DNA of 64,000 bases from Candidatus Bathyarchaeia archaeon (GCA_038870975.1 JAVZJD010000001.1:640001-704000), one strand, 5' to 3'; shown: positions 1-64,000, numbered from the stretch's first letter. Notes: generated by a model from the sequence alone, not told the origin. A program made the numbers and translations.

Positions 1-109
1 GTGCGCATGCATTCCTAACGTTTATTATTTTATTAGATTCGACCTCGACCTCTAAATCGTCGCAACAGCATCCGCAAAAAGGACATAACACGTTTTTAAA
101 GACCTCCAA
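1..109 (-). CDS. fwdB: Formylmethanofuran dehydrogenase subunit B, N-terminal fragment running off the window
   Basis: Hand translation from TTG at 109 gives LEVFKNVLCPFCGCCCDDLEVEVESNKIINVRNACA, the FwdB CPFCG..CDD motif. It lies directly downstream of fwdD. Confidence 0.85.
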   Translation of the reverse strand, partial: MEVFKNVLCPFCGCCCDDLEVEVESNKIINVRNACA

Positions 110-112
110 CTT

Positions 113-481
113 TCAGCCCTCCTTTTGACCACTTGCTTTAACAGGTTCAACTTCAACTTCTAACCCTTTGAAGCTAGGCATTCCAGTTCCATGTGTATTA
201 GGGCTTGTTAAACTATTAACGCAAGGACCGTATGCCATGAAAATTATCCCTGGATGAGGAGCATACCTAGATTTCACCGCTTGAACTATAATGCTTCCAT
301 GTTGGGAACTTATCCTAACGTTATCTCCTTCAACTATGTTAAGTCTACTCATATCCTCAGGGTCCATTTGACATACCGCTGTAGCATTCACATAGCGTTT
401 TGAAAATTTACCCGTCTCCTTTCCCAATCCCTGTTCAAGACTTCTACCGGATACAAGTACCATTTTAACCAGACTAACCAC
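113..481 (-). CDS. fwdD: Formylmethanofuran dehydrogenase subunit D (molybdopterin dinucleotide-binding domain)
   Basis: SGRSLEQG...IFMAYGP..N.L....THGTGMPSFKG signature. Confidence 0.9.
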   Translation of the reverse strand: MVSLVKMVLVSGRSLEQGLGKETGKFSKRYVNATAVCQMDPEDMSRLNIVEGDNVRISSQHGSIIVQAVKSRYAPHPGIIFMAYGPCVNSLTSPNTHGTGMPSFKGLEVEVEPVKASGQKEG

Positions 482-601
482 CGCCTAAGATGATTTAAAC
501 AATCACTCTGAAAGAAATTTCATATACATAACCAGTTTAAAATTGTTTTCTATATAGTAAGACTTATTCTTTACACGTACTACTATAGTGTAGGTGACCA
601 C

Positions 602-1879
602 TTGGAAAAAACATCCCGTATAGCTGGATTTTACAAATTAAGCTTGGAAGATAGGCTACGGATAGTAGCTGAATTTGCAGATTTAACAGAGGAAGAATGT
701 AACTTACTTAGAGATACTGGCAGTCTAGAACTCGGTTTAGCTGATAGGATGATTGAAAATGTCATAGGTGTGATGCATATACCGTTAGGCGTTGCTTTAA
801 ATTTTCTTATAAACGGAAGAGACTACTTAGTGCCTATGGCTATAGAAGAGCCGAGTGTTGTAGCAGCAGCAAGTAATGCCGCTAAAATAGCCAGAGCCAA
901 GGGAGGCTTTCAAGCTTCTACTACACCACCTATAATGATTGGTCAAATACAACTCGTTAAAGTTCCAGACCCATATGGAGCCAAGTACACTATTCTAGTC
1001 CATAAGGAAGAAATTCTAAGTAAAGCTAACGAACAAGACCCAGTGCTAGTTAAATTGGGTGGTGGCGCTAAAGATTTAGAAGTTAGAGTCGTCGAATCTG
1101 ACTTGGGACCTATGGTCATTACACATCTTCTTGTAGACGTTAGAGATGCTATGGGTGCCAACGCTGTCAATACAATGGCTGAAGCTGTCGCACCATTAAT
1201 AGAGAAGCTTACTGGAGGAAAAGTTTATCTGCGTATTATTTCAAACCTGGCCGTTTATCGGCTTGCAAGAGCCAAAGCGGTATTCGATAAAGGAGAATTA
1301 GGTGGTGAAGAGGTCGTCGAAGGAATCTTATATGCGTATCACTTTGCTAAATCCGACCCGTTTAGATGCGCAACACACAACAAGGGAATTATGAATGGTA
1401 TAATCGCAGTGGCACTTGCTACGGGTAATGACACTAGGGCCTTAGAAGCTGGCGCCCATGCATATGCTGCCAGAACAGGCAAATACCAGCCGCTTACAAC
1501 TTGGGAAGTAAACAATGATGGTGATTTAGTAGGTACGATAGAGTTGCCCCTAGCCGTTGGAATAATAGGCGGGGCTACTAGATCTAACCCTCTAGCGAGG
1601 GTTTGTTTGAAGATTTTAGGCGTAAAATCTGCTTGTGAATTAGCCGAAGTTATGGCCTCTGTAGGATTAGCGCAAAATCTCGCGGCGTTAAAAGCATTGG
1701 CTACGGAAGGTATTCAAAGGGGACATATGAAGCTTCATGCTAGAAATATAGCTATAATGGCTGGCGCCACAGGTGAGTTGATAGATGAAGTGGCAGACAG
1801 GATGGTGAAAGAGAGGATTATAAGAGTCGATAAAGCTAAAGAAATTCTACAGGAACTTCTTGAAAAGAGGGGTAAGTAG
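602..1879 (+). CDS. hmgA: HMG-CoA reductase, class II
   Basis: [28 protein letters not shown] and [10 protein letters not shown] motifs. GGTGA Shine-Dalgarno 4 nt before the TTG start. Confidence 0.95.
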
Positions 1880-2193
1880 GATTTTATGATAATGTTTTTA
1901 GTTTTTCACAGCTTTTATACACTAGCGTATTTTTATTTTATGTTCTCTGCGAAGAGGGTTTAGAAAAGAATTTAAATGTAGATCTCGTGGAAAACCTTCC
2001 GTGAGCTGTGTTTCTGTAAACGCACAGTATAGGAACGTAGACATACGGTGATTCCTGCACTAATAGTAACATTTAGAAGCTGTAGAAGAGAAAGAGAGTT
2101 GGTACGTAAAGCTAGAACTCTGTCCAACTCTCATAAAATGTAAAGGTTAATAAGATTGAAAGCAGGATAGTTTCCTGCTTAGGGGGGATGGAA

Positions 2194-4417
2194 ATGCCTA
2201 GGTATAAGACGACGGCTGAAATCCTTAGGATAATTAAGGATAAGGAGCTTATTCGAAAGGCTTAAGGCTAGAACCTTAAGCCCGAAAAATATAGGTATTA
2301 TAGCTCACGTAGATCACGGTAAAACCACCATGTCTGATAGTCTTCTCGCTGCCTGCGGACTGCTTTCACCATCAGTAGCTGGTCAGGCCTTAGCATTAGA
2401 CTACATGGAGGAGGAACAGCAGAGACAAATGACTATTAAAGCCGCTAACGTGAGCCTCTACTATGAATATGAAAATAAACCGTACGTCATAAATTTAATA
2501 GATACCCCTGGACACATAGACTTTACAGGGAAAGTTACAAGGTCTCTACGGGCAATAGATGGGGCTGTTGTTGTCGTAGATGCTGTTGAAGGTGTGATGA
2601 CACAAACAGAAACTGTAACGAGACAGGCTTTAGAAGAGCGTGTTAAACCAGTACTATACATCAATAAGATCGATAGGTTGATCAACGAACTCAAGCTCTC
2701 ACCGCAGAAAATACAAGAAACAATTGTTAAGATAGTCAAGGATTTTAACAGTTTAATCGAAATGTATGCCGAACCAGAGTATAGAAACACTTGGAAAGTT
2801 AGCTTCACAAACAACAGCGTAGCATTAGGCTCTGCAAAGTACAAGTGGGGGTTTACACTTAAAACTGCCCAGAGGAAAGGCGTAAAATTCTCCGATGTTG
2901 TAGCGGCTTATCAAGAGGGCAACATAGATCATTTGGTGAAAGCAGTTCCACTCCATGAAGCAATATTAGAAATGGTTATCGAGCATCTCCCCCCACCCCA
3001 TGTTGCTCAAAAGTATAGAATACCTAAGATTTGGAGAGGCGATCTATCTTCTGATGTCGGTAAGGCTATGCTAGAATGTGATGACAATGGCCCCGTAGTC
3101 ATGTGCGTCTCCAATATAACTGTCGACCCGCAAGCAGGTATAGTTGCTACTGGTAGATTATTTTCAGGGACCATAAATTCAGGTGATAACATTTATCTGA
3201 TAGGCGCTAAATCCTACAGTAGGGTTCAACAGGTCTGTATATACATGGGACCCAATAGAGAAATCGTCGGCAGTCTATCGGCTGGAAACATACCAGCTCT
3301 ACTAGGACTTGATAAGGCTAGGGCAGGTGAAACAATCTCATCTGTGCAGGATATTGTGCCATTTGAAGCCGTCAAATATGTGACCGAGCCTGTTGTAACT
3401 ATAGCGATAGAGCCTAAATATAGTAGAGATTTACCTAAACTAGTTGATATATTGAATAGACTTACAATAGAAGATCCAAACTACGTAATCAAGATCGACC
3501 AAGAAAGTGGAGAATACCTACTCTCAGGAATTGGACAAGTACATCTGGAAATAGCTTTAACTCTAATAGGTAAAACCGGTTTAGAAATCGTAACATCTCC
3601 ACCAACAGTTATATATAGAGAGAGCATCAGGAGCGCGGCGGGACCATTTATGGCTAAATCTCCAAACAAACATAATAGAGCATTCATAAGCGTTGAACCA
3701 CTAGACCCTGAGATAGTAGAGCTTATAACCTCAGGTCAACTTAATGATTCCTTAGATCGAAGGACAATAGCTAACATTCTTAGAGAGCATGGATGGCCTG
3801 CTGAAGAAGCTAGAAACGTTTGGAGCATAGACCAACATGGATGTATTTTAGTGGATAGGACTAAAGGTATCCAGTACCTTAACGAAGTTAAGGATTATAT
3901 AGTTTCAGGGTTCCTCTCAGCTATGGACGATGGGCCGCTTACGAGAGAGTATGTTAGAGGTGTAAAGGTTAACCTTGAAAACGCTGAATTACACTCCGAC
4001 CCTGCACACAGAGGCCCAGCTCAAATAATACCAATGGTTCGTAGGGCGATCTATGCATGCCTTCTATCGGCAGATCCAATCCTACTTGAACCTATAATGA
4101 AGCTTGTGAGTAGGGCTCCGACTGAAATGGTTGGCGCTCTTACAAAAATCATTACATCTAGAAGGGGACGCATTTTAACAATAGATCAAAAAGAATACGT
4201 TATTCAAGTTGAAGGAGAAATACCTGCTGCTGAAACATTCGACTTAGCGAATGTTATAAGATCGGCAACATCTGGTAGGGCTTTTTGGAGCCTACCATTT
4301 TCAAGATGGGCTCCAGTGCCATCATCTATGCTGTCTCAACTCGTAAGTGAAATACGAAAGCGTAAGGGATTACCTCCAGAACCCCCGAAGGCTGAAAACT
4401 TCATGGATAAAGACTAA
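2194..4417 (+). CDS. fusA: Translation elongation factor aEF-2, join(2194..2257,2289..4417), 730 aa after removing a 31-nt BHB intron
   Basis: Exon 1 reads MPRYKTTAEILRIIKDKELIR. Exon 2 continues NIGIIAHVDHGKTT, DTPGH, NKID and the diphthamide loop HSDPAHRGPAQ. The ORF track starts at internal Met 2330 and misses the P-loop. Confidence 0.95.
2258..2288 (+). other. Predicted BHB (tRNA-type) mRNA intron in the EF-2 gene
   Basis: Central helix TTCG 2252-2255/CGAA 2283-2286; AAA bulges at 2256-2258 and 2287-2289; 9-bp intron stem GGCTTAAGG/CCTTAAGCC. Canonical cuts restore both the frame and the conserved motif. Confidence 0.9.
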
Positions 4418-4424
4418 CTCTTCC

Positions 4425-4534
4425 ACTCAATTCTAAGGCTAAACACCAATTAAATTCCAGCTGAATAGAGCGTGCTCTATTCAGCTACTCAATTCTAATG
4501 CTTAACAGTCTATTCAGCTGATGACTGTTAAGCA
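4425..4534. repeat. Cluster of palindromes and short tandem duplications between convergent genes
   Basis: 13-bp inverted repeat 4459-4486, 12-bp inverted repeat 4499-4534, and ACTCAATTCTAA at 4425 and 4487. Confidence 0.7.
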
Positions 4535-4701
4535 ATAATCTAACTATATCCATGTTGGAAACTGCTTCTAGATAGGTATACAAGGATTTGAAGTCCTTAT
4601 ATTGTTTTATATAATAAACTTTAAGCTTTCTCTCATTCTCAACAGTCATCATTTCAGCTCATCATAAAGCAGTAGACACGTAGATTTTAGTAAAGAATGG
4701 C

Positions 4702-5886
4702 TTATGTAAAATCAGAGTGCCTTCGTAACATATCAACCTCTGTTATACCTTCTCTGACGGCTAATAGGTAGATAAAACTCTCTAGGAAGAAGAGCGTTCT
4801 AAGCTCAAATATCGATTCAAGAGGATTCTTAGGAAGGTAGCTACTTCTAAGTCCTTTAATCTTATAGATTACCCTACCGGGTATTACTATTACAGAATTG
4901 CTATTTGATGCTAATTGACTCTCAGCATAAGATGTTATTGAGACGACTCTAGCACCTTTACTTTTAGCTTTTTCCGCCATAAGAGACGGAATATAGCCAC
5001 CAGACCCAGAAATTATCAAAACCGTGTCTCTAGGTCCAACCGATACACTACCTTTATCTTTCCAAAAATAGCATTCACGGTCTTCATTTGGCCTACAGCA
5101 ATGTCTAAGCCTTGTTACGAAAAAGGAGCCAACTATTCCAGAGAAGCCTTCTCCAACAACCACAGTTTTACCAGTCAGAGGATTTAGAGGAGATCTAGGC
5201 TTAGGTAGAGAGTAATACAATGATTTGAAATCACTCTGAGATGGCGTATAGCTCTTTAAACCCTCCATCAGTTTCTTAAACCATGTATAAGAATCGCTTT
5301 CGATAAATGACCCTACAAAACTCAGTGAAAAAAGCATCGTCCTAAGCTCGTATAGTGTTCCCATTGGTGTTAGAGGAGCATATTGGACGCCGATCAACTG
5401 TCTAACATAGTAGTCTTCCATGTGGTAGTTTAAAACCTCTTTACCGGGTATTTCGACTATTAAGTCAGATAGCTCTGCTAGAGGACTTTCGACGTTTGAT
5501 GTTATAGATACAATCTTAGCATTAGCATCGTGGGCTATTCTAGCCGTTTCAAGTGTATACGTAGTTACACCACTTCCTGAAAAGGCTATGAGAACATCTT
5601 CACTCCTCAGTACATATGGGATATCGTCAGGTCCATAGACTTGTTCAAAGCCTAAATTTCTTAAGAACCTGGTAAAAACTTCAGCATTTCCGCCAGATCT
5701 ACCGACCCCAACGCATATTATTCTTCTGGAGTTTCTTAAAAATTCCTTCAAGGCCTCCAATTTACTCCCATCTGGAAAACTGAAGCCTTCAACAAGTTTT
5801 ACGAGTCTATTGTAGATGTACGATATCTCTTCATTGGATTCCATTGCCATTCTAGCCGCCTCTATTCTATGGAATAGTAAGCTCAC
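4702..5886 (-). CDS. Tandem SIS-domain protein (6-phospho-3-hexuloisomerase-like)
   Basis: Two copies of G.G.SG ... I.SGSG ... SITS..ES.LA..S..(I)PG ... (F/Y)ELRT. Confidence 0.8.
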   Translation of the reverse strand: MSLLFHRIEAARMAMESNEEISYIYNRLVKLVEGFSFPDGSKLEALKEFLRNSRRIICVGVGRSGGNAEVFTRFLRNLGFEQVYGPDDIPYVLRSEDVLIAFSGSGVTTYTLETARIAHDANAKIVSITSNVESPLAELSDLIVEIPGKEVLNYHMEDYYVRQLIGVQYAPLTPMGTLYELRTMLFSLSFVGSFIESDSYTWFKKLMEGLKSYTPSQSDFKSLYYSLPKPRSPLNPLTGKTVVVGEGFSGIVGSFFVTRLRHCCRPNEDRECYFWKDKGSVSVGPRDTVLIISGSGGYIPSLMAEKAKSKGARVVSITSYAESQLASNSNSVIVIPGRVIYKIKGLRSSYLPKNPLESIFELRTLFFLESFIYLLAVREGITEVDMLRRHSDFT

Positions 5887-6017
5887 ATGCTAGTATAACC
5901 TTTTCCCTACCCAACAATGTTGAAAATAGTGCTCTGTATGTTTAATGCACAGTTATCAGTATAAATCAACCTATTGAATAGCAAAACATTTACCTGAGCT
6001 TTGCCTTCTTCTTTACT

Positions 6018-7058
6018 ATGCATTACCTACATAGAGTCGAATGTGTTAAAAAGATCCTAACGGATGAAAATACAGATTTATTTATGATAACTGATCCTAA
6101 AAACGTCTTGTACTTAACTGGTTTTGAAGGGGGGAAACTCTTCATATCGCAGGATGATGAGCCGATTCTAATAGTCTCTGCTTTAAGTTTTGAAGAGGCA
6201 GAAGATGTTGCTAAGGGGGTGCATATTCAACGAGTACCATTGAGCGAATCTATGAAGAATTTCAGTTTAAATGTTTTGAAAGAACTTAGACCTAAGTCGA
6301 TATTTTACGACGATTTATCAGTTTCAGACTATTTAAGTTTGGAAGCCTTGGGTTTTAAGCTTAGAGATGGTTCAAGATATATCTCCCATCTTAGGAGAAG
6401 GAAGGACGAGACGGAGGTTGAATATATACGTAGAGCAGCTGAATTGACTGGAGAACTTATGGAAATTTTAATGACACATATTAAACCTGGAATAAGAGAA
6501 AACGACCTTGCGAAAGAAGCGGATATATTCATACGAGAACGTGGGCTCGAATATGCATTTCCAGTGATAATTGTTTCAGGGTTTAAATCATCCTATCCAC
6601 ATGGTAAACCATCTTTAAAAACCATCTCAGAATGCGAACCTGTGACGATAGATTTAGGAGTAAAATATGAAGGATACTGTGTAGATATGACTAGAAGTTT
6701 CATAGTTGGTCGAAACCCAGAATATGAGACCGTCCTTGAAGATGTAACCAACGCCCAGGGATTAGCGTTAAATTGCGTAAAGGCAGGCATTCAATGTAGA
6801 GACGTAGATAGAGTTGTGAGAGAATTTCTCGACAGTAAAGGCTACGGTGAACTTTTCATCCACAGTCTTGGACATGGTGTAGGTCTGGATATACATGAGC
6901 CACCATCTCTTAATCCACTTAGCGAAGATATATTGATGGAAAATGAGGTGGTAACGATAGAGCCTGGCATTTACTTCAAAAATAAGTTTGGTTGTAGAGT
7001 GGAAGATACGGTTTTAGTGCTTAAAGACAGATGTAAAGTGTTGACATCCGATAAGTAA
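6018..7058 (+). CDS. Xaa-Pro aminopeptidase (M24B)
   Basis: DLG...GYCVDMTRS, HSLGHGVGLDIHEPP, TIEPGIY and RVEDTV. Confidence 0.93.
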   Translation: MHYLHRVECVKKILTDENTDLFMITDPKNVLYLTGFEGGKLFISQDDEPILIVSALSFEEAEDVAKGVHIQRVPLSESMKNFSLNVLKELRPKSIFYDDLSVSDYLSLEALGFKLRDGSRYISHLRRRKDETEVEYIRRAAELTGELMEILMTHIKPGIRENDLAKEADIFIRERGLEYAFPVIIVSGFKSSYPHGKPSLKTISECEPVTIDLGVKYEGYCVDMTRSFIVGRNPEYETVLEDVTNAQGLALNCVKAGIQCRDVDRVVREFLDSKGYGELFIHSLGHGVGLDIHEPPSLNPLSEDILMENEVVTIEPGIYFKNKFGCRVEDTVLVLKDRCKVLTSDK

Positions 7059-7135
7059 GAGCAGTTATTACCAAGTTGAGCGAAACGGGTTGACTGAAGT
7101 AATCGTTAAATTTAACTACGTGGCTTAACAGCAAG

Positions 7136-7711
7136 ATGATAGAAGAGATCTTCAAAGCAGCTATATCTCTGTTTATAATAATGAGCCCCTTCTCAAGCAT
7201 ACCAGTTTTCCTAGCTGTAACGCGGAATACTAGAAGGAAGTTAAAGCCCGCTTCTCAAGCAATTGGGGTTGCATCTGTAACGCTATTTACTTTCCTATTC
7301 TTAGGTCGTGAAATCATGAATATTTTTAGCATAAGCTTTTTCTCCTTAAAAATAGCCGGAGGAGTTGTTTTAACAATCTTAGGAATTGAACTCATACTTG
7401 GCACTTCATTCATTAAAGTTGAAGGGGAGGATTATTCACCTGCTATTTCACTTATAGGTACACCTCTACTTACTGGACCAGGTGTCATAGTTTCAACTAT
7501 GATTTTCACTCAGGAATATGGGTACATAATAACCATAATAGCAGCTACGATTTCCCTTACCGCTAGCTGGCTTATACTTTTATGCTCTGAGTATATTGAT
7601 AGAGTTGTTGGAGATTTTTGGCGTGAGACTGTTTCAAGAGTGACTGGCTTTCTATTGGTGGCTGTCGCCGTCGAATTTATCGTATCGGGGATAAGACTTA
7701 CATTAACGTAA
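7136..7711 (+). CDS. MarC family membrane protein
   Basis: LFIIMSP..IPVF, IAGG and PLLTGPG motifs; hydrophobic throughout. Confidence 0.9.
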   Translation: MIEEIFKAAISLFIIMSPFSSIPVFLAVTRNTRRKLKPASQAIGVASVTLFTFLFLGREIMNIFSISFFSLKIAGGVVLTILGIELILGTSFIKVEGEDYSPAISLIGTPLLTGPGVIVSTMIFTQEYGYIITIIAATISLTASWLILLCSEYIDRVVGDFWRETVSRVTGFLLVAVAVEFIVSGIRLTLT

Positions 7712-7724
7712 GTAAAAGTCTTCC

Positions 7725-8525
7725 TTATAATGCTTTATACTGGACTTTAAATTCTGAATCCGTCAGAATTGAGCAGGAGCAACTTCTATCTGAAGGCAGG
7801 CTTTTTATGGTTTCTTCAAGGATTCTCATGGTTACTTCTCTTTTTCTAAGAGCTATGTCCGAGACCTCTTTGCTCGTTATTCGACTCTGCATACCAGCTG
7901 CCATATTCGATATTATACATAGAGAAGCATAGCATAATCCAAGTTCTCTAGCTAGAGCTGCTTCAGGACAGCCAGTCATACCTACGACATCCGCACCTAG
8001 AACTCTGAACATTCTTATTTCTGCAACTGTTTCAAATCGAGGACCTTCCGTACATACATAAGTAGACTTATCCCATACAATTTCACCCAGTTTACACGCC
8101 GATTTTAATAGAAAATGTCTAAGCTCTTCACAATATGGCCTTGTAAAATCTATGTGGACCACTGGTTGAGTGTCGTAGAATGTATAACATCTACGCTTAG
8201 TGAAGTCTATTAGATTGTGTGGAACTGCAAAATCCCCCGGTTTCATAATTGGATTTATAGCGCCTACTGTGTTAACGGCAAGCAACCTATTAACTCCAAG
8301 TTCTTTCAAAGACCATAAGTTAGCTCTATATTCTACCATATGCGGTGGGTTTTCATGACTAACACCATGTCTTAAAACGACTAAAGTCTCGACATCACCT
8401 ATGGCAACTCTAAAAACGATAACCTTCTTAAAGTTAAACGGTGTTTCAACTTCAATAGTTTCCAAGACCTTTAAATCACTCTCAAAACCAGAACCTAGAA
8501 TTATCCCGTGGCGTATACTCTTCAA
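7725..8525 (-). CDS. mtnP: Methylthioadenosine/methylthioinosine phosphorylase (MTAP family)
   Basis: RHG..H..PPH...YRAN, EGPRFETVAE, DVVGMT..PEA.LARELG and NMAAG. Confidence 0.88.
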   Translation of the reverse strand: MKSIRHGIILGSGFESDLKVLETIEVETPFNFKKVIVFRVAIGDVETLVVLRHGVSHENPPHMVEYRANLWSLKELGVNRLLAVNTVGAINPIMKPGDFAVPHNLIDFTKRRCYTFYDTQPVVHIDFTRPYCEELRHFLLKSACKLGEIVWDKSTYVCTEGPRFETVAEIRMFRVLGADVVGMTGCPEAALARELGLCYASLCIISNMAAGMQSRITSKEVSDIALRKREVTMRILEETIKSLPSDRSCSCSILTDSEFKVQYKAL

Positions 8526-9703
8526 GTCTCCTCAACTCTCCAGATCTTTAAAAGTCTATCTCTAAATTTATGAGCCACAAGAGTGGAAGTCACTATAAGA
8601 ACCGTTGCTAGTATTACCCAGAAGAAGAAGGCTATAGTCGCTGGATGCAGTACGGATGTGGGTGGCGTCTTGATGAGGGGTATCGAGTTAGCTATCGTTC
8701 CAAATATCATAACTACCGAGATAATTCCTACGATGTCTCCTAGGAATTTCAAGCTTTTGTTTATGTAGTCATAAATAGCTTTACTAATTATTAAAGTTGA
8801 GAAGCCCGCCAGGAAGAAGCCTAAGACACCTTCAATGAAGCTTGCAAGTATTACATTAAAGTGGTTTATGAAACTCTGAAGATCCGCAAGTTTCTCCATA
8901 GGAACGTTTGCTATAACGGATGAAAAGCCTTGTGAAAAACCAAGTCCACACATTATTATGCATACTACGTATCCGAAAACCCTTATGAGAATCGATGGCT
9001 TTGATGAGACTTCCGACACTATGTAACTTACAGACTTATCTATACCAAACCCTTTAATGAATAACGTTAAACCCGCAATCATGAGTATCACAGTAAATGT
9101 GTAGGGTATGAGGGGGATCTCAGGATACAGGAGGGTTAACATATATAAAATCGAAAATGATAAAACTACTAAACCTGGTATTCCAAGCGTCCATTTAGTA
9201 TACCTGGGGTCTTGAATTAGCATAGTTAAATACCTTGTTAATATGTACCAGCTAGTTTCAATGGATTCGCTATGTTTAACTGCAAACCTCCTAACAGAAA
9301 TTATCGGAATCTGAGATTGTATTATCGGTGAAATCTCCTGGTCAGTATATCCGTCTGAGACCAGTATTGCTGCGTCAGCAGGATATATCTTAAGCGTTTC
9401 TCTTAGAGACTCGGATATCTTTCTATCCGCCTCAATCCCGCCATTCTTGGAACCAGTTAAAACCGCCACTTCATAATCACTTGATTTATCTTTAGATTTT
9501 AAATTGTCCATTATACGTACAGCTTCAAACATAGCGTTTGCATCCGCTTCCTCAGGATCATTAATTATAAGCTTTAAAGCAGCCTCAAGGACTTTCTCTT
9601 TCCCAATAACCGGAGATTTTACACCCGCTTTAACACCCAGATCGTCATCTTTATCTATGCATAAAACGAGAATTCTCATCGACTCTTTTTTGATTTCGTC
9701 CAT
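8522..9703 (-). CDS. DUF373 family archaeal membrane protein
   Basis: LVLCIDKDDDLG..K, DPEEADANAMF and SDG..D, followed by multiple TM segments. Confidence 0.85.
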   Translation of the reverse strand: MDEIKKESMRILVLCIDKDDDLGVKAGVKSPVIGKEKVLEAALKLIINDPEEADANAMFEAVRIMDNLKSKDKSSDYEVAVLTGSKNGGIEADRKISESLRETLKIYPADAAILVSDGYTDQEISPIIQSQIPIISVRRFAVKHSESIETSWYILTRYLTMLIQDPRYTKWTLGIPGLVVLSFSILYMLTLLYPEIPLIPYTFTVILMIAGLTLFIKGFGIDKSVSYIVSEVSSKPSILIRVFGYVVCIIMCGLGFSQGFSSVIANVPMEKLADLQSFINHFNVILASFIEGVLGFFLAGFSTLIISKAIYDYINKSLKFLGDIVGIISVVMIFGTIANSIPLIKTPPTSVLHPATIAFFFWVILATVLIVTSTLVAHKFRDRLLKIWRVEET

Positions 9704-10542
9704 TAAATTACCCCCATGTCTTCAGCTTCAGCTAAGATTTTAAGATCCTCAGCTGTAATGCGCTCTCCTTTTCTAAGTTTATCTAAAATAATATTGGCAT
9801 TCTTCATCAAAAATGATTTAGCTTCTTCTTCAATTTTCTTTTTCTCTTCTGTTTCTAATTTTTTAAGTTCTTCTGATATTGCTTTTTCTTTGACTCTCAA
9901 TTCTTCTACTTCATTTATCTTTTGGAGAAGCTCTCTATGGTAGCCAGCGGCTTCCCTTCTTAACGATTTAACCATTTCATCAAGTTGAACGATAGCCTTT
10001 TTAATTGCCTCCCTTTTATCATTTATCTCTTCAATTCTACTTTTGATAGTCTTTATTTTGATTTTAATCGCTTCTCTAGATGCCTTAAGCTCCATGAGGT
10101 CGTTCTTAAGTTCTAATATTTCCTCTTGATGTTTCACTTCCTTTTCCAGTTTAGCAACTTCGCTTGCAATCTTCTTCTCAAACCTTAGATCCGTAGGAGA
10201 AGTCTGAAGTTTCCACTCCAGACTAGAAATACGTCTCCTAAGCTCTTTCAGTGGAACGTTAGAACCTTTAATTTTGAGTTTGACTTCGCTTATAAGTTGT
10301 CTAGTTTCTCTGAGTTTAGAATACTCAGAATTTAATTCATCTTTCAAATTGAAAATTTCTAAACTTAAGTTTTTATATTCTAATCTAAGCATTTTAATTT
10401 TTACAATAGCCTCTTTGATTTCAGCGTTCAATTTATTACGTTTCTCTTTAATCTGCTTAATATGCTCCAACAAATTCCTACGATTATTAGAGAGCTCTTT
10501 TAATTCAGATACTAGAGCATTGTACTTTCTATTTAGCTCCAA
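9703..10542 (-). CDS. Archaeal coiled-coil protein (COG1340-like)
   Basis: Heptad-rich, with LEWKLQT and a C-terminal KLRKGERIT.EDL; typically adjacent to DUF373. Confidence 0.75.
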   Translation of the reverse strand: MELNRKYNALVSELKELSNNRRNLLEHIKQIKEKRNKLNAEIKEAIVKIKMLRLEYKNLSLEIFNLKDELNSEYSKLRETRQLISEVKLKIKGSNVPLKELRRRISSLEWKLQTSPTDLRFEKKIASEVAKLEKEVKHQEEILELKNDLMELKASREAIKIKIKTIKSRIEEINDKREAIKKAIVQLDEMVKSLRREAAGYHRELLQKINEVEELRVKEKAISEELKKLETEEKKKIEEEAKSFLMKNANIILDKLRKGERITAEDLKILAEAEDMGVI

Positions 10543-10584
10543 TTCTACCTGCTAAAAAATATAGAGGATTTAAAACTTAAAGAT

Positions 10585-11226
10585 TTAGCGAGGAGCAGTA
10601 GTTGTAGATGTATCTGGAGTCGGCAGTGTTGGAAGCTCTGGGAGCTTCTCTTTAAGTCTATGTTCAGCTACGGCTGCAGCTTCCTCAAGTATCTTCCTAG
10701 CTTCTTCATTAGCCGCCTCCATATCAACACTCATGCCAGTTGCTTCACCGACTTCAACAACCATCTTACCGATTTCATCACTTATAGCTCCTATTTCATA
10801 ACTGACTTCGGGAATTACACCAGCTAGGTCTTTCTGAATAGCCTTAAGTATGCCAGCTACAGGCATTATAGCGGCTGCTGTTTCACCAAGCTGATGGACA
10901 GTCTCTAACCTCAGTAGAGCTTTTTCGAGAGCCAACTGTGCACCTAAGACTACTTTAGCCATTTTACGTGCTTCTGCACATTCATTAGCATAAAGGGCTG
11001 CTCTAGCAGAATCACCTTTCATATGAGCACTAACACACTTTTCAAAGAGCTCTTTCTCATGACGCTCCATTCTCATAGCTGCCCCTTCAACTCTCGAATA
11101 TTGTACTTTAAGCCTATGAATAGCCATTGTAAGCCTCTGCTTTAGAGGGGTTCTGTCGAATATCCTTCCGCCTTTATCCCACTTCTTCATGGACATTTTA
11201 AACGCCTCGTAAATAGACCGAGACAA
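10585..11226 (-). CDS. ESCRT-III/CdvB-family (Snf7) protein
   Basis: RAALYANECAEARK, ALEKALLRLET, PEVS.E and NEEARKILEEA, with a Pro-rich tail. Confidence 0.88.
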   Translation of the reverse strand: MSRSIYEAFKMSMKKWDKGGRIFDRTPLKQRLTMAIHRLKVQYSRVEGAAMRMERHEKELFEKCVSAHMKGDSARAALYANECAEARKMAKVVLGAQLALEKALLRLETVHQLGETAAAIMPVAGILKAIQKDLAGVIPEVSYEIGAISDEIGKMVVEVGEATGMSVDMEAANEEARKILEEAAAVAEHRLKEKLPELPTLPTPDTSTTTAPR

Positions 11227-11402
11227 AACGTTCTTTAATGAATTGTTTAAAGGAAACTGTAGAATAAACGTTTAAAATCACATGAAGTTTAATAGTTTCA
11301 ATACATTTGAAGGACAGTAATCTTGGAGTTATATAATACTTATAGCACTACAAGAGTATTATCAGCTTTATTTTTAAGACAGTTTTTTCCAAAAAATCTT
11401 GT

Positions 11403-12215
11403 ATGCGAAAAGTCATAACACTTCTAACGGATTTTGGATTATCAGATCCATATCCATCAATCATGAAAGGGGTAATATTGAGTATAAATCCAGAGGCGAC
11501 GATAGTCGATATTTCCCACTCAATAGAAAGGTTTAACGTTAGAATGGGGGCATTCATACTTGCTTACGCCGTCGACTATTTCCCAGAGGATAGTATCCAC
11601 GTAGCCGTGGTAGACCCTGGTGTTGGAACCGTTAGAAAGCCGATTATCATAAAATGCTGTAAAGGTTATCTTATAGGACCCGACAATGGTCTTCTAATAC
11701 CAGCTGCTGAAAAACTCGGTTTAAGAGAAGTATATGAAGTAGATATCCGTAAAGTTTCTAATGGTTATGTCTCTCATACTTTTCATGGTAGAGATGTTTT
11801 CGCCCCAGTAGCAGCTAGAATATCTAAGGGTGAAACTCCAGATCTATTTGGAAGACCATATGAGCGTTATGTTAAATTTACTCTGCCAAAACCTAATGTG
11901 TTAGATGGATGTATTATGGGGGAAGTCCTTTACATAGACAGTTTTGGAAATGTTGTGACAAACATAGATGACTTAACTGTTAAGTCTTTAAATATTAAAA
12001 TTGGGGACCTCCTACTCATCAGAACGGCCCACAATAATTTCAAAGTTAGATTTGTAGACGCCTATGGAGCTATTGAGCCAGGAGCCCCACTGGCGATAAT
12101 CAATAGTTTTAAGAGGCTTGAGTTGGCTGTGAATTTAGGCGATGGAAGCAGATTCTTTAAATTGAAGGTTGGTGACGCTGTAGAAGTGTGTTTGGCAAAA
12201 AACAATATATTATAG
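11403..12215 (+). CDS. SAM hydroxide adenosyltransferase (DUF62, chlorinase/fluorinase family)
   Basis: ITLLTDFG, VVDPGVG, GPDNG, TFHGRDVFAP and DSFGNVVTN. Confidence 0.93.
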   Translation: MRKVITLLTDFGLSDPYPSIMKGVILSINPEATIVDISHSIERFNVRMGAFILAYAVDYFPEDSIHVAVVDPGVGTVRKPIIIKCCKGYLIGPDNGLLIPAAEKLGLREVYEVDIRKVSNGYVSHTFHGRDVFAPVAARISKGETPDLFGRPYERYVKFTLPKPNVLDGCIMGEVLYIDSFGNVVTNIDDLTVKSLNIKIGDLLLIRTAHNNFKVRFVDAYGAIEPGAPLAIINSFKRLELAVNLGDGSRFFKLKVGDAVEVCLAKNNIL

Positions 12216-12242
12216 TTCAATGGTATAGTTTACTTAAACTCC

Positions 12243-13031
12243 ATGACCTTGATTAGAAGCCTACTTAAGATATTTGGAGTCTACCGGTTTTACTTATGGT
12301 GGTTAAAGAGAGAAGTTAAAAATGGCAGTATTCCAAGCCATGTTGGGATAATTCTCGACGGTAATAGGCGCTGGGCTTATAAACATGGTTACCCTCCATG
12401 GTTAGGGCATAAATTCGGCGCGGAAAAAGTTGAAGAAGTCCTTAAATGGTGTCTTAACCTTGGAGTTAAAACAGTTACACTTTATGCATTTTCAACTGAG
12501 AACTTTAAGAGACCTCAACGCGAAATCGAAGAGTTATTTAAGCTATTTCAAGAGAAATTGGTTAAACTTCTATCTGTTCGTGAAATACACGACTACCACG
12601 TTAAAGTCAAGTTCATAGGTGCACTAGAACTGTTACCTGAAGAGCTTAAAGAGCTGATTGACGAAATAGAATCGAAGACAGCAAACTATGAAGAACGTTG
12701 GCTTAACATAGCACTAGCATATGGTGGAAGAAGGGAAATCGTAGACGCAGTTAGGAAAATAGCCAAATTGGTAGAAACAGGCTCCCTTAAACCTGAAGAA
12801 ATAGATGAAGAGCTTCTACAGAAATTCCTATATACAGCCTACCTACCGAATCCAGAGCCAGACTTGATAATAAGGACAAGCGGTGAGGAGAGATTAAGCG
12901 GTTTTCTACTGTGGCAAAGTGCATATAGTGAGCTTTGTTTTCTAGAAGTCTACTGGCCTGAGTTTCGTGAAATAGACTTGCTTAGAGCTATTAGAGTTTA
13001 CCAGAGTAGACAGCGAAGATTTGGAAGATAG
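12243..13031 (+). CDS. uppS: cis-prenyltransferase (polyprenyl diphosphate synthase)
   Basis: DGNRRWA, FSTENFKR, YGGR.EI and RTSGEERLSGFLLWQ. Confidence 0.96.
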   Translation: MTLIRSLLKIFGVYRFYLWWLKREVKNGSIPSHVGIILDGNRRWAYKHGYPPWLGHKFGAEKVEEVLKWCLNLGVKTVTLYAFSTENFKRPQREIEELFKLFQEKLVKLLSVREIHDYHVKVKFIGALELLPEELKELIDEIESKTANYEERWLNIALAYGGRREIVDAVRKIAKLVETGSLKPEEIDEELLQKFLYTAYLPNPEPDLIIRTSGEERLSGFLLWQSAYSELCFLEVYWPEFREIDLLRAIRVYQSRQRRFGR

Positions 13032-13089
13032 AGGAATATAGGCTAAGTTTAAACTTAAAAAGAAAATACTAGTAATGTGGGGGTAGATT

Positions 13090-13788
13090 TTGACCGAGCT
13101 CAATGAAGAGCTTTTAAAGCTCATAAATATGATATGTGATGAGAAGCTAAGAGCGCTTGTATTAGACCTATTTAAAAATCCGAGTTTTAAGCTTGCAGAG
13201 GGACAATTAACGCCGATAGTGTTTGAGCATGGGCTAGGCTCCATAGGATTTCACCATTCGTATAAAGGTGGACTGTTAGATCATACTATTTCATGTAGCA
13301 AAATAGGTCTAGCAATATGTCAGACACTTGAAGAAGTATATGGTTTCAAAGTTAATGGCGACTATATCTTAGCAGCGACTCTAATACATGACATATATAA
13401 GACTGCTGTTTACGATGAGACTTCGCCTACAGGCTTAAGTCAACTAGGTGAAAGAATAGATCACCATACACTTGTGGTTTCAGAGCTTATAAGACGCGGT
13501 TTTCCGCTAGAAGTCATCCATGCGGTTCTGGCGATTCATGGACAATATGGTCCAATGAGCCCAAAAACAATCGAGGCATTAATAGCCCATTTAGCAGATC
13601 AGGTCGACTCAACATTTTGCGATAGAGTTTCAAAAGCTGCCAAAAACTTGATTAAAATTGCAACTGGGGAAGAACCCAAAACACTTACTCTAAGAGAAGC
13701 GATTTCAATTATACTTGCCAAACAGAGTGGGGGATGGAGTTCGCTTAAGGAGTTACATCAAAAAAGCGGTAAAGAAATTAATCGATAA
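13090..13788 (+). CDS. HD-domain phosphohydrolase (MptB/dihydroneopterin cyclic phosphate phosphodiesterase-like)
   Basis: HHSY.GGLLDHT, IHDIYK, DHH, IHG and AHLADQVDS. Confidence 0.7.
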   Translation: MTELNEELLKLINMICDEKLRALVLDLFKNPSFKLAEGQLTPIVFEHGLGSIGFHHSYKGGLLDHTISCSKIGLAICQTLEEVYGFKVNGDYILAATLIHDIYKTAVYDETSPTGLSQLGERIDHHTLVVSELIRRGFPLEVIHAVLAIHGQYGPMSPKTIEALIAHLADQVDSTFCDRVSKAAKNLIKIATGEEPKTLTLREAISIILAKQSGGWSSLKELHQKSGKEINR

Positions 13789-13882
13789 GGTCGATTTAAA
13801 AAACGGGATAATGAAGGGGAGTAGAAACTGCGCAATATGTCTTCAGTTAAGTTTATATATGATAGATTTAAAAACACTATTC

Positions 13883-14003
13883 GGTTGCCGGCCATAGGGT
13901 GTGGGTCCGACCCGTTCCCATTCCGAACACGGAAGTCAAACCACACCACGTCTCCCTTCTCCCTAGTGGGAGACCCTAGGAGAGGAGGGGGATGCTGGCA
14001 ACC
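13883..14003 (+). rRNA. rrf: 5S rRNA (unlinked)
   Basis: 121 nt with terminal helix GGTTGCCGGC/GCTGGCAACC and the conserved CCCATTCCGAACACGGAAGTCAA loop. TATA-like TTTATATA about 30 nt upstream. Confidence 0.95.
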
Positions 14004-14056
14004 TCACAGTGAATGTTTATATTTCAATGAGTTTATTCATAGTTTAGGAACAGCTT

Positions 14057-15175
14057 ATGAATCCAGAGATGGTGTTACACCAGGTTTTATCTTCTGAGGG
14101 AGATAGAATAGGGCTTATTTTTCAAGCCATATTTATAGCGTTATTTTTATTTAGTATATTCTACGGGCAAAGATTTCAGGTTTGGATGATGCTTAAGAAT
14201 GTTGAAATTGGTCTTAATAGAATTAAGAGAATGAGAGATAATGCTAGACAAGCGATATTGGATGTATTAAGACGTTTTAATAACGACCCCGGTTTAGAAA
14301 GCACAGTCGATAGATTGCTTGAATATTTTTGGATACCTCCTACTTCCATAGACCCATTTGGAGTCATCGGTAAAATAGACCATCTTCTTAATGTAAGAGA
14401 GAGAAGATTCCGATGGGAGCTTAAAAGCATAGTGCCAAATATTGATGAAAGTAGGCTTAGAAATCTTGAAAACCTCGTTGAAATAGGTATTTCCCTAGAT
14501 CAGATATACCGGATAATGCGTCACTATTATCTTTTAGGTAAGAAAACCATGAGCCTCTTCCTAATATATCAGGCAGAAGCGCTTATGCCGACTGTCCTCC
14601 AAGAAGCTGAAGCATTAACAGACGCCATTAAATCTTTTAGTACAGGTCAACCTATAGGGGATGGTGTTGGAAGTCTCGTAGCCGCACGTTTCATGTACGG
14701 TGCTGAGAAAACACTCATATCGGAAGATACCATAGTAGCAGAAGTTGAATTTGAGGGGAGGAATCTTATAGTTGTTAAGGCTCTTGGACCAGGTGGAAAT
14801 GTTGGCAGACCAGGTGAAGCTGTTGAGAAAATTTTAAACAATAGAAGAGTGGCCGCTGTAATAATGGTGGATGCGGCTCTAAAACTCGAAGGTGAAGAAG
14901 TTGGCGAGGTTGCTGAGGGAGTGGGTGCGGCTATCGGGGGTATAGGTGTTGACAAGTTCAAGATAGAAGAAGCGGCTAAAAAGTTCAATGTGCCACTTTA
15001 TGCTGTAGTTGTTAAAGAATCTATGTCTGATGCACTCTCTACTATGAAATGGGAAATATACGTAGGTGTGGAGAAGGCTATCAATAGGATTAGAAGGCTT
15101 ATAAGAGAGAAGACTGAGATTGGAGATACCGTGGTATTAGTAGGGGTAGGCAATACTATAGGTATAGGACAATAG
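14057..15175 (+). CDS. DUF1512 family protein
   Basis: PIGDGVG, GPGGNVGRPGEA, DAALKLEGE and a C-terminal GVGNTIGIGQ. Confidence 0.85.
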   Translation: MNPEMVLHQVLSSEGDRIGLIFQAIFIALFLFSIFYGQRFQVWMMLKNVEIGLNRIKRMRDNARQAILDVLRRFNNDPGLESTVDRLLEYFWIPPTSIDPFGVIGKIDHLLNVRERRFRWELKSIVPNIDESRLRNLENLVEIGISLDQIYRIMRHYYLLGKKTMSLFLIYQAEALMPTVLQEAEALTDAIKSFSTGQPIGDGVGSLVAARFMYGAEKTLISEDTIVAEVEFEGRNLIVVKALGPGGNVGRPGEAVEKILNNRRVAAVIMVDAALKLEGEEVGEVAEGVGAAIGGIGVDKFKIEEAAKKFNVPLYAVVVKESMSDALSTMKWEIYVGVEKAINRIRRLIREKTEIGDTVVLVGVGNTIGIGQ

Positions 15176-15176
15176 T

Positions 15177-15584
15177 ATGGAGGGGGATGATATGCCTATG
15201 AAAAACAGCATGAGTTTTCTTATCGTATTCCTCCTAATGATGGCTTTAATTACGCTCAGCATATTTTTCCTATTCTTAGCTGTTAATGCTTGGTCTCGTG
15301 GCTTTGAGGGGACGGCTATTCATTACTCCATAGCTGGTCTGATGGGCTTAATACTGTCTACGTATACTCTAGCTAGGATGATTCGGAGGAAGCCTTCAAT
15401 CTCCACGGTTTTCAACTATGAAGTTCAAACGCTGTTACAGTGTTTAAAATGTGGATTTTCAAACACCAGGAGTTTTGTCGCTGGAGATTACGTGCTGGGT
15501 TCAAGTGATAAATGTCCTCATTGCTCTTCAACTATGGTTATACTTGCCATCTATAGGGTTGACTCTGAGAAGGGGAAACGTTAA
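15177..15584 (+). CDS. Membrane protein with C-terminal zinc ribbon
   Basis: Two TM helices, then CLKC...CPHC. Confidence 0.75.
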   Translation: MEGDDMPMKNSMSFLIVFLLMMALITLSIFFLFLAVNAWSRGFEGTAIHYSIAGLMGLILSTYTLARMIRRKPSISTVFNYEVQTLLQCLKCGFSNTRSFVAGDYVLGSSDKCPHCSSTMVILAIYRVDSEKGKR

Positions 15585-16480
15585 AGTATAAAGCCAGTAA
15601 GCCCTATTACACCATCCTCTACGACTAATATTGTTTCTTCGGCTTGAGCTACGAACCCTCTGCTGACTTCTACAAGCGGTCTGTAGATTTTTATGAATGG
15701 AGAATTTTTCAATTTAAACCATGTATTTTCGACATTGTACTCAAGCTTCGTGGCATATATCCATCTCTCAGCAAAAGGTAACCCGTCAAATTTATCCCAC
15801 AGTATTTTCAAAAAAGCATTGGCTTCAACATCTTTGATCTTCTTATAGGATATGCATCTGTATATCGTCGGCTTACCCGATTCGATGACCGTTCCATCGG
15901 CCCAATGCTCAGTTATAAACGGTTCGATCGCATAAACACCATGTAGTTTGAATTTTCCACCCCGTAGTGGAATGTTTGGTATTGAAATACCCGCGTGTAA
16001 ATTGTACCTGGCAATTTCATGACCTGATAGGTTTTTTATCGGTTTTAACCCGTATGCGTTGGCCACTTTGGAAATAACTTCACCAATATCGTATACATTA
16101 ACCGAAGCCTTTATGTTTTTTAAGGCTTTTCTCAACGCTTCCTCAGCTACCTCCTTAAGAAGGAGGTACCTTTCGTCTAAAACTACTGTAATAGCAGTAT
16201 CAACTATGTAACCATCCACGTGTACACCAAAATCTATTTTAACTAAAGACTGTTCTGGAATTTTTAACACATCCATACGATCCGCGGTGTAGTGGGCTGC
16301 AATTTCGTTTATGCAGATATTGCATGGAAAAGCAGGTTCTCCGCCTCGACTTTTTATAAAACCCTCTATTTTCTCACATATATCTAAAACGTTAGCTCCG
16401 ATTTTAACGATAGATGTGGCGAATGCCCTAGTCTTTTCAGCAATTTCTCCGGCTTTAAAATACGGTTCAAAGATATCCAT
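15581..16480 (-). CDS. map: Methionine aminopeptidase type II
   Basis: AFPCN...AAHYT, KIDFGVHVDGYIVDTA, NLSGH and AIEPF. Likely start is ATG 16480 with a GGTG SD; the ATG at 16492 overlaps the tRNA end. Confidence 0.93.
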   Translation of the reverse strand: MDIFEPYFKAGEIAEKTRAFATSIVKIGANVLDICEKIEGFIKSRGGEPAFPCNICINEIAAHYTADRMDVLKIPEQSLVKIDFGVHVDGYIVDTAITVVLDERYLLLKEVAEEALRKALKNIKASVNVYDIGEVISKVANAYGLKPIKNLSGHEIARYNLHAGISIPNIPLRGGKFKLHGVYAIEPFITEHWADGTVIESGKPTIYRCISYKKIKDVEANAFLKILWDKFDGLPFAERWIYATKLEYNVENTWFKLKNSPFIKIYRPLVEVSRGFVAQAEETILVVEDGVIGLTGFIL

Positions 16481-16491
16481 CTTAACACCCA

Positions 16492-16580
16492 TGGGCCCGC
16501 CGGGACTCGAACCCGGGACTTCCCGCTTTCTACGCTCTCCTCCGCAGGCGGGTGTCCTATCCGTGCTAGACGACGGGCCC
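16492..16580 (-). tRNA. tRNA-Arg(GCG) with a 14-nt intron at 37/38 (16528-16541)
   Basis: Acceptor stem GGGCCCG/CGGGCCC, anticodon stem CCCGC/GCGGG, T-arm CCGGG-TTCGAGT-CCCGG. Intron AGGAGAGCGTAGAA has a CTGC/GTAG helix and an AAA bulge. Confidence 0.93.
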
Positions 16581-16863
16581 CTGTAAGTACTGTTTTCAAT
16601 AGCTACGTAAAAACTCTTTCTTCTTAAGACTCTATATCTAGTTTGGATGAGATCAAAGTATCAAGTTGGATCGGAATTATTTATGTTGAAGTTTTTAGAT
16701 GAGAAGTGATAAGGTTTTAAGCTATAGATTTATAAACTGACTGTATAAAAACGATTGCCGTTTTCACGGTGATTTAACCATTGAACGAGTCAACAACCAT
16801 AAAAATTTTATATCTTAAACTTTAAGTAGAACCAAACGCCTCAGTCTTATCAGGTGCGACTTA

Positions 16864-17208
16864 ATGTCATTCTACAGGTATATAGATTATCTACTTAAAG
16901 AGAAGAAGAACCTTGAGGAGAAGCTTAAGACGTTAGATAAAGCAGAAGTTATAAGGTTTGGTAGACAACTTATAGCTACCTACCAGCAGAGCCTTCAAGG
17001 CTTCGACGAATGGTTTACGAATTACGGAATAATGGAGAAGATGGAGCCCGAATTGGTACGGGAAATCGTTACAAACCTTATGAATATAGGTTTTGAGCTT
17101 CTTAAGTATGATAGAGATATAACCATGATGTGGCTTGAAAGGGAGCAGAAAGAGATGAAAAGGAAGAAGGAAGAAGAGGAGAAGAAGAAGCAAACTTCCA
17201 TAATATAG
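16864..17208 (+). CDS. DUF2153-like archaeal protein
   Basis: Helical; SLQGFDEW...LLKYD..IT pattern and a charged tail. Confidence 0.6.
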   Translation: MSFYRYIDYLLKEKKNLEEKLKTLDKAEVIRFGRQLIATYQQSLQGFDEWFTNYGIMEKMEPELVREIVTNLMNIGFELLKYDRDITMMWLEREQKEMKRKKEEEEKKKQTSII

Positions 17209-17235
17209 TCTAAAAAGAAGATAGAAAGCATAGTT

Positions 17236-17871
17236 TCAATTCGTAGAAATCCGTGTTAATCTAGCACCGCAATTTGGACAATACAAATAGTTTCCGGTTA
17301 TGCGATACCCACAGAATGGACACTTTAAGACTGTATAAACTCCTTCTACACGTGTAGGTGTAGTAACACTTACTGACAGCGATTTCTTAAGGACATTGTA
17401 GACGGATAGAGCGCCTGCCACTATGGGTAGAACTATGCCTATTGGAATTATCCAATACGACTGGGAAAGGTTCGATGCTTGCGGGAAGGATACGTAAACA
17501 CTATCGATGCTGCTGAAGATAGCAGGCGCGGCTAAGCCTAATGTAATGGCGATCGTAATTGAACGTATATCTATATCTCTACGTTTAGACTCCTTTAGTA
17601 ATATCACTCCACTCACAAGAACCATTAGAGCCGCTATGGATCTAACTGGGAATATTTCCATCCATCCTTGGGAAATCTCCCCATTCATATTGGAGTAAAA
17701 GTAGCCTAGTAGTGGAAACTCTAAAACTGCAAATGTCTCTTCCACAGAAGAACCACGGACATAATAGTTTGTTACACCCACTATCATAGTCCAAGGTATT
17801 AGAAGTGATATGAGCATTAATACTCCAGCTATTGAAATGGCTCTACCACTTGGCTCCCCCTTTAATTCCAC
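17236..17871 (-). CDS. Membrane protein with C-terminal zinc ribbon
   Basis: About four TM segments, then CPFCG...YCPNCG. Confidence 0.75.
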   Translation of the reverse strand: MELKGEPSGRAISIAGVLMLISLLIPWTMIVGVTNYYVRGSSVEETFAVLEFPLLGYFYSNMNGEISQGWMEIFPVRSIAALMVLVSGVILLKESKRRDIDIRSITIAITLGLAAPAIFSSIDSVYVSFPQASNLSQSYWIIPIGIVLPIVAGALSVYNVLKKSLSVSVTTPTRVEGVYTVLKCPFCGYRITGNYLYCPNCGARLTRISTN

Positions 17872-18129
17872 AGGAACTCAACCTCATTTATAGATTAAAA
17901 TCGATAATGACAAATAAAGGTATCTGTTTGGAAAATGTATTCTATAACAAAGCGTTTGAAGTAAAATCTCCATCCGAATAATCTTTAATTTTTCCATGAA
18001 GGCGCCTTTAAAGTCGCCATAATGATGAGAGGATTCTTCACGTTGTTCCACATATTTTTACATTACAAATTTTTAAATAGAAGTCCCCCCTCAGAAAGCA
18101 TATATACAGAGATTCTAAAGTTTATAGCG

Positions 18130-18732
18130 ATGTTTGAGGTTGCTGTAGAGCCCTGCGTTTTAACGGCTAATAAAACATCTCTCATAATAGTAGATATGCA
18201 AAAGGATTTCATTTATAGTAATGGCAGACTATACGTACCTGGCTCTGAAAGAATAGTGACTTCTTTAAAGGCTCTTTTAGAGAAGTGTAGAGCAAGTGGG
18301 TTAACTGTGATTTTTACGCAAGATTGGCATCCGGAAAACGCATCAGAATTTAGGATATGGCCAAAGCATTGCGTCGCGGGAACCCAAGGTGCTGATATAA
18401 TAGACGAATTAAAGCCAAACCCAGGTGAACTTGTAGTTAAAAAAGAGACTTACGACGCTTTCTTCAATACGAAGCTTGAAGACATTCTCATTAAAGCAGG
18501 AGTTGAAAACCTTATTGTGACTGGTGTTGTCGCAAACATATGCGTACTACATACAGCTGGAAGTGCCGCTTTAAGAGGGTTTAAGATAGTTTTACCAGTG
18601 GATTGCACCGCTGCTTTAAACGACTTTGATCTTAAACTTACCATAAGACAGGTTTCCTTTCTATACAGGGGGATAATAACATCGAGTGAATTAATATCAT
18701 TCAACCATTCTCAACCTCCGAGGTCATTTTAA
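18130..18732 (+). CDS. Isochorismatase/nicotinamidase family cysteine hydrolase
   Basis: VDMQKDF, TQDWH, WPKHC, KETYDAF and GVVANICV. Start adjusted to ATG 18130. Confidence 0.9.
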   Translation: MFEVAVEPCVLTANKTSLIIVDMQKDFIYSNGRLYVPGSERIVTSLKALLEKCRASGLTVIFTQDWHPENASEFRIWPKHCVAGTQGADIIDELKPNPGELVVKKETYDAFFNTKLEDILIKAGVENLIVTGVVANICVLHTAGSAALRGFKIVLPVDCTAALNDFDLKLTIRQVSFLYRGIITSSELISFNHSQPPRSF

Positions 18733-19902
18733 TCCACCATAAAGACTTTCAAAGTCTTCCATTGAATAAAATCCTATTAGATGTAAATTTCCAATGTGGA
18801 CATTTTTAAGCCGTTTTTTGGCCACTCTATAACATTCTACGACCTGCTCTATAGGGGTGACTGGTAAATCTCTCATTAAATAGTCAGGGTGGAAAATGAG
18901 AAGAGAATATGGGATTTCAGGGTTTAGGTCTGCTAGAAACCTAGCTATACCTTCTACTTCTTCTGCGTCTACATAACCGGGTACGAGAAGAGTTGTAGCT
19001 GTTAAAATAGGCATGTCTGGTCGTTCCATGTAAAACCTATTATAAAGCGCCTCGAAATTTTCAAATGCCCTTCTATTTGAAACACCGCTTAAAGCAACGC
19101 TTAAGGCGTTAGAATAAGCTTTAAGGTCGAATTTTATATTCCCACCTGTCTTGAAAGATATTTCACCAGCTTCATTAACTAGAACTTTGTTACCACAACC
19201 ATTCCATTCAAAACAAATCCTCAGAATTCTCTCTCCACGAAGATATTCAAGAACATGTTTGGAGGCGTTTATAGCAAAAGGTAGTTGTGGCTCTGGTGAA
19301 CCGCCGAAAAAGCACCAACATGATATCCGTGTATTTGATAGCGTTACTTGAATTAGCTCTTTATCTGTTATAATCCGCGCTTCTTCAAACCTTTTATGCG
19401 AATAGTTTTGACAGAATAGGCAGTTGAAGTTGCATCCGTAGAAGAAGATAGCTAGATTATAATAGTTGTATTCTGGCCCTTTAGTATACGCGTACTTTGG
19501 ATAACCCGCACCCGTTCCAGCTGGGCAGAACCATGTGCTACAGCAGTTTGTCACATGTGGATCGAGGTAATAGTACAATAGTGCTTTATTCTTATCTACA
19601 TATGATTTTAAATATCCATTCTCACTCCATCTTAAGCCACAGAAACCTAGTTCACCATTGCCTATAATACAATCATTTGAACATATGCCGCATCTGACTC
19701 CATTTTGTGTTTTATATGGCTGTGGTGGTAGTTTGTACTGTTCTCTAGACTTCCTATGGGCATCTAAAGCTATTTTCAAGCTTTCTTCAGGGTTTTCACG
19801 TATACATCTTACACAGACCCCTAAATAGCTTGATATTAGGGATGACTTCAATCCGCATATTTTACATTCCTTCACATTTTTAGTTTTAGAAAGGGGGGAC
19901 AC
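18724..19902 (-). CDS. Radical SAM protein (PFL-activating enzyme-like)
   Basis: CNFNCLFCQN radical SAM motif, N-terminal Cys clusters, FGGSPEP and KFDLKA. Confidence 0.88.
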   Translation of the reverse strand: MSPLSKTKNVKECKICGLKSSLISSYLGVCVRCIRENPEESLKIALDAHRKSREQYKLPPQPYKTQNGVRCGICSNDCIIGNGELGFCGLRWSENGYLKSYVDKNKALLYYYLDPHVTNCCSTWFCPAGTGAGYPKYAYTKGPEYNYYNLAIFFYGCNFNCLFCQNYSHKRFEEARIITDKELIQVTLSNTRISCWCFFGGSPEPQLPFAINASKHVLEYLRGERILRICFEWNGCGNKVLVNEAGEISFKTGGNIKFDLKAYSNALSVALSGVSNRRAFENFEALYNRFYMERPDMPILTATTLLVPGYVDAEEVEGIARFLADLNPEIPYSLLIFHPDYLMRDLPVTPIEQVVECYRVAKKRLKNVHIGNLHLIGFYSMEDFESLYGGLK

Positions 19903-20037
19903 TCGAATCTAAAAGATTTATGGAAAACATAGACTTAAACATATTTCTAAAATATCACATGGTAAACTATGGACGTATTAACTAAAAAATAATAAAACTG
20001 TTAAAATCCAATTATCGAATAAATGTTCATTGTATAG

Positions 20038-21555
20038 ATGGGTTCTGAAACATTAAAGGATGCCGTTCGGATGATCGTAGCACGCGGTTTACAAATAGAG
20101 CCTAAGGCTTTAGAGAGGCTTAGTAAACTTGACCAAGATATGCTACATACAACTGTAAGCAGGATTCTAAATAAAGCCGTGGAGAGAGGAGAGTTTATTA
20201 TAACCCTTAGAGACGTTGAAGAATTTTGCCAAATAAAGAGAGAACAGGTAGAAGTATCCGTCGCCGTTAAGCATGTGCCAGCTAAAGAAGTGGAGCCTAA
20301 ACTTGAAGTTTTATTCGACCCTACGGATAAGATCCACGGCGGTGATAGCGTAGACGACTTCTATAAGTATTTTAAAAGTAGATTTAAGAAGCTCGAGAAA
20401 ATACTTCGGAGAAGAATCGACGCTGGAGGTAGTAGTACAATATCCAACGTGTTGAAAGCTAGTCTAAAAAGTCATGTGAAATTCATAGGGATGGTAACTG
20501 AAAAAGTTAAACGAAAAGGGTTTAGAATGCAACTTGAAGATCTTGAATCTTCAATAACAGTCATAATCTCCGAAAACTCGGATAGAAAATTGATAGAAAA
20601 AGCGCTCATGGTCTTACAGGATCAAGTTATCTGTGTATCTGGTATTAAGGTGGCAGATGACGTCGTTTTAGCAGATGATATCATATTTCCGGATATTCCA
20701 GATCATAAAGCTAGAAGAAGCGATGAAGAGATTTATGCTGTCTTAACATCAGATATTCACATTGGAAGTAAGCTTTTCATGGAAAAATGCTTCGAGAAGT
20801 TTCTAAGATGGTTAAATGGCTTAGAAGGGTCTGAGCCTTTTAGAGAATTGGCAAGTAAAGTTAAATATCTTCTAGTATGTGGAGATTTAGTCGATGGTGT
20901 AGGAGTTTACCCAGGTCAAGATAGAGAACTAGCCGTAGATTCCCTAACGCAACAATATAGACTTGCCGCAGAGTATTTTGCTAAGATTCCAGAGTATATA
21001 GAGACAGTAGTCATACCTGGGAATCATGACGCCTCTAGGCAAGCGCTTCCCCAACCTGCAATTTTCAGGAAATATTCAGAACCTCTCTATAATTTAAATA
21101 ATGTCAGAATGTTTGGGAATCCATGTTGGATATCTGTCCATGGCGTGGATGTACTCATGTATCACGGTAGAAGTCTAGATGATATTATAGCCTATATACC
21201 AGGGCTAACATTCCAAGAGCCAGATAAAGCTATGGAGATTTTACTTAAAGCAAGACATTTAACTCCTATATATGGGTTGAGGACTGCTATAGCCCCTGAA
21301 GCTGAAGACTATCTCGTAATTGAAAGAGAGCCGACCATCTTCCATTCAGGACACATACACTTCGCGAAACACAGATTTTATAGAGGAAGTTTAATCGTTA
21401 ACTCCGGTGCTTGGCAGAATCAAACAGAGTATCAGAAGAGGAATGGTTTAAAACCGTTACCAGGCGTTGTTCCAATTGTGAATTTAAAAACCCTCCAAGT
21501 AATCTACCTCGACTTTAGAGGGGCTAGCTTAGAAGCAAAGGCGGAAGCCCTTTAG
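20038..21555 (+). CDS. DNA polymerase D small (proofreading) subunit DP1
   Basis: OB fold plus SDIHIGS, GDLVDGVGVYPGQ, PGNHD, YHGRS and HSGHIH. Confidence 0.95.
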   Translation: MGSETLKDAVRMIVARGLQIEPKALERLSKLDQDMLHTTVSRILNKAVERGEFIITLRDVEEFCQIKREQVEVSVAVKHVPAKEVEPKLEVLFDPTDKIHGGDSVDDFYKYFKSRFKKLEKILRRRIDAGGSSTISNVLKASLKSHVKFIGMVTEKVKRKGFRMQLEDLESSITVIISENSDRKLIEKALMVLQDQVICVSGIKVADDVVLADDIIFPDIPDHKARRSDEEIYAVLTSDIHIGSKLFMEKCFEKFLRWLNGLEGSEPFRELASKVKYLLVCGDLVDGVGVYPGQDRELAVDSLTQQYRLAAEYFAKIPEYIETVVIPGNHDASRQALPQPAIFRKYSEPLYNLNNVRMFGNPCWISVHGVDVLMYHGRSLDDIIAYIPGLTFQEPDKAMEILLKARHLTPIYGLRTAIAPEAEDYLVIEREPTIFHSGHIHFAKHRFYRGSLIVNSGAWQNQTEYQKRNGLKPLPGVVPIVNLKTLQVIYLDFRGASLEAKAEAL

Positions 21556-22078
21556 CGATAATTTTTGCGACTCTCAGCGGTTCCGGCATTTTTCCCAAAA
21601 GCGTAGTTTCTCTTAACAATTTAGCCGCTTCATCTAAAGTTAAGCCTTGCACAGCTACAATTAGTTTTACGCAACCCAAGGAGAGTTCCACTGGGGTAGT
21701 TTTCTCTAGTATTCGGAGACGCTCTTGCCAATCTAAAAACCTCATCCTTAAAGCTTTCTTAACACGTTGAATATCTGGCTTACGGTCAAGAATACATAAA
21801 ACCGGATAGGATGTTTCTTCATACAGTCTACATGCATCTATTAAATTGAAGCCCGCATATGGCACTCCATGGAGGAGGATTAAGTCTAATAAACCTGCTT
21901 TCGAAACGAATGTTAAAGCTTTATCGGTAGCATCTAGGCCATCGACTTTAACTGTATCTATGAAGAGCTTTTCCAGTAAAAAGCCATCCATAACAACACC
22001 TATGAGAAGAGCTTCACTTAGAAAATGTCTTCCGACAGTAAAACAGCCATCTTCTATCGCTAGAATCCTCCTACGCAT
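21524..22078 (-). CDS. DUF99 family protein (endonuclease V-like fold)
   Basis: LAIEDG, VDGLDAT, AGFN.ID and KMPEPLRVAKIIA. Confidence 0.85.
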   Translation of the reverse strand: MRRRILAIEDGCFTVGRHFLSEALLIGVVMDGFLLEKLFIDTVKVDGLDATDKALTFVSKAGLLDLILLHGVPYAGFNLIDACRLYEETSYPVLCILDRKPDIQRVKKALRMRFLDWQERLRILEKTTPVELSLGCVKLIVAVQGLTLDEAAKLLRETTLLGKMPEPLRVAKIIAKGLPPLLLS

Positions 22079-22161
22079 TCTTACATTGAAAAATACAACA
22101 AAACCAGTAGATAGCTTTTATCATCCATAATTGAACAATTATGGTGTAGAACTTCCATAAA

Positions 22162-23403
22162 CTATGTCGCTGGTGACTTAGGAGAATATTCCAAGATGAA
22201 ATTCAACCTTGGATCCCCAGATAAAAAGGCTTTCAATGTTTTTAACGGTACATTAAGCTTTATTTGTTTAGAGCGGCCATGCCTTCCAAGACTTACAACT
22301 TTAGCATTTATTATCCCTAATGCATCTAGCTCGGCTAATAATCCGCTTACTCTTCTCTGCGTCAGAGGTTCTAAACCAATTTCAGAGCAAAGTTCCGCGT
22401 ATATATCGTAGATGACGCCCGTCATAATACGATTCACAGATTCACGTTTTTTCAAAAGGAAAATGCTTGATAAGAGAAGCTTTGAATGAAGCGGTAGTGT
22501 TTTTAAAACTTCAAGCACTCTATCTTCTTCAATTTTACTCTGAGCGGCTCTAACATGTTCTTCAAGAACATTGTTGGCTCCTTCTCTTTCAGCTATTTCA
22601 GCTGAAACTCTTAAAAGGTCCAAAGCTCTTCTAGCATCCCCATGTTCAGATGCTGCTAGAGCAGCGCAGAGTCTTAAGGCAGCTTCAGTACAGGTATTGG
22701 GTTTGAGTGCAAGCTTAACTCTATCCTGTAGAATATCGAAAAGTTCATCGGCAGTATAGGGTCTGAAAACAAGCTCTTCTTCACTTAAACAACTTAAAAC
22801 TCTGGGGTCTAAGTAGTCTTTAAATTGAAGATCATTGGATATTCCTATTATTACAAGCTTGCCATATTCGGATTCTTCGTTTATTCTCGTGAGTTTGTAA
22901 AGTAATTCATCTCCATAGTTTTTAATAAGAATATCAACCTCATCAAGAACTATTATAAGAATGGTTCCTATCATCTTCAATCCATTCTTGAACCGTTTGA
23001 AAACCTCACTTGACGAAAGACCAGTGAAGGGAACGTTGACTCCAATACTCTCACATAAATGTGTTAAAATTCTATAATCAGAACCATCAGTCCTACAGTT
23101 TATATAACAAATTTTTAATGGATTATCAACTTCGACGCTCTTCTTCGAAAGATGTTTAAGAACATATCTGGCCACTGCTGTTTTACCAGTGCCAGGCTTT
23201 CCATAGATGAATATGTTTGAACATCTATTTCCTTTCAATGTCGGTGCAAGTATCATTCCAAGTCTAGCTATTTGATCCTCCCTATGGGGGAGAAAATCGG
23301 GAACGTAGTCATGTCTGAGACACTCTCTATTCTTGAAGATTGTAGATCCCTCAATATATCTGTCGAAGATGTTAGAAAGAGGAGAGTCCTCCAGACGTTC
23401 CAC
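22162..23403 (-). CDS. cdc6: Orc1/Cdc6 replication initiator
   Basis: GKPGTGKT, LDEVD, DPRVLS, HGDARRALDLL and a winged-helix C-terminus. Start adjusted to GTG 23403. Confidence 0.95.
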   Translation of the reverse strand: MERLEDSPLSNIFDRYIEGSTIFKNRECLRHDYVPDFLPHREDQIARLGMILAPTLKGNRCSNIFIYGKPGTGKTAVARYVLKHLSKKSVEVDNPLKICYINCRTDGSDYRILTHLCESIGVNVPFTGLSSSEVFKRFKNGLKMIGTILIIVLDEVDILIKNYGDELLYKLTRINEESEYGKLVIIGISNDLQFKDYLDPRVLSCLSEEELVFRPYTADELFDILQDRVKLALKPNTCTEAALRLCAALAASEHGDARRALDLLRVSAEIAEREGANNVLEEHVRAAQSKIEEDRVLEVLKTLPLHSKLLLSSIFLLKKRESVNRIMTGVIYDIYAELCSEIGLEPLTQRRVSGLLAELDALGIINAKVVSLGRHGRSKQIKLNVPLKTLKAFLSGDPRLNFILEYSPKSPAT

Positions 23404-23851
23404 CCTGATTTTAGGGGGTGTGGAATGTTGATAAAAACTTATCAGTAGAGGAGAATGTATCTTCAAGTTATTTAAATTAAACAGAGACCCCCACCCTAAC
23501 ACTTCCTTTCTAGGCTCTTATTCACAAGATGAGAAATATTGTGAACAATGTATAAACTAAATAGTTAAAATAGTTAAACTAGAAAACTTATATAAAGACC
23601 CCTTTCCTAATAAAAGGGGGAGGTTTTATCCAAAAATAAAATACTCAAGATATTCTATTAAACAACCTCTCCAGTTGAAATTAGGGGTCTGGGGAGGCTA
23701 TCTTATGAAAAGCTTCTCCTAGTTATTCACTTCTTCACTTCTAGTTAACTCCATGGGAAAAATGAACCCTTTCCTGTTAAAAAATAGATTTTTTACCCTC
23801 TTAATCATCTACTTTTCCTGTGAATAAGGAACCCCTTGATTTCTACTGGAG
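23398..23851. promoter_or_regulatory. Chromosomal replication origin (oriC) with inverted ORB elements
   Basis: ORB CTCCAGTTGAAATTAGGGGT at 23669-23688 (+) and CTCCAGTAGAAATCAAGGGGT at 23831-23851 (-) flank an AT-rich stretch next to cdc6. A further ORB-like box lies at 23398-23419. Confidence 0.88.
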
Positions 23852-24026
23852 TTTTTGAAGAAAAAATCTAGAAGCTTCTTTCTTTAAAGCTTCACTTTTG
23901 TGAAAATGTGAAGAAGAAAAAATTGAAAATTTTTATTCTTTTCAAAAAATAACGATTTTTTATGGTTTTTCTTTTCACATATTCTCTAGTAACTTTTTTA
24001 CTTCTATCCTGTGAATCTATTAGCAG

Positions 24027-24437
24027 ATGCCTAAGTCAAGGTTGAAGTTTGAAGCAGAAGATGAAACTGGTGGAAAATTAACTATAACTTTGGAAGGAGC
24101 GGTATCTAGAGATAAGATTCTTCAAATCTTAGACCTCATAGAACTTATGGGTGGATTGTCCAATAAAAGACAATCTACTGATGAATCCGAATCATCTACT
24201 AAGCTTGAGAGAATCAAGAAGATAATAATGGAGAAGTTCCCAGTAGGTTGGTTTTCATCTAGGGATATTCAAGCTGAATACGAGTCGCTGTTTAATGAGC
24301 AGATAAGGTTGAGCACGGTTTCTACCTATCTTCAAAGACTCCATAACAATGGCTTTCTTTTAAGATCTGGTTCTCGAGCTATGCGGAATTATAAACTTAA
24401 TAAAATGGCGCTATCCCGTGTTTCAGACTCTACTTAG
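24027..24437 (+). CDS. Winged-helix protein adjacent to oriC
   Basis: WFSS.DI...YE..F...I.LSTVSTYL.RL...G.L.R.G. Confidence 0.75.
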   Translation: MPKSRLKFEAEDETGGKLTITLEGAVSRDKILQILDLIELMGGLSNKRQSTDESESSTKLERIKKIIMEKFPVGWFSSRDIQAEYESLFNEQIRLSTVSTYLQRLHNNGFLLRSGSRAMRNYKLNKMALSRVSDST

Positions 24438-24446
24438 TTTAAATTT

Positions 24447-25046
24447 TTACTCTAAGATTTTCCCTGCTTCTACACCTAGAAAAGTCGTTATTAAGTCGAT
24501 CTTAGCTATTATCCCCTGGATTTTTCCGTTTTCAACAACTAAAACAGCGGGGGCTCCTCTTAAAAATATTTGAAGAACCTCATGAATAGGCGTATTTGGA
24601 GTTATTTCTGGAAAAGGCCCCTCCATAATATCTCGAATGGTCATCTTAAAGAATTTCTTAAAATCTTTCTCTCTCACCATGTGATGGATAATGGTTGACT
24701 CTTGAATAGCACCAATAGGGATATTGTTATCATCTACAACTGGAAGTTGAGAAATATCGTGTTTCTTCATAAGTCTAACAGCCACTTCAACGGGTTGTTT
24801 AGCGTTAATGCATATCACTGGTCTATGCATTATATGTCTTGCCACCTGCTCCTCTTTAACACTTGCGTTCTCTATAACATGCATTATTCTTTTAATCGTA
24901 GAGAGACGAGGATCAACATTACCTCTTTCAATCCTAGAAATTAGAGATTGGCTTAACCCCGCTTTTTCAGCAAGCTCTTTCTGAGTTAATCTAACGGCTT
25001 TTCTAAGTCGTCTGATAGTTTCTCCTGAAGGTATGCCATAAGACAT
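24447..25046 (-). CDS. XRE-HTH plus CBS-pair transcriptional regulator
   Basis: LTQKELAEKAGLSQSLISRIERG followed by two CBS domains. Confidence 0.9.
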   Translation of the reverse strand: MSYGIPSGETIRRLRKAVRLTQKELAEKAGLSQSLISRIERGNVDPRLSTIKRIMHVIENASVKEEQVARHIMHRPVICINAKQPVEVAVRLMKKHDISQLPVVDDNNIPIGAIQESTIIHHMVREKDFKKFFKMTIRDIMEGPFPEITPNTPIHEVLQIFLRGAPAVLVVENGKIQGIIAKIDLITTFLGVEAGKILE

Positions 25047-25206
25047 GAGGATCACAACTGAGTCCAACTTATATTTCATTAATAAGGGTAAAATAAAACT
25101 TGCCTATGCAGGAATTTTAGCTCCACCGTTTTTACTGGTTTTATTCGATGGAAAAAATGACGGGTGATATAAAGTTTGTTTAAAGAATGACATGATTGCA
25201 GGTCAA

Positions 25207-26172
25207 CTACCACCATGGTTTAACTTCTGGAGGTTCAACGGCAAGTAGAGGCTTAAGGTATGATATTGCCTGCTTTACACCAGCGTCTCTACTCATACAC
25301 GGATCTTCATGTTCAACTGAGAGGACGTAATTGTAGCCGACTTCTAGAAGAGCTGTTATTATACGTCGCCATGGCATTTCACCCCATCCAACTGTTCGAA
25401 ATCGAAAGCCTCTTGCAACTTTATTCCATGGCCCTACTGATAGTACCCCAGATGCTGAAGCGGTGTGAATAACCCTCTCAGAGTCTTTCGCATGGCAGTG
25501 AAATATCCGATCTTTCAACTCATATATGAATTGAACCGGGTCCATCCCTTGCCAAACTAAATGGCTCGGATCATAATTAAATCCAGCTGATGGATGGTTC
25601 CCCGATACTTCTAGGAGTTTCTTAGCAGTCTCCAAGTTGTAATTCATCTCTTGCGGATGGGTTTCGTAAGCTATCTTAATACCTTGGTCTCTAGCATGAT
25701 CTAATATTGGAAGCCATCTATCCTTAAATAGGCTCCAATAGCTCTCCCAAATTCTCTCATTTGCTGGTGGAAACACATACCACTTTGCCCAATCTGGGCA
25801 TCCGGTGAACGCATTGACCACAGGTACATCTAGGGCGGCTGCAGCTTCTATAGTCTTTATTAGCCTGGTTATTCCATATTTGACTTTTTCATCCGGTGTT
25901 CCTCTAAACCAATCGTCTGTGCTTTCATCTAAAGGACCCAGTATAAGTTGCCCTTCTAAGTGGTTACTTAAAGCAGAGATGACTAATCCATACTTTTCTA
26001 CAATCTTCTTATATTCAGATGCTCCGCCTTTCAGAACTTTCTCAACATCTATATGAGTGCTTCCTCGCCAAGCTGCTATCTCAACAGCCTCATAACCTAG
26101 TTCTGAGACAAACTTTAAGACTTCATCTATCGGCTTATCGTTATACAGTACGGTAAAAATTCCGATTTTCAT
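25207..26172 (-). CDS. Sugar phosphate isomerase/epimerase (AP endonuclease 2/IolE-like TIM barrel)
   Basis: ETHP, NYDPSHLVWQ, HCHAKD, FRTVGWG and SVEHED. Confidence 0.88.
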   Translation of the reverse strand: MKIGIFTVLYNDKPIDEVLKFVSELGYEAVEIAAWRGSTHIDVEKVLKGGASEYKKIVEKYGLVISALSNHLEGQLILGPLDESTDDWFRGTPDEKVKYGITRLIKTIEAAAALDVPVVNAFTGCPDWAKWYVFPPANERIWESYWSLFKDRWLPILDHARDQGIKIAYETHPQEMNYNLETAKKLLEVSGNHPSAGFNYDPSHLVWQGMDPVQFIYELKDRIFHCHAKDSERVIHTASASGVLSVGPWNKVARGFRFRTVGWGEMPWRRIITALLEVGYNYVLSVEHEDPCMSRDAGVKQAISYLKPLLAVEPPEVKPWW

Positions 26173-26274
26173 GTTTCTCCTATTAATTTCTAATCCTCAA
26201 AGGATTTTAAATTTATCCTATAGTAACTGCTAAGATTTAAATTGTTTTAAGCCTAACTTTTTAACGGTGTAACT

Positions 26275-27474
26275 ATGGGTGAAGAAGTGGGATTTGTTAC
26301 AATGGCCAAGGTTGAACGGAAAGTCGAGGAAATTAAAACCATCGGGATCGGTCTTCTTGGCTATGCTTTTATGGGTAAAGCTCACGCACATGCGTGGAAA
26401 TCTATTCCAACATACTACTGGCCTCCACCCGCCCTTCCTAGGCTCATAGCGATATGTGGAAGAACTGTAGATGCTCTTACTGAAGCCGCTAGGCGGTTTG
26501 GATTTGAAAAGTACTATACGGATTGGAATCTAATGATCAAAGACTCCAAGGTTGAAATTTTTGACAACTGCGGACCCAACAATATACATGCTGAACCATG
26601 TATAGCCGCCGCTGAAGCAGGTAAACACGTAATATGTGAAAAACCGCTCGGTAGGAATGCTGAAGAATCTAGAAAAATGTTTGAAGCAGTCCGAAAGGCT
26701 GGGGTCAAACACATGTGTGCCTACAACTACCGATTTGTACCAGCCGTTAGACTTGCTAAAAAACTTATAGAAGATGGTTTACTAGGTAGGATCTATCATT
26801 TTCGAGCACGCTATCTTCAGGAGTGGATTATGGATCCAAACTTTCCGTTGGTTTGGCGTTTAAGGAAAGACGTAGCTGGATCTGGTCCTCTGGGAGATTT
26901 AGGCTCTCATATAATAGATTTAGCCAGGTTCCTAGTGGGCGATATTAAAGCTGTGTCAGCCGTCACGAGGACATTTATAAAAGAAAGACCTCTACCTGAA
27001 GACCCGAGTAAAAAGGGCCTTGTAACAGTTGAAGATGCCTTCGCATCTGTGGTTGAGTTTGATAATGGTGCCATTGGAACACTTGAAGCCACTAGATTCG
27101 CAGGTGGTCGTAAAAACTATAATAGTTTTGAGATTAACGGTGAAAAAGCCTCCATAGAGTTTAACCTCGAACGTTTAAACGAGTTGAGAGTCTACTGGAG
27201 GGAAGAACCAGTCAGAGATATAATGGGTTGGCATGAGGTCCTTGTAACTGAAAGTTACCATCCATTTTACAGGTACTACTGGCCTCATGGACACATAGGT
27301 GGATGGGAGGATACTTTTAAGAACGAACTATACCACTTTCTAGACTGCGTAGTTAATGATAAGCCTGTAAACCCCTATGCCGCCACGTTTGAAGACGGTT
27401 GGAAAGTAGACGTCGTATGTGATGCTATTTTAAGCTCTGCTGAAACAGGTAAGCGTGTCTTAATCCAGTACTAA
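26275..27474 (+). CDS. Gfo/Idh/MocA oxidoreductase
   Basis: GYAFMGKAH, CEKPL and GPLGDLGSHIID. Confidence 0.9.
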   Translation: MGEEVGFVTMAKVERKVEEIKTIGIGLLGYAFMGKAHAHAWKSIPTYYWPPPALPRLIAICGRTVDALTEAARRFGFEKYYTDWNLMIKDSKVEIFDNCGPNNIHAEPCIAAAEAGKHVICEKPLGRNAEESRKMFEAVRKAGVKHMCAYNYRFVPAVRLAKKLIEDGLLGRIYHFRARYLQEWIMDPNFPLVWRLRKDVAGSGPLGDLGSHIIDLARFLVGDIKAVSAVTRTFIKERPLPEDPSKKGLVTVEDAFASVVEFDNGAIGTLEATRFAGGRKNYNSFEINGEKASIEFNLERLNELRVYWREEPVRDIMGWHEVLVTESYHPFYRYYWPHGHIGGWEDTFKNELYHFLDCVVNDKPVNPYAATFEDGWKVDVVCDAILSSAETGKRVLIQY

Positions 27475-27539
27475 ACCTTTTTCAAAATATCTCAAAAGCC
27501 GATTTAAGATTTTAAGCTAGTTCCCCTATTATTTTTCCT

Positions 27540-28469
27540 GTGGAAATTAGAAAAGTTCAATTTAGTTCAGGTTCTCTTTTCATATCGCTTCCTAAACCTT
27601 GGGCTTCACGTCATGGTTTAAAGAAAGGCTCTCCTCTCTTCATAGAAGAGAGGGAGGATGGGGCTTTAGTCCTCCACCCGGTTGAAAAGATTAAAAATAC
27701 GTCTAAAAGTGTTCTAATTGAAATTTCTCCGGATGTTGAGAAGAAAATTACGAGCCGTTATTGGCTTGGATATGATTCAATTATCGTAAAATCTCCAAGT
27801 GGTAGAATAACATTGTCAGATAGAGAGAAGATTAAAAACTTAGTGAGGAGGCTCATAGGATTAGAGATAGTTGACGAATCTATATCGTCAATAGAACTTC
27901 AATGTTTTATAGAACCCGCTTCAGTTCCACCGGTAAAGGTACTGCGTAGAGAGCACTTGCTTACTTTGGCAATGCTTAAAGACCTTAAAGATGGTTTAAC
28001 TGACCATAGTCTGCTTGAATCAATAATAATCAGAGACGATGAAGTTGATAAACTATACTTCCTACTTGTACGTATCTTGAGAATGGCCATTCAAAACCCT
28101 TCATTGAGCAATAGGCTAGAAATTTCTCCATTAGACTGCATGGATTATCGTCTTGTGGCTTTTTTCATAGAGTCTCTAGCTGACTGCATAGTTTCGATTT
28201 CTGAGAAGCTTTTAGACGAGCGGAATTTTAACGGTACGACTGTTGAAAACGTCAAGACGGTGCTAGAAATTTTAACAGACGTATACGTGAAATCTATGGA
28301 GGCTTTTCTAGCCAAAGATTTCAAAAAGGCAGAACTTGCTAGAGCGGGGAAAGAGCAGTTCAATAATCTTATATCTTCCATCAGCTTGGGGAAAATGGGC
28401 TTCCTAATCCCCGAGCTCACAAGAATATGCAATATTTCTATCGATATCGCTGATCTAGTGATTCCTTAA
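27540..28469 (+). CDS. AbrB-PhoU phosphate uptake regulator family
   Basis: RKVQ...GSLFISLPK.W AbrB domain; GLEIVDE and RDDEVDKLYFL. Confidence 0.88.
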   Translation: MEIRKVQFSSGSLFISLPKPWASRHGLKKGSPLFIEEREDGALVLHPVEKIKNTSKSVLIEISPDVEKKITSRYWLGYDSIIVKSPSGRITLSDREKIKNLVRRLIGLEIVDESISSIELQCFIEPASVPPVKVLRREHLLTLAMLKDLKDGLTDHSLLESIIIRDDEVDKLYFLLVRILRMAIQNPSLSNRLEISPLDCMDYRLVAFFIESLADCIVSISEKLLDERNFNGTTVENVKTVLEILTDVYVKSMEAFLAKDFKKAELARAGKEQFNNLISSISLGKMGFLIPELTRICNISIDIADLVIP

Positions 28470-28905
28470 CAATACCTAGGTATTCTCCACCGTCAATATC
28501 TATTTTTGAAAGCCCTCTAACGTATAAGACTGGTATTCTTAACTCCACCAATCGTCTCCTAAGGTTTAAATCGTTAGTAGCCACAGGAGTCTTCAATCTA
28601 CAAGCATACTGTTCTATTAGTGTATCTACTGGTTCTCCCCTGTCAATATCTACAATTTCCGCCTCAATTCTACTTAATAGTTGAATCGCAAGTCTAGCAT
28701 AATGGCTTCTCCTATCTGAGTCTGTGCTTAATCTAAGCATTTCCTCGTAGACTGGTTTTAAAACTACGAGCCTAACTCGTGAGTTCAACCTCTCTTCCAA
28801 CCTCTCAATAACGTCTATTCTTCTTCGGATGCATTCTAAAAGGAAGCTTGCATCTACAATCAGTTTGACGGTCAAGTTATTACACCGTATCCTATTAGTC
28901 TCCAC
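28438..28905 (-). CDS. PIN-domain protein (Fcf1/Utp24-like)
   Basis: IVDASFL, VD..I and VATND..LR; the usual neighbour of aIF2-gamma. Confidence 0.8.
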
Positions 28906-31900
28906 CTGTCATTTATTCTACGACTTATTGCGATTCTTTGACCCTTTGAAGCACACACTGGCTTCTTAAGCTCTACCGTGACGCGATTTTCTCTAACGTC
29001 TTTTACAGTGCCAAGTGTTACCGCTGTTAAAATGTTTAAAAGTAAGGGCTCCTTTAATTTTATCTTCTCCACTTTAAGTTGTTTTACAGCTCCGATTACC
29101 GTCTCAAAAAGTGAGACGTCTAATGTTATTTCACTAACTATGTCAGGTAGCATATCGGGCTTACCGACTACATTTCCAGCGAGGTTGTCGGCTTTGGTCA
29201 AACTCGGGTCTAGACTCGTACCTACACCTACCAATCCACCACATCTAGCCTCCTTAACATTTAAACCGCCATGTCTCAGTGAGACTATTCTCGTCATAAG
29301 AGGTTGAGCTATACTCCGGCCAGAGTTATCAGTTGATACTATCCCTGGGCGTATTTCAATTTCATCTCCAACTCTAAGCACACCCTGAACTATGGTCCCT
29401 CCAATCACTCCTCCAGAAAGCTCCGTAGCTCTTGTTCCAGGCTTGTTAATGTCGAACGATCTTACGACGTACATTAGCGGGGGTTTTAAGGGGTCTCGTT
29501 TAGGCGTAGGTATGTACTTCTCAATAGCCTCTATTAAGTAGTCTATATTAACTTTGTTCTGAGCAGATATGGGTATTATAGGGGCGTCTTCGGCTATTGT
29601 TCCTTTAACGAATTCCTTAATCTGCTGATAGTTTTTCAGGGCTTCTTGCGGCGTCACAAGTTCAATCTTGTTCTGAGCGATTACAATATTTTTGACACCA
29701 ACTATTTCTAAAGCAGCTAGATGCTCCTTTGTCTGAGGTTGAGGACACGGCTCGTTAGCGGCTATAACAAGTATGGCGCCATCCATGACGGCGGCTCCCG
29801 AAAGCATAGTTGCCATAAGTACTTCATGGCCAGGGGCGTCTACAAAGCTCACAACCCTAAGAAGTTCTGTCTTAGATCCACAGTTTGGACATGTCTGTTG
29901 AGTGGAGTAGCATTTTGGAGGTGGGCAGACTGGGCATTTGTAAAACCCTGCGTCGGCATATCCCAGTTTAATTGTGATACCTCTTTTTATCTCTTCACTA
30001 TGTCTACTTGTCCAAACGCCAGTTAAAGCCTCTACAAGCGTAGTATTATGACATATTATAGCTCCATCTCCGGCTACAAAGTTGGCGGTTTTCGGTACCA
30101 CTAGATCGATGACGTAACCTTTATAGTCTGACGAAGTTATTTCTGAAATTCTATCGAATAGGATGTCTGCGTCAAGTAGCATTCTAAAACGTTTAACAAA
30201 AGCCTTACACGAAGCCAAAGCGTCTTTTGTATATGAAACCAGGAAATCATAAACTAGGCGTACTGTTTTTGGGTCGTTTGAATTTAAAGCTCCTAGTAAT
30301 TTTTTCCTTGAAAGTCCTAATACTTCAGCCAACCTTTCCTGAGAGATTCCTAAAAGGAGTGCATGAGCCTTAAGCCTATCAGGCTCTAAGGTAAGTCCAT
30401 GAGAAGAGCGCTCTAAGATATTGAGTTGAAACTCTATATCTGATAGTAGTTCCCTTAGCTTTCCGTAGCTTAGTCTATGAGTTCTTTTACATGCTTCGTA
30501 GGCTTTATACCATGATGACCCTTTCATACGTAACTCATTTTTAGACTTATTAAAGTGTTCGCGCTTCAGACCTATGAGTGAACAGACTCTTGAGATTTCA
30601 TTATAGTCAACCTCTATAGAAAAGTTCGTTTCTTTAGACATATCATAAATTCTTCTAAGATACTCTTCAAGGTCATACTTTTTTCCATCCTCAAAACCTA
30701 TGTTATTTAAAAACCTTTTCAGGTTATCTCTGCCTGAGATCGATAACCTATGGTACTCTCTATGTCTTACTTTATCAAACTTTATGTTAAATCGGCTAAC
30801 TATGCCAAACCTAAGTAAGAGATAAGACAATATGATGACGTTATCTAAATTTGCTTGAGTAATTGATATCTGTCCAGATCTAGAGTTAAATTCTCCATCT
30901 AACGTAAAGAACCATCTTAAAAAAGTAGAAGCGTGTTCTTGCTTTAAACCAATAACCCACGACGGGATGGGTGAAGCTCTTTTATTCCCAGGTTTAAACC
31001 CAAATTTTAGCTTCAGGTAATCTATCAGAGGCTTACAATTGAGGTGGTAATTGATTTTTCCTGCGTGTTTAAATTCAACGCCAAACTTTTGCTTAGTTAT
31101 TTCTAGCACTTGTTTTAACATGGTCATCTGCTCCTTCTGAGCTATAGTTATTCTTCTATTAGAACTCGTTCCCTCAGACCATACGAATGCAAACCACTTT
31201 ACTAGGTCCTCATCTATTCCCTTTATATCTTTTAGAATCCTGTATTGGCATCCCCCTTTTCTCCTATAGGCGACCAAAAACTCGTCTTCTTTTAGAGTTG
31301 TTGGAGAAACAACCTTCAAGAGCTCGTTAAACTTCTCCTTAAAATTGTTATCGAAGTCTTTCTTCCCCTTAAAGACCTTGAGTACTTCGTCATAGCTCAA
31401 CCCCAGCTTCTTTGAAAGCTCTTTCATCGACATCCCAAGAAGAATTCTGAGCATTTCTAAGTCTTGAAGTGTAAGTCCATCTGTTCTCTTAAAATTCTCT
31501 GTAAGCTCCTTAAGTTTAAGGTAATCGACATATGTTACGATTTTGTAGTATTCTCTAAGATTCTCTATCACATCTGGAAATTCAAGTCTTTGACCATTTA
31601 GCTTCAATTCACGGGCAATAGCTATCTGTTCTCCTACCTTTAGCTCCATAGCTTTCACCCACTTCAATAAGCCCCGTCTATTGACTAAAAGGGGATGCGC
31701 TGGTGTTACACTGATCCTCCTTCCACTCGATGTACGTAAATGAATAATCTTACCGTTATAAGGTTGTAAATATACGTAGGCTTCGTTATCTGATAGCTTT
31801 AGCTCTTGGTCTAAACTCTTTACCATGCTCTCAGGAAGTTGATAGACGACGCAATCCTCCGACTGGCTTTGAAGCGTTAAACGTTTACCCTTAGCTTCAG

Positions 31901-32039
31901 CTATATCTTTAAGTTCATAACCCTTCATCAGATGTCCATTAAAAAGTATGACCTGGTCTAAACTCAAGCATTTGCCATGGTCGACGTGCCCGGCGGTGCC
32001 TATATTACACTCGGGGGTTTTTTCGTAGACTTTCGACAT
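28872..32039 (-). CDS. eif2g: Translation initiation factor aIF2 gamma subunit, intein-containing precursor (413 aa mature)
   Basis: [30 protein letters not shown], Zn-finger, DAPGHE, QNKIE and WRLIGYG. Confidence 0.95.
30045..31970 (-). mobile_element. Intein (642 aa) with LAGLIDADG homing endonuclease and HTH insertions
   Basis: N-terminal CLSLDQ, block B VTPAHP, LAGLIDADG-like FAFVWSEG and [10 protein letters not shown], block F VIDLVVP..NFVA, and C-terminal CHN followed by Thr. Confidence 0.95.
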
Positions 32040-32173
32040 TTATGGATCACTTGTGTATAATAAAGAAACGCCATCCAAGTTGATAAACTTTACACCCTAA
32101 TGTATGTCTCCATCTTCAGTCGGAGTCTTACAATCCTAGCCTGAGTTTAAGGCGGTCTTCAAGTGTTAAAAAA

Positions 32174-32710
32174 TTATTTTTTGTCGAGTATTTTTTCTGC
32201 AAATGAAAACAATGCTTCTTTACATTTTTCAAGATAAGATTCTGCTTCCTTCTTTGTAGGTATTCCCCATAGGTCTCTTTCCGTTACTTTCCTATACCAT
32301 TTATTCAATGCTTCTAATTCTTCTTCTAATTCTTCATATTCTTCGTCGGTAAGATTATTCAAGTTTATATTCCTCTCTATTTCCTCTAAAAATTCTTTAC
32401 ACTCTTCAACTATCTCCATATATTCTCTTTCTCTACTCTCTCTAAATTTTTGAAGAATGTTTTTCAAATCTTCGTCTCTTAATGGTTTTGATATGAAAAC
32501 TGTAAACCCCACCTCTTTTAGTTCTTCTAGGGCTTTTAAAATTTCCTTGTTCAAAGTTTCATTAACAGGTATTATACATAGTGAAAGCTTGGGATAGATG
32601 CCTCCAAGCATTTTAAGCCTCCTCCACACTTTAACTTTCAAACGTGATGGCTTTTCAGGGGCCTCATAGAGAAGTATGAAGAATCTATTTGGCTTGTCAA
32701 CGTTTGACAT
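32174..32710 (-). CDS. ChrB N-terminal-like putative regulator
   Basis: LLY..P..PSRLKVKVWRRLK.LG, R.REY.EI.EEC and YEELEEELE.L..W...V..RD. Confidence 0.75.
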   Translation of the reverse strand: MSNVDKPNRFFILLYEAPEKPSRLKVKVWRRLKMLGGIYPKLSLCIIPVNETLNKEILKALEELKEVGFTVFISKPLRDEDLKNILQKFRESREREYMEIVEECKEFLEEIERNINLNNLTDEEYEELEEELEALNKWYRKVTERDLWGIPTKKEAESYLEKCKEALFSFAEKILDKK

Positions 32711-32786
32711 TTCTGTTAAAATATTCCAGTAGAATTTCTATTTATGCATTTTTCTTTCTGTCTGGTTTAAAGAGATCAAAATCTTT

Positions 32787-32808
32787 AAATGTAACCACTG
32801 TTACATTT
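32787..32808. promoter_or_regulatory. Palindromic operator overlapping a TATA box
   Basis: AAATGTAAC-CACT-GTTACATTT, between the divergent ChrB-like gene and ORF 32808. Confidence 0.65.
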
Positions 32809-33518
32809 TGATATGGAGCAAGTTGAAACTATTGGAAAGCGAACATATCAATGCTTTTTCATCCGCACTTACAGATTCACGGATCCTTCCTAGGGAAGGG
32901 GGAATATACTCTTCGCCTTTGAATGTTCGCCCTAATGTAATTTACATAGAAGTTATGAGAAACGGTAGAGTAAACATTGGATGTTGCGAGGGAATAGTGA
33001 GAGAACATGAACGTTTAGCTTTCAACGATCTATCTAAGAAACTCAGTTATCACTTTAGAAACATCCCTAGGGAGTCTATAGAATGGATACAGATACCCTG
33101 TATGAAATTTATAAAAGAGAAGCAATTTCAAGGGATGCCGCCAGGTGTACTATCTGCTAGAGGAGAAGCATGGATTATGTATTATAGAACAGATAACGTG
33201 GTTTTTCCCTGCTATCGAAGTTTTTCGCTAGACTTCGATAAAGGTCGACGTATAACTGTTGTCAGTCCAAGAAATCTGATGAAAGACACCATTACAATAA
33301 GACACCCGGTTTATACAACTGAGATATATACTGGCATCGTATCCATAATAGAGGTTTCAATTCAAGGAATTCTAAAATATACTAAAGGCCATTTTGGTCT
33401 TGGGTCAATAGTCTCCCAATCCCAAGACACAGTTAGCTGTGTATATGTTCTCGGGGATGAAGACTTATCGTATATTTTAAAGACACTTAGTTTAACCACT
33501 ACTAACGAGGCCTTCTAA
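32808..33518 (+). CDS. Hypothetical protein
   Basis: 236-aa ORF at the head of an operon; no motif recognised. Confidence 0.6.
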   Translation: MIWSKLKLLESEHINAFSSALTDSRILPREGGIYSSPLNVRPNVIYIEVMRNGRVNIGCCEGIVREHERLAFNDLSKKLSYHFRNIPRESIEWIQIPCMKFIKEKQFQGMPPGVLSARGEAWIMYYRTDNVVFPCYRSFSLDFDKGRRITVVSPRNLMKDTITIRHPVYTTEIYTGIVSIIEVSIQGILKYTKGHFGLGSIVSQSQDTVSCVYVLGDEDLSYILKTLSLTTTNEAF

Positions 33519-33519
33519 A

Positions 33520-34483
33520 ATGTGTAGAGCAATGAGTTTTCGTGACACGGTAAAATACGTGATAAGTAAACAGGGAATAGATGGTGGCTATCTAAGCTAC
33601 CAGTATATGGGTCTTTTTGAATCCAGCGTAGAAGATACGTACTACGCTCTCAGCGTGCTCAAATTTCTAGGAGTAAAGCCTCCTAATGTATTCAAGACCG
33701 TAAGGTTTCTTAAGGAAGTCCAATTGGCGGATGGTAGCTACCATAGCCTTCGTGTAGCCTTTTTTCGCCATTAAAGCTTTAACTTCTCTACATGAAAAAC
33801 CCAGAGATGTAAATGGAGCTATATCGTATCTTAAAAATTCTTTAAGACTGATGTTAATTGAAGAGGTTGATTCATTTAAACAGTCGATGGATTTTGAAAG
33901 AAAAAGCTATGTAAGTAGAAAAGTTGAAGAAAGTTCATTGGAATCTGTGGATTTACATAATCTATACATTGTAGAAATGCCTACCATGTTATGCAATATA
34001 AATATGGTTACATCCGCTTTTAATCTATTAGGCTACCAGCTAAATGAATTAGAAAGAGAAAATATAGTCAGACTTGTTTTAAAGTTTAAAAATAAAGATG
34101 GCGGTTTTGGATTAAATACTTCATGTATCGACGAAACTTTTCACGCGCTATCTATTTTAATAAACTTAAAGAGCTCTCTTAACGATCTAGATTTACAGAA
34201 TACTATAAAGTGGATATATGAATGTGAGAATCGCTCAGGAGGTTTTAAAATTAAACCAGATATCCCGCTTTCATATTCTCTAGAATATACTTACTATGGC
34301 CTCCAAGCGATGGATTTGCTGAACATTAAACCGGCATTTTCAGATATGCATATTAACTTTATCTACAGCTGCTATAATCCTAATGGTGGTTTCAGGAGGT
34401 CGACAAATCTTGGTATTTCAACGTTAGAAGATACGTTTTACGCAACTTCTTCGCTTAGTACATTGAACGCCATTCTATATTAA
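33520..34483 (+). pseudogene. Prenyltransferase/squalene oxidase-repeat protein split by a +1 frameshift
   Basis: Both halves carry Q..DGG(Y/F) ... TYYA repeats. Removing one T from the T6 run at 33760-33765 gives one continuous frame. Confidence 0.75.
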
Positions 34484-34546
34484 CCATTGATCAACATCTG
34501 CCCACGTAGTTCAATTTAAATAGCGTGTTTAGTACTATAGTATTTC

Positions 34547-35425
34547 ATGTCTCGTATTTTGGAGACCAATGAAGATAGGCTTATTAAAGTTTCAGTTACC
34601 GGAGCCATTTCAAGCCCTACCATACATTATCCGTATCAAATATCTGCCTTCGGCGAGCCAATGGTTTTACCAAGTGTAGGAGGGATTCGATATAATTTAC
34701 GTGTTGGAGACTATGCAACTGGGTGGATGGCGGATCACGTTGAACCAGGTGTAAGCATTAAAAATGCAAATAGTGATGCCAATAGGGCTTTAAATACCCT
34801 ATCATGTATAGGGAATGAGGCCGTGGTGGTTTCAGGTGATGCTAAAGGTTCTAAAGGCACGGTTATCGGCAAACATGGGGGAATTGAACACATCATCGTC
34901 GACTTTCCACCTGAAATTCTAGATAAGCTCAACATAGGTGACAACGTCTTGATTAAAGCTTATGGTGTCGGCTTAAAAATACTGAATATTCCAAGTGTTA
35001 GAATTATGAATCTGGATCCTAAAGTATTGAATCTATTGAATTTGAAGTTTGAAGATGGCTGTTTAACGGTTCCAGTCACCCATTTAGTACCAGCATCGAT
35101 AATGGGTTCAGGCTTAGGAGATATACAGGTGTACAGTGGTGATTATGATATTCAGCTCTTCGATAGAGCTATTGTAAATGAATACCACTTGGAGGATCTT
35201 AGACTAGGAGATCTTGTGGCAATAATGAATGCAGACCATACGTATGGACGGATCTACCTCAGTGGGGCTATCTCCATAGGTATTGTTGTCCACACAGATT
35301 GCGTACTAGCAGGACATGGACCTGGAGTAACCACAATAATGACTTCAAGCGAAGGTAAAATAAAGCCTTTAATAGACTCAAATGCAAATATTGCGAACAT
35401 TCTGAAGTTGAGAAACGATTTTTAA
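34547..35425 (+). CDS. DUF4438 family protein
   Basis: LPSVGGIRYN, ADHVEPGVS, GKHGGIEH, GDYDI and AGHGPGV. Confidence 0.85.
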   Translation: MSRILETNEDRLIKVSVTGAISSPTIHYPYQISAFGEPMVLPSVGGIRYNLRVGDYATGWMADHVEPGVSIKNANSDANRALNTLSCIGNEAVVVSGDAKGSKGTVIGKHGGIEHIIVDFPPEILDKLNIGDNVLIKAYGVGLKILNIPSVRIMNLDPKVLNLLNLKFEDGCLTVPVTHLVPASIMGSGLGDIQVYSGDYDIQLFDRAIVNEYHLEDLRLGDLVAIMNADHTYGRIYLSGAISIGIVVHTDCVLAGHGPGVTTIMTSSEGKIKPLIDSNANIANILKLRNDF

Positions 35426-35456
35426 ATTCGGCAGAGTGCTCTTACCCACTCTATGC

Positions 35457-38096
35457 CTACTGCTTTTTGAATGGCATGAAGCTCCATAGTGACCTGCTGC
35501 CAGCCATACTCATAAGGTCTATGTCTAAAGCGTCGAGAACCTGTTCAAATGTACTCTCAAGGTATTCAATGTATTTGTCTGAATCTATCTCACTCGGGCT
35601 TCTTATAAGTTGGATTGGCTTAACACCTGGATCTGTCACTACTTTAACAAAAGATATTATATCCCCTGCCCGCACATCAACCCCTCTTTGTTTTAAAAGT
35701 AGTGCAGCTTTAACATGCTGGGGGGTCGTCTTCACATATCCTTCAGGAGGTCTACTGAGCATGATTTTGAATGCAAGTTTATCTATTGGCACATTTCCGC
35801 GTTTTATCTTATTATAGCTATCTTTGTAGAGTTCTATTATGTTCTCCTTAGCTTTTTCGAAGTCTTCAGGACTGTTAACCGAGCCGAGGATTTTCATCAT
35901 TTCCATGAATGCATCTTTAATGAACTCCGGAATATGGCGTTTCTTGCCAGTCAATCCTTTTACGTCTACCGTACCATCTTGGTAAACGCCAAGGTAGTTC
36001 TTTTTCCTAGAACTTAATACGACATATCTGTAGACTCTATCTATGTCAAGTTCCATACCGAGTTCCTTTTCAGCCCAGCTAATAAGTTCTTCAATCTGAT
36101 TCTTCGTCGGAGACTTTAAGAATAGTGAATCTGTATCTCCGTATATTACTTCAACTCCCAACGACTCTGCTTTTTCAACAGTCTTCATTATGACATACCT
36201 CCCTATGGATGTTATTGCTTCGGCAACTGTAGGACAATAAAGTGCGAAGTTTTCAGCCCCGAACACCCCGTAAGATGCATTTAAGATAACCTTTAAACTG
36301 CTTTGCACAACATTATACCATTCTCTAACTTCAGGGGGAAGGTTTTTATCTTTAGACCTAGGTTTATACCATTTAACTCTAACGTCTTTAAGGGACCCTA
36401 TGAGTAGACTTGTCATTCCTCTCTCTTTTATACAAATCCAGTGGGTTGTTCCCGGGACCGTCTTGGTTCTACATTCTGGGTGGTTGCAATTCAACGTTTC
36501 ATAACTTATATTATACTGTCGAACTATAGAAGGATACATGGATTGAAAGTCTAAAACAGCAACGTTAAAGTGGACACCTGGTTTAGGCGTTATGACTTCT
36601 CCACCTCTATACTTCTTTCCCTCTATGATGGCTTTCGTTGTTATTTTACCTTTAACTGCTAGGAGGTCTTCCTTTCTAGGGATCAGCCATCCTCGTACAC
36701 GGTGTTCGTAAAGCATCATGTTCCTTATCCAGTTCGATATGCCTTGTCTAGTTAGGTCTTCAACTGGAGTCGAGGTTATTCTTGCAAGAACCATTATGAG
36801 GTTCATTACTAAATCATTATTCATAGAGGTTAATCCGTAGACTATTTGTGAATCCCTAAGGCAGTATTTGGCAAGCTCCATGTACGTAAGTTCGCTAATT
36901 GGCACGTCGATCTCCACTTTTCCCATTCCAAGTAAAGCGTCACCTATTTCATCAAGTGTATTTTCACGGTATTTCTGACCAAAGGCGTATACCTGGATAG
37001 ACTTGTTGAAGAAAAACTTGTAAAGGTCTATGTGTATTCCATTTTTAATCAGTGTGGAATCTCTGCCTCTTTCTATAGGTATTTTATCAGCCTCTATACC
37101 GAGCTTCTTCGCCCTATAGTAGAGATATGGCAGGTCAAAATCGTCACCGTTAAAAGTTAAAATGAAAGGATACTTCTCAATATAATCGAAAACCTTTAAT
37201 ACAAGCTCTTTTTCACTATCGAAATACTCAATTTCCGCATCGACATCTGCTACTCCTTCTTCTACTCCCTCTCTCTTCAGCAACATGACTTTACGTAATC
37301 CATCAGATCCTATTAAGGAGACAGCGACAATTGGATCTTTCGCCTCCTTAGGATTAGGTACTCTTGTAGCCACCTCGCCCGCGACTTCTATGTCTATTGC
37401 CAATCTAGATATCTTTGGGACTCTCAACTCTAGCATGCTAAGCCATCTGAGAATATACTCCATGTACTCCTCTGGCTCATCTTTAAAGACTGTCTTAATA
37501 GTCTCCAGCTTTTCCTTCGGTAGTTCATGTTCAACTTGAATGAGTTTGCCATCTTCAACTTTATACAGCATACCAACTTTCAGCCTTCTATCGAAGATGT
37601 AATTTTCATGGAACTTTATATCTGCCTCCCAAGCCTTGGGAAGAATATCTCTTATGGAATTTCCCACCCTTCCACCTATTGAAAGTGGATCTTTAGCAAT
37701 GATCTTAGTCATGAGTTTTCTCTCGTAGTTTAATGGATCGTATTTTTCAACTATTTCTAACTGTTGAAATCCAGGGTGGGTCACAATTCCCGGGACTTCT
37801 TTCACTTTTTCAGGTGGTAAATCGCTTAAGCAATAGGGTTTGTAACCCGTATTATCATACCATAAGTATATTTTCTGCTCTCTCTCATTATACATTTTTA
37901 AGCATACAGCCCCCCTCTCACCGTCATAGGTTGCTGATACTAAATAGCTAGGAGGTATATCCTTTGCCTCCTCGCTTACAACGGGTTTGATTTTCAACAT
38001 TTGTTCCTCTTCAGTGGGGGCTTCGTCTATTGTTCTTTTCTCCGCATCTGTTTTCTTAGCTAGAAAGTCCATAAGGGTGTAGGTTTTAGAAGGCAT
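35457..38096 (-). CDS. polB: Family B DNA polymerase (B1-like)
   Basis: ExoI DIEV, FNGDDFDLPY, DFQSMYPS, KVILNASYG and YGDTDS. Confidence 0.96.
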   Translation of the reverse strand: MPSKTYTLMDFLAKKTDAEKRTIDEAPTEEEQMLKIKPVVSEEAKDIPPSYLVSATYDGERGAVCLKMYNEREQKIYLWYDNTGYKPYCLSDLPPEKVKEVPGIVTHPGFQQLEIVEKYDPLNYERKLMTKIIAKDPLSIGGRVGNSIRDILPKAWEADIKFHENYIFDRRLKVGMLYKVEDGKLIQVEHELPKEKLETIKTVFKDEPEEYMEYILRWLSMLELRVPKISRLAIDIEVAGEVATRVPNPKEAKDPIVAVSLIGSDGLRKVMLLKREGVEEGVADVDAEIEYFDSEKELVLKVFDYIEKYPFILTFNGDDFDLPYLYYRAKKLGIEADKIPIERGRDSTLIKNGIHIDLYKFFFNKSIQVYAFGQKYRENTLDEIGDALLGMGKVEIDVPISELTYMELAKYCLRDSQIVYGLTSMNNDLVMNLIMVLARITSTPVEDLTRQGISNWIRNMMLYEHRVRGWLIPRKEDLLAVKGKITTKAIIEGKKYRGGEVITPKPGVHFNVAVLDFQSMYPSIVRQYNISYETLNCNHPECRTKTVPGTTHWICIKERGMTSLLIGSLKDVRVKWYKPRSKDKNLPPEVREWYNVVQSSLKVILNASYGVFGAENFALYCPTVAEAITSIGRYVIMKTVEKAESLGVEVIYGDTDSLFLKSPTKNQIEELISWAEKELGMELDIDRVYRYVVLSSRKKNYLGVYQDGTVDVKGLTGKKRHIPEFIKDAFMEMMKILGSVNSPEDFEKAKENIIELYKDSYNKIKRGNVPIDKLAFKIMLSRPPEGYVKTTPQHVKAALLLKQRGVDVRAGDIISFVKVVTDPGVKPIQLIRSPSEIDSDKYIEYLESTFEQVLDALDIDLMSMAGSRSLWSFMPFKKQ

Positions 38097-38239
38097 CTTC
38101 TTCTCAATAGAAACTATAAACGACCTCAGATATTTGTATTATTCTTCGCAGAACCGTTAATATAAAGGGGTCGGTTGTATTGCTAAATCAATATTTTTAA
38201 GCAGGTTTAAAATAAATGATTTCAAGTTGACTGCTGTTT

Positions 38240-39580
38240 ATGATTGTTGAAAGGGCTCTTAAACTCGCTTTTAAAGTCTTCCAACTTGAAGAAAGGGAGA
38301 ATATAGGGTTAAAGTCTGCCGCTAGTAGAGCTAGGGCCCTTCTATCCGAAGGAGACCGCCAGATTTTAGGGTTAGCACATCGTTTAGCATTTGAAACTAT
38401 AAAGTATAGACTGCTCATCGATTATATTCTTGGCGAATTCTACGGTGAGTCTTTAAAAAAGCTTTCAGAGTCTGCTAAATATGCTTCGCAAATTTTAACC
38501 TATGAATTTAAGATAAATGATACCCCGTCCATAAGAATCGACGCCTTCTTAAGAGCTTTGAAGAAAATCCTTAAAAGGGAGGAGTATGCTTCATGCATAC
38601 GTCTTTTCCATTGGCTTGAAGGGGTATCTTTAAATGAAATCCTCAAGGTGGAGGATCCATTAAAATACCTGTCGCTTTCATACTCAAGTCCGAAGTGGCT
38701 CGTAAAGTATTCCATTAGAAATTTCGGCCTTTTGAATGGTTTAAATCTTTTAAAAAGTTTAACTTCATCCCCTCCAACGTATTTCAGAGTTAATACTCTT
38801 AAAGCATCTGAAGACGATATTCTAAATCTACTTTCTGATGAAGGTTTTGAATTCGAGAAAGTTGAATGTTTAAATTATGTTTTCAAGGTTATTGAGTCTG
38901 AAAAACCTATAGTTGCATCTAAAGCCTATAAGGAGGGCTGGATATACATCCAGGATTTATCAAGCTGTTTGGCAGTAGAAGTGTCTGAGCCTAGACCTGG
39001 CTTTACAGTATTAGACGTATGTGCTGCCCCTGGCTCTAAAACTACTCATCTTGCTCAACTAATGGAAAATAGAGGCCGTATAATTTCAATCGAGCTTTCA
39101 AGAAGCCGTGTTAAAACATGGTTTAAAGAGGTCTCCAGAATGGGTGTTTCAATTGCACAAATGGTTTTAGCAGACGCCTCTAAAACCTATCCGCTGAAGC
39201 TTGAGGCAGACGTCGTCCTAATAGATCCACCTTGTTCAAATACTGGGGCTTTCCATAGAGATCCGTCATTAAAATGGAAGACATCACCTGAGCAAATTAG
39301 AAGATTTTCTGAGCTTCAATTATCCATGCTTCTCTCTTCTGTAGACCATGTTAAACCAAATGGGCACATTATATATACTACGTGTAGCATAATGGTCGAA
39401 GAAAATGAAATGGTTATTGAGAGGTTTCTTAATCTAAATTCCGACTTTGAACTGGAAAAAGTGAACTGTTCAATTGGAGATCCAGGTTTAAGAGGTTTTA
39501 AAGACTGTAAAAGGTTATATCCGTATAAACATAACTGTAACGGGTTTTTTATAGCTAAACTTGTAAAAAGAAACAGTTAA
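38240..39580 (+). CDS. RsmB/NOP2/Fmu RNA m5C methyltransferase
   Basis: RVNTLK, QDLSS, DVCAAPGSKT, DPPCS, YTTCS...EENE and GFFIAKL. Confidence 0.93.
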   Translation: MIVERALKLAFKVFQLEERENIGLKSAASRARALLSEGDRQILGLAHRLAFETIKYRLLIDYILGEFYGESLKKLSESAKYASQILTYEFKINDTPSIRIDAFLRALKKILKREEYASCIRLFHWLEGVSLNEILKVEDPLKYLSLSYSSPKWLVKYSIRNFGLLNGLNLLKSLTSSPPTYFRVNTLKASEDDILNLLSDEGFEFEKVECLNYVFKVIESEKPIVASKAYKEGWIYIQDLSSCLAVEVSEPRPGFTVLDVCAAPGSKTTHLAQLMENRGRIISIELSRSRVKTWFKEVSRMGVSIAQMVLADASKTYPLKLEADVVLIDPPCSNTGAFHRDPSLKWKTSPEQIRRFSELQLSMLLSSVDHVKPNGHIIYTTCSIMVEENEMVIERFLNLNSDFELEKVNCSIGDPGLRGFKDCKRLYPYKHNCNGFFIAKLVKRNS

Positions 39581-39606
39581 ATCTCTTTATTTTTTACTGA
39601 ATCTTA

Positions 39607-40875
39607 TTACTTCCGCTTTCTGAAGAGCATTATACCGTTGAAGGTTGTGACGTATTCAAAGCCTGCTTCGATGAGCTTTGAGGCCTCATCTATGGTTGAA
39701 GCCGTTTTACAGTAGAACTCGTCTTTAGGGGTTTGGAATAACGCTCTTTCTATGTTTATGTAGATCATCGTGTTCTGAATACTTTTATGACCGAGCAGCT
39801 CCTTGACGTAAACTATGTCTTTCGTCTTATGATACTCCATCGTTGCCTTCCAATGTCTAAAGGTGTGGAGCGTTATCCTCTTCAACCTCGGATTCTTAAG
39901 TTTTAGAGCGAGTGAATTCCTCTGACGCATAAAGCTGGATTCAATGGATTCACGCGTCATCGAAAAAACCCTTTCGCTGTCTCTTGGAAGGCTTTTCAGA
40001 ATTTCGACGAGTCTATCGCTTATCGGTAAGATCCGCCCCTTGCTCCTCTTCTCCGGCGTTATATTGACAATTTTACGCTCGAAGTCCACATCTGCCCACT
40101 TCACCATTAAAGCCTCTCCAACCCTTACTCCTGTCTCTTTTAGAAATTGAAGGAATGCAGCGGTCTTCCTTCCACATCTAGCTATCAGCATGTCTAACTC
40201 TTCTTCAGTCGGAATGAATGGGATCTTCTCAGTCTTCCCATATTTCGGCTTCTCCCAAGAGCCACTGTAGAATCTTACGAAATTGCCATATAGATTTGCA
40301 TAGTTCATTTTTGTGTCTTCAGATATATTCAGTTTGTTGATGAACTCTTTGACCGCTTCAGGATCATATATGTTCGCACCTTTTCTAATAAGCATTCTTA
40401 CGACTTCCACATTCTTTTTAACCGTTTCCTCTCTTCTCCCGTTCTTCAAAAGCCATAGAGCGAAGCCAGTTAGGACATCTTGGCTTACTGTGCCCCCCGC
40501 AGGCTTTTTTACTGTTTGAGGGGGCTTTTCCATCAGAGCCACGCATCCCATATCAGACCGGCTTAGGTCCTCATGTCCTTCATCTTTAACATAACCGTTG
40601 GGCCTATTTAAATCTGAGGTCTCATGGGTTTTCCCACGTCTCGAAGATGAAATTGTAAATCTATACCCGCAGTCCCTGCATAAGTAGCGTTGGATTTTAG
40701 AGCCGTCTACAAGCTTACGGAAGCCGTCTTTGAATAAACGTTTCGAGCCACATAATGGGCATTGAACCTCAGGTCCATTAGAGCCATAGGGTTTGCCCTG
40801 GACCGAGGCTGAGCAATCGTTTAAATCATCTCTATAGTCCTCCTGAGGTTCCGTAGAAGATGACAAGCATATCAC
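39607..40875 (-). CDS. Tyrosine recombinase/integrase with N-terminal zinc ribbon
   Basis: ETGVRVGEA, PEK, LHTFRH and LGHKSIQNTMIY catalytic set; N-terminal CPLCGS..KDG...QRYLCRDCG. Confidence 0.93.
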   Translation of the reverse strand: MICLSSSTEPQEDYRDDLNDCSASVQGKPYGSNGPEVQCPLCGSKRLFKDGFRKLVDGSKIQRYLCRDCGYRFTISSSRRGKTHETSDLNRPNGYVKDEGHEDLSRSDMGCVALMEKPPQTVKKPAGGTVSQDVLTGFALWLLKNGRREETVKKNVEVVRMLIRKGANIYDPEAVKEFINKLNISEDTKMNYANLYGNFVRFYSGSWEKPKYGKTEKIPFIPTEEELDMLIARCGRKTAAFLQFLKETGVRVGEALMVKWADVDFERKIVNITPEKRSKGRILPISDRLVEILKSLPRDSERVFSMTRESIESSFMRQRNSLALKLKNPRLKRITLHTFRHWKATMEYHKTKDIVYVKELLGHKSIQNTMIYINIERALFQTPKDEFYCKTASTIDEASKLIEAGFEYVTTFNGIMLFRKRK

Positions 40876-41234
40876 TTTCTCTTCTTGGAAAGCTCCAACT
40901 CTATTTCACGGATCAGCTCCTCATTCTCGAGCTTAGGAATAATGTCGAAAAGGGAGGCGATTACACCTCTACTACCATCACTAGTGTGGATCCAATACTC
41001 ATCGTTCCTAAGCATGGCAAGCAGAATCCTAGCCTGCGTCTCAAGGGCTTTCCTCTCAGCCTCCGAGCCTTTATCGAGCCTTGAGAGCGCTAAACTAGGG
41101 TCTCCGATCTCAACCACGGACTTCATAAAGTATTCTATCGCTTTAGATGGTTTAAAACTATGGCTTCTACAGGTTTCCTTGAACTTTTCCAAGAGGTATG
41201 GGTCGAACCTCCATCCAACCTGCTTCTGAGGCAT
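40872..41234 (-). CDS. Ribbon-helix-helix-like DNA-binding protein
   Basis: N-terminal QVGWRFDPYLLEKFKETC...PSKAIEYFM. Confidence 0.55.
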   Translation of the reverse strand: MPQKQVGWRFDPYLLEKFKETCRSHSFKPSKAIEYFMKSVVEIGDPSLALSRLDKGSEAERKALETQARILLAMLRNDEYWIHTSDGSRGVIASLFDIIPKLENEELIREIELELSKKRK

Positions 41235-41248
41235 AGATGATCACCTTG

Positions 41249-41419
41249 TTACCTTTCTGCTAACTTTTCTGATGACATAGTAGAGGGGGGAGGGGGTGGA
41301 AATCCACTCATCCTAGGGTCTCCCACCATAGAGGTCTTGGCTTTCACTATCTTCTTGGATGGGAAGACCTCACAACCTTCATATAGGTCGTGAGTCTTGG
41401 GCCCTAGGACGCGACTCAT
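41249..41419 (-). CDS. Possible 56-aa small protein (not in the ORF track)
   Basis: ATGA overlap with the primase stop; MSRVLGPKTH...LAER. The region is also strongly self-complementary, so it may be non-coding. Confidence 0.3.
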   Translation of the reverse strand: MSRVLGPKTHDLYEGCEVFPSKKIVKAKTSMVGDPRMSGFPPPPPSTMSSEKLAER

Positions 41420-42381
41420 AGCTTCCCCCTCCCTTCGAGAAGTGCATTGAGCCGTGGTTTTGAGAAAGGCTTATAGCGTCTTTTTCTTGCGTGATCTATG
41501 TAGTATTGGGTCTTCCCCACGTTGTAATCCGGCTGGTTCATGAAGACCGCATGTATATCGTCATCTCCATAGCCAGCGTTAAGCATTTCGAATAGTATGG
41601 CAAGCCTTTCCTCATGTGATAGCTCTATCCCCTTTTTAGCCCGCTCTATGAGGAGCTGCACCTCTTTCCTAATACCTTTTGTTGGCTTAAATGAAGTGTG
41701 AGTTTGCCTTCGCCTCTCTTCTTCTCTGAAGATTTCCTCTATAATGGGTTTCAAAAGTGATGGATTCAATCCGTTCTTTTTATGAAAACTCAAGTCCACG
41801 TCTTCTGGACTTAATGCCTCCCCCCTCTCGTCGATTGGCTGGCAGGGTCTTTGTGTCTCTTCATGTATTGTATAAGGAAGGCGTGATATCCGCTTTACGT
41901 CGCCTAATGGATTCCGATCAACGGTCTTCAAATTCAGACCCATTAAGAGCTTTGACTGGAGGATCCTCATCGCTTCCTTGGCGTAATTTTCAAGTCCATT
42001 AATTGAAACGGGCTCACTGAAGAAGACGTAGACGTGGCATCCCTTGGAACCGCTCAGAGTTAGAAAGGGCTCTACGGAATAGAACTTCTTAAGGGTTCTT
42101 GCAAACCTCAACCCCTCCTCCACCGCTCTAGATGGATTTGTTGGGTCGTCAAAGTCGAAAAATAGCTTTTCCAAGTGGGATGGTGTATCGCGCCCTTTAA
42201 ACGGTTGAACGCTTAGAAAAACTGGAAGTCCGTTCTCTTCGTGTTCTTCAATGATGGGAGGCAGTTCGTCAAATTTAATGAAGCGCCTGTCCTTGAATGG
42301 GGAGAAGACCAAAACCTCCCTTCCGCTGAATCCTCCAAACCATTCACTCCAAAACTTCATCGGTCTATCCATCTTATCCAT
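41416..42381 (-). CDS. Archaeo-eukaryotic primase/primase-polymerase
   Basis: LFFDFDD (DxD), SGSKGCH, D..R.SRLPYT.H, and a helical C-terminal domain (LSHEERL...QPDYN..KT.Y). Confidence 0.85.
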   Translation of the reverse strand: MDKMDRPMKFWSEWFGGFSGREVLVFSPFKDRRFIKFDELPPIIEEHEENGLPVFLSVQPFKGRDTPSHLEKLFFDFDDPTNPSRAVEEGLRFARTLKKFYSVEPFLTLSGSKGCHVYVFFSEPVSINGLENYAKEAMRILQSKLLMGLNLKTVDRNPLGDVKRISRLPYTIHEETQRPCQPIDERGEALSPEDVDLSFHKKNGLNPSLLKPIIEEIFREEERRRQTHTSFKPTKGIRKEVQLLIERAKKGIELSHEERLAILFEMLNAGYGDDDIHAVFMNQPDYNVGKTQYYIDHARKRRYKPFSKPRLNALLEGRGKL

Positions 42382-44765
42382 CCCTCCCTTGGTTCTATTA
42401 TGAAGCCCCGTTTCACTAGGAGGGTGAAGAACTCGTCAGCTGGACCGTTCAAAGCCTTGGATAATGTCTTCATGAACGGCTGTTTTTCACAGAAGCCGTC
42501 GTCTAGCTTCAATTCATCGTAAATTTTCTTCGCCATTTTAATCCTCTCTTCCATTGTAAGAGAAAAACCATCGTTCTTCTTTTTCTCCATTTCCTTTTTA
42601 ATCTTCGCATAGCAATTTTCACACATTAAAACTATTTTTCCATCCATATTCACCTTATTGTACGGAATCGCTTCATTTCCACATACTTCACACTCAGTCT
42701 TATCCTTCACAAATGCAAGTATTCTGAAGTCTTCACTCGGACGTAAGGATGAAAGCGTCATGTATGCTTCTGAAACCACTTCGAAGTCCAACTCAAACCT
42801 CAACCTTAACCTTCCATCTTTGTCGAATAGAGCCTTCATCCTACCCAACGGTTTGGAGGACTTCAGCAGAAAATCATAGTCCTTCTTCACTTCTTCCATA
42901 AGGGCTTTATTAGTTAAAATCTTAGAGGCCCACTCGTAAACCTCATCTGCATTGAATGACAGCTCCCTTCCACTCACGGACTTCTCCTTCAAAATTTTAA
43001 ACAACGCTAAACTGTAGGCTTCCCCATAGGGTTTAAGCTTCTCCACTATTTCGCTCAGTTTCTTAGAATTTTCCATGTAACCGGAAATAGGGGATTTTGT
43101 AACCGATGTAACATTGTAACCGATTTTTTGAGGTGTTTCAGTTGAAGTTTTCCATACTTCTTCAATGGAACTTAATGGAGAAATTTTCTCCTCTCCTTTT
43201 CTACTAAATGTTACATCGGTTACAGAGGTTACAAATGGAGAAGCCGCTAAGTTGAAGAAATACTTGTTATACATTTTCTCTATAACGGCGTTTTTAAACT
43301 TCCATGAACGCTTCACTTCACTGCCTTCCCGTTTTAACCCCCGTTCTCCTTTAAAAGCTTCCTTCAGCCTTCTACCAAGTTTCTGCCTAGAAACATCTTC
43401 ATCGAGAACATCTGAGATGATTTTACCGTCGTTGCTGACTTCACCGTTCACCACGCTAGTCAACTTCTCAAAGATTTCATCAAGCGTGAATTCCATAGAA
43501 TCACCAGATACTCCGTCCTTCTCTTCCTCCATCAGCTCATGAAGGGACTTGGCGATGTAGGCTTCAAGTGTTTCCAGTCTAGCCTTCCTCTGCGCTTGAA
43601 TGAAGTATCCTGCACATCTCCTGGCTTCTTCGATGCAACCTAGAACATTGGCTGCCTTCAAAAACGGATACCACAATTCCCGTTCTCTACCTATCAGGGG
43701 ATACTTATACTCTGAACCGTTTTCGCTGATGAGGACATATGGCTCTACATCGCTGAGACCTTCCTTGAACAGCTTCAACCTTAGCTTTAAAAGCGACAGC
43801 CTTATTTTTGAAGCCTCCATACGGTCGCTATCATCTAGGTCCTGCCTTTCAGGGATACCGTATACCATTGGAATTATGATGAACCGCTCTAGAAGCCCTT
43901 TCGCTTTAGAACCCATGGGAAGTTTCTCGGAAGCAGCCATTTTAAAGCAGAACGCGTTATAGTGGACCTGCCTCCTTTTACCCGTCTTTTCACTGATAAT
44001 GATTCGTGAAACTTTCGCCCCTCTTTGAAACCCAACCTTCCATATCCTACGCTTATCCTCCTTACTAATCAAGTCATCCGCCTCATCCTCCAATATGACG
44101 CCTTTAGTTGGCTTTTCTTCACTACCCAAGTATTCGTATAGATCTGCGGCCGGAAGGTCGACGGTCCACAGTGGTCTAAAGGCGATAAGATTAAGAACAC
44201 GGAGGGCCTTAGACTTGCCTGAGTTCGTGTCTCCTATGAGGAACACATAGTGGAGTGTCTCCATTAAGTCTTGGAGATATCCGAGGAACACATCGATTGC
44301 TAATAGTGTTAAGGCTTCAGGCTCCACCACGACCCTCTTAGCTATGAAGTCTTTGACGCTCCTATAAAGCCCCGCAGGATTCACATCCCCATCCCACTTC
44401 TCAGAGAGTCCGTATTGGATGTATGGTAGAGATTTTGGATTAATAGGGATGATCCTTACGGTCCTTCCACTCTCATCTTCTTCCATTATTTCTTTAACGA
44501 GTTGAAACTTTCCATCATACGTCAGAAATGCTGAAGCTCCACTTTTATCGATTACACTTTCATAAAGGGCTGCGTTGTGAATATAATTAACGGCTTCGAT
44601 GTTTTTCACTTTCTCTCCAATTTTCACTTCAGTTTCAATTTTTAGAATAGAGCCGCATTTTAAACAATGTAGGGCTTCAGAAGGATTAATCGCATAGCAT
44701 TTGGGACATTGGATTATTTCACTCCCTTGAGAAATACTTAAATTAGCCTTACTACTTTCATTCAT
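42357..44765 (-). CDS. Element replication protein: Zn ribbon, P-loop ATPase (helicase-like), Zn finger, winged helix
   Basis: CPKC..CLKC, GDTNSGKS, ILEDEAD, LLERFI, CEVC..CENC and a C-terminal GFIIEPREGW. Confidence 0.75.
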   Translation of the reverse strand: MNESSKANLSISQGSEIIQCPKCYAINPSEALHCLKCGSILKIETEVKIGEKVKNIEAVNYIHNAALYESVIDKSGASAFLTYDGKFQLVKEIMEEDESGRTVRIIPINPKSLPYIQYGLSEKWDGDVNPAGLYRSVKDFIAKRVVVEPEALTLLAIDVFLGYLQDLMETLHYVFLIGDTNSGKSKALRVLNLIAFRPLWTVDLPAADLYEYLGSEEKPTKGVILEDEADDLISKEDKRRIWKVGFQRGAKVSRIIISEKTGKRRQVHYNAFCFKMAASEKLPMGSKAKGLLERFIIIPMVYGIPERQDLDDSDRMEASKIRLSLLKLRLKLFKEGLSDVEPYVLISENGSEYKYPLIGRERELWYPFLKAANVLGCIEEARRCAGYFIQAQRKARLETLEAYIAKSLHELMEEEKDGVSGDSMEFTLDEIFEKLTSVVNGEVSNDGKIISDVLDEDVSRQKLGRRLKEAFKGERGLKREGSEVKRSWKFKNAVIEKMYNKYFFNLAASPFVTSVTDVTFSRKGEEKISPLSSIEEVWKTSTETPQKIGYNVTSVTKSPISGYMENSKKLSEIVEKLKPYGEAYSLALFKILKEKSVSGRELSFNADEVYEWASKILTNKALMEEVKKDYDFLLKSSKPLGRMKALFDKDGRLRLRFELDFEVVSEAYMTLSSLRPSEDFRILAFVKDKTECEVCGNEAIPYNKVNMDGKIVLMCENCYAKIKKEMEKKKNDGFSLTMEERIKMAKKIYDELKLDDGFCEKQPFMKTLSKALNGPADEFFTLLVKRGFIIEPREGWIRWIDR
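43076..43233. repeat. Iteron-like TGTAAC arrays in inverted orientation (putative element origin)
   Basis: Four TGTAAC (43076, 43098, 43107, 43115) and three GTTACA (43210, 43219, 43228). Perfect 18-bp inverted repeat 43098-43115/43207-43224. Confidence 0.75.
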
Positions 44766-44793
44766 TTTAAGCGCCCCCTACTCTTTCTACGAA

Positions 44794-45006
44794 TTATGCC
44801 CCCTTCATTCTAAAAACACGCACGTATCCATACCTAGCCTCTTCCACAACACCTTCCTTCACGAGCCTCATTAAATGCTTCTTTGCCGTTATCGGCTGAA
44901 CCCTCGTTTTTTCGGCCACTTCCTTTAGGCTCAATCCTCGGACGCCAGCGGCCTTGATGGCGTCTATAATAGCCCTTCTCTTTTCTTCTAGAGGTTGCAA
45001 TCGCAT
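44794..45006 (-). CDS. Small winged-helix protein
   Basis: LSLKEVAEKTRVQPITAKKHLMRLVKEG. Confidence 0.8.
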   Translation of the reverse strand: MRLQPLEEKRRAIIDAIKAAGVRGLSLKEVAEKTRVQPITAKKHLMRLVKEGVVEEARYGYVRVFRMKGA

Positions 45007-45144
45007 GTTCTCACCTTTTTTGAGGATGCATGACTATATATAAACTTTATTTGGTATATATTTTCTTCCGTAATTTTTCCATGCTTTTCTTTCCTTATCT
45101 TTTAAGATAAGTATATATTCTGGTTTTTCTTACATAGAGAATAT

Positions 45145-46074
45145 ATGTCTTCGATTCCTGAGCTTTCAGAGCCAGAGGTCTCGCTCCTGATCTACCTATT
45201 CCTAAAGCCAAACTATCCATATGCGATTGCGAAGGACTTTAAGGAGGCACAGTTTAGGATTAAGAGCCTATGGCACCCAATGAAAATCTATCCCGTTATG
45301 GAGAGTTTAGCGGAAAAAGGCTTGGTAATATGGAAAGAAGGAGAAAGTGAGGGAAGACGGATGAGAATTTTCTATGTTAACATAGAGGCGATTTCGAAAA
45401 TTATTTCCAACATCGTTGAGAAGGTGACAGAAAAACATCAAGACTTTCCAAGCCCCCTTTTCGCAGAAAGAGGTCTTCTTTATCTTTACGACTTCTTAAG
45501 AGCAACTTCGCCCAACTGGGCAGAAAATCCCGTTCAAGTCCTCAAACGCTTCAAAAAGCTCGACTTCTTCACTTTTTTGCTCTTCATTGACATTCTCGCG
45601 AAAGAGATGATGACAGTCGCGGACCTCGCACAGCTACTCTTGGGGGACAACATCGTTTACATCCACGAAGGCTATAAAGGGCCCGTTGAGCCTTTAATAG
45701 AGCCAGAAGGAGAAGAGAGGGTTAAAAGTTATCTTTTTGGATGGGGTGCTGAGAACGTGGATTTAGAGCCCTATCTACGCCTTGTCAAAGAGTTCATAAA
45801 GTTTAAAATGACGAAAAAAATTAAGCCTGAACTCCTTGACTTTGAAGTTCTGAAGTCCAAGGTTGAAGAGACGTTTGTGCGAGCAATTGTAGGGGATGAG
45901 GGGGATAGGCCCCTTCTCTTAGGTTCAAAGCTACTTAAAAGCATAAAAATTAAGGAAGAGTTCAAAACGCCCGAAGAGTTCGAAATGGCGTTGAGGAGAA
46001 GAATGGTTGAAAATTTCATGCATTTTCGGAGAGAAAGGCATCTTCAAAAAAGAAACGAACAGAAAGAGGGCTAA
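45145..46074 (+). CDS. PadR-like wHTH regulator, divergent from the replication operon
   Basis: YPYAIAK...IYPVMESLAEKGLV...RRMRIFYV. Confidence 0.65.
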   Translation: MSSIPELSEPEVSLLIYLFLKPNYPYAIAKDFKEAQFRIKSLWHPMKIYPVMESLAEKGLVIWKEGESEGRRMRIFYVNIEAISKIISNIVEKVTEKHQDFPSPLFAERGLLYLYDFLRATSPNWAENPVQVLKRFKKLDFFTFLLFIDILAKEMMTVADLAQLLLGDNIVYIHEGYKGPVEPLIEPEGEERVKSYLFGWGAENVDLEPYLRLVKEFIKFKMTKKIKPELLDFEVLKSKVEETFVRAIVGDEGDRPLLLGSKLLKSIKIKEEFKTPEEFEMALRRRMVENFMHFRRERHLQKRNEQKEG

Positions 46075-46280
46075 TAGTATATTTTTGCTAATAAAAGTAT
46101 ATAATTTGAACAAGGTTTCTAAATCATTTTCTATGATGGGTTCGAAGGCCTGTTCTAGGCTAGCCCCTTCCTTAGTTTTTCATGATATATCGCTGATAGT
46201 AATGATCGCTTTGAACCCATGAACATAAGTAAGTTGAGCTTACATTATGTTGGAATGGAGGCGTATATGCGGACGTTTAA

Positions 46281-46553
46281 TTAATGGACGTTGCGTACGA
46301 TTTGCTTCGCTTCTTTTAACAGCCCCGCTACAAGTCTTCCCTTCTCGCTGAGCGAATAATATGTCCGTATGGGTTTTGATGCCACAACCCTGCGTTTGAT
46401 TAAGCCCTCTTCATCCAATTCTTTTAATATTATGGATAGTGTGCCTCTGCTTGGGATGAGTTTCAATAAGTCTGCATACCTAGCCTCGCCTCTATCGTAG
46501 AGGAACAATATGACTTTAACAGATGGAGTGTTTAACATGGATGAAATCTTCAA
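46281..46553 (-). CDS. HxlR-family wHTH regulator
   Basis: RY.DL....SRGTLS..LKELDEEGLIKR.V...PIRTYYSLSEKG. Confidence 0.85.
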   Translation of the reverse strand: MKISSMLNTPSVKVILFLYDRGEARYADLLKLIPSRGTLSIILKELDEEGLIKRRVVASKPIRTYYSLSEKGRLVAGLLKEAKQIVRNVH

Positions 46554-46616
46554 GTCCTTCTAAATTGAATGAACAACGTCTAACTCATAACATCATAACA
46601 CGGAAAATAGAGCATG

Positions 46617-46632
46617 GTTCATTAATATGAAC
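46617..46632. promoter_or_regulatory. Palindrome between the HxlR gene and the nuclease gene
   Basis: GTTCAT-TAAT-ATGAAC. Confidence 0.45.
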
Positions 46633-46640
46633 TGTTAAAT

Positions 46641-47336
46641 ATGACTTCAAATTACTCTAAATTGAGTATGGTTGTTAAAGTCGTCAGCAAGTCTGAGGCG
46701 AAGTACGGTTTTATTCTTCTACCAAGGGAGGCTAGGCCCAGGACCCTTCCAACCAGAGTATCCGTGGTTGTTGGAGAAGTTAGACTCGGCGACGTACGGG
46801 TCGATAGGTATGCCCGCTTATGGCTTGGAAGATCAAAAATCTCTGAAACCCGTCTTAAAGAAGGCTTAAAGGTGGAGCTTGAGTGGACTTCACCTAGTGA
46901 GCTTAAGGTAACACTTTTAGAAGCCGTTACAACGCCATCTGAGAGCCCGGACCACAACGCTATTAGGGATATGCTCTACGAGATTGGAGAGTTGAAGGGT
47001 AAGTTAGCGTTGAAAGAGTATCCAATAGATAGCATGAGGATTGACATTGTATGGAAGAAGATAGAGAAAGCCAATCCATACGCAGTATTTGAAGTTCAAA
47101 TAGGTGGAAATTTCTTTGAAGCACTTACAAAACTCAAGCACGCTTGGGACCTTTGGAACGCTACACCTTTCCTAGTTACGACTGAGGAGTACGTGGATAG
47201 AGCCTTAAAACTAGTCGAGGGGTCGTTTCATGAGATAAAACACGTAATCAGAATATTGAACTGGGAGTCGGTGAGAGAATTATACAATATGTTGAAAAGA
47301 GTGAGAGAATTAGAGGCTGAAATGAGGCTACTGTGA
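46641..47336 (+). CDS. Putative PD-(D/E)XK restriction-like nuclease with a beta-rich N-terminal domain
   Basis: H..I...L.EIG, EY.....IDIVW and FEVQ..G...AL.KL. Confidence 0.65.
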   Translation: MTSNYSKLSMVVKVVSKSEAKYGFILLPREARPRTLPTRVSVVVGEVRLGDVRVDRYARLWLGRSKISETRLKEGLKVELEWTSPSELKVTLLEAVTTPSESPDHNAIRDMLYEIGELKGKLALKEYPIDSMRIDIVWKKIEKANPYAVFEVQIGGNFFEALTKLKHAWDLWNATPFLVTTEEYVDRALKLVEGSFHEIKHVIRILNWESVRELYNMLKRVRELEAEMRLL

Positions 47337-47744
47337 TTTTTAATGAAAATGTCAAGCCTAATGAAATTGTGAAGAAAAATAGAATAAATCCACGGGAGCA
47401 CCAGTGATATGCCAATAATTTTATTTAGAGGAGAATCTAGAATACATTCTAGAGAGGGGCATGCCCATTAAATTTGCTGACGTTAGAGTGGATAATCAAT
47501 GAAATACGTGATGATTTATCAGCTCGAGCAGTCCACCTAGCTCCTTCAACTCCTTGAGCATCACGGTTGGTTGATATTGGCTTCCTTAAGCTCCCTCTAC
47601 TTCTCAAGAAGATTAGTAGTGGTTATAGGTGATTGGAGGAATGACCTTGAAAATTGGTGGAAATAACCTGTATAACATACCACGTAATTGATTCGACGGG
47701 CAAAAGTTAAAAAGGTCACCTGAATAAATATTAATAGTGATTCC

Positions 47745-48704
47745 ATGAGGCTTTTCTTTCCCCTAAATTTTAACATAGAAGTTCTGACTAAGGTCAAGCA
47801 TTTATATACGTGGGAGGACCATCAGAAAAATCCGATATTAGAGGTCACAGAAGCCAAAGATTGGGTTGCAGATCCAACAATAATAACTCCAGAGCAGAGC
47901 CCAGACGGATATTGGCATATGTTTTGCTGTGGAGGCTTAGGCTTGAAACATTACAGATCTACTGATGGATTAGAATGGAGTTTCTTGGAGATCCTAGACT
48001 TAGGTTACTCACCTTATGTCTTCGTAGAAGACAACAAATACTACCTATTTTACCAGAAGGGGTCTAAAAATGAGACTTACATAGTATGCCGTAAATCGGA
48101 AGACTTAAAAAATTGGAGCGACTTCAGCATTATACTCAGAGGGGATTTACTATGGGAGATGGGACTTAAAGGTGAACCATATGTTAGAAATCCATGCATT
48201 CTAAAACTATTCGATAAATACCTGCTCTACTACAGTGCGAGTTATACGCTTCTACCAGATACTGGTTACGATGAACCGTTATTCATAGGGTTGGCCGTAT
48301 CGACGGAAGGAATAACTGGTCCTTATATTAAAAATCCCGAGCCAATAGTTAAACCGGACTTTTTAGACCCGTGGAGGAATCTCGGAGCAGGAGCTATGAA
48401 GGTGTATTATGACTATAGGCTTAATCTACTACTGGGATTTGAAAATGGTATATACATAGGCTTAGATGGACATACACATTCGGCTTTACACCTATTAGCA
48501 TCGTTTGACGGGGTAAATTGGATGGACTCTCCATATAACCCCATTTTAAAGCCAGAAGGCTACGGGTGGAAGAGTGCATTTGTCTATCAATGTGACGTTA
48601 AAAGGGTTGAAGACAAGCTATACCTTTATTACAACGCTAGAGATGGATGGAAAGATGCTACCGAGAGAATAGGATTAGCCTTATGCAGAATTAAAGACGT
48701 CTGA
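47745..48704 (+). CDS. Five-bladed beta-propeller glycoside hydrolase (GH43/32/130 type)
   Basis: NPIL, ADP, S.DGLEW, RNPCI and S.DGVNW....NPIL repeats. Confidence 0.8.
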   Translation: MRLFFPLNFNIEVLTKVKHLYTWEDHQKNPILEVTEAKDWVADPTIITPEQSPDGYWHMFCCGGLGLKHYRSTDGLEWSFLEILDLGYSPYVFVEDNKYYLFYQKGSKNETYIVCRKSEDLKNWSDFSIILRGDLLWEMGLKGEPYVRNPCILKLFDKYLLYYSASYTLLPDTGYDEPLFIGLAVSTEGITGPYIKNPEPIVKPDFLDPWRNLGAGAMKVYYDYRLNLLLGFENGIYIGLDGHTHSALHLLASFDGVNWMDSPYNPILKPEGYGWKSAFVYQCDVKRVEDKLYLYYNARDGWKDATERIGLALCRIKDV

Positions 48705-48786
48705 AAACTATTTTAAATTTTTTAGTTAGTTCTCTTATGGAATTGAGAAAGCTTTCTGATGAGGCTTTACTATAGAGGAAAGAAGT

Positions 48787-49917
48787 ATGGAGAAATCGAA
48801 ATTTCAAAGCATAACGAATTTGAGAGAACGCATTGGACTTAATTTTATTAGACCTGATGTTAACCGTCCGGGAAATCATGACTTTATAAATAGCGGAGTT
48901 TTTCTTGTGTCTCAATTTAAACAATTAGGAGTTAAGTGGAATAGACTTGCCTTCTCTTGGGTTTTAATACAACCGAAGAAAGGGGAATATAATTGGACAC
49001 CATATGATCAAATCGTTGACGTATGCAGAAAAGAAGGAATTAATATATTGGCTACAATAGGCGGTCATTTCGATAATCCTTCGGTTCCAACATGGGCAGG
49101 GAATTCTCTTGCAGAAGTTGTTAGAGTTAATCCGAAGGCATTAGAAGGCTTTGTTGAGTCCTTGGCTCAACGATATAGAAAGTATATCCATCATTGGGAA
49201 GTTTTTAACGAACCAGCAAGTTTTCATAAGGGCTTAACAGTGATGGAATATATAGAGAAAATCTTGAAGCCAAGCTATAATATCATTAAATCTATAGATT
49301 CCAAGTCAAAGGTTCTGCCATGCTCTTATCGACATTTACCGGCTATTGGCAACAAAGAAGACTTTTGGAATGTTGCAAGAGGATACTATGACATTCAAAA
49401 CATCCACATATACGTAGACTGGGGAAAATTCCGAAAACAATCTATTGCAGATAAAGAAATTGAAGAAGCCAAAAGATTCCGAGAACTGATGGTGAAGTAT
49501 GGTGAAGAAGATAAGAATTTTTGGATAACAGAAATAGGATGGTGGGGTACCGCCTCAATCACAGGCAGTATCTATGAATTCTATAAGGAGGACCCAATTT
49601 CTCACGTTGAACTTAAGCCCTTCTATACTGGAAGGGAGATTCTTGAACATCCAATAGTTAATCGAGAAGATAGTTTTCGTGCTGAATGGATGAAGGATCT
49701 GTTTCCACGCATATTATCCGTTCCAGGTTGTGAGAAAGTGTTTTTGTGGGCATCAATGGATGAGTTTGAAGGTGGTTATGATCCAAATACATTATACGGT
49801 AGAAGCATGGAAAACACAACTGTCCGTCAAGTCGATTTATGGGGTATTATAGCTGGAGATAGAACTTGGCGAAAAAGTGCTCTTGCTCTTTCCGTAATTC
49901 TAAAAAAATCTCCTTAG
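48787..49917 (+). CDS. Clan GH-A TIM-barrel glycoside hydrolase (GH5/39-like)
   Basis: W..IQP..G.Y.W...D, WEVFNEP (acid/base) and WITEIG (nucleophile). Confidence 0.85.
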   Translation: MEKSKFQSITNLRERIGLNFIRPDVNRPGNHDFINSGVFLVSQFKQLGVKWNRLAFSWVLIQPKKGEYNWTPYDQIVDVCRKEGINILATIGGHFDNPSVPTWAGNSLAEVVRVNPKALEGFVESLAQRYRKYIHHWEVFNEPASFHKGLTVMEYIEKILKPSYNIIKSIDSKSKVLPCSYRHLPAIGNKEDFWNVARGYYDIQNIHIYVDWGKFRKQSIADKEIEEAKRFRELMVKYGEEDKNFWITEIGWWGTASITGSIYEFYKEDPISHVELKPFYTGREILEHPIVNREDSFRAEWMKDLFPRILSVPGCEKVFLWASMDEFEGGYDPNTLYGRSMENTTVRQVDLWGIIAGDRTWRKSALALSVILKKSP

Positions 49918-50072
49918 AAATACAACCAAAAAATTTATATATTGGAGGGGAAAAGACGAAAATAGAGCGAAGGCTAGAATGAATTAGAACACTGCCTAAT
50001 GGTTTCAAAATACTCCTTGAGACTTTAAACTTACTCCTTAGGAGTATAGATGAAAAACTTTTAGAAAAAAGT

Positions 50073-52034
50073 TTAGCGTGGATATGCTATGAATGCTCCA
50101 AAACCAGCTATTAACGTGTTTAATGCTGTTCCGAGCATGAATCCGCCAGCAAATGGTACAGTCTTCTCCTCGTAGAGTTTGCTTCCTCCGATTCTTAATA
50201 TAAGCCATTTTATAATGCTACAGATGAGAGCCGCCATCCACATTCCCCCGATACTAGCTTCCCAAGCCCAAGAGATTATAAACACATACGGATCTGGTAT
50301 CCACAGGAATCTAGCACGTACGAGGCTTACAATGACCATGAGAATGAAACCACTACCTATCCACGGAGTGAGTTCAATAATAGGGCCTGGTGCAGGTTTA
50401 TTCCACATATCGTTAATTCTAGACTCAATATTACCTACCCAAATGCAACCAGTTACGCCTTTTCCATATACGCCTGGAAGTAGAATCATCATTATACATG
50501 CAACGAATATAGCGGTAATTAAGGATGTGAAAGTTATCTTAATTACGTTTTTAGGGTGTACATTCATTAATTTAGCCATCTTGTATGATCCAACAGTTGC
50601 ATAGACGCTACTACCCCAAGGGCTACTAAGAAGATGCGAAACCGGCTCATATATGAAGAATAGGGCTAGACTTGTATCTGCAGACGTGGCTGGTAGCATA
50701 TATTCTGTTGGCCAGAGAAGCGCCTTTGCAACGAATGGGCCCATGGTACCAGAGCCTCCAATTGTAGCTCCCACCCGGGCCCATGGTTGAATAATTGTAT
50801 ACCAGACTACAACGCCAGTAAGTGTAAGAACAAACGATGTCCAAGGACTTATACCAGTTAGTGTAAAGTGAACTACCATAAGGATAAATGACACGGTAAA
50901 TATCATCCAAGCTGATCTATAGGACATAGGTTCTTCAGCTTCAATCTTCGGATCTTTAACAGTTCCCAAAGCCATCTTCAACGTCATGACTATGTGGTGT
51001 CTTTCGTAGAAAATCGCCATGACAAATATTCCCAGCATAGAACCACTGACAAGAGTAAAAGCTGAAATCGGAGGCCCTGTAAACGGGGTATTCTCTCCGC
51101 ACCAGCTCTTTCCACAGAAGCCCAAGTCAATATATCCAGTATAATATCCTAAAGTACAAGCGATCGCTGTTGCAACTTGAAAAATTATACCCCAGAAAAC
51201 TACGCTGAACAGTGAGTGTAATGGTGCTAGGAGTAGTAGTGCATATAATGGTGTGAGCTTTGAAAGTCCATAGTTCCATGTTGTACCCGGGATTGTTATC
51301 CAGTGAGTAACTGAACCACCGCAAGTGTTTATACGTATTGAGTACACGTCTGGGAACCATGGGAAGAATAAAATGCCAGCTCTGATAAGCTCTAAGCCAA
51401 GCCCAGCTATGAAGCCTAAGATGAAGGCCCATCTTCCAGCCCACTTGGGATTACCAACTTCTCCCGCTCCTATGATTGCACTATATGCTACCGTTATATG
51501 AGGATACGGTAGCATTTCAACATCCATCCATTGGCGCCTAAAAATGCTGGCTAAACCTACGCTTATACCAGCGAAGAAGGCAAACATAAAAAACCACCAT
51601 ACCATAACTGGAATAAACTGACCCCAAGGTATGGCGGTCGCATTTCCAGCACCTCTAATTAGCACTTCCGCCGCTTCCTTCGGAGGTGATACAAACTCAG
51701 GTACATATGCCATGATAGATTCCGCTGTGCCCAAACGTGCTGTCATCAAAGCATATATTTCTCTCCAAGGTGAATTCGTACTTGCAAATGCTGATGCTGA
51801 TAAAGCAGTAGTGTATAAAAGGATAAGCATTCCTGACGTCAGATGTTTCCTGACAGAGGATATGCGCATAAGCAAAGCAATTATCAGAGACATTACAAAT
51901 GGCATACCTAGCAAATCAACTCCAAAAGTCGATATCAAAGTCCCTGCATTCATATTGCATGAGAATGGAAACGGCAGGAAGAAGATGAACAAGTTCCCCA
52001 GAACCGTTAGAATAGCTGTTATAATAACAGCCAA
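50073..52034 (-). CDS. OPT/DUF6785-like polytopic membrane transporter
   Basis: Many TM segments; IFRRQW.D.E.LPYP, EEPMSYR and LRIGG..LY.....P...GF. The true start is probably upstream (see findings). Confidence 0.8.
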   Translation of the reverse strand: MAVIITAILTVLGNLFIFFLPFPFSCNMNAGTLISTFGVDLLGMPFVMSLIIALLMRISSVRKHLTSGMLILLYTTALSASAFASTNSPWREIYALMTARLGTAESIMAYVPEFVSPPKEAAEVLIRGAGNATAIPWGQFIPVMVWWFFMFAFFAGISVGLASIFRRQWMDVEMLPYPHITVAYSAIIGAGEVGNPKWAGRWAFILGFIAGLGLELIRAGILFFPWFPDVYSIRINTCGGSVTHWITIPGTTWNYGLSKLTPLYALLLLAPLHSLFSVVFWGIIFQVATAIACTLGYYTGYIDLGFCGKSWCGENTPFTGPPISAFTLVSGSMLGIFVMAIFYERHHIVMTLKMALGTVKDPKIEAEEPMSYRSAWMIFTVSFILMVVHFTLTGISPWTSFVLTLTGVVVWYTIIQPWARVGATIGGSGTMGPFVAKALLWPTEYMLPATSADTSLALFFIYEPVSHLLSSPWGSSVYATVGSYKMAKLMNVHPKNVIKITFTSLITAIFVACIMMILLPGVYGKGVTGCIWVGNIESRINDMWNKPAPGPIIELTPWIGSGFILMVIVSLVRARFLWIPDPYVFIISWAWEASIGGMWMAALICSIIKWLILRIGGSKLYEEKTVPFAGGFMLGTALNTLIAGFGAFIAYPR

Positions 52035-52522
52035 CGTTATTGACAGCGCGGTTATTCTTAGTTCTTCATATCCACTAGCCGTTTTCCCACCGAATCTGAA
52101 TTTATGCTGTATATATATATGCTTTTCGCCTCTTTTTTCAAGTTGTCGTACTGTGACATGTCGGAGGCTGTTTTCATCGAATTGAGAAGTCTAGCCGAGG
52201 CTGTTCACATGATTTTCAACTCTTATATCGATCTAAGCCACGTCTCATCCAGAGAAGATCGTGAATGTTTCAGTCAAGGGTAGTTGCATTTAAGCTCTGT
52301 CAGTAGCCCCTCTATGCGTTTAAGCCTCTCCCTAAGCCCATCCTTCAAATACCTTCTAAACGTCATGTATCCTATCAAAACATACAATGGAAGTAAAACT
52401 TCAAAATAGATAGCTTCTAAAGAAGCTTGAAAAGAAAAAATAGGGGATTTTGCGGGGGAAGTCGCCAACTATTGGGGAAACAGTTAAATCTAATATCTGC
52501 TTTCAAAATACTTTTGACCTTT

Positions 52523-53623
52523 ATGGATAAGATTAAAGTCGGTATAATAGGATGCGGTGGTATTGCTTCAAGTACACATGTTCCAAATTATCTTAAACTG
52601 CCGGATGTATCCGTGGTTGCATGTGCTGACATCGATGTATCTAGAGCAAGAGATTTCGCGAAAAAGTTCAACATTCCGGCTTTCTATGGAGATTACAGAG
52701 ACATGCTTGATAAGGAAAGCCTAGATGCCGTAAGTGTGTGTACACCTAATGTAGCACATAAAGGACCTTCTATAGCGGCTATGAAAGCCGGAGCGCATGT
52801 ACTTGTTGAAAAGCCTATGGCTGCCTCACTGAAGGATGCCGTCGAAATGTGGGAGACCTCTAAAAAGACAAATCGAATACTCATAGTCGGTTTTCAAACG
52901 AGGTTCAGCCCGTCCATAGTAATGCTTAAGGATATCGTTGCATCTGGTGAATTAGGTTCTGTATACTACGCTAGGTCTCTACATTTAAGACGTTGGGGTA
53001 TTCCGCCAAGCCCTACTTTTATAGACGCAAAGTTATCTGGAGGAGGGGCTCTACTCGACATAGGATGTTACGCAGTAGATACCGCCATGTACGTATTAGG
53101 TTTCCCAGAGCCTAAAACAGTGACAGGTGTTACATATGCTAAATTCGGTAAGAATAAGAAGTATGCTGAAATGGGCTGCTGGGGTTCCAAGTGGAAGCCT
53201 GAGGATTTCCAAGTTGAAGATATGGCTATAGGCTTTATCAGATTTGAAAACGGGCTTTCTATGATCGTAGAGACCAGTTGGGCTAGCTATATAAGTAGCT
53301 CGGGGGTCTTTAATGTAGTACTTCTGGGCGATGAAGGAGGGGCTCAAATGGACCCGCCTGAGATCTACAGGGGTTTAGAGCTTGAAGAATTGAAGAAGAG
53401 AGCATATGGTCCTCTTAATTTAGCAGCTAAACCTATTGATCACTTTCCAAATGTGGACATATACTATATGCGCATAGCAAACTTCGTAGAGTCTATAAAA
53501 CTTGGGAAGCCTTTATTCTCACCGGCTGATGAGGGTATAATTGTTCAGGCAATCTTAGACGCAATATACAAGTCTGCAAACTTAGGCAGAGAAGTCGAAG
53601 TTGAAAAGCCGTGGAGGAGTTAA
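52523..53623 (+). CDS. Gfo/Idh/MocA oxidoreductase
   Basis: GIIGCGGIA, EKPMA and GGGALLDIGCY. Start adjusted to ATG 52523. Confidence 0.9.
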   Translation: MDKIKVGIIGCGGIASSTHVPNYLKLPDVSVVACADIDVSRARDFAKKFNIPAFYGDYRDMLDKESLDAVSVCTPNVAHKGPSIAAMKAGAHVLVEKPMAASLKDAVEMWETSKKTNRILIVGFQTRFSPSIVMLKDIVASGELGSVYYARSLHLRRWGIPPSPTFIDAKLSGGGALLDIGCYAVDTAMYVLGFPEPKTVTGVTYAKFGKNKKYAEMGCWGSKWKPEDFQVEDMAIGFIRFENGLSMIVETSWASYISSSGVFNVVLLGDEGGAQMDPPEIYRGLELEELKKRAYGPLNLAAKPIDHFPNVDIYYMRIANFVESIKLGKPLFSPADEGIIVQAILDAIYKSANLGREVEVEKPWRS

Positions 53624-53641
53624 AAACGCATACATTTTCTT

Positions 53642-54577
53642 CTAATTTTTCTTTGAGAGTAAGGCTACCCTACTAGATCTAAAGAAATCTTTAATAGCAT
53701 ATCCTGTTTTATCAGCTAATTTCTCGGCAAATTCTAAAACGTCTTCATAACTTGGCATAGCCGTTTCTGGGAGTCTTTTTATTGATTCTCCTACCCTCAT
53801 ATAAGCTTTGGGCTCTATGTAGTCTGGCTCGGCTCTCTCTATGAGTTTAGCATACCCATCTACATTGTGCATATTGTATCCTTTAACCAAGGTTATCCTC
53901 ACCACTTTACGGCAGTTGAAGCTTCTCATAAGCTCCAGGCTCTTCATCTGTGCCTCCCACCCGTTTTGTTTAATGGGCACTTCAAGTCTGTTGAAGGTTT
54001 CTTCATCTGGTGCGCATACGCTTATGTACAGGTTTGTCGGTTCAACCCATAGTTTTTCAAGTCCTTCTGGATATGTGCCCTTCGTAACGAGGAAAGTCTT
54101 CATCCCCCGTTTTCTAGCTACTTCTATGAACTCCGGTAAATACGGATATAGAACACTTTCACCAATAAGGCTAATAGCGATATTCGTAGGATTTTGCGCT
54201 TCTTCCCATTTTCTCCGCTCAACTTTAATATTTCCCTTGTAGCCTGTCAGAAGAATCCGCTGTGCTTCCACTAAACCGTTTAGTAGCCATTCAGGCTCAT
54301 CGGGTTTTACGTCCATCTCAGCTCCAAGAAATATTTTGAAGCTCCTCCAACAGTAGAGACATCTATTAAGACACCAGAATAACGCTAAACTACACTGGAG
54401 ACATCTATGGCTTTCAATTCCATACCACTTCTGCTTATAACAATATCTTCCCTGCGTGAGGCTTTTCTTAGTCCATTCGCATATTTTAACACCACTGTGG
54501 CTTCCAACGATTCTATAGCCTTGCTTTAAAAGATTTCTCTTAAAGGATTCTAAGGTATTTTCTAGGCTTGTCATCAA
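53642..54577 (-). CDS. taw1: 4-demethylwyosine synthase (radical SAM)
   Basis: HSGVKICEWT, CYKQKWYGIESHRCLQ, CLNRCLYCWR and EPKAYMRVG. Confidence 0.93.
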   Translation of the reverse strand: MMTSLENTLESFKRNLLKQGYRIVGSHSGVKICEWTKKSLTQGRYCYKQKWYGIESHRCLQCSLALFWCLNRCLYCWRSFKIFLGAEMDVKPDEPEWLLNGLVEAQRILLTGYKGNIKVERRKWEEAQNPTNIAISLIGESVLYPYLPEFIEVARKRGMKTFLVTKGTYPEGLEKLWVEPTNLYISVCAPDEETFNRLEVPIKQNGWEAQMKSLELMRSFNCRKVVRITLVKGYNMHNVDGYAKLIERAEPDYIEPKAYMRVGESIKRLPETAMPSYEDVLEFAEKLADKTGYAIKDFFRSSRVALLSKKN

Positions 54578-54694
54578 ATCATTATCGGTATTTTCAACAA
54601 AATAAAGTTACTTCAACATATGAAAGTAACTTTACGGTTTGTGTTTTTGCAATGGATTTAGTTTTCATAATGGGAAACGTTGGAGAGTTCTTTT

Positions 54695-55639
54695 TCAAAT
54701 TGTAGAATTAAGAGTTTCTAAAATGAATACAGCTAAAGCGAGTGTAAGCATAAGTAGACTCCAAGTTTTCGTGATTTTACCACTCCGCCTGTTCATTACG
54801 TATAGCATAAGCGTCATAAGAATCATGAAGGGTACAGTTGATAAAACCTCAAGTAGAGACACGTTGAAAGGTCTGAAAAGCCCAACGATCCCAAGAACAA
54901 GAGTCATGGTTATTATATTGTCGCCGATCACATTCCCTATCGATATCTCTTGTTCACCATGTAAGGCTGCAACTATCGACACAGCCACCTCTGGGATTAC
55001 ACAGCCAATTGCCACCATCGTAAATCCAACGTAGAACTCGTTCAAATTAAACATTTCACAGATGAATACAGCGCTATATACTAGGAGGAAGGCTCCACAT
55101 AGTAATACCAGACCACTAAGAAGCATGATTATCATCAGCTTTGCTAAGCTATCACTTGGTTTTCTATCTGTAGGGTTACTACCTCCATTTCCTTTACGGA
55201 TAGAGTTGTAAATGAACACGGGATATAGCAATAGAAAAATTAAGCCAACCCACCACGTTATCCCCCCAATTGTAATAGCTATAAGCATAAGTGTAACACT
55301 TAAACCGACCATAAAGAGGCATTCGTCGTTGATCGAATTTTCTTTAATCTTTAATCTCCTTACTAAGCCGCATATCCCTACGATTAAAGGGATGTTGTAT
55401 ATGTTTGAACCTATAATGTTTCCTAAAGCCATCTTAGATGTTCCGTAAAGCATGGCAATTGTAGAACTTAGCAATTCTGGCATTGATGTTATAGATGCTA
55501 CGAAAACAGTTCCCACAACAACTCTATGAAAGTTTAAACTAGCTGCTAGTTTAGACGCTGCTTGTACTATTTTCTCAGATCCTATGTAAAGGAATAGCAG
55601 ACTTACCGCAAATAATGCTGTATACAGTATTACTGTCAA
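54695..55639 (-). CDS. Ca2+/Na+ antiporter (CaCA, YrbG-like)
   Basis: Alpha repeats TSMPEL...GNIIGSNIYN and IPEVAVS...GNVIGDN. Confidence 0.9.
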   Translation of the reverse strand: MTVILYTALFAVSLLFLYIGSEKIVQAASKLAASLNFHRVVVGTVFVASITSMPELLSSTIAMLYGTSKMALGNIIGSNIYNIPLIVGICGLVRRLKIKENSINDECLFMVGLSVTLMLIAITIGGITWWVGLIFLLLYPVFIYNSIRKGNGGSNPTDRKPSDSLAKLMIIMLLSGLVLLCGAFLLVYSAVFICEMFNLNEFYVGFTMVAIGCVIPEVAVSIVAALHGEQEISIGNVIGDNIITMTLVLGIVGLFRPFNVSLLEVLSTVPFMILMTLMLYVMNRRSGKITKTWSLLMLTLALAVFILETLNSTI

Positions 55640-55781
55640 GGTTTTTCCCAGACTTCTGGGTAGCTTTAGAAAAGCTAAATATAAACTTATCGATTTTTTG
55701 TAGATACATTTTAAAATTCTTGCGGTAAGAAGCTATAAGTTCATATTGCACCTTATGAGAGTACCTACATGGTGTAAATTT

Positions 55782-56426
55782 GTGAGTAAACTTGAGGAGA
55801 TTTTCGCAAAGCTTGAACATACATTGTCTGAGAAAGATTCTGTTCGCGACTCTATCCAGGAAACTGCTCGAAGCATTATAAGGCTTTCTAAAACAGTGTT
55901 GGGGCTGATCCATAGAGGGCTTCTCGAAGAAGCAAAGTTGGAAGCTGATAAGTTTTCAAGTCTTCTTGTAAATTTAGAAAAGCTCAGGTCTCTCCATGAG
56001 GAGTTCTATTTTTCAAATTTGATAGCTGATGCCTATCAAGAGTACTGTGAAGCTAGAGTCCTTCTGACTTATCTTTCTGAAAGTAGGATACCCAACTGGG
56101 AGGAGCTTCGCTCCCCACCAATATCGTATCTTCTAGGCTTGTTAGATATGGTTGGTGAGCTTAGACGTTTAACTTTAGACTGTATTCAACGGGGTGATAT
56201 AGACGCAGCTGAACGGTTTTTGAAAACCATGGATGACATTTACTATGAATCTATGAAGATAGACTCTCCCTACGCTCTCTCTGTTGGATTGAGACGTAAA
56301 CTCGACATAGCTAGAAAGATAATAGAAACCACAAGGGGAGACCTTATATTTGAAATCAGAAGGAGTAAACTAGAGCAGGCTTTAAGAAATCTAGAAGATG
56401 TTATTAGGAGGCATGAAGCCTCTTAG
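55782..56426 (+). CDS. Translin/TRAX family protein
   Basis: AYQEYCEA, YLLGLLDMVGELRR and LRRKLD. Confidence 0.85.
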   Translation: MSKLEEIFAKLEHTLSEKDSVRDSIQETARSIIRLSKTVLGLIHRGLLEEAKLEADKFSSLLVNLEKLRSLHEEFYFSNLIADAYQEYCEARVLLTYLSESRIPNWEELRSPPISYLLGLLDMVGELRRLTLDCIQRGDIDAAERFLKTMDDIYYESMKIDSPYALSVGLRRKLDIARKIIETTRGDLIFEIRRSKLEQALRNLEDVIRRHEAS

Positions 56427-57069
56427 CCTCATTGGCTGCTAAATGTGCTAATCTAATGGGCTCAGGCATTCGGTAGTATCCGAGGGATCTAATGGAAACT
56501 TCCAACGTCGTCTCTAAAGATATGAAACTTCCAGGTGAGACATATATTGGATTAGCTCGATTACTGGGTCTGATACAATAGCCTACAACTTGTCCATTTA
56601 ACACTATAGGCTTATACTCTAAAGGGTCTTTAGGCATGTCACATATGCAACCTGACAATAATTTACTTGAAACCCCGATAGAAGGTCTGTTAGACAGTAC
56701 TCCAACGTATGTGGCCAATCCACATTTAAAGGGATGCGCTATACCATGTCCTCCCACTATGAGCACTTGAAAGTCTTCTTTAACGTTTTTTAAAGCCCTG
56801 AGTATTAATGGCCCCTCTCTGAAGCAGAGTAGGCTTGGTATATAGGGCATAATCACCCTGCCTTTGTAGATAGTCTTTTCAACCATCCTAAAATCTGAAA
56901 GTTCCATCACAACGATAGCAACATATGCGTTTAAATCCTCATAGGCAACATCTACACCAGCAACCCTATTAATAGGTTTTTCAAAACGATCTTCTATGGC
57001 TGCCTTCGACGCTATGTACTCCTGTACTCTTCTAAGCCTTGAAATAAAATCCCCATCGACATTGAGCAT
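56404..57069 (-). CDS. nfi: Endonuclease V
   Basis: GVDVAY, PYIPSLLCFRE, GHGIAHP..CGLA, YVSPG and PEPIRLAH. Confidence 0.92.
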   Translation of the reverse strand: MLNVDGDFISRLRRVQEYIASKAAIEDRFEKPINRVAGVDVAYEDLNAYVAIVVMELSDFRMVEKTIYKGRVIMPYIPSLLCFREGPLILRALKNVKEDFQVLIVGGHGIAHPFKCGLATYVGVLSNRPSIGVSSKLLSGCICDMPKDPLEYKPIVLNGQVVGYCIRPSNRANPIYVSPGSFISLETTLEVSIRSLGYYRMPEPIRLAHLAANEAKRLHAS

Positions 57070-57749
57070 TAAATATTCACCTTAACTTCAACTGAAATTC
57101 TATCCCCATTCTTAAGGTTGAACCTTTTTCTGAGGTTTTCAGGAGCTATAAGTTCAACTATATCAGGTCCATAGTGCGTCCTCTCGGGTACTACTATAGC
57201 GCCGTTTACTTCACCACCTATTAAAGCTGGGTAACACCTTACAGCACCGTAGGGTCTTCCGTTTTTACTGAATTTCTCTATTTTTAAGCCAGGTAGTCCT
57301 CTCACAATGGAGATTGCTTTCAAATCGTTTAAATCGACGATTTTAAGGTTTAAAGTGCCAGGGTATGGCTTAAACTTTAGAGTGTCTTCAAACTTGTCCA
57401 TATATACTCTCACGTAGTGTTCTCCATCTCCAAATCCACTTAATACTACTCCTGAAAACCTAAACGTTTTATGTTCTTCGAAGATGGGTATGAGCTTCTC
57501 ATAAGTAGACCTTAAAATACTCAGACAATTATCTGTCAATCTAACAGCAGTTTTTCTACCAGCTCGCTTCTTCTCAATAAATGCATTACTGTTTAACTCG
57601 TTTAAAACTCTTGAAATAGTCTGCTGAGGCAGTCCAACATCTGAAGCTAGGTCTATGGTAGACACATATATCCAATCCTTCCAGGCACCAAGCTCTATAA
57701 GTTTCAAAATGATTGGAACATTCCTCCAGAAAATTTTCTCTCCCCTCAA
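57069..57749 (-). CDS. ribK: HTH plus CTP-dependent riboflavin kinase (RbkR-like)
   Basis: QQTISR HTH; SGFGDG, PYPGTLN, PERTHY and ELIAP. Confidence 0.9.
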   Translation of the reverse strand: MRGEKIFWRNVPIILKLIELGAWKDWIYVSTIDLASDVGLPQQTISRVLNELNSNAFIEKKRAGRKTAVRLTDNCLSILRSTYEKLIPIFEEHKTFRFSGVVLSGFGDGEHYVRVYMDKFEDTLKFKPYPGTLNLKIVDLNDLKAISIVRGLPGLKIEKFSKNGRPYGAVRCYPALIGGEVNGAIVVPERTHYGPDIVELIAPENLRKRFNLKNGDRISVEVKVNI

Positions 57750-58216
57750 ACCCCTCTCTCCATAAAATACTCAACTATACGTTGTTTTATAAGCGAAGAA
57801 CTATTGGGCATATAGCCTTCAAATTTACCCATTTTAACAATTTCCACTCTAATTCCAATTCGTTTAATAGCCTTCTCCAACGTCTCTCTCAAGTAGTCTT
57901 GATCATAGCCTAAAACGACGATATCCGGTTTAACCGTAGCTAAAACCCCTTCAATAGATGGAGGTTGAAAACCCAGTATGGCTTCATCTACAGGCTTAAG
58001 GTTTTCAACTATAAATCTCCTAGCCTCCTCTGGAATTATAGGCGGCCTTCCCCTAGACTCTTCTACTGTCGAATCTCTAGCTACTAAAACAACAAGTCTA
58101 CCCCCTTCGCCAGCTAATGATTTTGCACGTTTAAGGAGCTCTATATGCCCTGGGTGGATTACGTCGAAGACGCCTCCAACGAGGACTGTTTTACCCATTA
58201 ATACTCCCCCTCCCAT
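57746..58216 (-). CDS. ribL: Archaeal FAD synthetase
   Basis: GGVFDVIHPGH, VARDST, KPD.V.LGYDQ and SSS.IK. Confidence 0.88.
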   Translation of the reverse strand: MGGGVLMGKTVLVGGVFDVIHPGHIELLKRAKSLAGEGGRLVVLVARDSTVEESRGRPPIIPEEARRFIVENLKPVDEAILGFQPPSIEGVLATVKPDIVVLGYDQDYLRETLEKAIKRIGIRVEIVKMGKFEGYMPNSSSLIKQRIVEYFMERGV

Positions 58217-59283
58217 TTAAAATCTACAAGCTTTAGAAGACGCAATCCTTCAAGTATGCCTTCACAGTAGGCAATTGCTACGAGACTGCTAACTAAATCA
58301 CCTTTACATCTAAAGGCTATTGAATCGTTATAATAGTTTCTAGCCCATTCCAATGCCAGATTGAGTTTTTCACTAAGCATTTCTCTAGTTTCTCCTAGAA
58401 TTTTCATCTCCCTAAAAACGTTTTTAACACCAAATATGTACTTATCCAGTATGTCGACTTCTACAAAGCCTCTAAAGCGTGGAATGCTCTCAACAAGACT
58501 TCTACTAACACCAGCCAGATACATAAGTGATTCAGCCTCAAGAAAGTGTAAAGCTCCTGGGACAATTATGCAGTGAGGCGGTTCACCGAATTCCTCACGA
58601 ATTAACTCACCTAGTTTTCCACCTTTAACCTTATAGTTTTCATAGCCCAATCTAGCCAGTCCAATTACAAGTCTATCTTCTGTAAAAACACCCATTTGTT
58701 TCTCTTCTTCAATTTCTCTAAGTAGCTTCAACCCCTCGTTAACAGTCATAGCTCTATTCTCAAAAGCTCTGTAGTCCAACAGAAGGAGGGTATGCAATCC
58801 ACGTGCGAGATTGTAGAATGTTGTCTCATAAGGCTTAGTTGAAATCGCACCTCCATTTGGAAAGCAAATAGTTGCTGTTTCACCAAACTTGTAGATTTGT
58901 AATCCAATGGCTCCAGCTGCACTTGTAATAATAGAGGATGAGCCTACAACTCTAGTTTTTATTCCACGTTTTTCGGCTTCAAGTCTTAAAGCTATATGCG
59001 TCGTAGCGGCGAATGGATCGCCAGGGGTTAACAAAACTACTTTAGATTTAATAGCTCTGTCTAAGATAGACTTTCCGTTCAAGTTTTCGAGGTCTTCTCT
59101 AGAGACTCTTCTAAAGTTTCTCCCTGAAATACTTTCAAGTTTTTTCACTACTTCTTCAGGGGTATAATTGGTGTATGTTTCGATGTATACTTCATCAGCA
59201 CTTTTGACTACTTCAAGCCCTCTAAGAGTTAATCCGTCTTCTCCTAAACCGAAACCTACAAACGTCAATTCTCCAGTTCTCAT
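58198..59283 (-). CDS. dph5: Diphthine synthase fused to DUF357
   Basis: GDPFAATTH, LQIYKFG and GLHTLLLLD; C-terminal Y..D...F...GD.V......YCEGILE. Confidence 0.92.
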   Translation of the reverse strand: MRTGELTFVGFGLGEDGLTLRGLEVVKSADEVYIETYTNYTPEEVVKKLESISGRNFRRVSREDLENLNGKSILDRAIKSKVVLLTPGDPFAATTHIALRLEAEKRGIKTRVVGSSSIITSAAGAIGLQIYKFGETATICFPNGGAISTKPYETTFYNLARGLHTLLLLDYRAFENRAMTVNEGLKLLREIEEEKQMGVFTEDRLVIGLARLGYENYKVKGGKLGELIREEFGEPPHCIIVPGALHFLEAESLMYLAGVSRSLVESIPRFRGFVEVDILDKYIFGVKNVFREMKILGETREMLSEKLNLALEWARNYYNDSIAFRCKGDLVSSLVAIAYCEGILEGLRLLKLVDFKWEGEY

Positions 59284-59400
59284 CTAAAAAACTATCATCT
59301 GTGCTCCCTTTAATCCCTAACTTTACGCTTTCGTAGAATTTCTACGATCTTTCGAAGTACCATTAGAAAAGTCTTATCACTCAGAACAACCATAATTCCT

Positions 59401-60432
59401 TTGACCTCTATGAGAAGGATTAAAGTTGGAATCGTAGGTTTAGGTATAATGGGTAGAGTGCACACAAAGGCATACAAAAGTCATCCGAATGTGGAAGTAA
59501 TAGCAGTATGCGATATAGATGAAGCCAAGGCTGAATCCTTTGCCAGAGAATTTTCAATTCCAAGGTTCTATACAGATTTTAGAGCTATGTCTGAAGATCC
59601 CGAACTTGAAGCAGTCTCTATAACTACTCCAGATTTTTCACATAAAGAACCCGTGATTACCTTTGCGAAAGCTGGCAAAGACATTCTATGTGAGAAACCC
59701 TTAGCTACTTCAACATCTGATGCCGAGGAAATGGTTAAAGCAGCAAGAAATAGTGGTGTTAAACTTATGGTCGCTTTTCACAATAGATGGAGTCCTCCAT
59801 ATGCTATTCTAAAGTCTAGAGTAATTTCAGGTGAATTAGGCGCCCCTGTATATGCATATACACGTCTCTGCGACACTATATACGTTCCAACAAAGATGAT
59901 AAGCTGGTCTTCTAAGACATCTGTCATCTGGTTCTTGGGAAGTCACGTGGTAGACCTTGTAAGGTGGATTTTTGAGAGAGAGGCTGAGAAGGTCTACTGC
60001 GTGAAGAGGGGTTACATCTTAAAAAGTATGAACATAGAGACTGAAGACTTCCTTCACTACATAGTTGAATTTCAAGATGGCGCTGTAGCACTGTTTGAAA
60101 ACAGCTGGGTTCTCCCAGAGACACTTCCATCAGTGGTGGATTTTGCAAGTAAGTTTGTCTTCACCAAGGGCTGTGTCTACGTAGACACTCACCATAGTCA
60201 GGCTATGAGAGTATTTACCTCCGCGAAGGCTGAAAATCCAGATTTATTCGGCGGCCCACTTGAAATACATGGACACTTAACTGGCTTCAACGTGAGAACG
60301 GTTTGGCACTTCGTCGAATGTCTTATTGAAGACAAAACGCCGTTATCTACAGGTGAAGATGGTTTGGCCGTGACGAAGATAATTGAAGCCGCTTTAAAAT
60401 CAGCCGCTGAAGGAAAACCTGTGAAAATTTAA
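59401..60432 (+). CDS. Gfo/Idh/MocA oxidoreductase
   Basis: GIVGLGIMG, TTPD..H, CEKPLA and LGSH..D. Confidence 0.9.
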   Translation: MTSMRRIKVGIVGLGIMGRVHTKAYKSHPNVEVIAVCDIDEAKAESFAREFSIPRFYTDFRAMSEDPELEAVSITTPDFSHKEPVITFAKAGKDILCEKPLATSTSDAEEMVKAARNSGVKLMVAFHNRWSPPYAILKSRVISGELGAPVYAYTRLCDTIYVPTKMISWSSKTSVIWFLGSHVVDLVRWIFEREAEKVYCVKRGYILKSMNIETEDFLHYIVEFQDGAVALFENSWVLPETLPSVVDFASKFVFTKGCVYVDTHHSQAMRVFTSAKAENPDLFGGPLEIHGHLTGFNVRTVWHFVECLIEDKTPLSTGEDGLAVTKIIEAALKSAAEGKPVKI

Positions 60433-60704
60433 ACGTTAAGAGCCTCTACATTTTTAATCCTATAAACTGCAAAGAAACCTATTGTACCGCTTAATCTAGT
60501 TGCCAACTCCCTCCTAAGCATTTTTACGTAATCTGGACTGCAATCTAGTATCATGATAAGCTCTACTGCGTCTAAATCCGGCCGATTAGGGAAGAGCCTA
60601 TCAATATTGTGCTTAACAATCTGACCGTTTTCAATACTATTTAATAGGTCGGAAATTTTATTCCAATCTCTAACGGGCGTACAAACCCTTAATAAATAGA
60701 ACAT
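60429..60704 (-). CDS. Small hypothetical protein
   Basis: 91-aa ORF with an ATG start and upstream TATA-like sequence. Confidence 0.6.
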   Translation of the reverse strand: MFYLLRVCTPVRDWNKISDLLNSIENGQIVKHNIDRLFPNRPDLDAVELIMILDCSPDYVKMLRRELATRLSGTIGFFAVYRIKNVEALNV

Positions 60705-61014
60705 TTTTCCACTTTCGCTTTCTAAAAATCTTAACTAGACTTTTTATATCTTTTCAATCTATTATACTCTCTTCATCATTTTATGGTGATTCTCTACACC
60801 CCGTCATAAGACTGACGTAATTTTCCATTATTTTTCTTCGTCCTTTTTCGGCCAATAACTTTTAACCACCAGAGTTTTCACTCCCATTTTATTGCTCAGT
60901 CCGTACGTCGTCTTAACGGTTTATGATATATCACAATTTTATAACCATAGCTAATTCAAAGTAGAAGGACATATGCTAGTGTTATGAATTATGCATCTGC
61001 ATCAGCCGCATCTA

Positions 61015-62826
61015 TTATTCGCTAACTTGCTCTAAGTTTTTAACTAGCAAATTTGAATATGCGTAAATTAAATGAGCAATCAAAGAAGCTATGAGTATGT
61101 ACATGCCATAACCCATAGCGACATCAAACGCTTTAAAGACACTGTTTTTTGCTAAGTTAAAGATTGCTAGAACTATCAGACAATTTATAAGAGCAGTTAT
61201 CCAGCATAATCTAGGTTTTATGAAAACAGTGGATAACTGAAAGACCAAGACTATCAATGTCACCACCGTCATCCATGGATTTAATCCAACGAGCAAACCA
61301 TATCTTTCCAGCAGATCCCACATTGTAAGTTCAGTTCTTCCAATAATCACGATGTGTGGACTTAGAAACCCTAAAAACGTCAAAACCCATCCAACTCCAG
61401 CTATAGCTCTGCCTAAAAAGACCTTCGTAGAAATTCTTTTAATCTGTTGTCGGTAGATTAAACTCGAGCAAACAACCGTTGCTATTAATAAAACCGGCAG
61501 ATACGGTGGATTTAGTCCTACTTCATATACCGGGCTTGTAGACAGTTGTACTCCATTAGATTCTAAAGCAACATAGAAGAATACTTTGCAAGGTATTACA
61601 GGCTCTATTTCAGCAATCCACCTGTTACCCATAAACTTCATGGTTTTCCTAATCCAGAGGCTACCTGGGATGCTACTCCTCCAAACAATAGACAGACTAT
61701 AGCCTTCAATAGATTCACTTTCAACTTCTACAGTCCATAGTTTAATCCTATAGTCTACTTTAGGACTTGAAATACTAGGTCCATCCTTAAACACACCATT
61801 TAACCATAGAATCGCTGTAGTTATCCAACTTGGATATGCTTTTGAATGGGTCCAATTTGGAGCTAAATTCATGACTTTATCTCGATAAGGTATTGCTGTG
61901 AAGGTATCGTTTATAGAGTGTAATGTGAAGAATTCATCGTTTGTAGATACCAGTACAAGTATCGGTTTATCTATCTTAGAAGCATAGAAGTACACGTCGA
62001 AATACTTAATCATAAGGTCGGCAAGTTCAGACTTTATGTTAAAGGTCTTCGGAACCATATGGTTTGCCAAACTACCGGACATTATTAAATCTCTATAGTT
62101 TCCAGACGCTACTATAGGTATGGCTGCTTTAACCCTTGGATCTACAGCTGCAACAATGTACGTCTCCACCCCTCCCATAGAAGCACCAGCTACTGCGATG
62201 CGCTCCTTATCTACATCTTCAATAGATGTTAGAAATGTCACAGCTCTTATGGCAGACCATGCCGCATGATAGTAATAAGCACCCCCAGGTCCACCGGATA
62301 TGTTAACTATGTTACTGGCTTTACACGCAGGTTCTCTAGAAGATTCACCGCATCCAGGTGCGTCAATACCCATGACGATATAGCCTTTTGAAGCAATGTA
62401 GACGGCGATACTTAAAAAGTCTCTAGAAGAACCGTTAGTTCCATGAAGCATTAAAATTGCTGGTAGAGGCTTAGTTTGATTTACTGGTTGAGCTATAAAC
62501 CCGTTTATCCTGACATTCCAACAACCGTAGTGCTCACTCGTATATTCCAACCATCGAATACTGACACTATAGTTATCTTCAACTCTATGCACAATTCCTT
62601 TGAATTCTATGTTTAAAGGCTCTTCAAAGGCTCTTGTTAAATTCCAGAAATCTATGCTTGGGCCACTCGGAGGATTGGAAAACCTTCTAGGAGTTTGAAT
62701 TGTAAGTCCAGTCGTCAGCAAAACGGAGGCTGTTGAAAATCCCACCACAAGTATTATTCTTAGAAAGCCAGAGGCTCCTCTAATTCTTACACGGCTCTGT
62801 TTGTTAAGATCACGTACTTCATCCAT
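61015..62826 (-). CDS. Membrane-anchored alpha/beta hydrolase (acetylxylan esterase-like)
   Basis: N-terminal TM, LHG, GASMGG nucleophile elbow, NDEFF, H, and C-terminal TM helices. Confidence 0.85.
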   Translation of the reverse strand: MDEVRDLNKQSRVRIRGASGFLRIILVVGFSTASVLLTTGLTIQTPRRFSNPPSGPSIDFWNLTRAFEEPLNIEFKGIVHRVEDNYSVSIRWLEYTSEHYGCWNVRINGFIAQPVNQTKPLPAILMLHGTNGSSRDFLSIAVYIASKGYIVMGIDAPGCGESSREPACKASNIVNISGGPGGAYYYHAAWSAIRAVTFLTSIEDVDKERIAVAGASMGGVETYIVAAVDPRVKAAIPIVASGNYRDLIMSGSLANHMVPKTFNIKSELADLMIKYFDVYFYASKIDKPILVLVSTNDEFFTLHSINDTFTAIPYRDKVMNLAPNWTHSKAYPSWITTAILWLNGVFKDGPSISSPKVDYRIKLWTVEVESESIEGYSLSIVWRSSIPGSLWIRKTMKFMGNRWIAEIEPVIPCKVFFYVALESNGVQLSTSPVYEVGLNPPYLPVLLIATVVCSSLIYRQQIKRISTKVFLGRAIAGVGWVLTFLGFLSPHIVIIGRTELTMWDLLERYGLLVGLNPWMTVVTLIVLVFQLSTVFIKPRLCWITALINCLIVLAIFNLAKNSVFKAFDVAMGYGMYILIASLIAHLIYAYSNLLVKNLEQVSE

Positions 62827-62829
62827 GGG

Positions 62830-62905
62830 AAATGCCTCAGATACCCCAGGTTAAACTCATCCATTTAACCAGGTCGTTCTTAGGTGACTTTCGTCATCGG
62901 CATTT
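62830..62905 (-). ncRNA. Candidate C/D-box sRNA or K-turn leader
   Basis: 7-bp terminal stem AAATGCC/GGCATTT enclosing GATGA (C), an internal GGATGA (C prime) and CTGA (D). Confidence 0.5.
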
Positions 62906-63252
62906 AAAAATTTGCCTTTCGTAATAATTAAAGATTATCTTCATATATTACAAAATCGCTTATCTATTGTTTGACTAAAAATAGCACCTTATCTTTGACA
63001 GATGGCTTCTTCATATCTATTAGGGATTCCTGACTTAATTGGTTTGCAAATTTCAATACTAAACTCTCGCCGCTATTCACGTATTTTGCTCTTAAGTTCT
63101 CCACTATCTTTAATATGTCTCCAAACGAATCTAGTACTTACCAAGCTTCTTAGGAGGAAAAGCTAATAACAATTTTCCATAAAATATATGAAAACCCTTA
63201 AAAACCTGTAGGTTCTAAAGTTAGAGGCGCATCTACATGGGGAGTTAAGGCT

Positions 63253-64000
63253 TTGGAAAGTACTGAGGAATTTAACGAACCTTGTCAAAGAGGAAGGGTT
63301 CAAAAGATTTAAAGAATCATTCCTAGCTTATTCGACAGACTTAGGTGGACTCATAGCTGGACTGATAATTTTTCTCCAGTTAGAATCCTTTCTAAGCGAA
63401 CCTTGGATTGTAATGCTATACCCCATTATGATGACGCTTAGAGGAAACGTAGGCGGGGTTTTTTCAGCCAGATTGTCTACAAGTTTAAACTTGGGTACAA
63501 TTAGACCATCCTTCAGAAGAAATACTCCACTCTTCGTGATACTTTTTTCAGCTATTAACTCTGTTTCTCTTCTCTTAAGCTTCTTCTCGGGATTGATGGT
63601 GTTCTTCGCGCAAGTGTTCATCGTGGGATTTAAACCGTGGCTCTTAGGAGTTATACTTTTAACCGCTATAAGTGTTCAGACGATTTCAATGTCTATTTCC
63701 ATCCCAATCACGTGTATCATGGGCTTTGCAAGCTTTAAACGCAATATAGACCCAGACGTCGTCATCTATCCGATGATGTCTACTGTTACAGATATCGTAG
63801 AGTCCTCCGCCTACATCATTGTCATCATCATGGTAAAAAGTTTAACCGGACTAATTACACTGTCATCTATATGTACACTATACTTATTAGTAATTTTCTT
63901 CTTCTTAAAGAAATGTAAAAGGGAGAAAGAATTCATAGAGTCTATAAAACAACCACTCGCCTCTCTACTCATCAGTTTGTCCTTCGGTTGGCTTTCGGGT
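63253..64000 (+). CDS. MgtE-family magnesium transporter, partial (start uncertain, runs off the window)
   Basis: Hand translation: FKESFLAYSTDLGGLIAG...YP...TLRGNVGGVFSARLSTSLNLG...DPD.V.YP.MST..D. Confidence 0.8.

Follow-up and report, generated by a model that had tools for sequence, protein, structure and literature searches.

The closest described precedent for a bulge-helix-bulge (BHB) intron in an archaeal protein-coding sequence is found in the pre-mRNA of cbf5, the gene for the aCBF5 pseudouridine synthase, in the Desulfurococcales and Sulfolobales (Watanabe 2002; Yoshinari 2006; Yokobori 2009, PMC2738675), and broad-specificity heterotetrameric EndA enzymes cut relaxed motifs as well as the cbf5 pre-mRNA (PMC2738675, PMC5829648). 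A 2020 paper states explicitly that BHB introns are known from within the coding sequence of cbf5 and from a Haloferax 5' UTR (PMC7714728), and the Haloferax case is a small correction to a preliminary description of the locus studied here, which knew cbf5 as the only well-documented archaeal mRNA intron. Full-text literature searches found no coding-sequence BHB intron other than that of cbf5, and also no report of an intron in the gene for elongation factor EF-2, including in papers on EF-2 evolution and on Caldiarchaeum.

The insert described here interrupts the aEF-2 gene of Candidatus Bathyarchaeia archaeon, from a thermophilic, hot-spring Bathyarchaeia-type lineage of which Candidatus Bathyarchaeota archaeon QZM_A2_bin_24 and B24 are the nearest named relatives. 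Unless stated otherwise, positions refer to the window, i.e. the whole stretch of 64,000 nt that was analysed (GCA_038870975.1 JAVZJD010000001.1:640001-704000). We consider it very probable that positions 2258-2288 constitute a genuine archaeal splicing-endonuclease (BHB-type) intron in the coding sequence of the single aEF-2 gene; there are no RNA data, and splicing is inferred by elimination and by analogy with cbf5.

The interrupted EF-2 gene

The features of the locus are as follows:

2194-2257, + strand: aEF-2 exon 1, 21 codons (MPRYKTTAEILRIIKDKELIR) and the first base of an Asn codon, with start codon ATG 2194
2250-2291, + strand: whole predicted bulge-helix-bulge motif
2250-51 with 2290-91, + strand: exon helix TA/TA, 2 bp
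2252-55 with 2283-86, + strand: central helix TTCG/CGAA, 4 bp
2256-58 and 2287-89, + strand: bulges AAA (5') and AAA (3'), 3 nt each, on opposite strands of the helix
2258-2288, + strand: predicted mini-intron, 31 nt, with cuts after the second base of each bulge
2259-2282, + strand: inner intron hairpin, 9-bp stem GGCTTAAGG (2259-67)/CCTTAAGCC (2274-82) with loop CTAGAA (2268-73)
2263-2265, + strand: TAA stop, read in the frame of exon 1 as codon 3 of the intron
2289-4417, + strand: aEF-2 exon 2, bases 2 and 3 of the Asn codon followed by IGIIAHVDHGKTT..., 708 codons, with the stop at 4415-4417
2330-4417, + strand: open reading frame given by gene callers, beginning at the first in-frame ATG (695 aa) and lacking both exon 1 and the P-loop NIGIIAHVDHGKTT

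The frame opened by ATG 2194, which lies a short distance after a run of G residues (2182-2187), reads MPRYKTTAEILRIIKDKELIR, then K and A, and then reaches TAA 2263-2265, and the +1 frame gives the P-loop NIGIIAHVDHGKTT from position 2288 onwards. The conserved start is ATG 2194, since an ATG further upstream is out of frame in a relative (L007). Each bulge lies 3' of its own strand of the central helix, as in pre-tRNA. Excision of 2258-2288 would leave 64 + 2129 nt, equalling 730 codons plus a stop, with the predicted join ATT CGA A + AT ATA GGT encoding I-R-N-I-G (...IGIIAHVDHGK...) and with ELIRNIGIIAHVDHGK as the predicted Lys-C peptide across the junction; because runs of A flank the intron, excision of 2256-2286 or 2257-2287 would give the identical product. 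When the sequence was read again, the coordinates, frames, motif layout, 31-nt cut and 730-aa product of the preliminary description all proved correct, as did the 23-residue peptide that it expected from unspliced mRNA, which can give no more than this because the stop lies only three codons into the intron. Its term "canonical" needs a small correction: the exon helix is minimal, with 2 bp here and one conserved pair in relatives (70% of cells paired), and across the group the predicted motif is of the relaxed HBh' form rather than the strict hBHBh' form.

In the pathway that we propose, TTCG of the exon would pair with CGAA of the intron in the pre-mRNA, giving two 3-nt bulges, one per strand; the host EndA would cut after the second base of each bulge, RtcB would join the exons, the 31-nt intron would probably be circularised, and the joined mRNA would be translated into an EF-2 of 730 aa whose P-loop is intact. 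That cleavage and ligation take place in vivo is inferred, as is circularisation of the intron. A search of Rfam with positions 2000-2500 gave no match at E-values up to 1. A self-splicing group I or group II intron was rejected as a candidate, since the ribozyme core needs hundreds of nucleotides and the insert has 31, with no Rfam match.

The 76-aa peptide spanning the predicted junction aligned over 100% of its length, ungapped and with 87% identity, to uninterrupted 730-aa EF-2 proteins, and the Pfam domains of exon 2 are those of EF-2. This is the sole EF-2 gene in the genome (92.9% complete, 2 contigs), with the next-best matches being distant GTPases (E ~1e-4), and hence the intact second EF-2 that according to the preliminary description would have refuted the intron is absent from the genome at this level of completeness. 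When two conceptual peptides across the junction, one for this genome and one for the lineage commonest in the metagenomes, were searched against the protein collection, the best uninterrupted proteins were 87% and 93% identical, respectively, and no assembled spliced cDNA was found there with either peptide. A degenerate pattern for the exon-exon junction had no match in JGI metagenome contigs.

The expectation that the gene would be miscalled was met, as the NCBI and Logan gene calls consist of the 695-aa ORF from ATG 2330. Database records contain the exact 695-residue product for six contigs, among them NCBI GCA_038882875.1 and the Logan assembly of SRR27170999, and no gene is called over exon 1 in public annotation. 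The fact that gene callers find this long ORF, together with the existence of processing-only substrates of EndA such as rRNA precursors (PMC7714728), could be taken to mean that the BHB motif is cut without joining of the exons, or that the two pieces are expressed apart (as a 23-aa peptide and a protein with ATG 2330 or a non-standard codon as its start), with the structure only regulating or inactivating the mRNA. We consider this very unlikely, as the exon 2 frame contains no ATG, GTG or TTG ahead of the P-loop, the first being at 2330, and the open stretch upstream of the P-loop is as short as 6 codons in relatives. A product from ATG 2330 would be without the G1/P-loop motif, which is required by translational GTPases, and the genome contains no other EF-2. 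Exon 1 is furthermore under protein-level constraint: its peptide is kept in 16 intron-bearing relatives with many synonymous differences, which argues that exon 1 is translated as part of the protein.

Conservation and pairing of the insert in relatives

The class to which the host belongs was represented by 17 species genomes from four families, and the insert is present at the identical codon in all genomes with an EF-2 N-terminus (15/15); the two without a detectable N-terminus are 72% and 90% complete. Families f11, f22 and f42 also have it, as does MAG S4B2_HD70, and searching JGI metagenome contigs by sequence pattern yielded 90 stretches with the insert. Genomes and metagenome contigs were pooled into 68 distinct junction sequences, in which the length of the insert ranges from 26 to 44 nt, with 29, 26 and 13 sequences in the modulo 3 classes 1, 2 and 0, respectively. 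Cutting after the second bulge base restores the junction in all relatives.

In an alignment of 15 sequences, 92.9% of the cells were paired and 10 of the 15 pairs changed on both sides; for the inner stem, 8 of 9 pairs change on both sides in relatives. None of 500 shuffles reached the observed values, and sliding the partners by one column gave 54.5% at most. The comparison of relatives for presence of the insert and for compensatory stem changes, proposed in the preliminary description as a check, was therefore positive on both counts. All 68 distinct sequences have a paired central helix, whose second pair, joining an exon base to an intron partner and left free by the metagenome search pattern, is C-G in 57 and U-A in 11, without a single mismatch. 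Covariation extends to the two exons, with base 2251 of exon 1 and base 2290 of exon 2 changing from A-U to G-C, these being position 1 of an Ile/Val codon and position 3 of an Asn codon. RNAalifold found the central and inner helices de novo, and did not predict the exon helix. The variable length across frame classes, the presence of stops and the compensatory pairing together suggest that the inserts are RNA elements which are removed, and not translated sequence.

The same data bear on translational recoding without splicing, be it a frameshift, a hop of the T4 gene 60 type or stop readthrough. The insert in this genome has a length of 3n+1, so that a +1 shift would formally reconnect the frames, and a stable hairpin follows the frame break; however, homologous inserts occur in all three modulo 3 classes, each with an in-frame stop, and thus no one rule of recoding can account for them. 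A landing at the CGA or CGG downstream would lead into AAA-ATA-TAG, which is the wrong frame and includes a stop, the gap to be bypassed varies between 26 and 44 nt and has no fixed design, and the insert evolves as paired RNA rather than as codons, making recoding extremely unlikely. A decaying pseudogene or an assembly or sequencing artefact is hardly conceivable, even though the gene is interrupted and the genome metagenome-assembled, as an identical insert is present in six contigs including the NCBI MAG and an independent Logan assembly (with the same 31 nt on both contigs displayed), which rules out the assembly artefact that the preliminary description had allowed for, every relative carries an insert, as do 90 metagenome stretches, exon 2 keeps an intact 708 aa in each class relative with a complete gene and is 91-93% identical within the genus, and there is only this one EF-2 gene. 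Each of these alternatives fails against the results, and a spliced BHB intron remains our preferred reading.

A second BHB mini-intron site in EF-2 was found 18 nt downstream of the first, between AH and VDHGK, in other Thermoproteota, namely in family f18 (L020, L090, L091), family f32 (L092, L093) and a Bathyarchaeia MAG (L037). The introns at this site are 30-42 nt long and have central helices GCCC/GGGT, GCCC/GGGC or GCGC/GCGT, in which the exon wobble base covaries with the intron. In a quick tree of EF-2, in which L021 and L037 were unresolved, the host's own class formed one clade with 100% support, and the f18 sequence was placed among intron-less Caldarchaeales-type sequences. This placement, and the lack of resolution for the Bathyarchaeia site-2 sequence, suggest that site 2 was probably gained more than once, or has often been lost. 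A different kind of insertion was seen in Candidatus Calditenuis sp. PSP.bin.8, where an intein is located within the EF-2 P-loop (L049:1380-1560; ...NGVVVHN then TTTTDSLL).

Chance expectation and processing enzymes of the host

The minimum-free-energy fold recovered the inner stem, the 5' bulge and three of the four central pairs, and favoured a shifted register, in which the exon helix has 6 bp and the 3' bulge 5 nt; the z-score of the fold was -2.7, with 2 of 200 shuffles folding equally well. Both strands of the genome (1.85 Mb) were scanned for motifs with two 3-nt bulges in which the central helix consists of Watson-Crick pairs only and the inner stem has 9 bp without a mismatch, which gave three sites of this structural quality, compared with approximately one expected by extrapolation from site counts that drop about fourfold with each added pair. 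Among these is C1:635873-635902 on the + strand (TCCC/GGGA and a 9-bp stem), located 4.1 kb ahead of the window; it is a hairpin that is in frame, lacks a stop and lies within an uninterrupted ORF, and looks like a chance motif that makes a useful negative control. With three equal motifs, one of them an ordinary coding hairpin, the bare structure is near chance level and was rejected as proof of an intron. What places the EF-2 insert, as a predicted intron, far beyond chance is its location at the exact frame break, the restoration of a colinear EF-2 by the predicted cuts, and the covariation in relatives. A genome-wide BHB scan for split genes, filtered for ORFs restored after excision, was not discriminating, as it gave approximately 1100 matches and shifted cuts performed equally; real and deliberately shifted cut sites were still equal under stricter filters.

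Two separate genes with an EndA domain are present in the genome, in the regions C1:251571-251813 and C1:270239-270493; they encode 186 and 185 residues, and PF01974 matches twice, with 105 and 83 bits. The 186-aa protein matches the catalytic subunits of Sulfolobus, Aeropyrum and Pyrobaculum with E-values from 6e-45 to 1e-35 and is clearly a catalytic-type paralogue. The second is divergent, matching the structural chains of A. pernix only weakly (~1e-5), and on our reading of its sequence it appears to be without the catalytic His and Lys. Such a pair would fit the broad-specificity heterotetramer, and the host EndA is probably a heteromer of a catalytic subunit and a structural paralogue; this subunit composition is inferred, and the structural role of the second protein rests on weak similarity and on our reading of the missing residues. 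RtcB is also present (PF01139, 494 bits). Its gene, at C1:62226-65000 on the minus strand (L088, L089), matches the profile in two pieces, positions 1-50 and 49-426, which are approximately 1.4 kb apart within one open frame of 986 residues, and probably contains an intein.

Other interrupted genes were seen in the same genome. The cbf5 gene of the host is split at the catalytic Asp codon by a 17-nt insert (C2:281640-281656, minus strand; L098:1558-1574) with central helix CTCT/GGAG, bulges AGA and ATA and a nearly absent inner stem, excision of which restores HGGTLDPPATG; it thus appears that the host already needs mRNA splicing for this textbook gene. Within the window, a tRNA gene with a short insert after the anticodon loop, probably tRNA-Arg(GCG), is located at 16492-16580 on the minus strand (tRNA-??? 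according to ARAGORN, and tRNA with 50.5 bits according to Rfam), and a 5S rRNA gene at 13884-14003 on the plus strand (Rfam, 73 bits).

The in-frame stop and comparison with described introns

A stop in the frame of exon 1 lies inside the intron in all 68 distinct site-1 sequences, at the third intron codon in 65 of them (TAG 51, TAA 11, TGA 3) and at codon 4, 5 or 6 in the other three, with the caveat that these counts are inflated by shared ancestry. The stem positions neighbouring the stop vary freely, and the type seen most often (GGCG-TA-GGC ... GCC-T-CGCC) leaves the T of TAG unpaired. Site-2 introns likewise always contain a stop, at varying positions. We infer from this pattern that the stop may be conserved by selection for early termination on unspliced RNA; its role remains an inference. 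Early termination makes sense where transcription and translation share a compartment, and where an intron of 3n length would otherwise add 10-12 residues beside the P-loop. A further possibility is that the intron is not a mere passenger but a fail-safe and control device, in which the capacity of EndA and RtcB would determine how much EF-2 is made, tying elongation capacity to tRNA and rRNA maturation, and in which recurrence at two P-loop sites would reflect selection. This reading builds on the location of the intron in the first 70 nt of coding sequence, and on the retention of the stop even where its T must bulge from the stem; if it were true, ribosomes on unspliced RNA would be released at once. 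We regard it as unlikely, and a coupling of EF-2 supply to stable-RNA processing is speculation.

If splicing takes place as inferred, the tRNA-splicing enzymes must be needed for EF-2 synthesis throughout whole lineages of uncultivated Thermoproteota, and an essential, highly expressed translation factor is added to cbf5, the sole coding-sequence case since 2002 in the literature searched. Archaeal pre-mRNA splicing hence appears to be more than a curiosity, and the question arises how ribosomes are kept off unspliced mRNA in the absence of a nucleus, to which the conserved in-frame stop suggests one answer. There are also practical consequences, as EF-2 is a standard phylogenetic and completeness marker. 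In public annotation of these genomes, EF-2 either lacks exon 1 and the P-loop or is entered as a partial "GTP-binding protein", and gene finders for archaeal MAGs need a BHB-aware step.

With regard to described systems, the archaeal tRNA and rRNA introns (Marck and Grosjean 2003; Thermoproteales 16S/23S, PMC4496867) share the motif and the enzymes EndA and RtcB with the EF-2 intron, but their substrates are stable RNAs, and many of the rRNA introns carry homing-endonuclease ORFs, which the EF-2 intron does not. The 5' UTR intron of Haloferax volcanii HVO_1309 (Schwarz et al. 2020, PMC7714728) is likewise a case of mRNA as a substrate of the tRNA splicing endonuclease; it is located in an untranslated leader, so that the reading frame is independent of it, and the Haloferax EndA is homodimeric, in contrast to the heteromer inferred for the EF-2 host. 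The greatest likeness is with cbf5: both are short, ORF-less introns in protein-coding sequence with predicted cuts between bulge bases 2 and 3, both mostly take the relaxed BHB form, for which a link to a hetero-oligomeric EndA exists in the case of cbf5, and both are conserved between orders, vary in their interior, are present in some lineages and absent from others, and lead to gene-prediction errors. While splicing of cbf5 was demonstrated by cDNA and in vitro cleavage, that of EF-2 is inferred. The EF-2 intron differs further from that of cbf5 in that its host gene encodes an essential translational GTPase, in its occurrence in Bathyarchaeia-type and Caldarchaeales-type Thermoproteota, in its location 64 nt from the start codon in a gene with two sites 18 nt apart, and in its conserved stop codon, which is read in the frame of exon 1 as the third codon of the intron.
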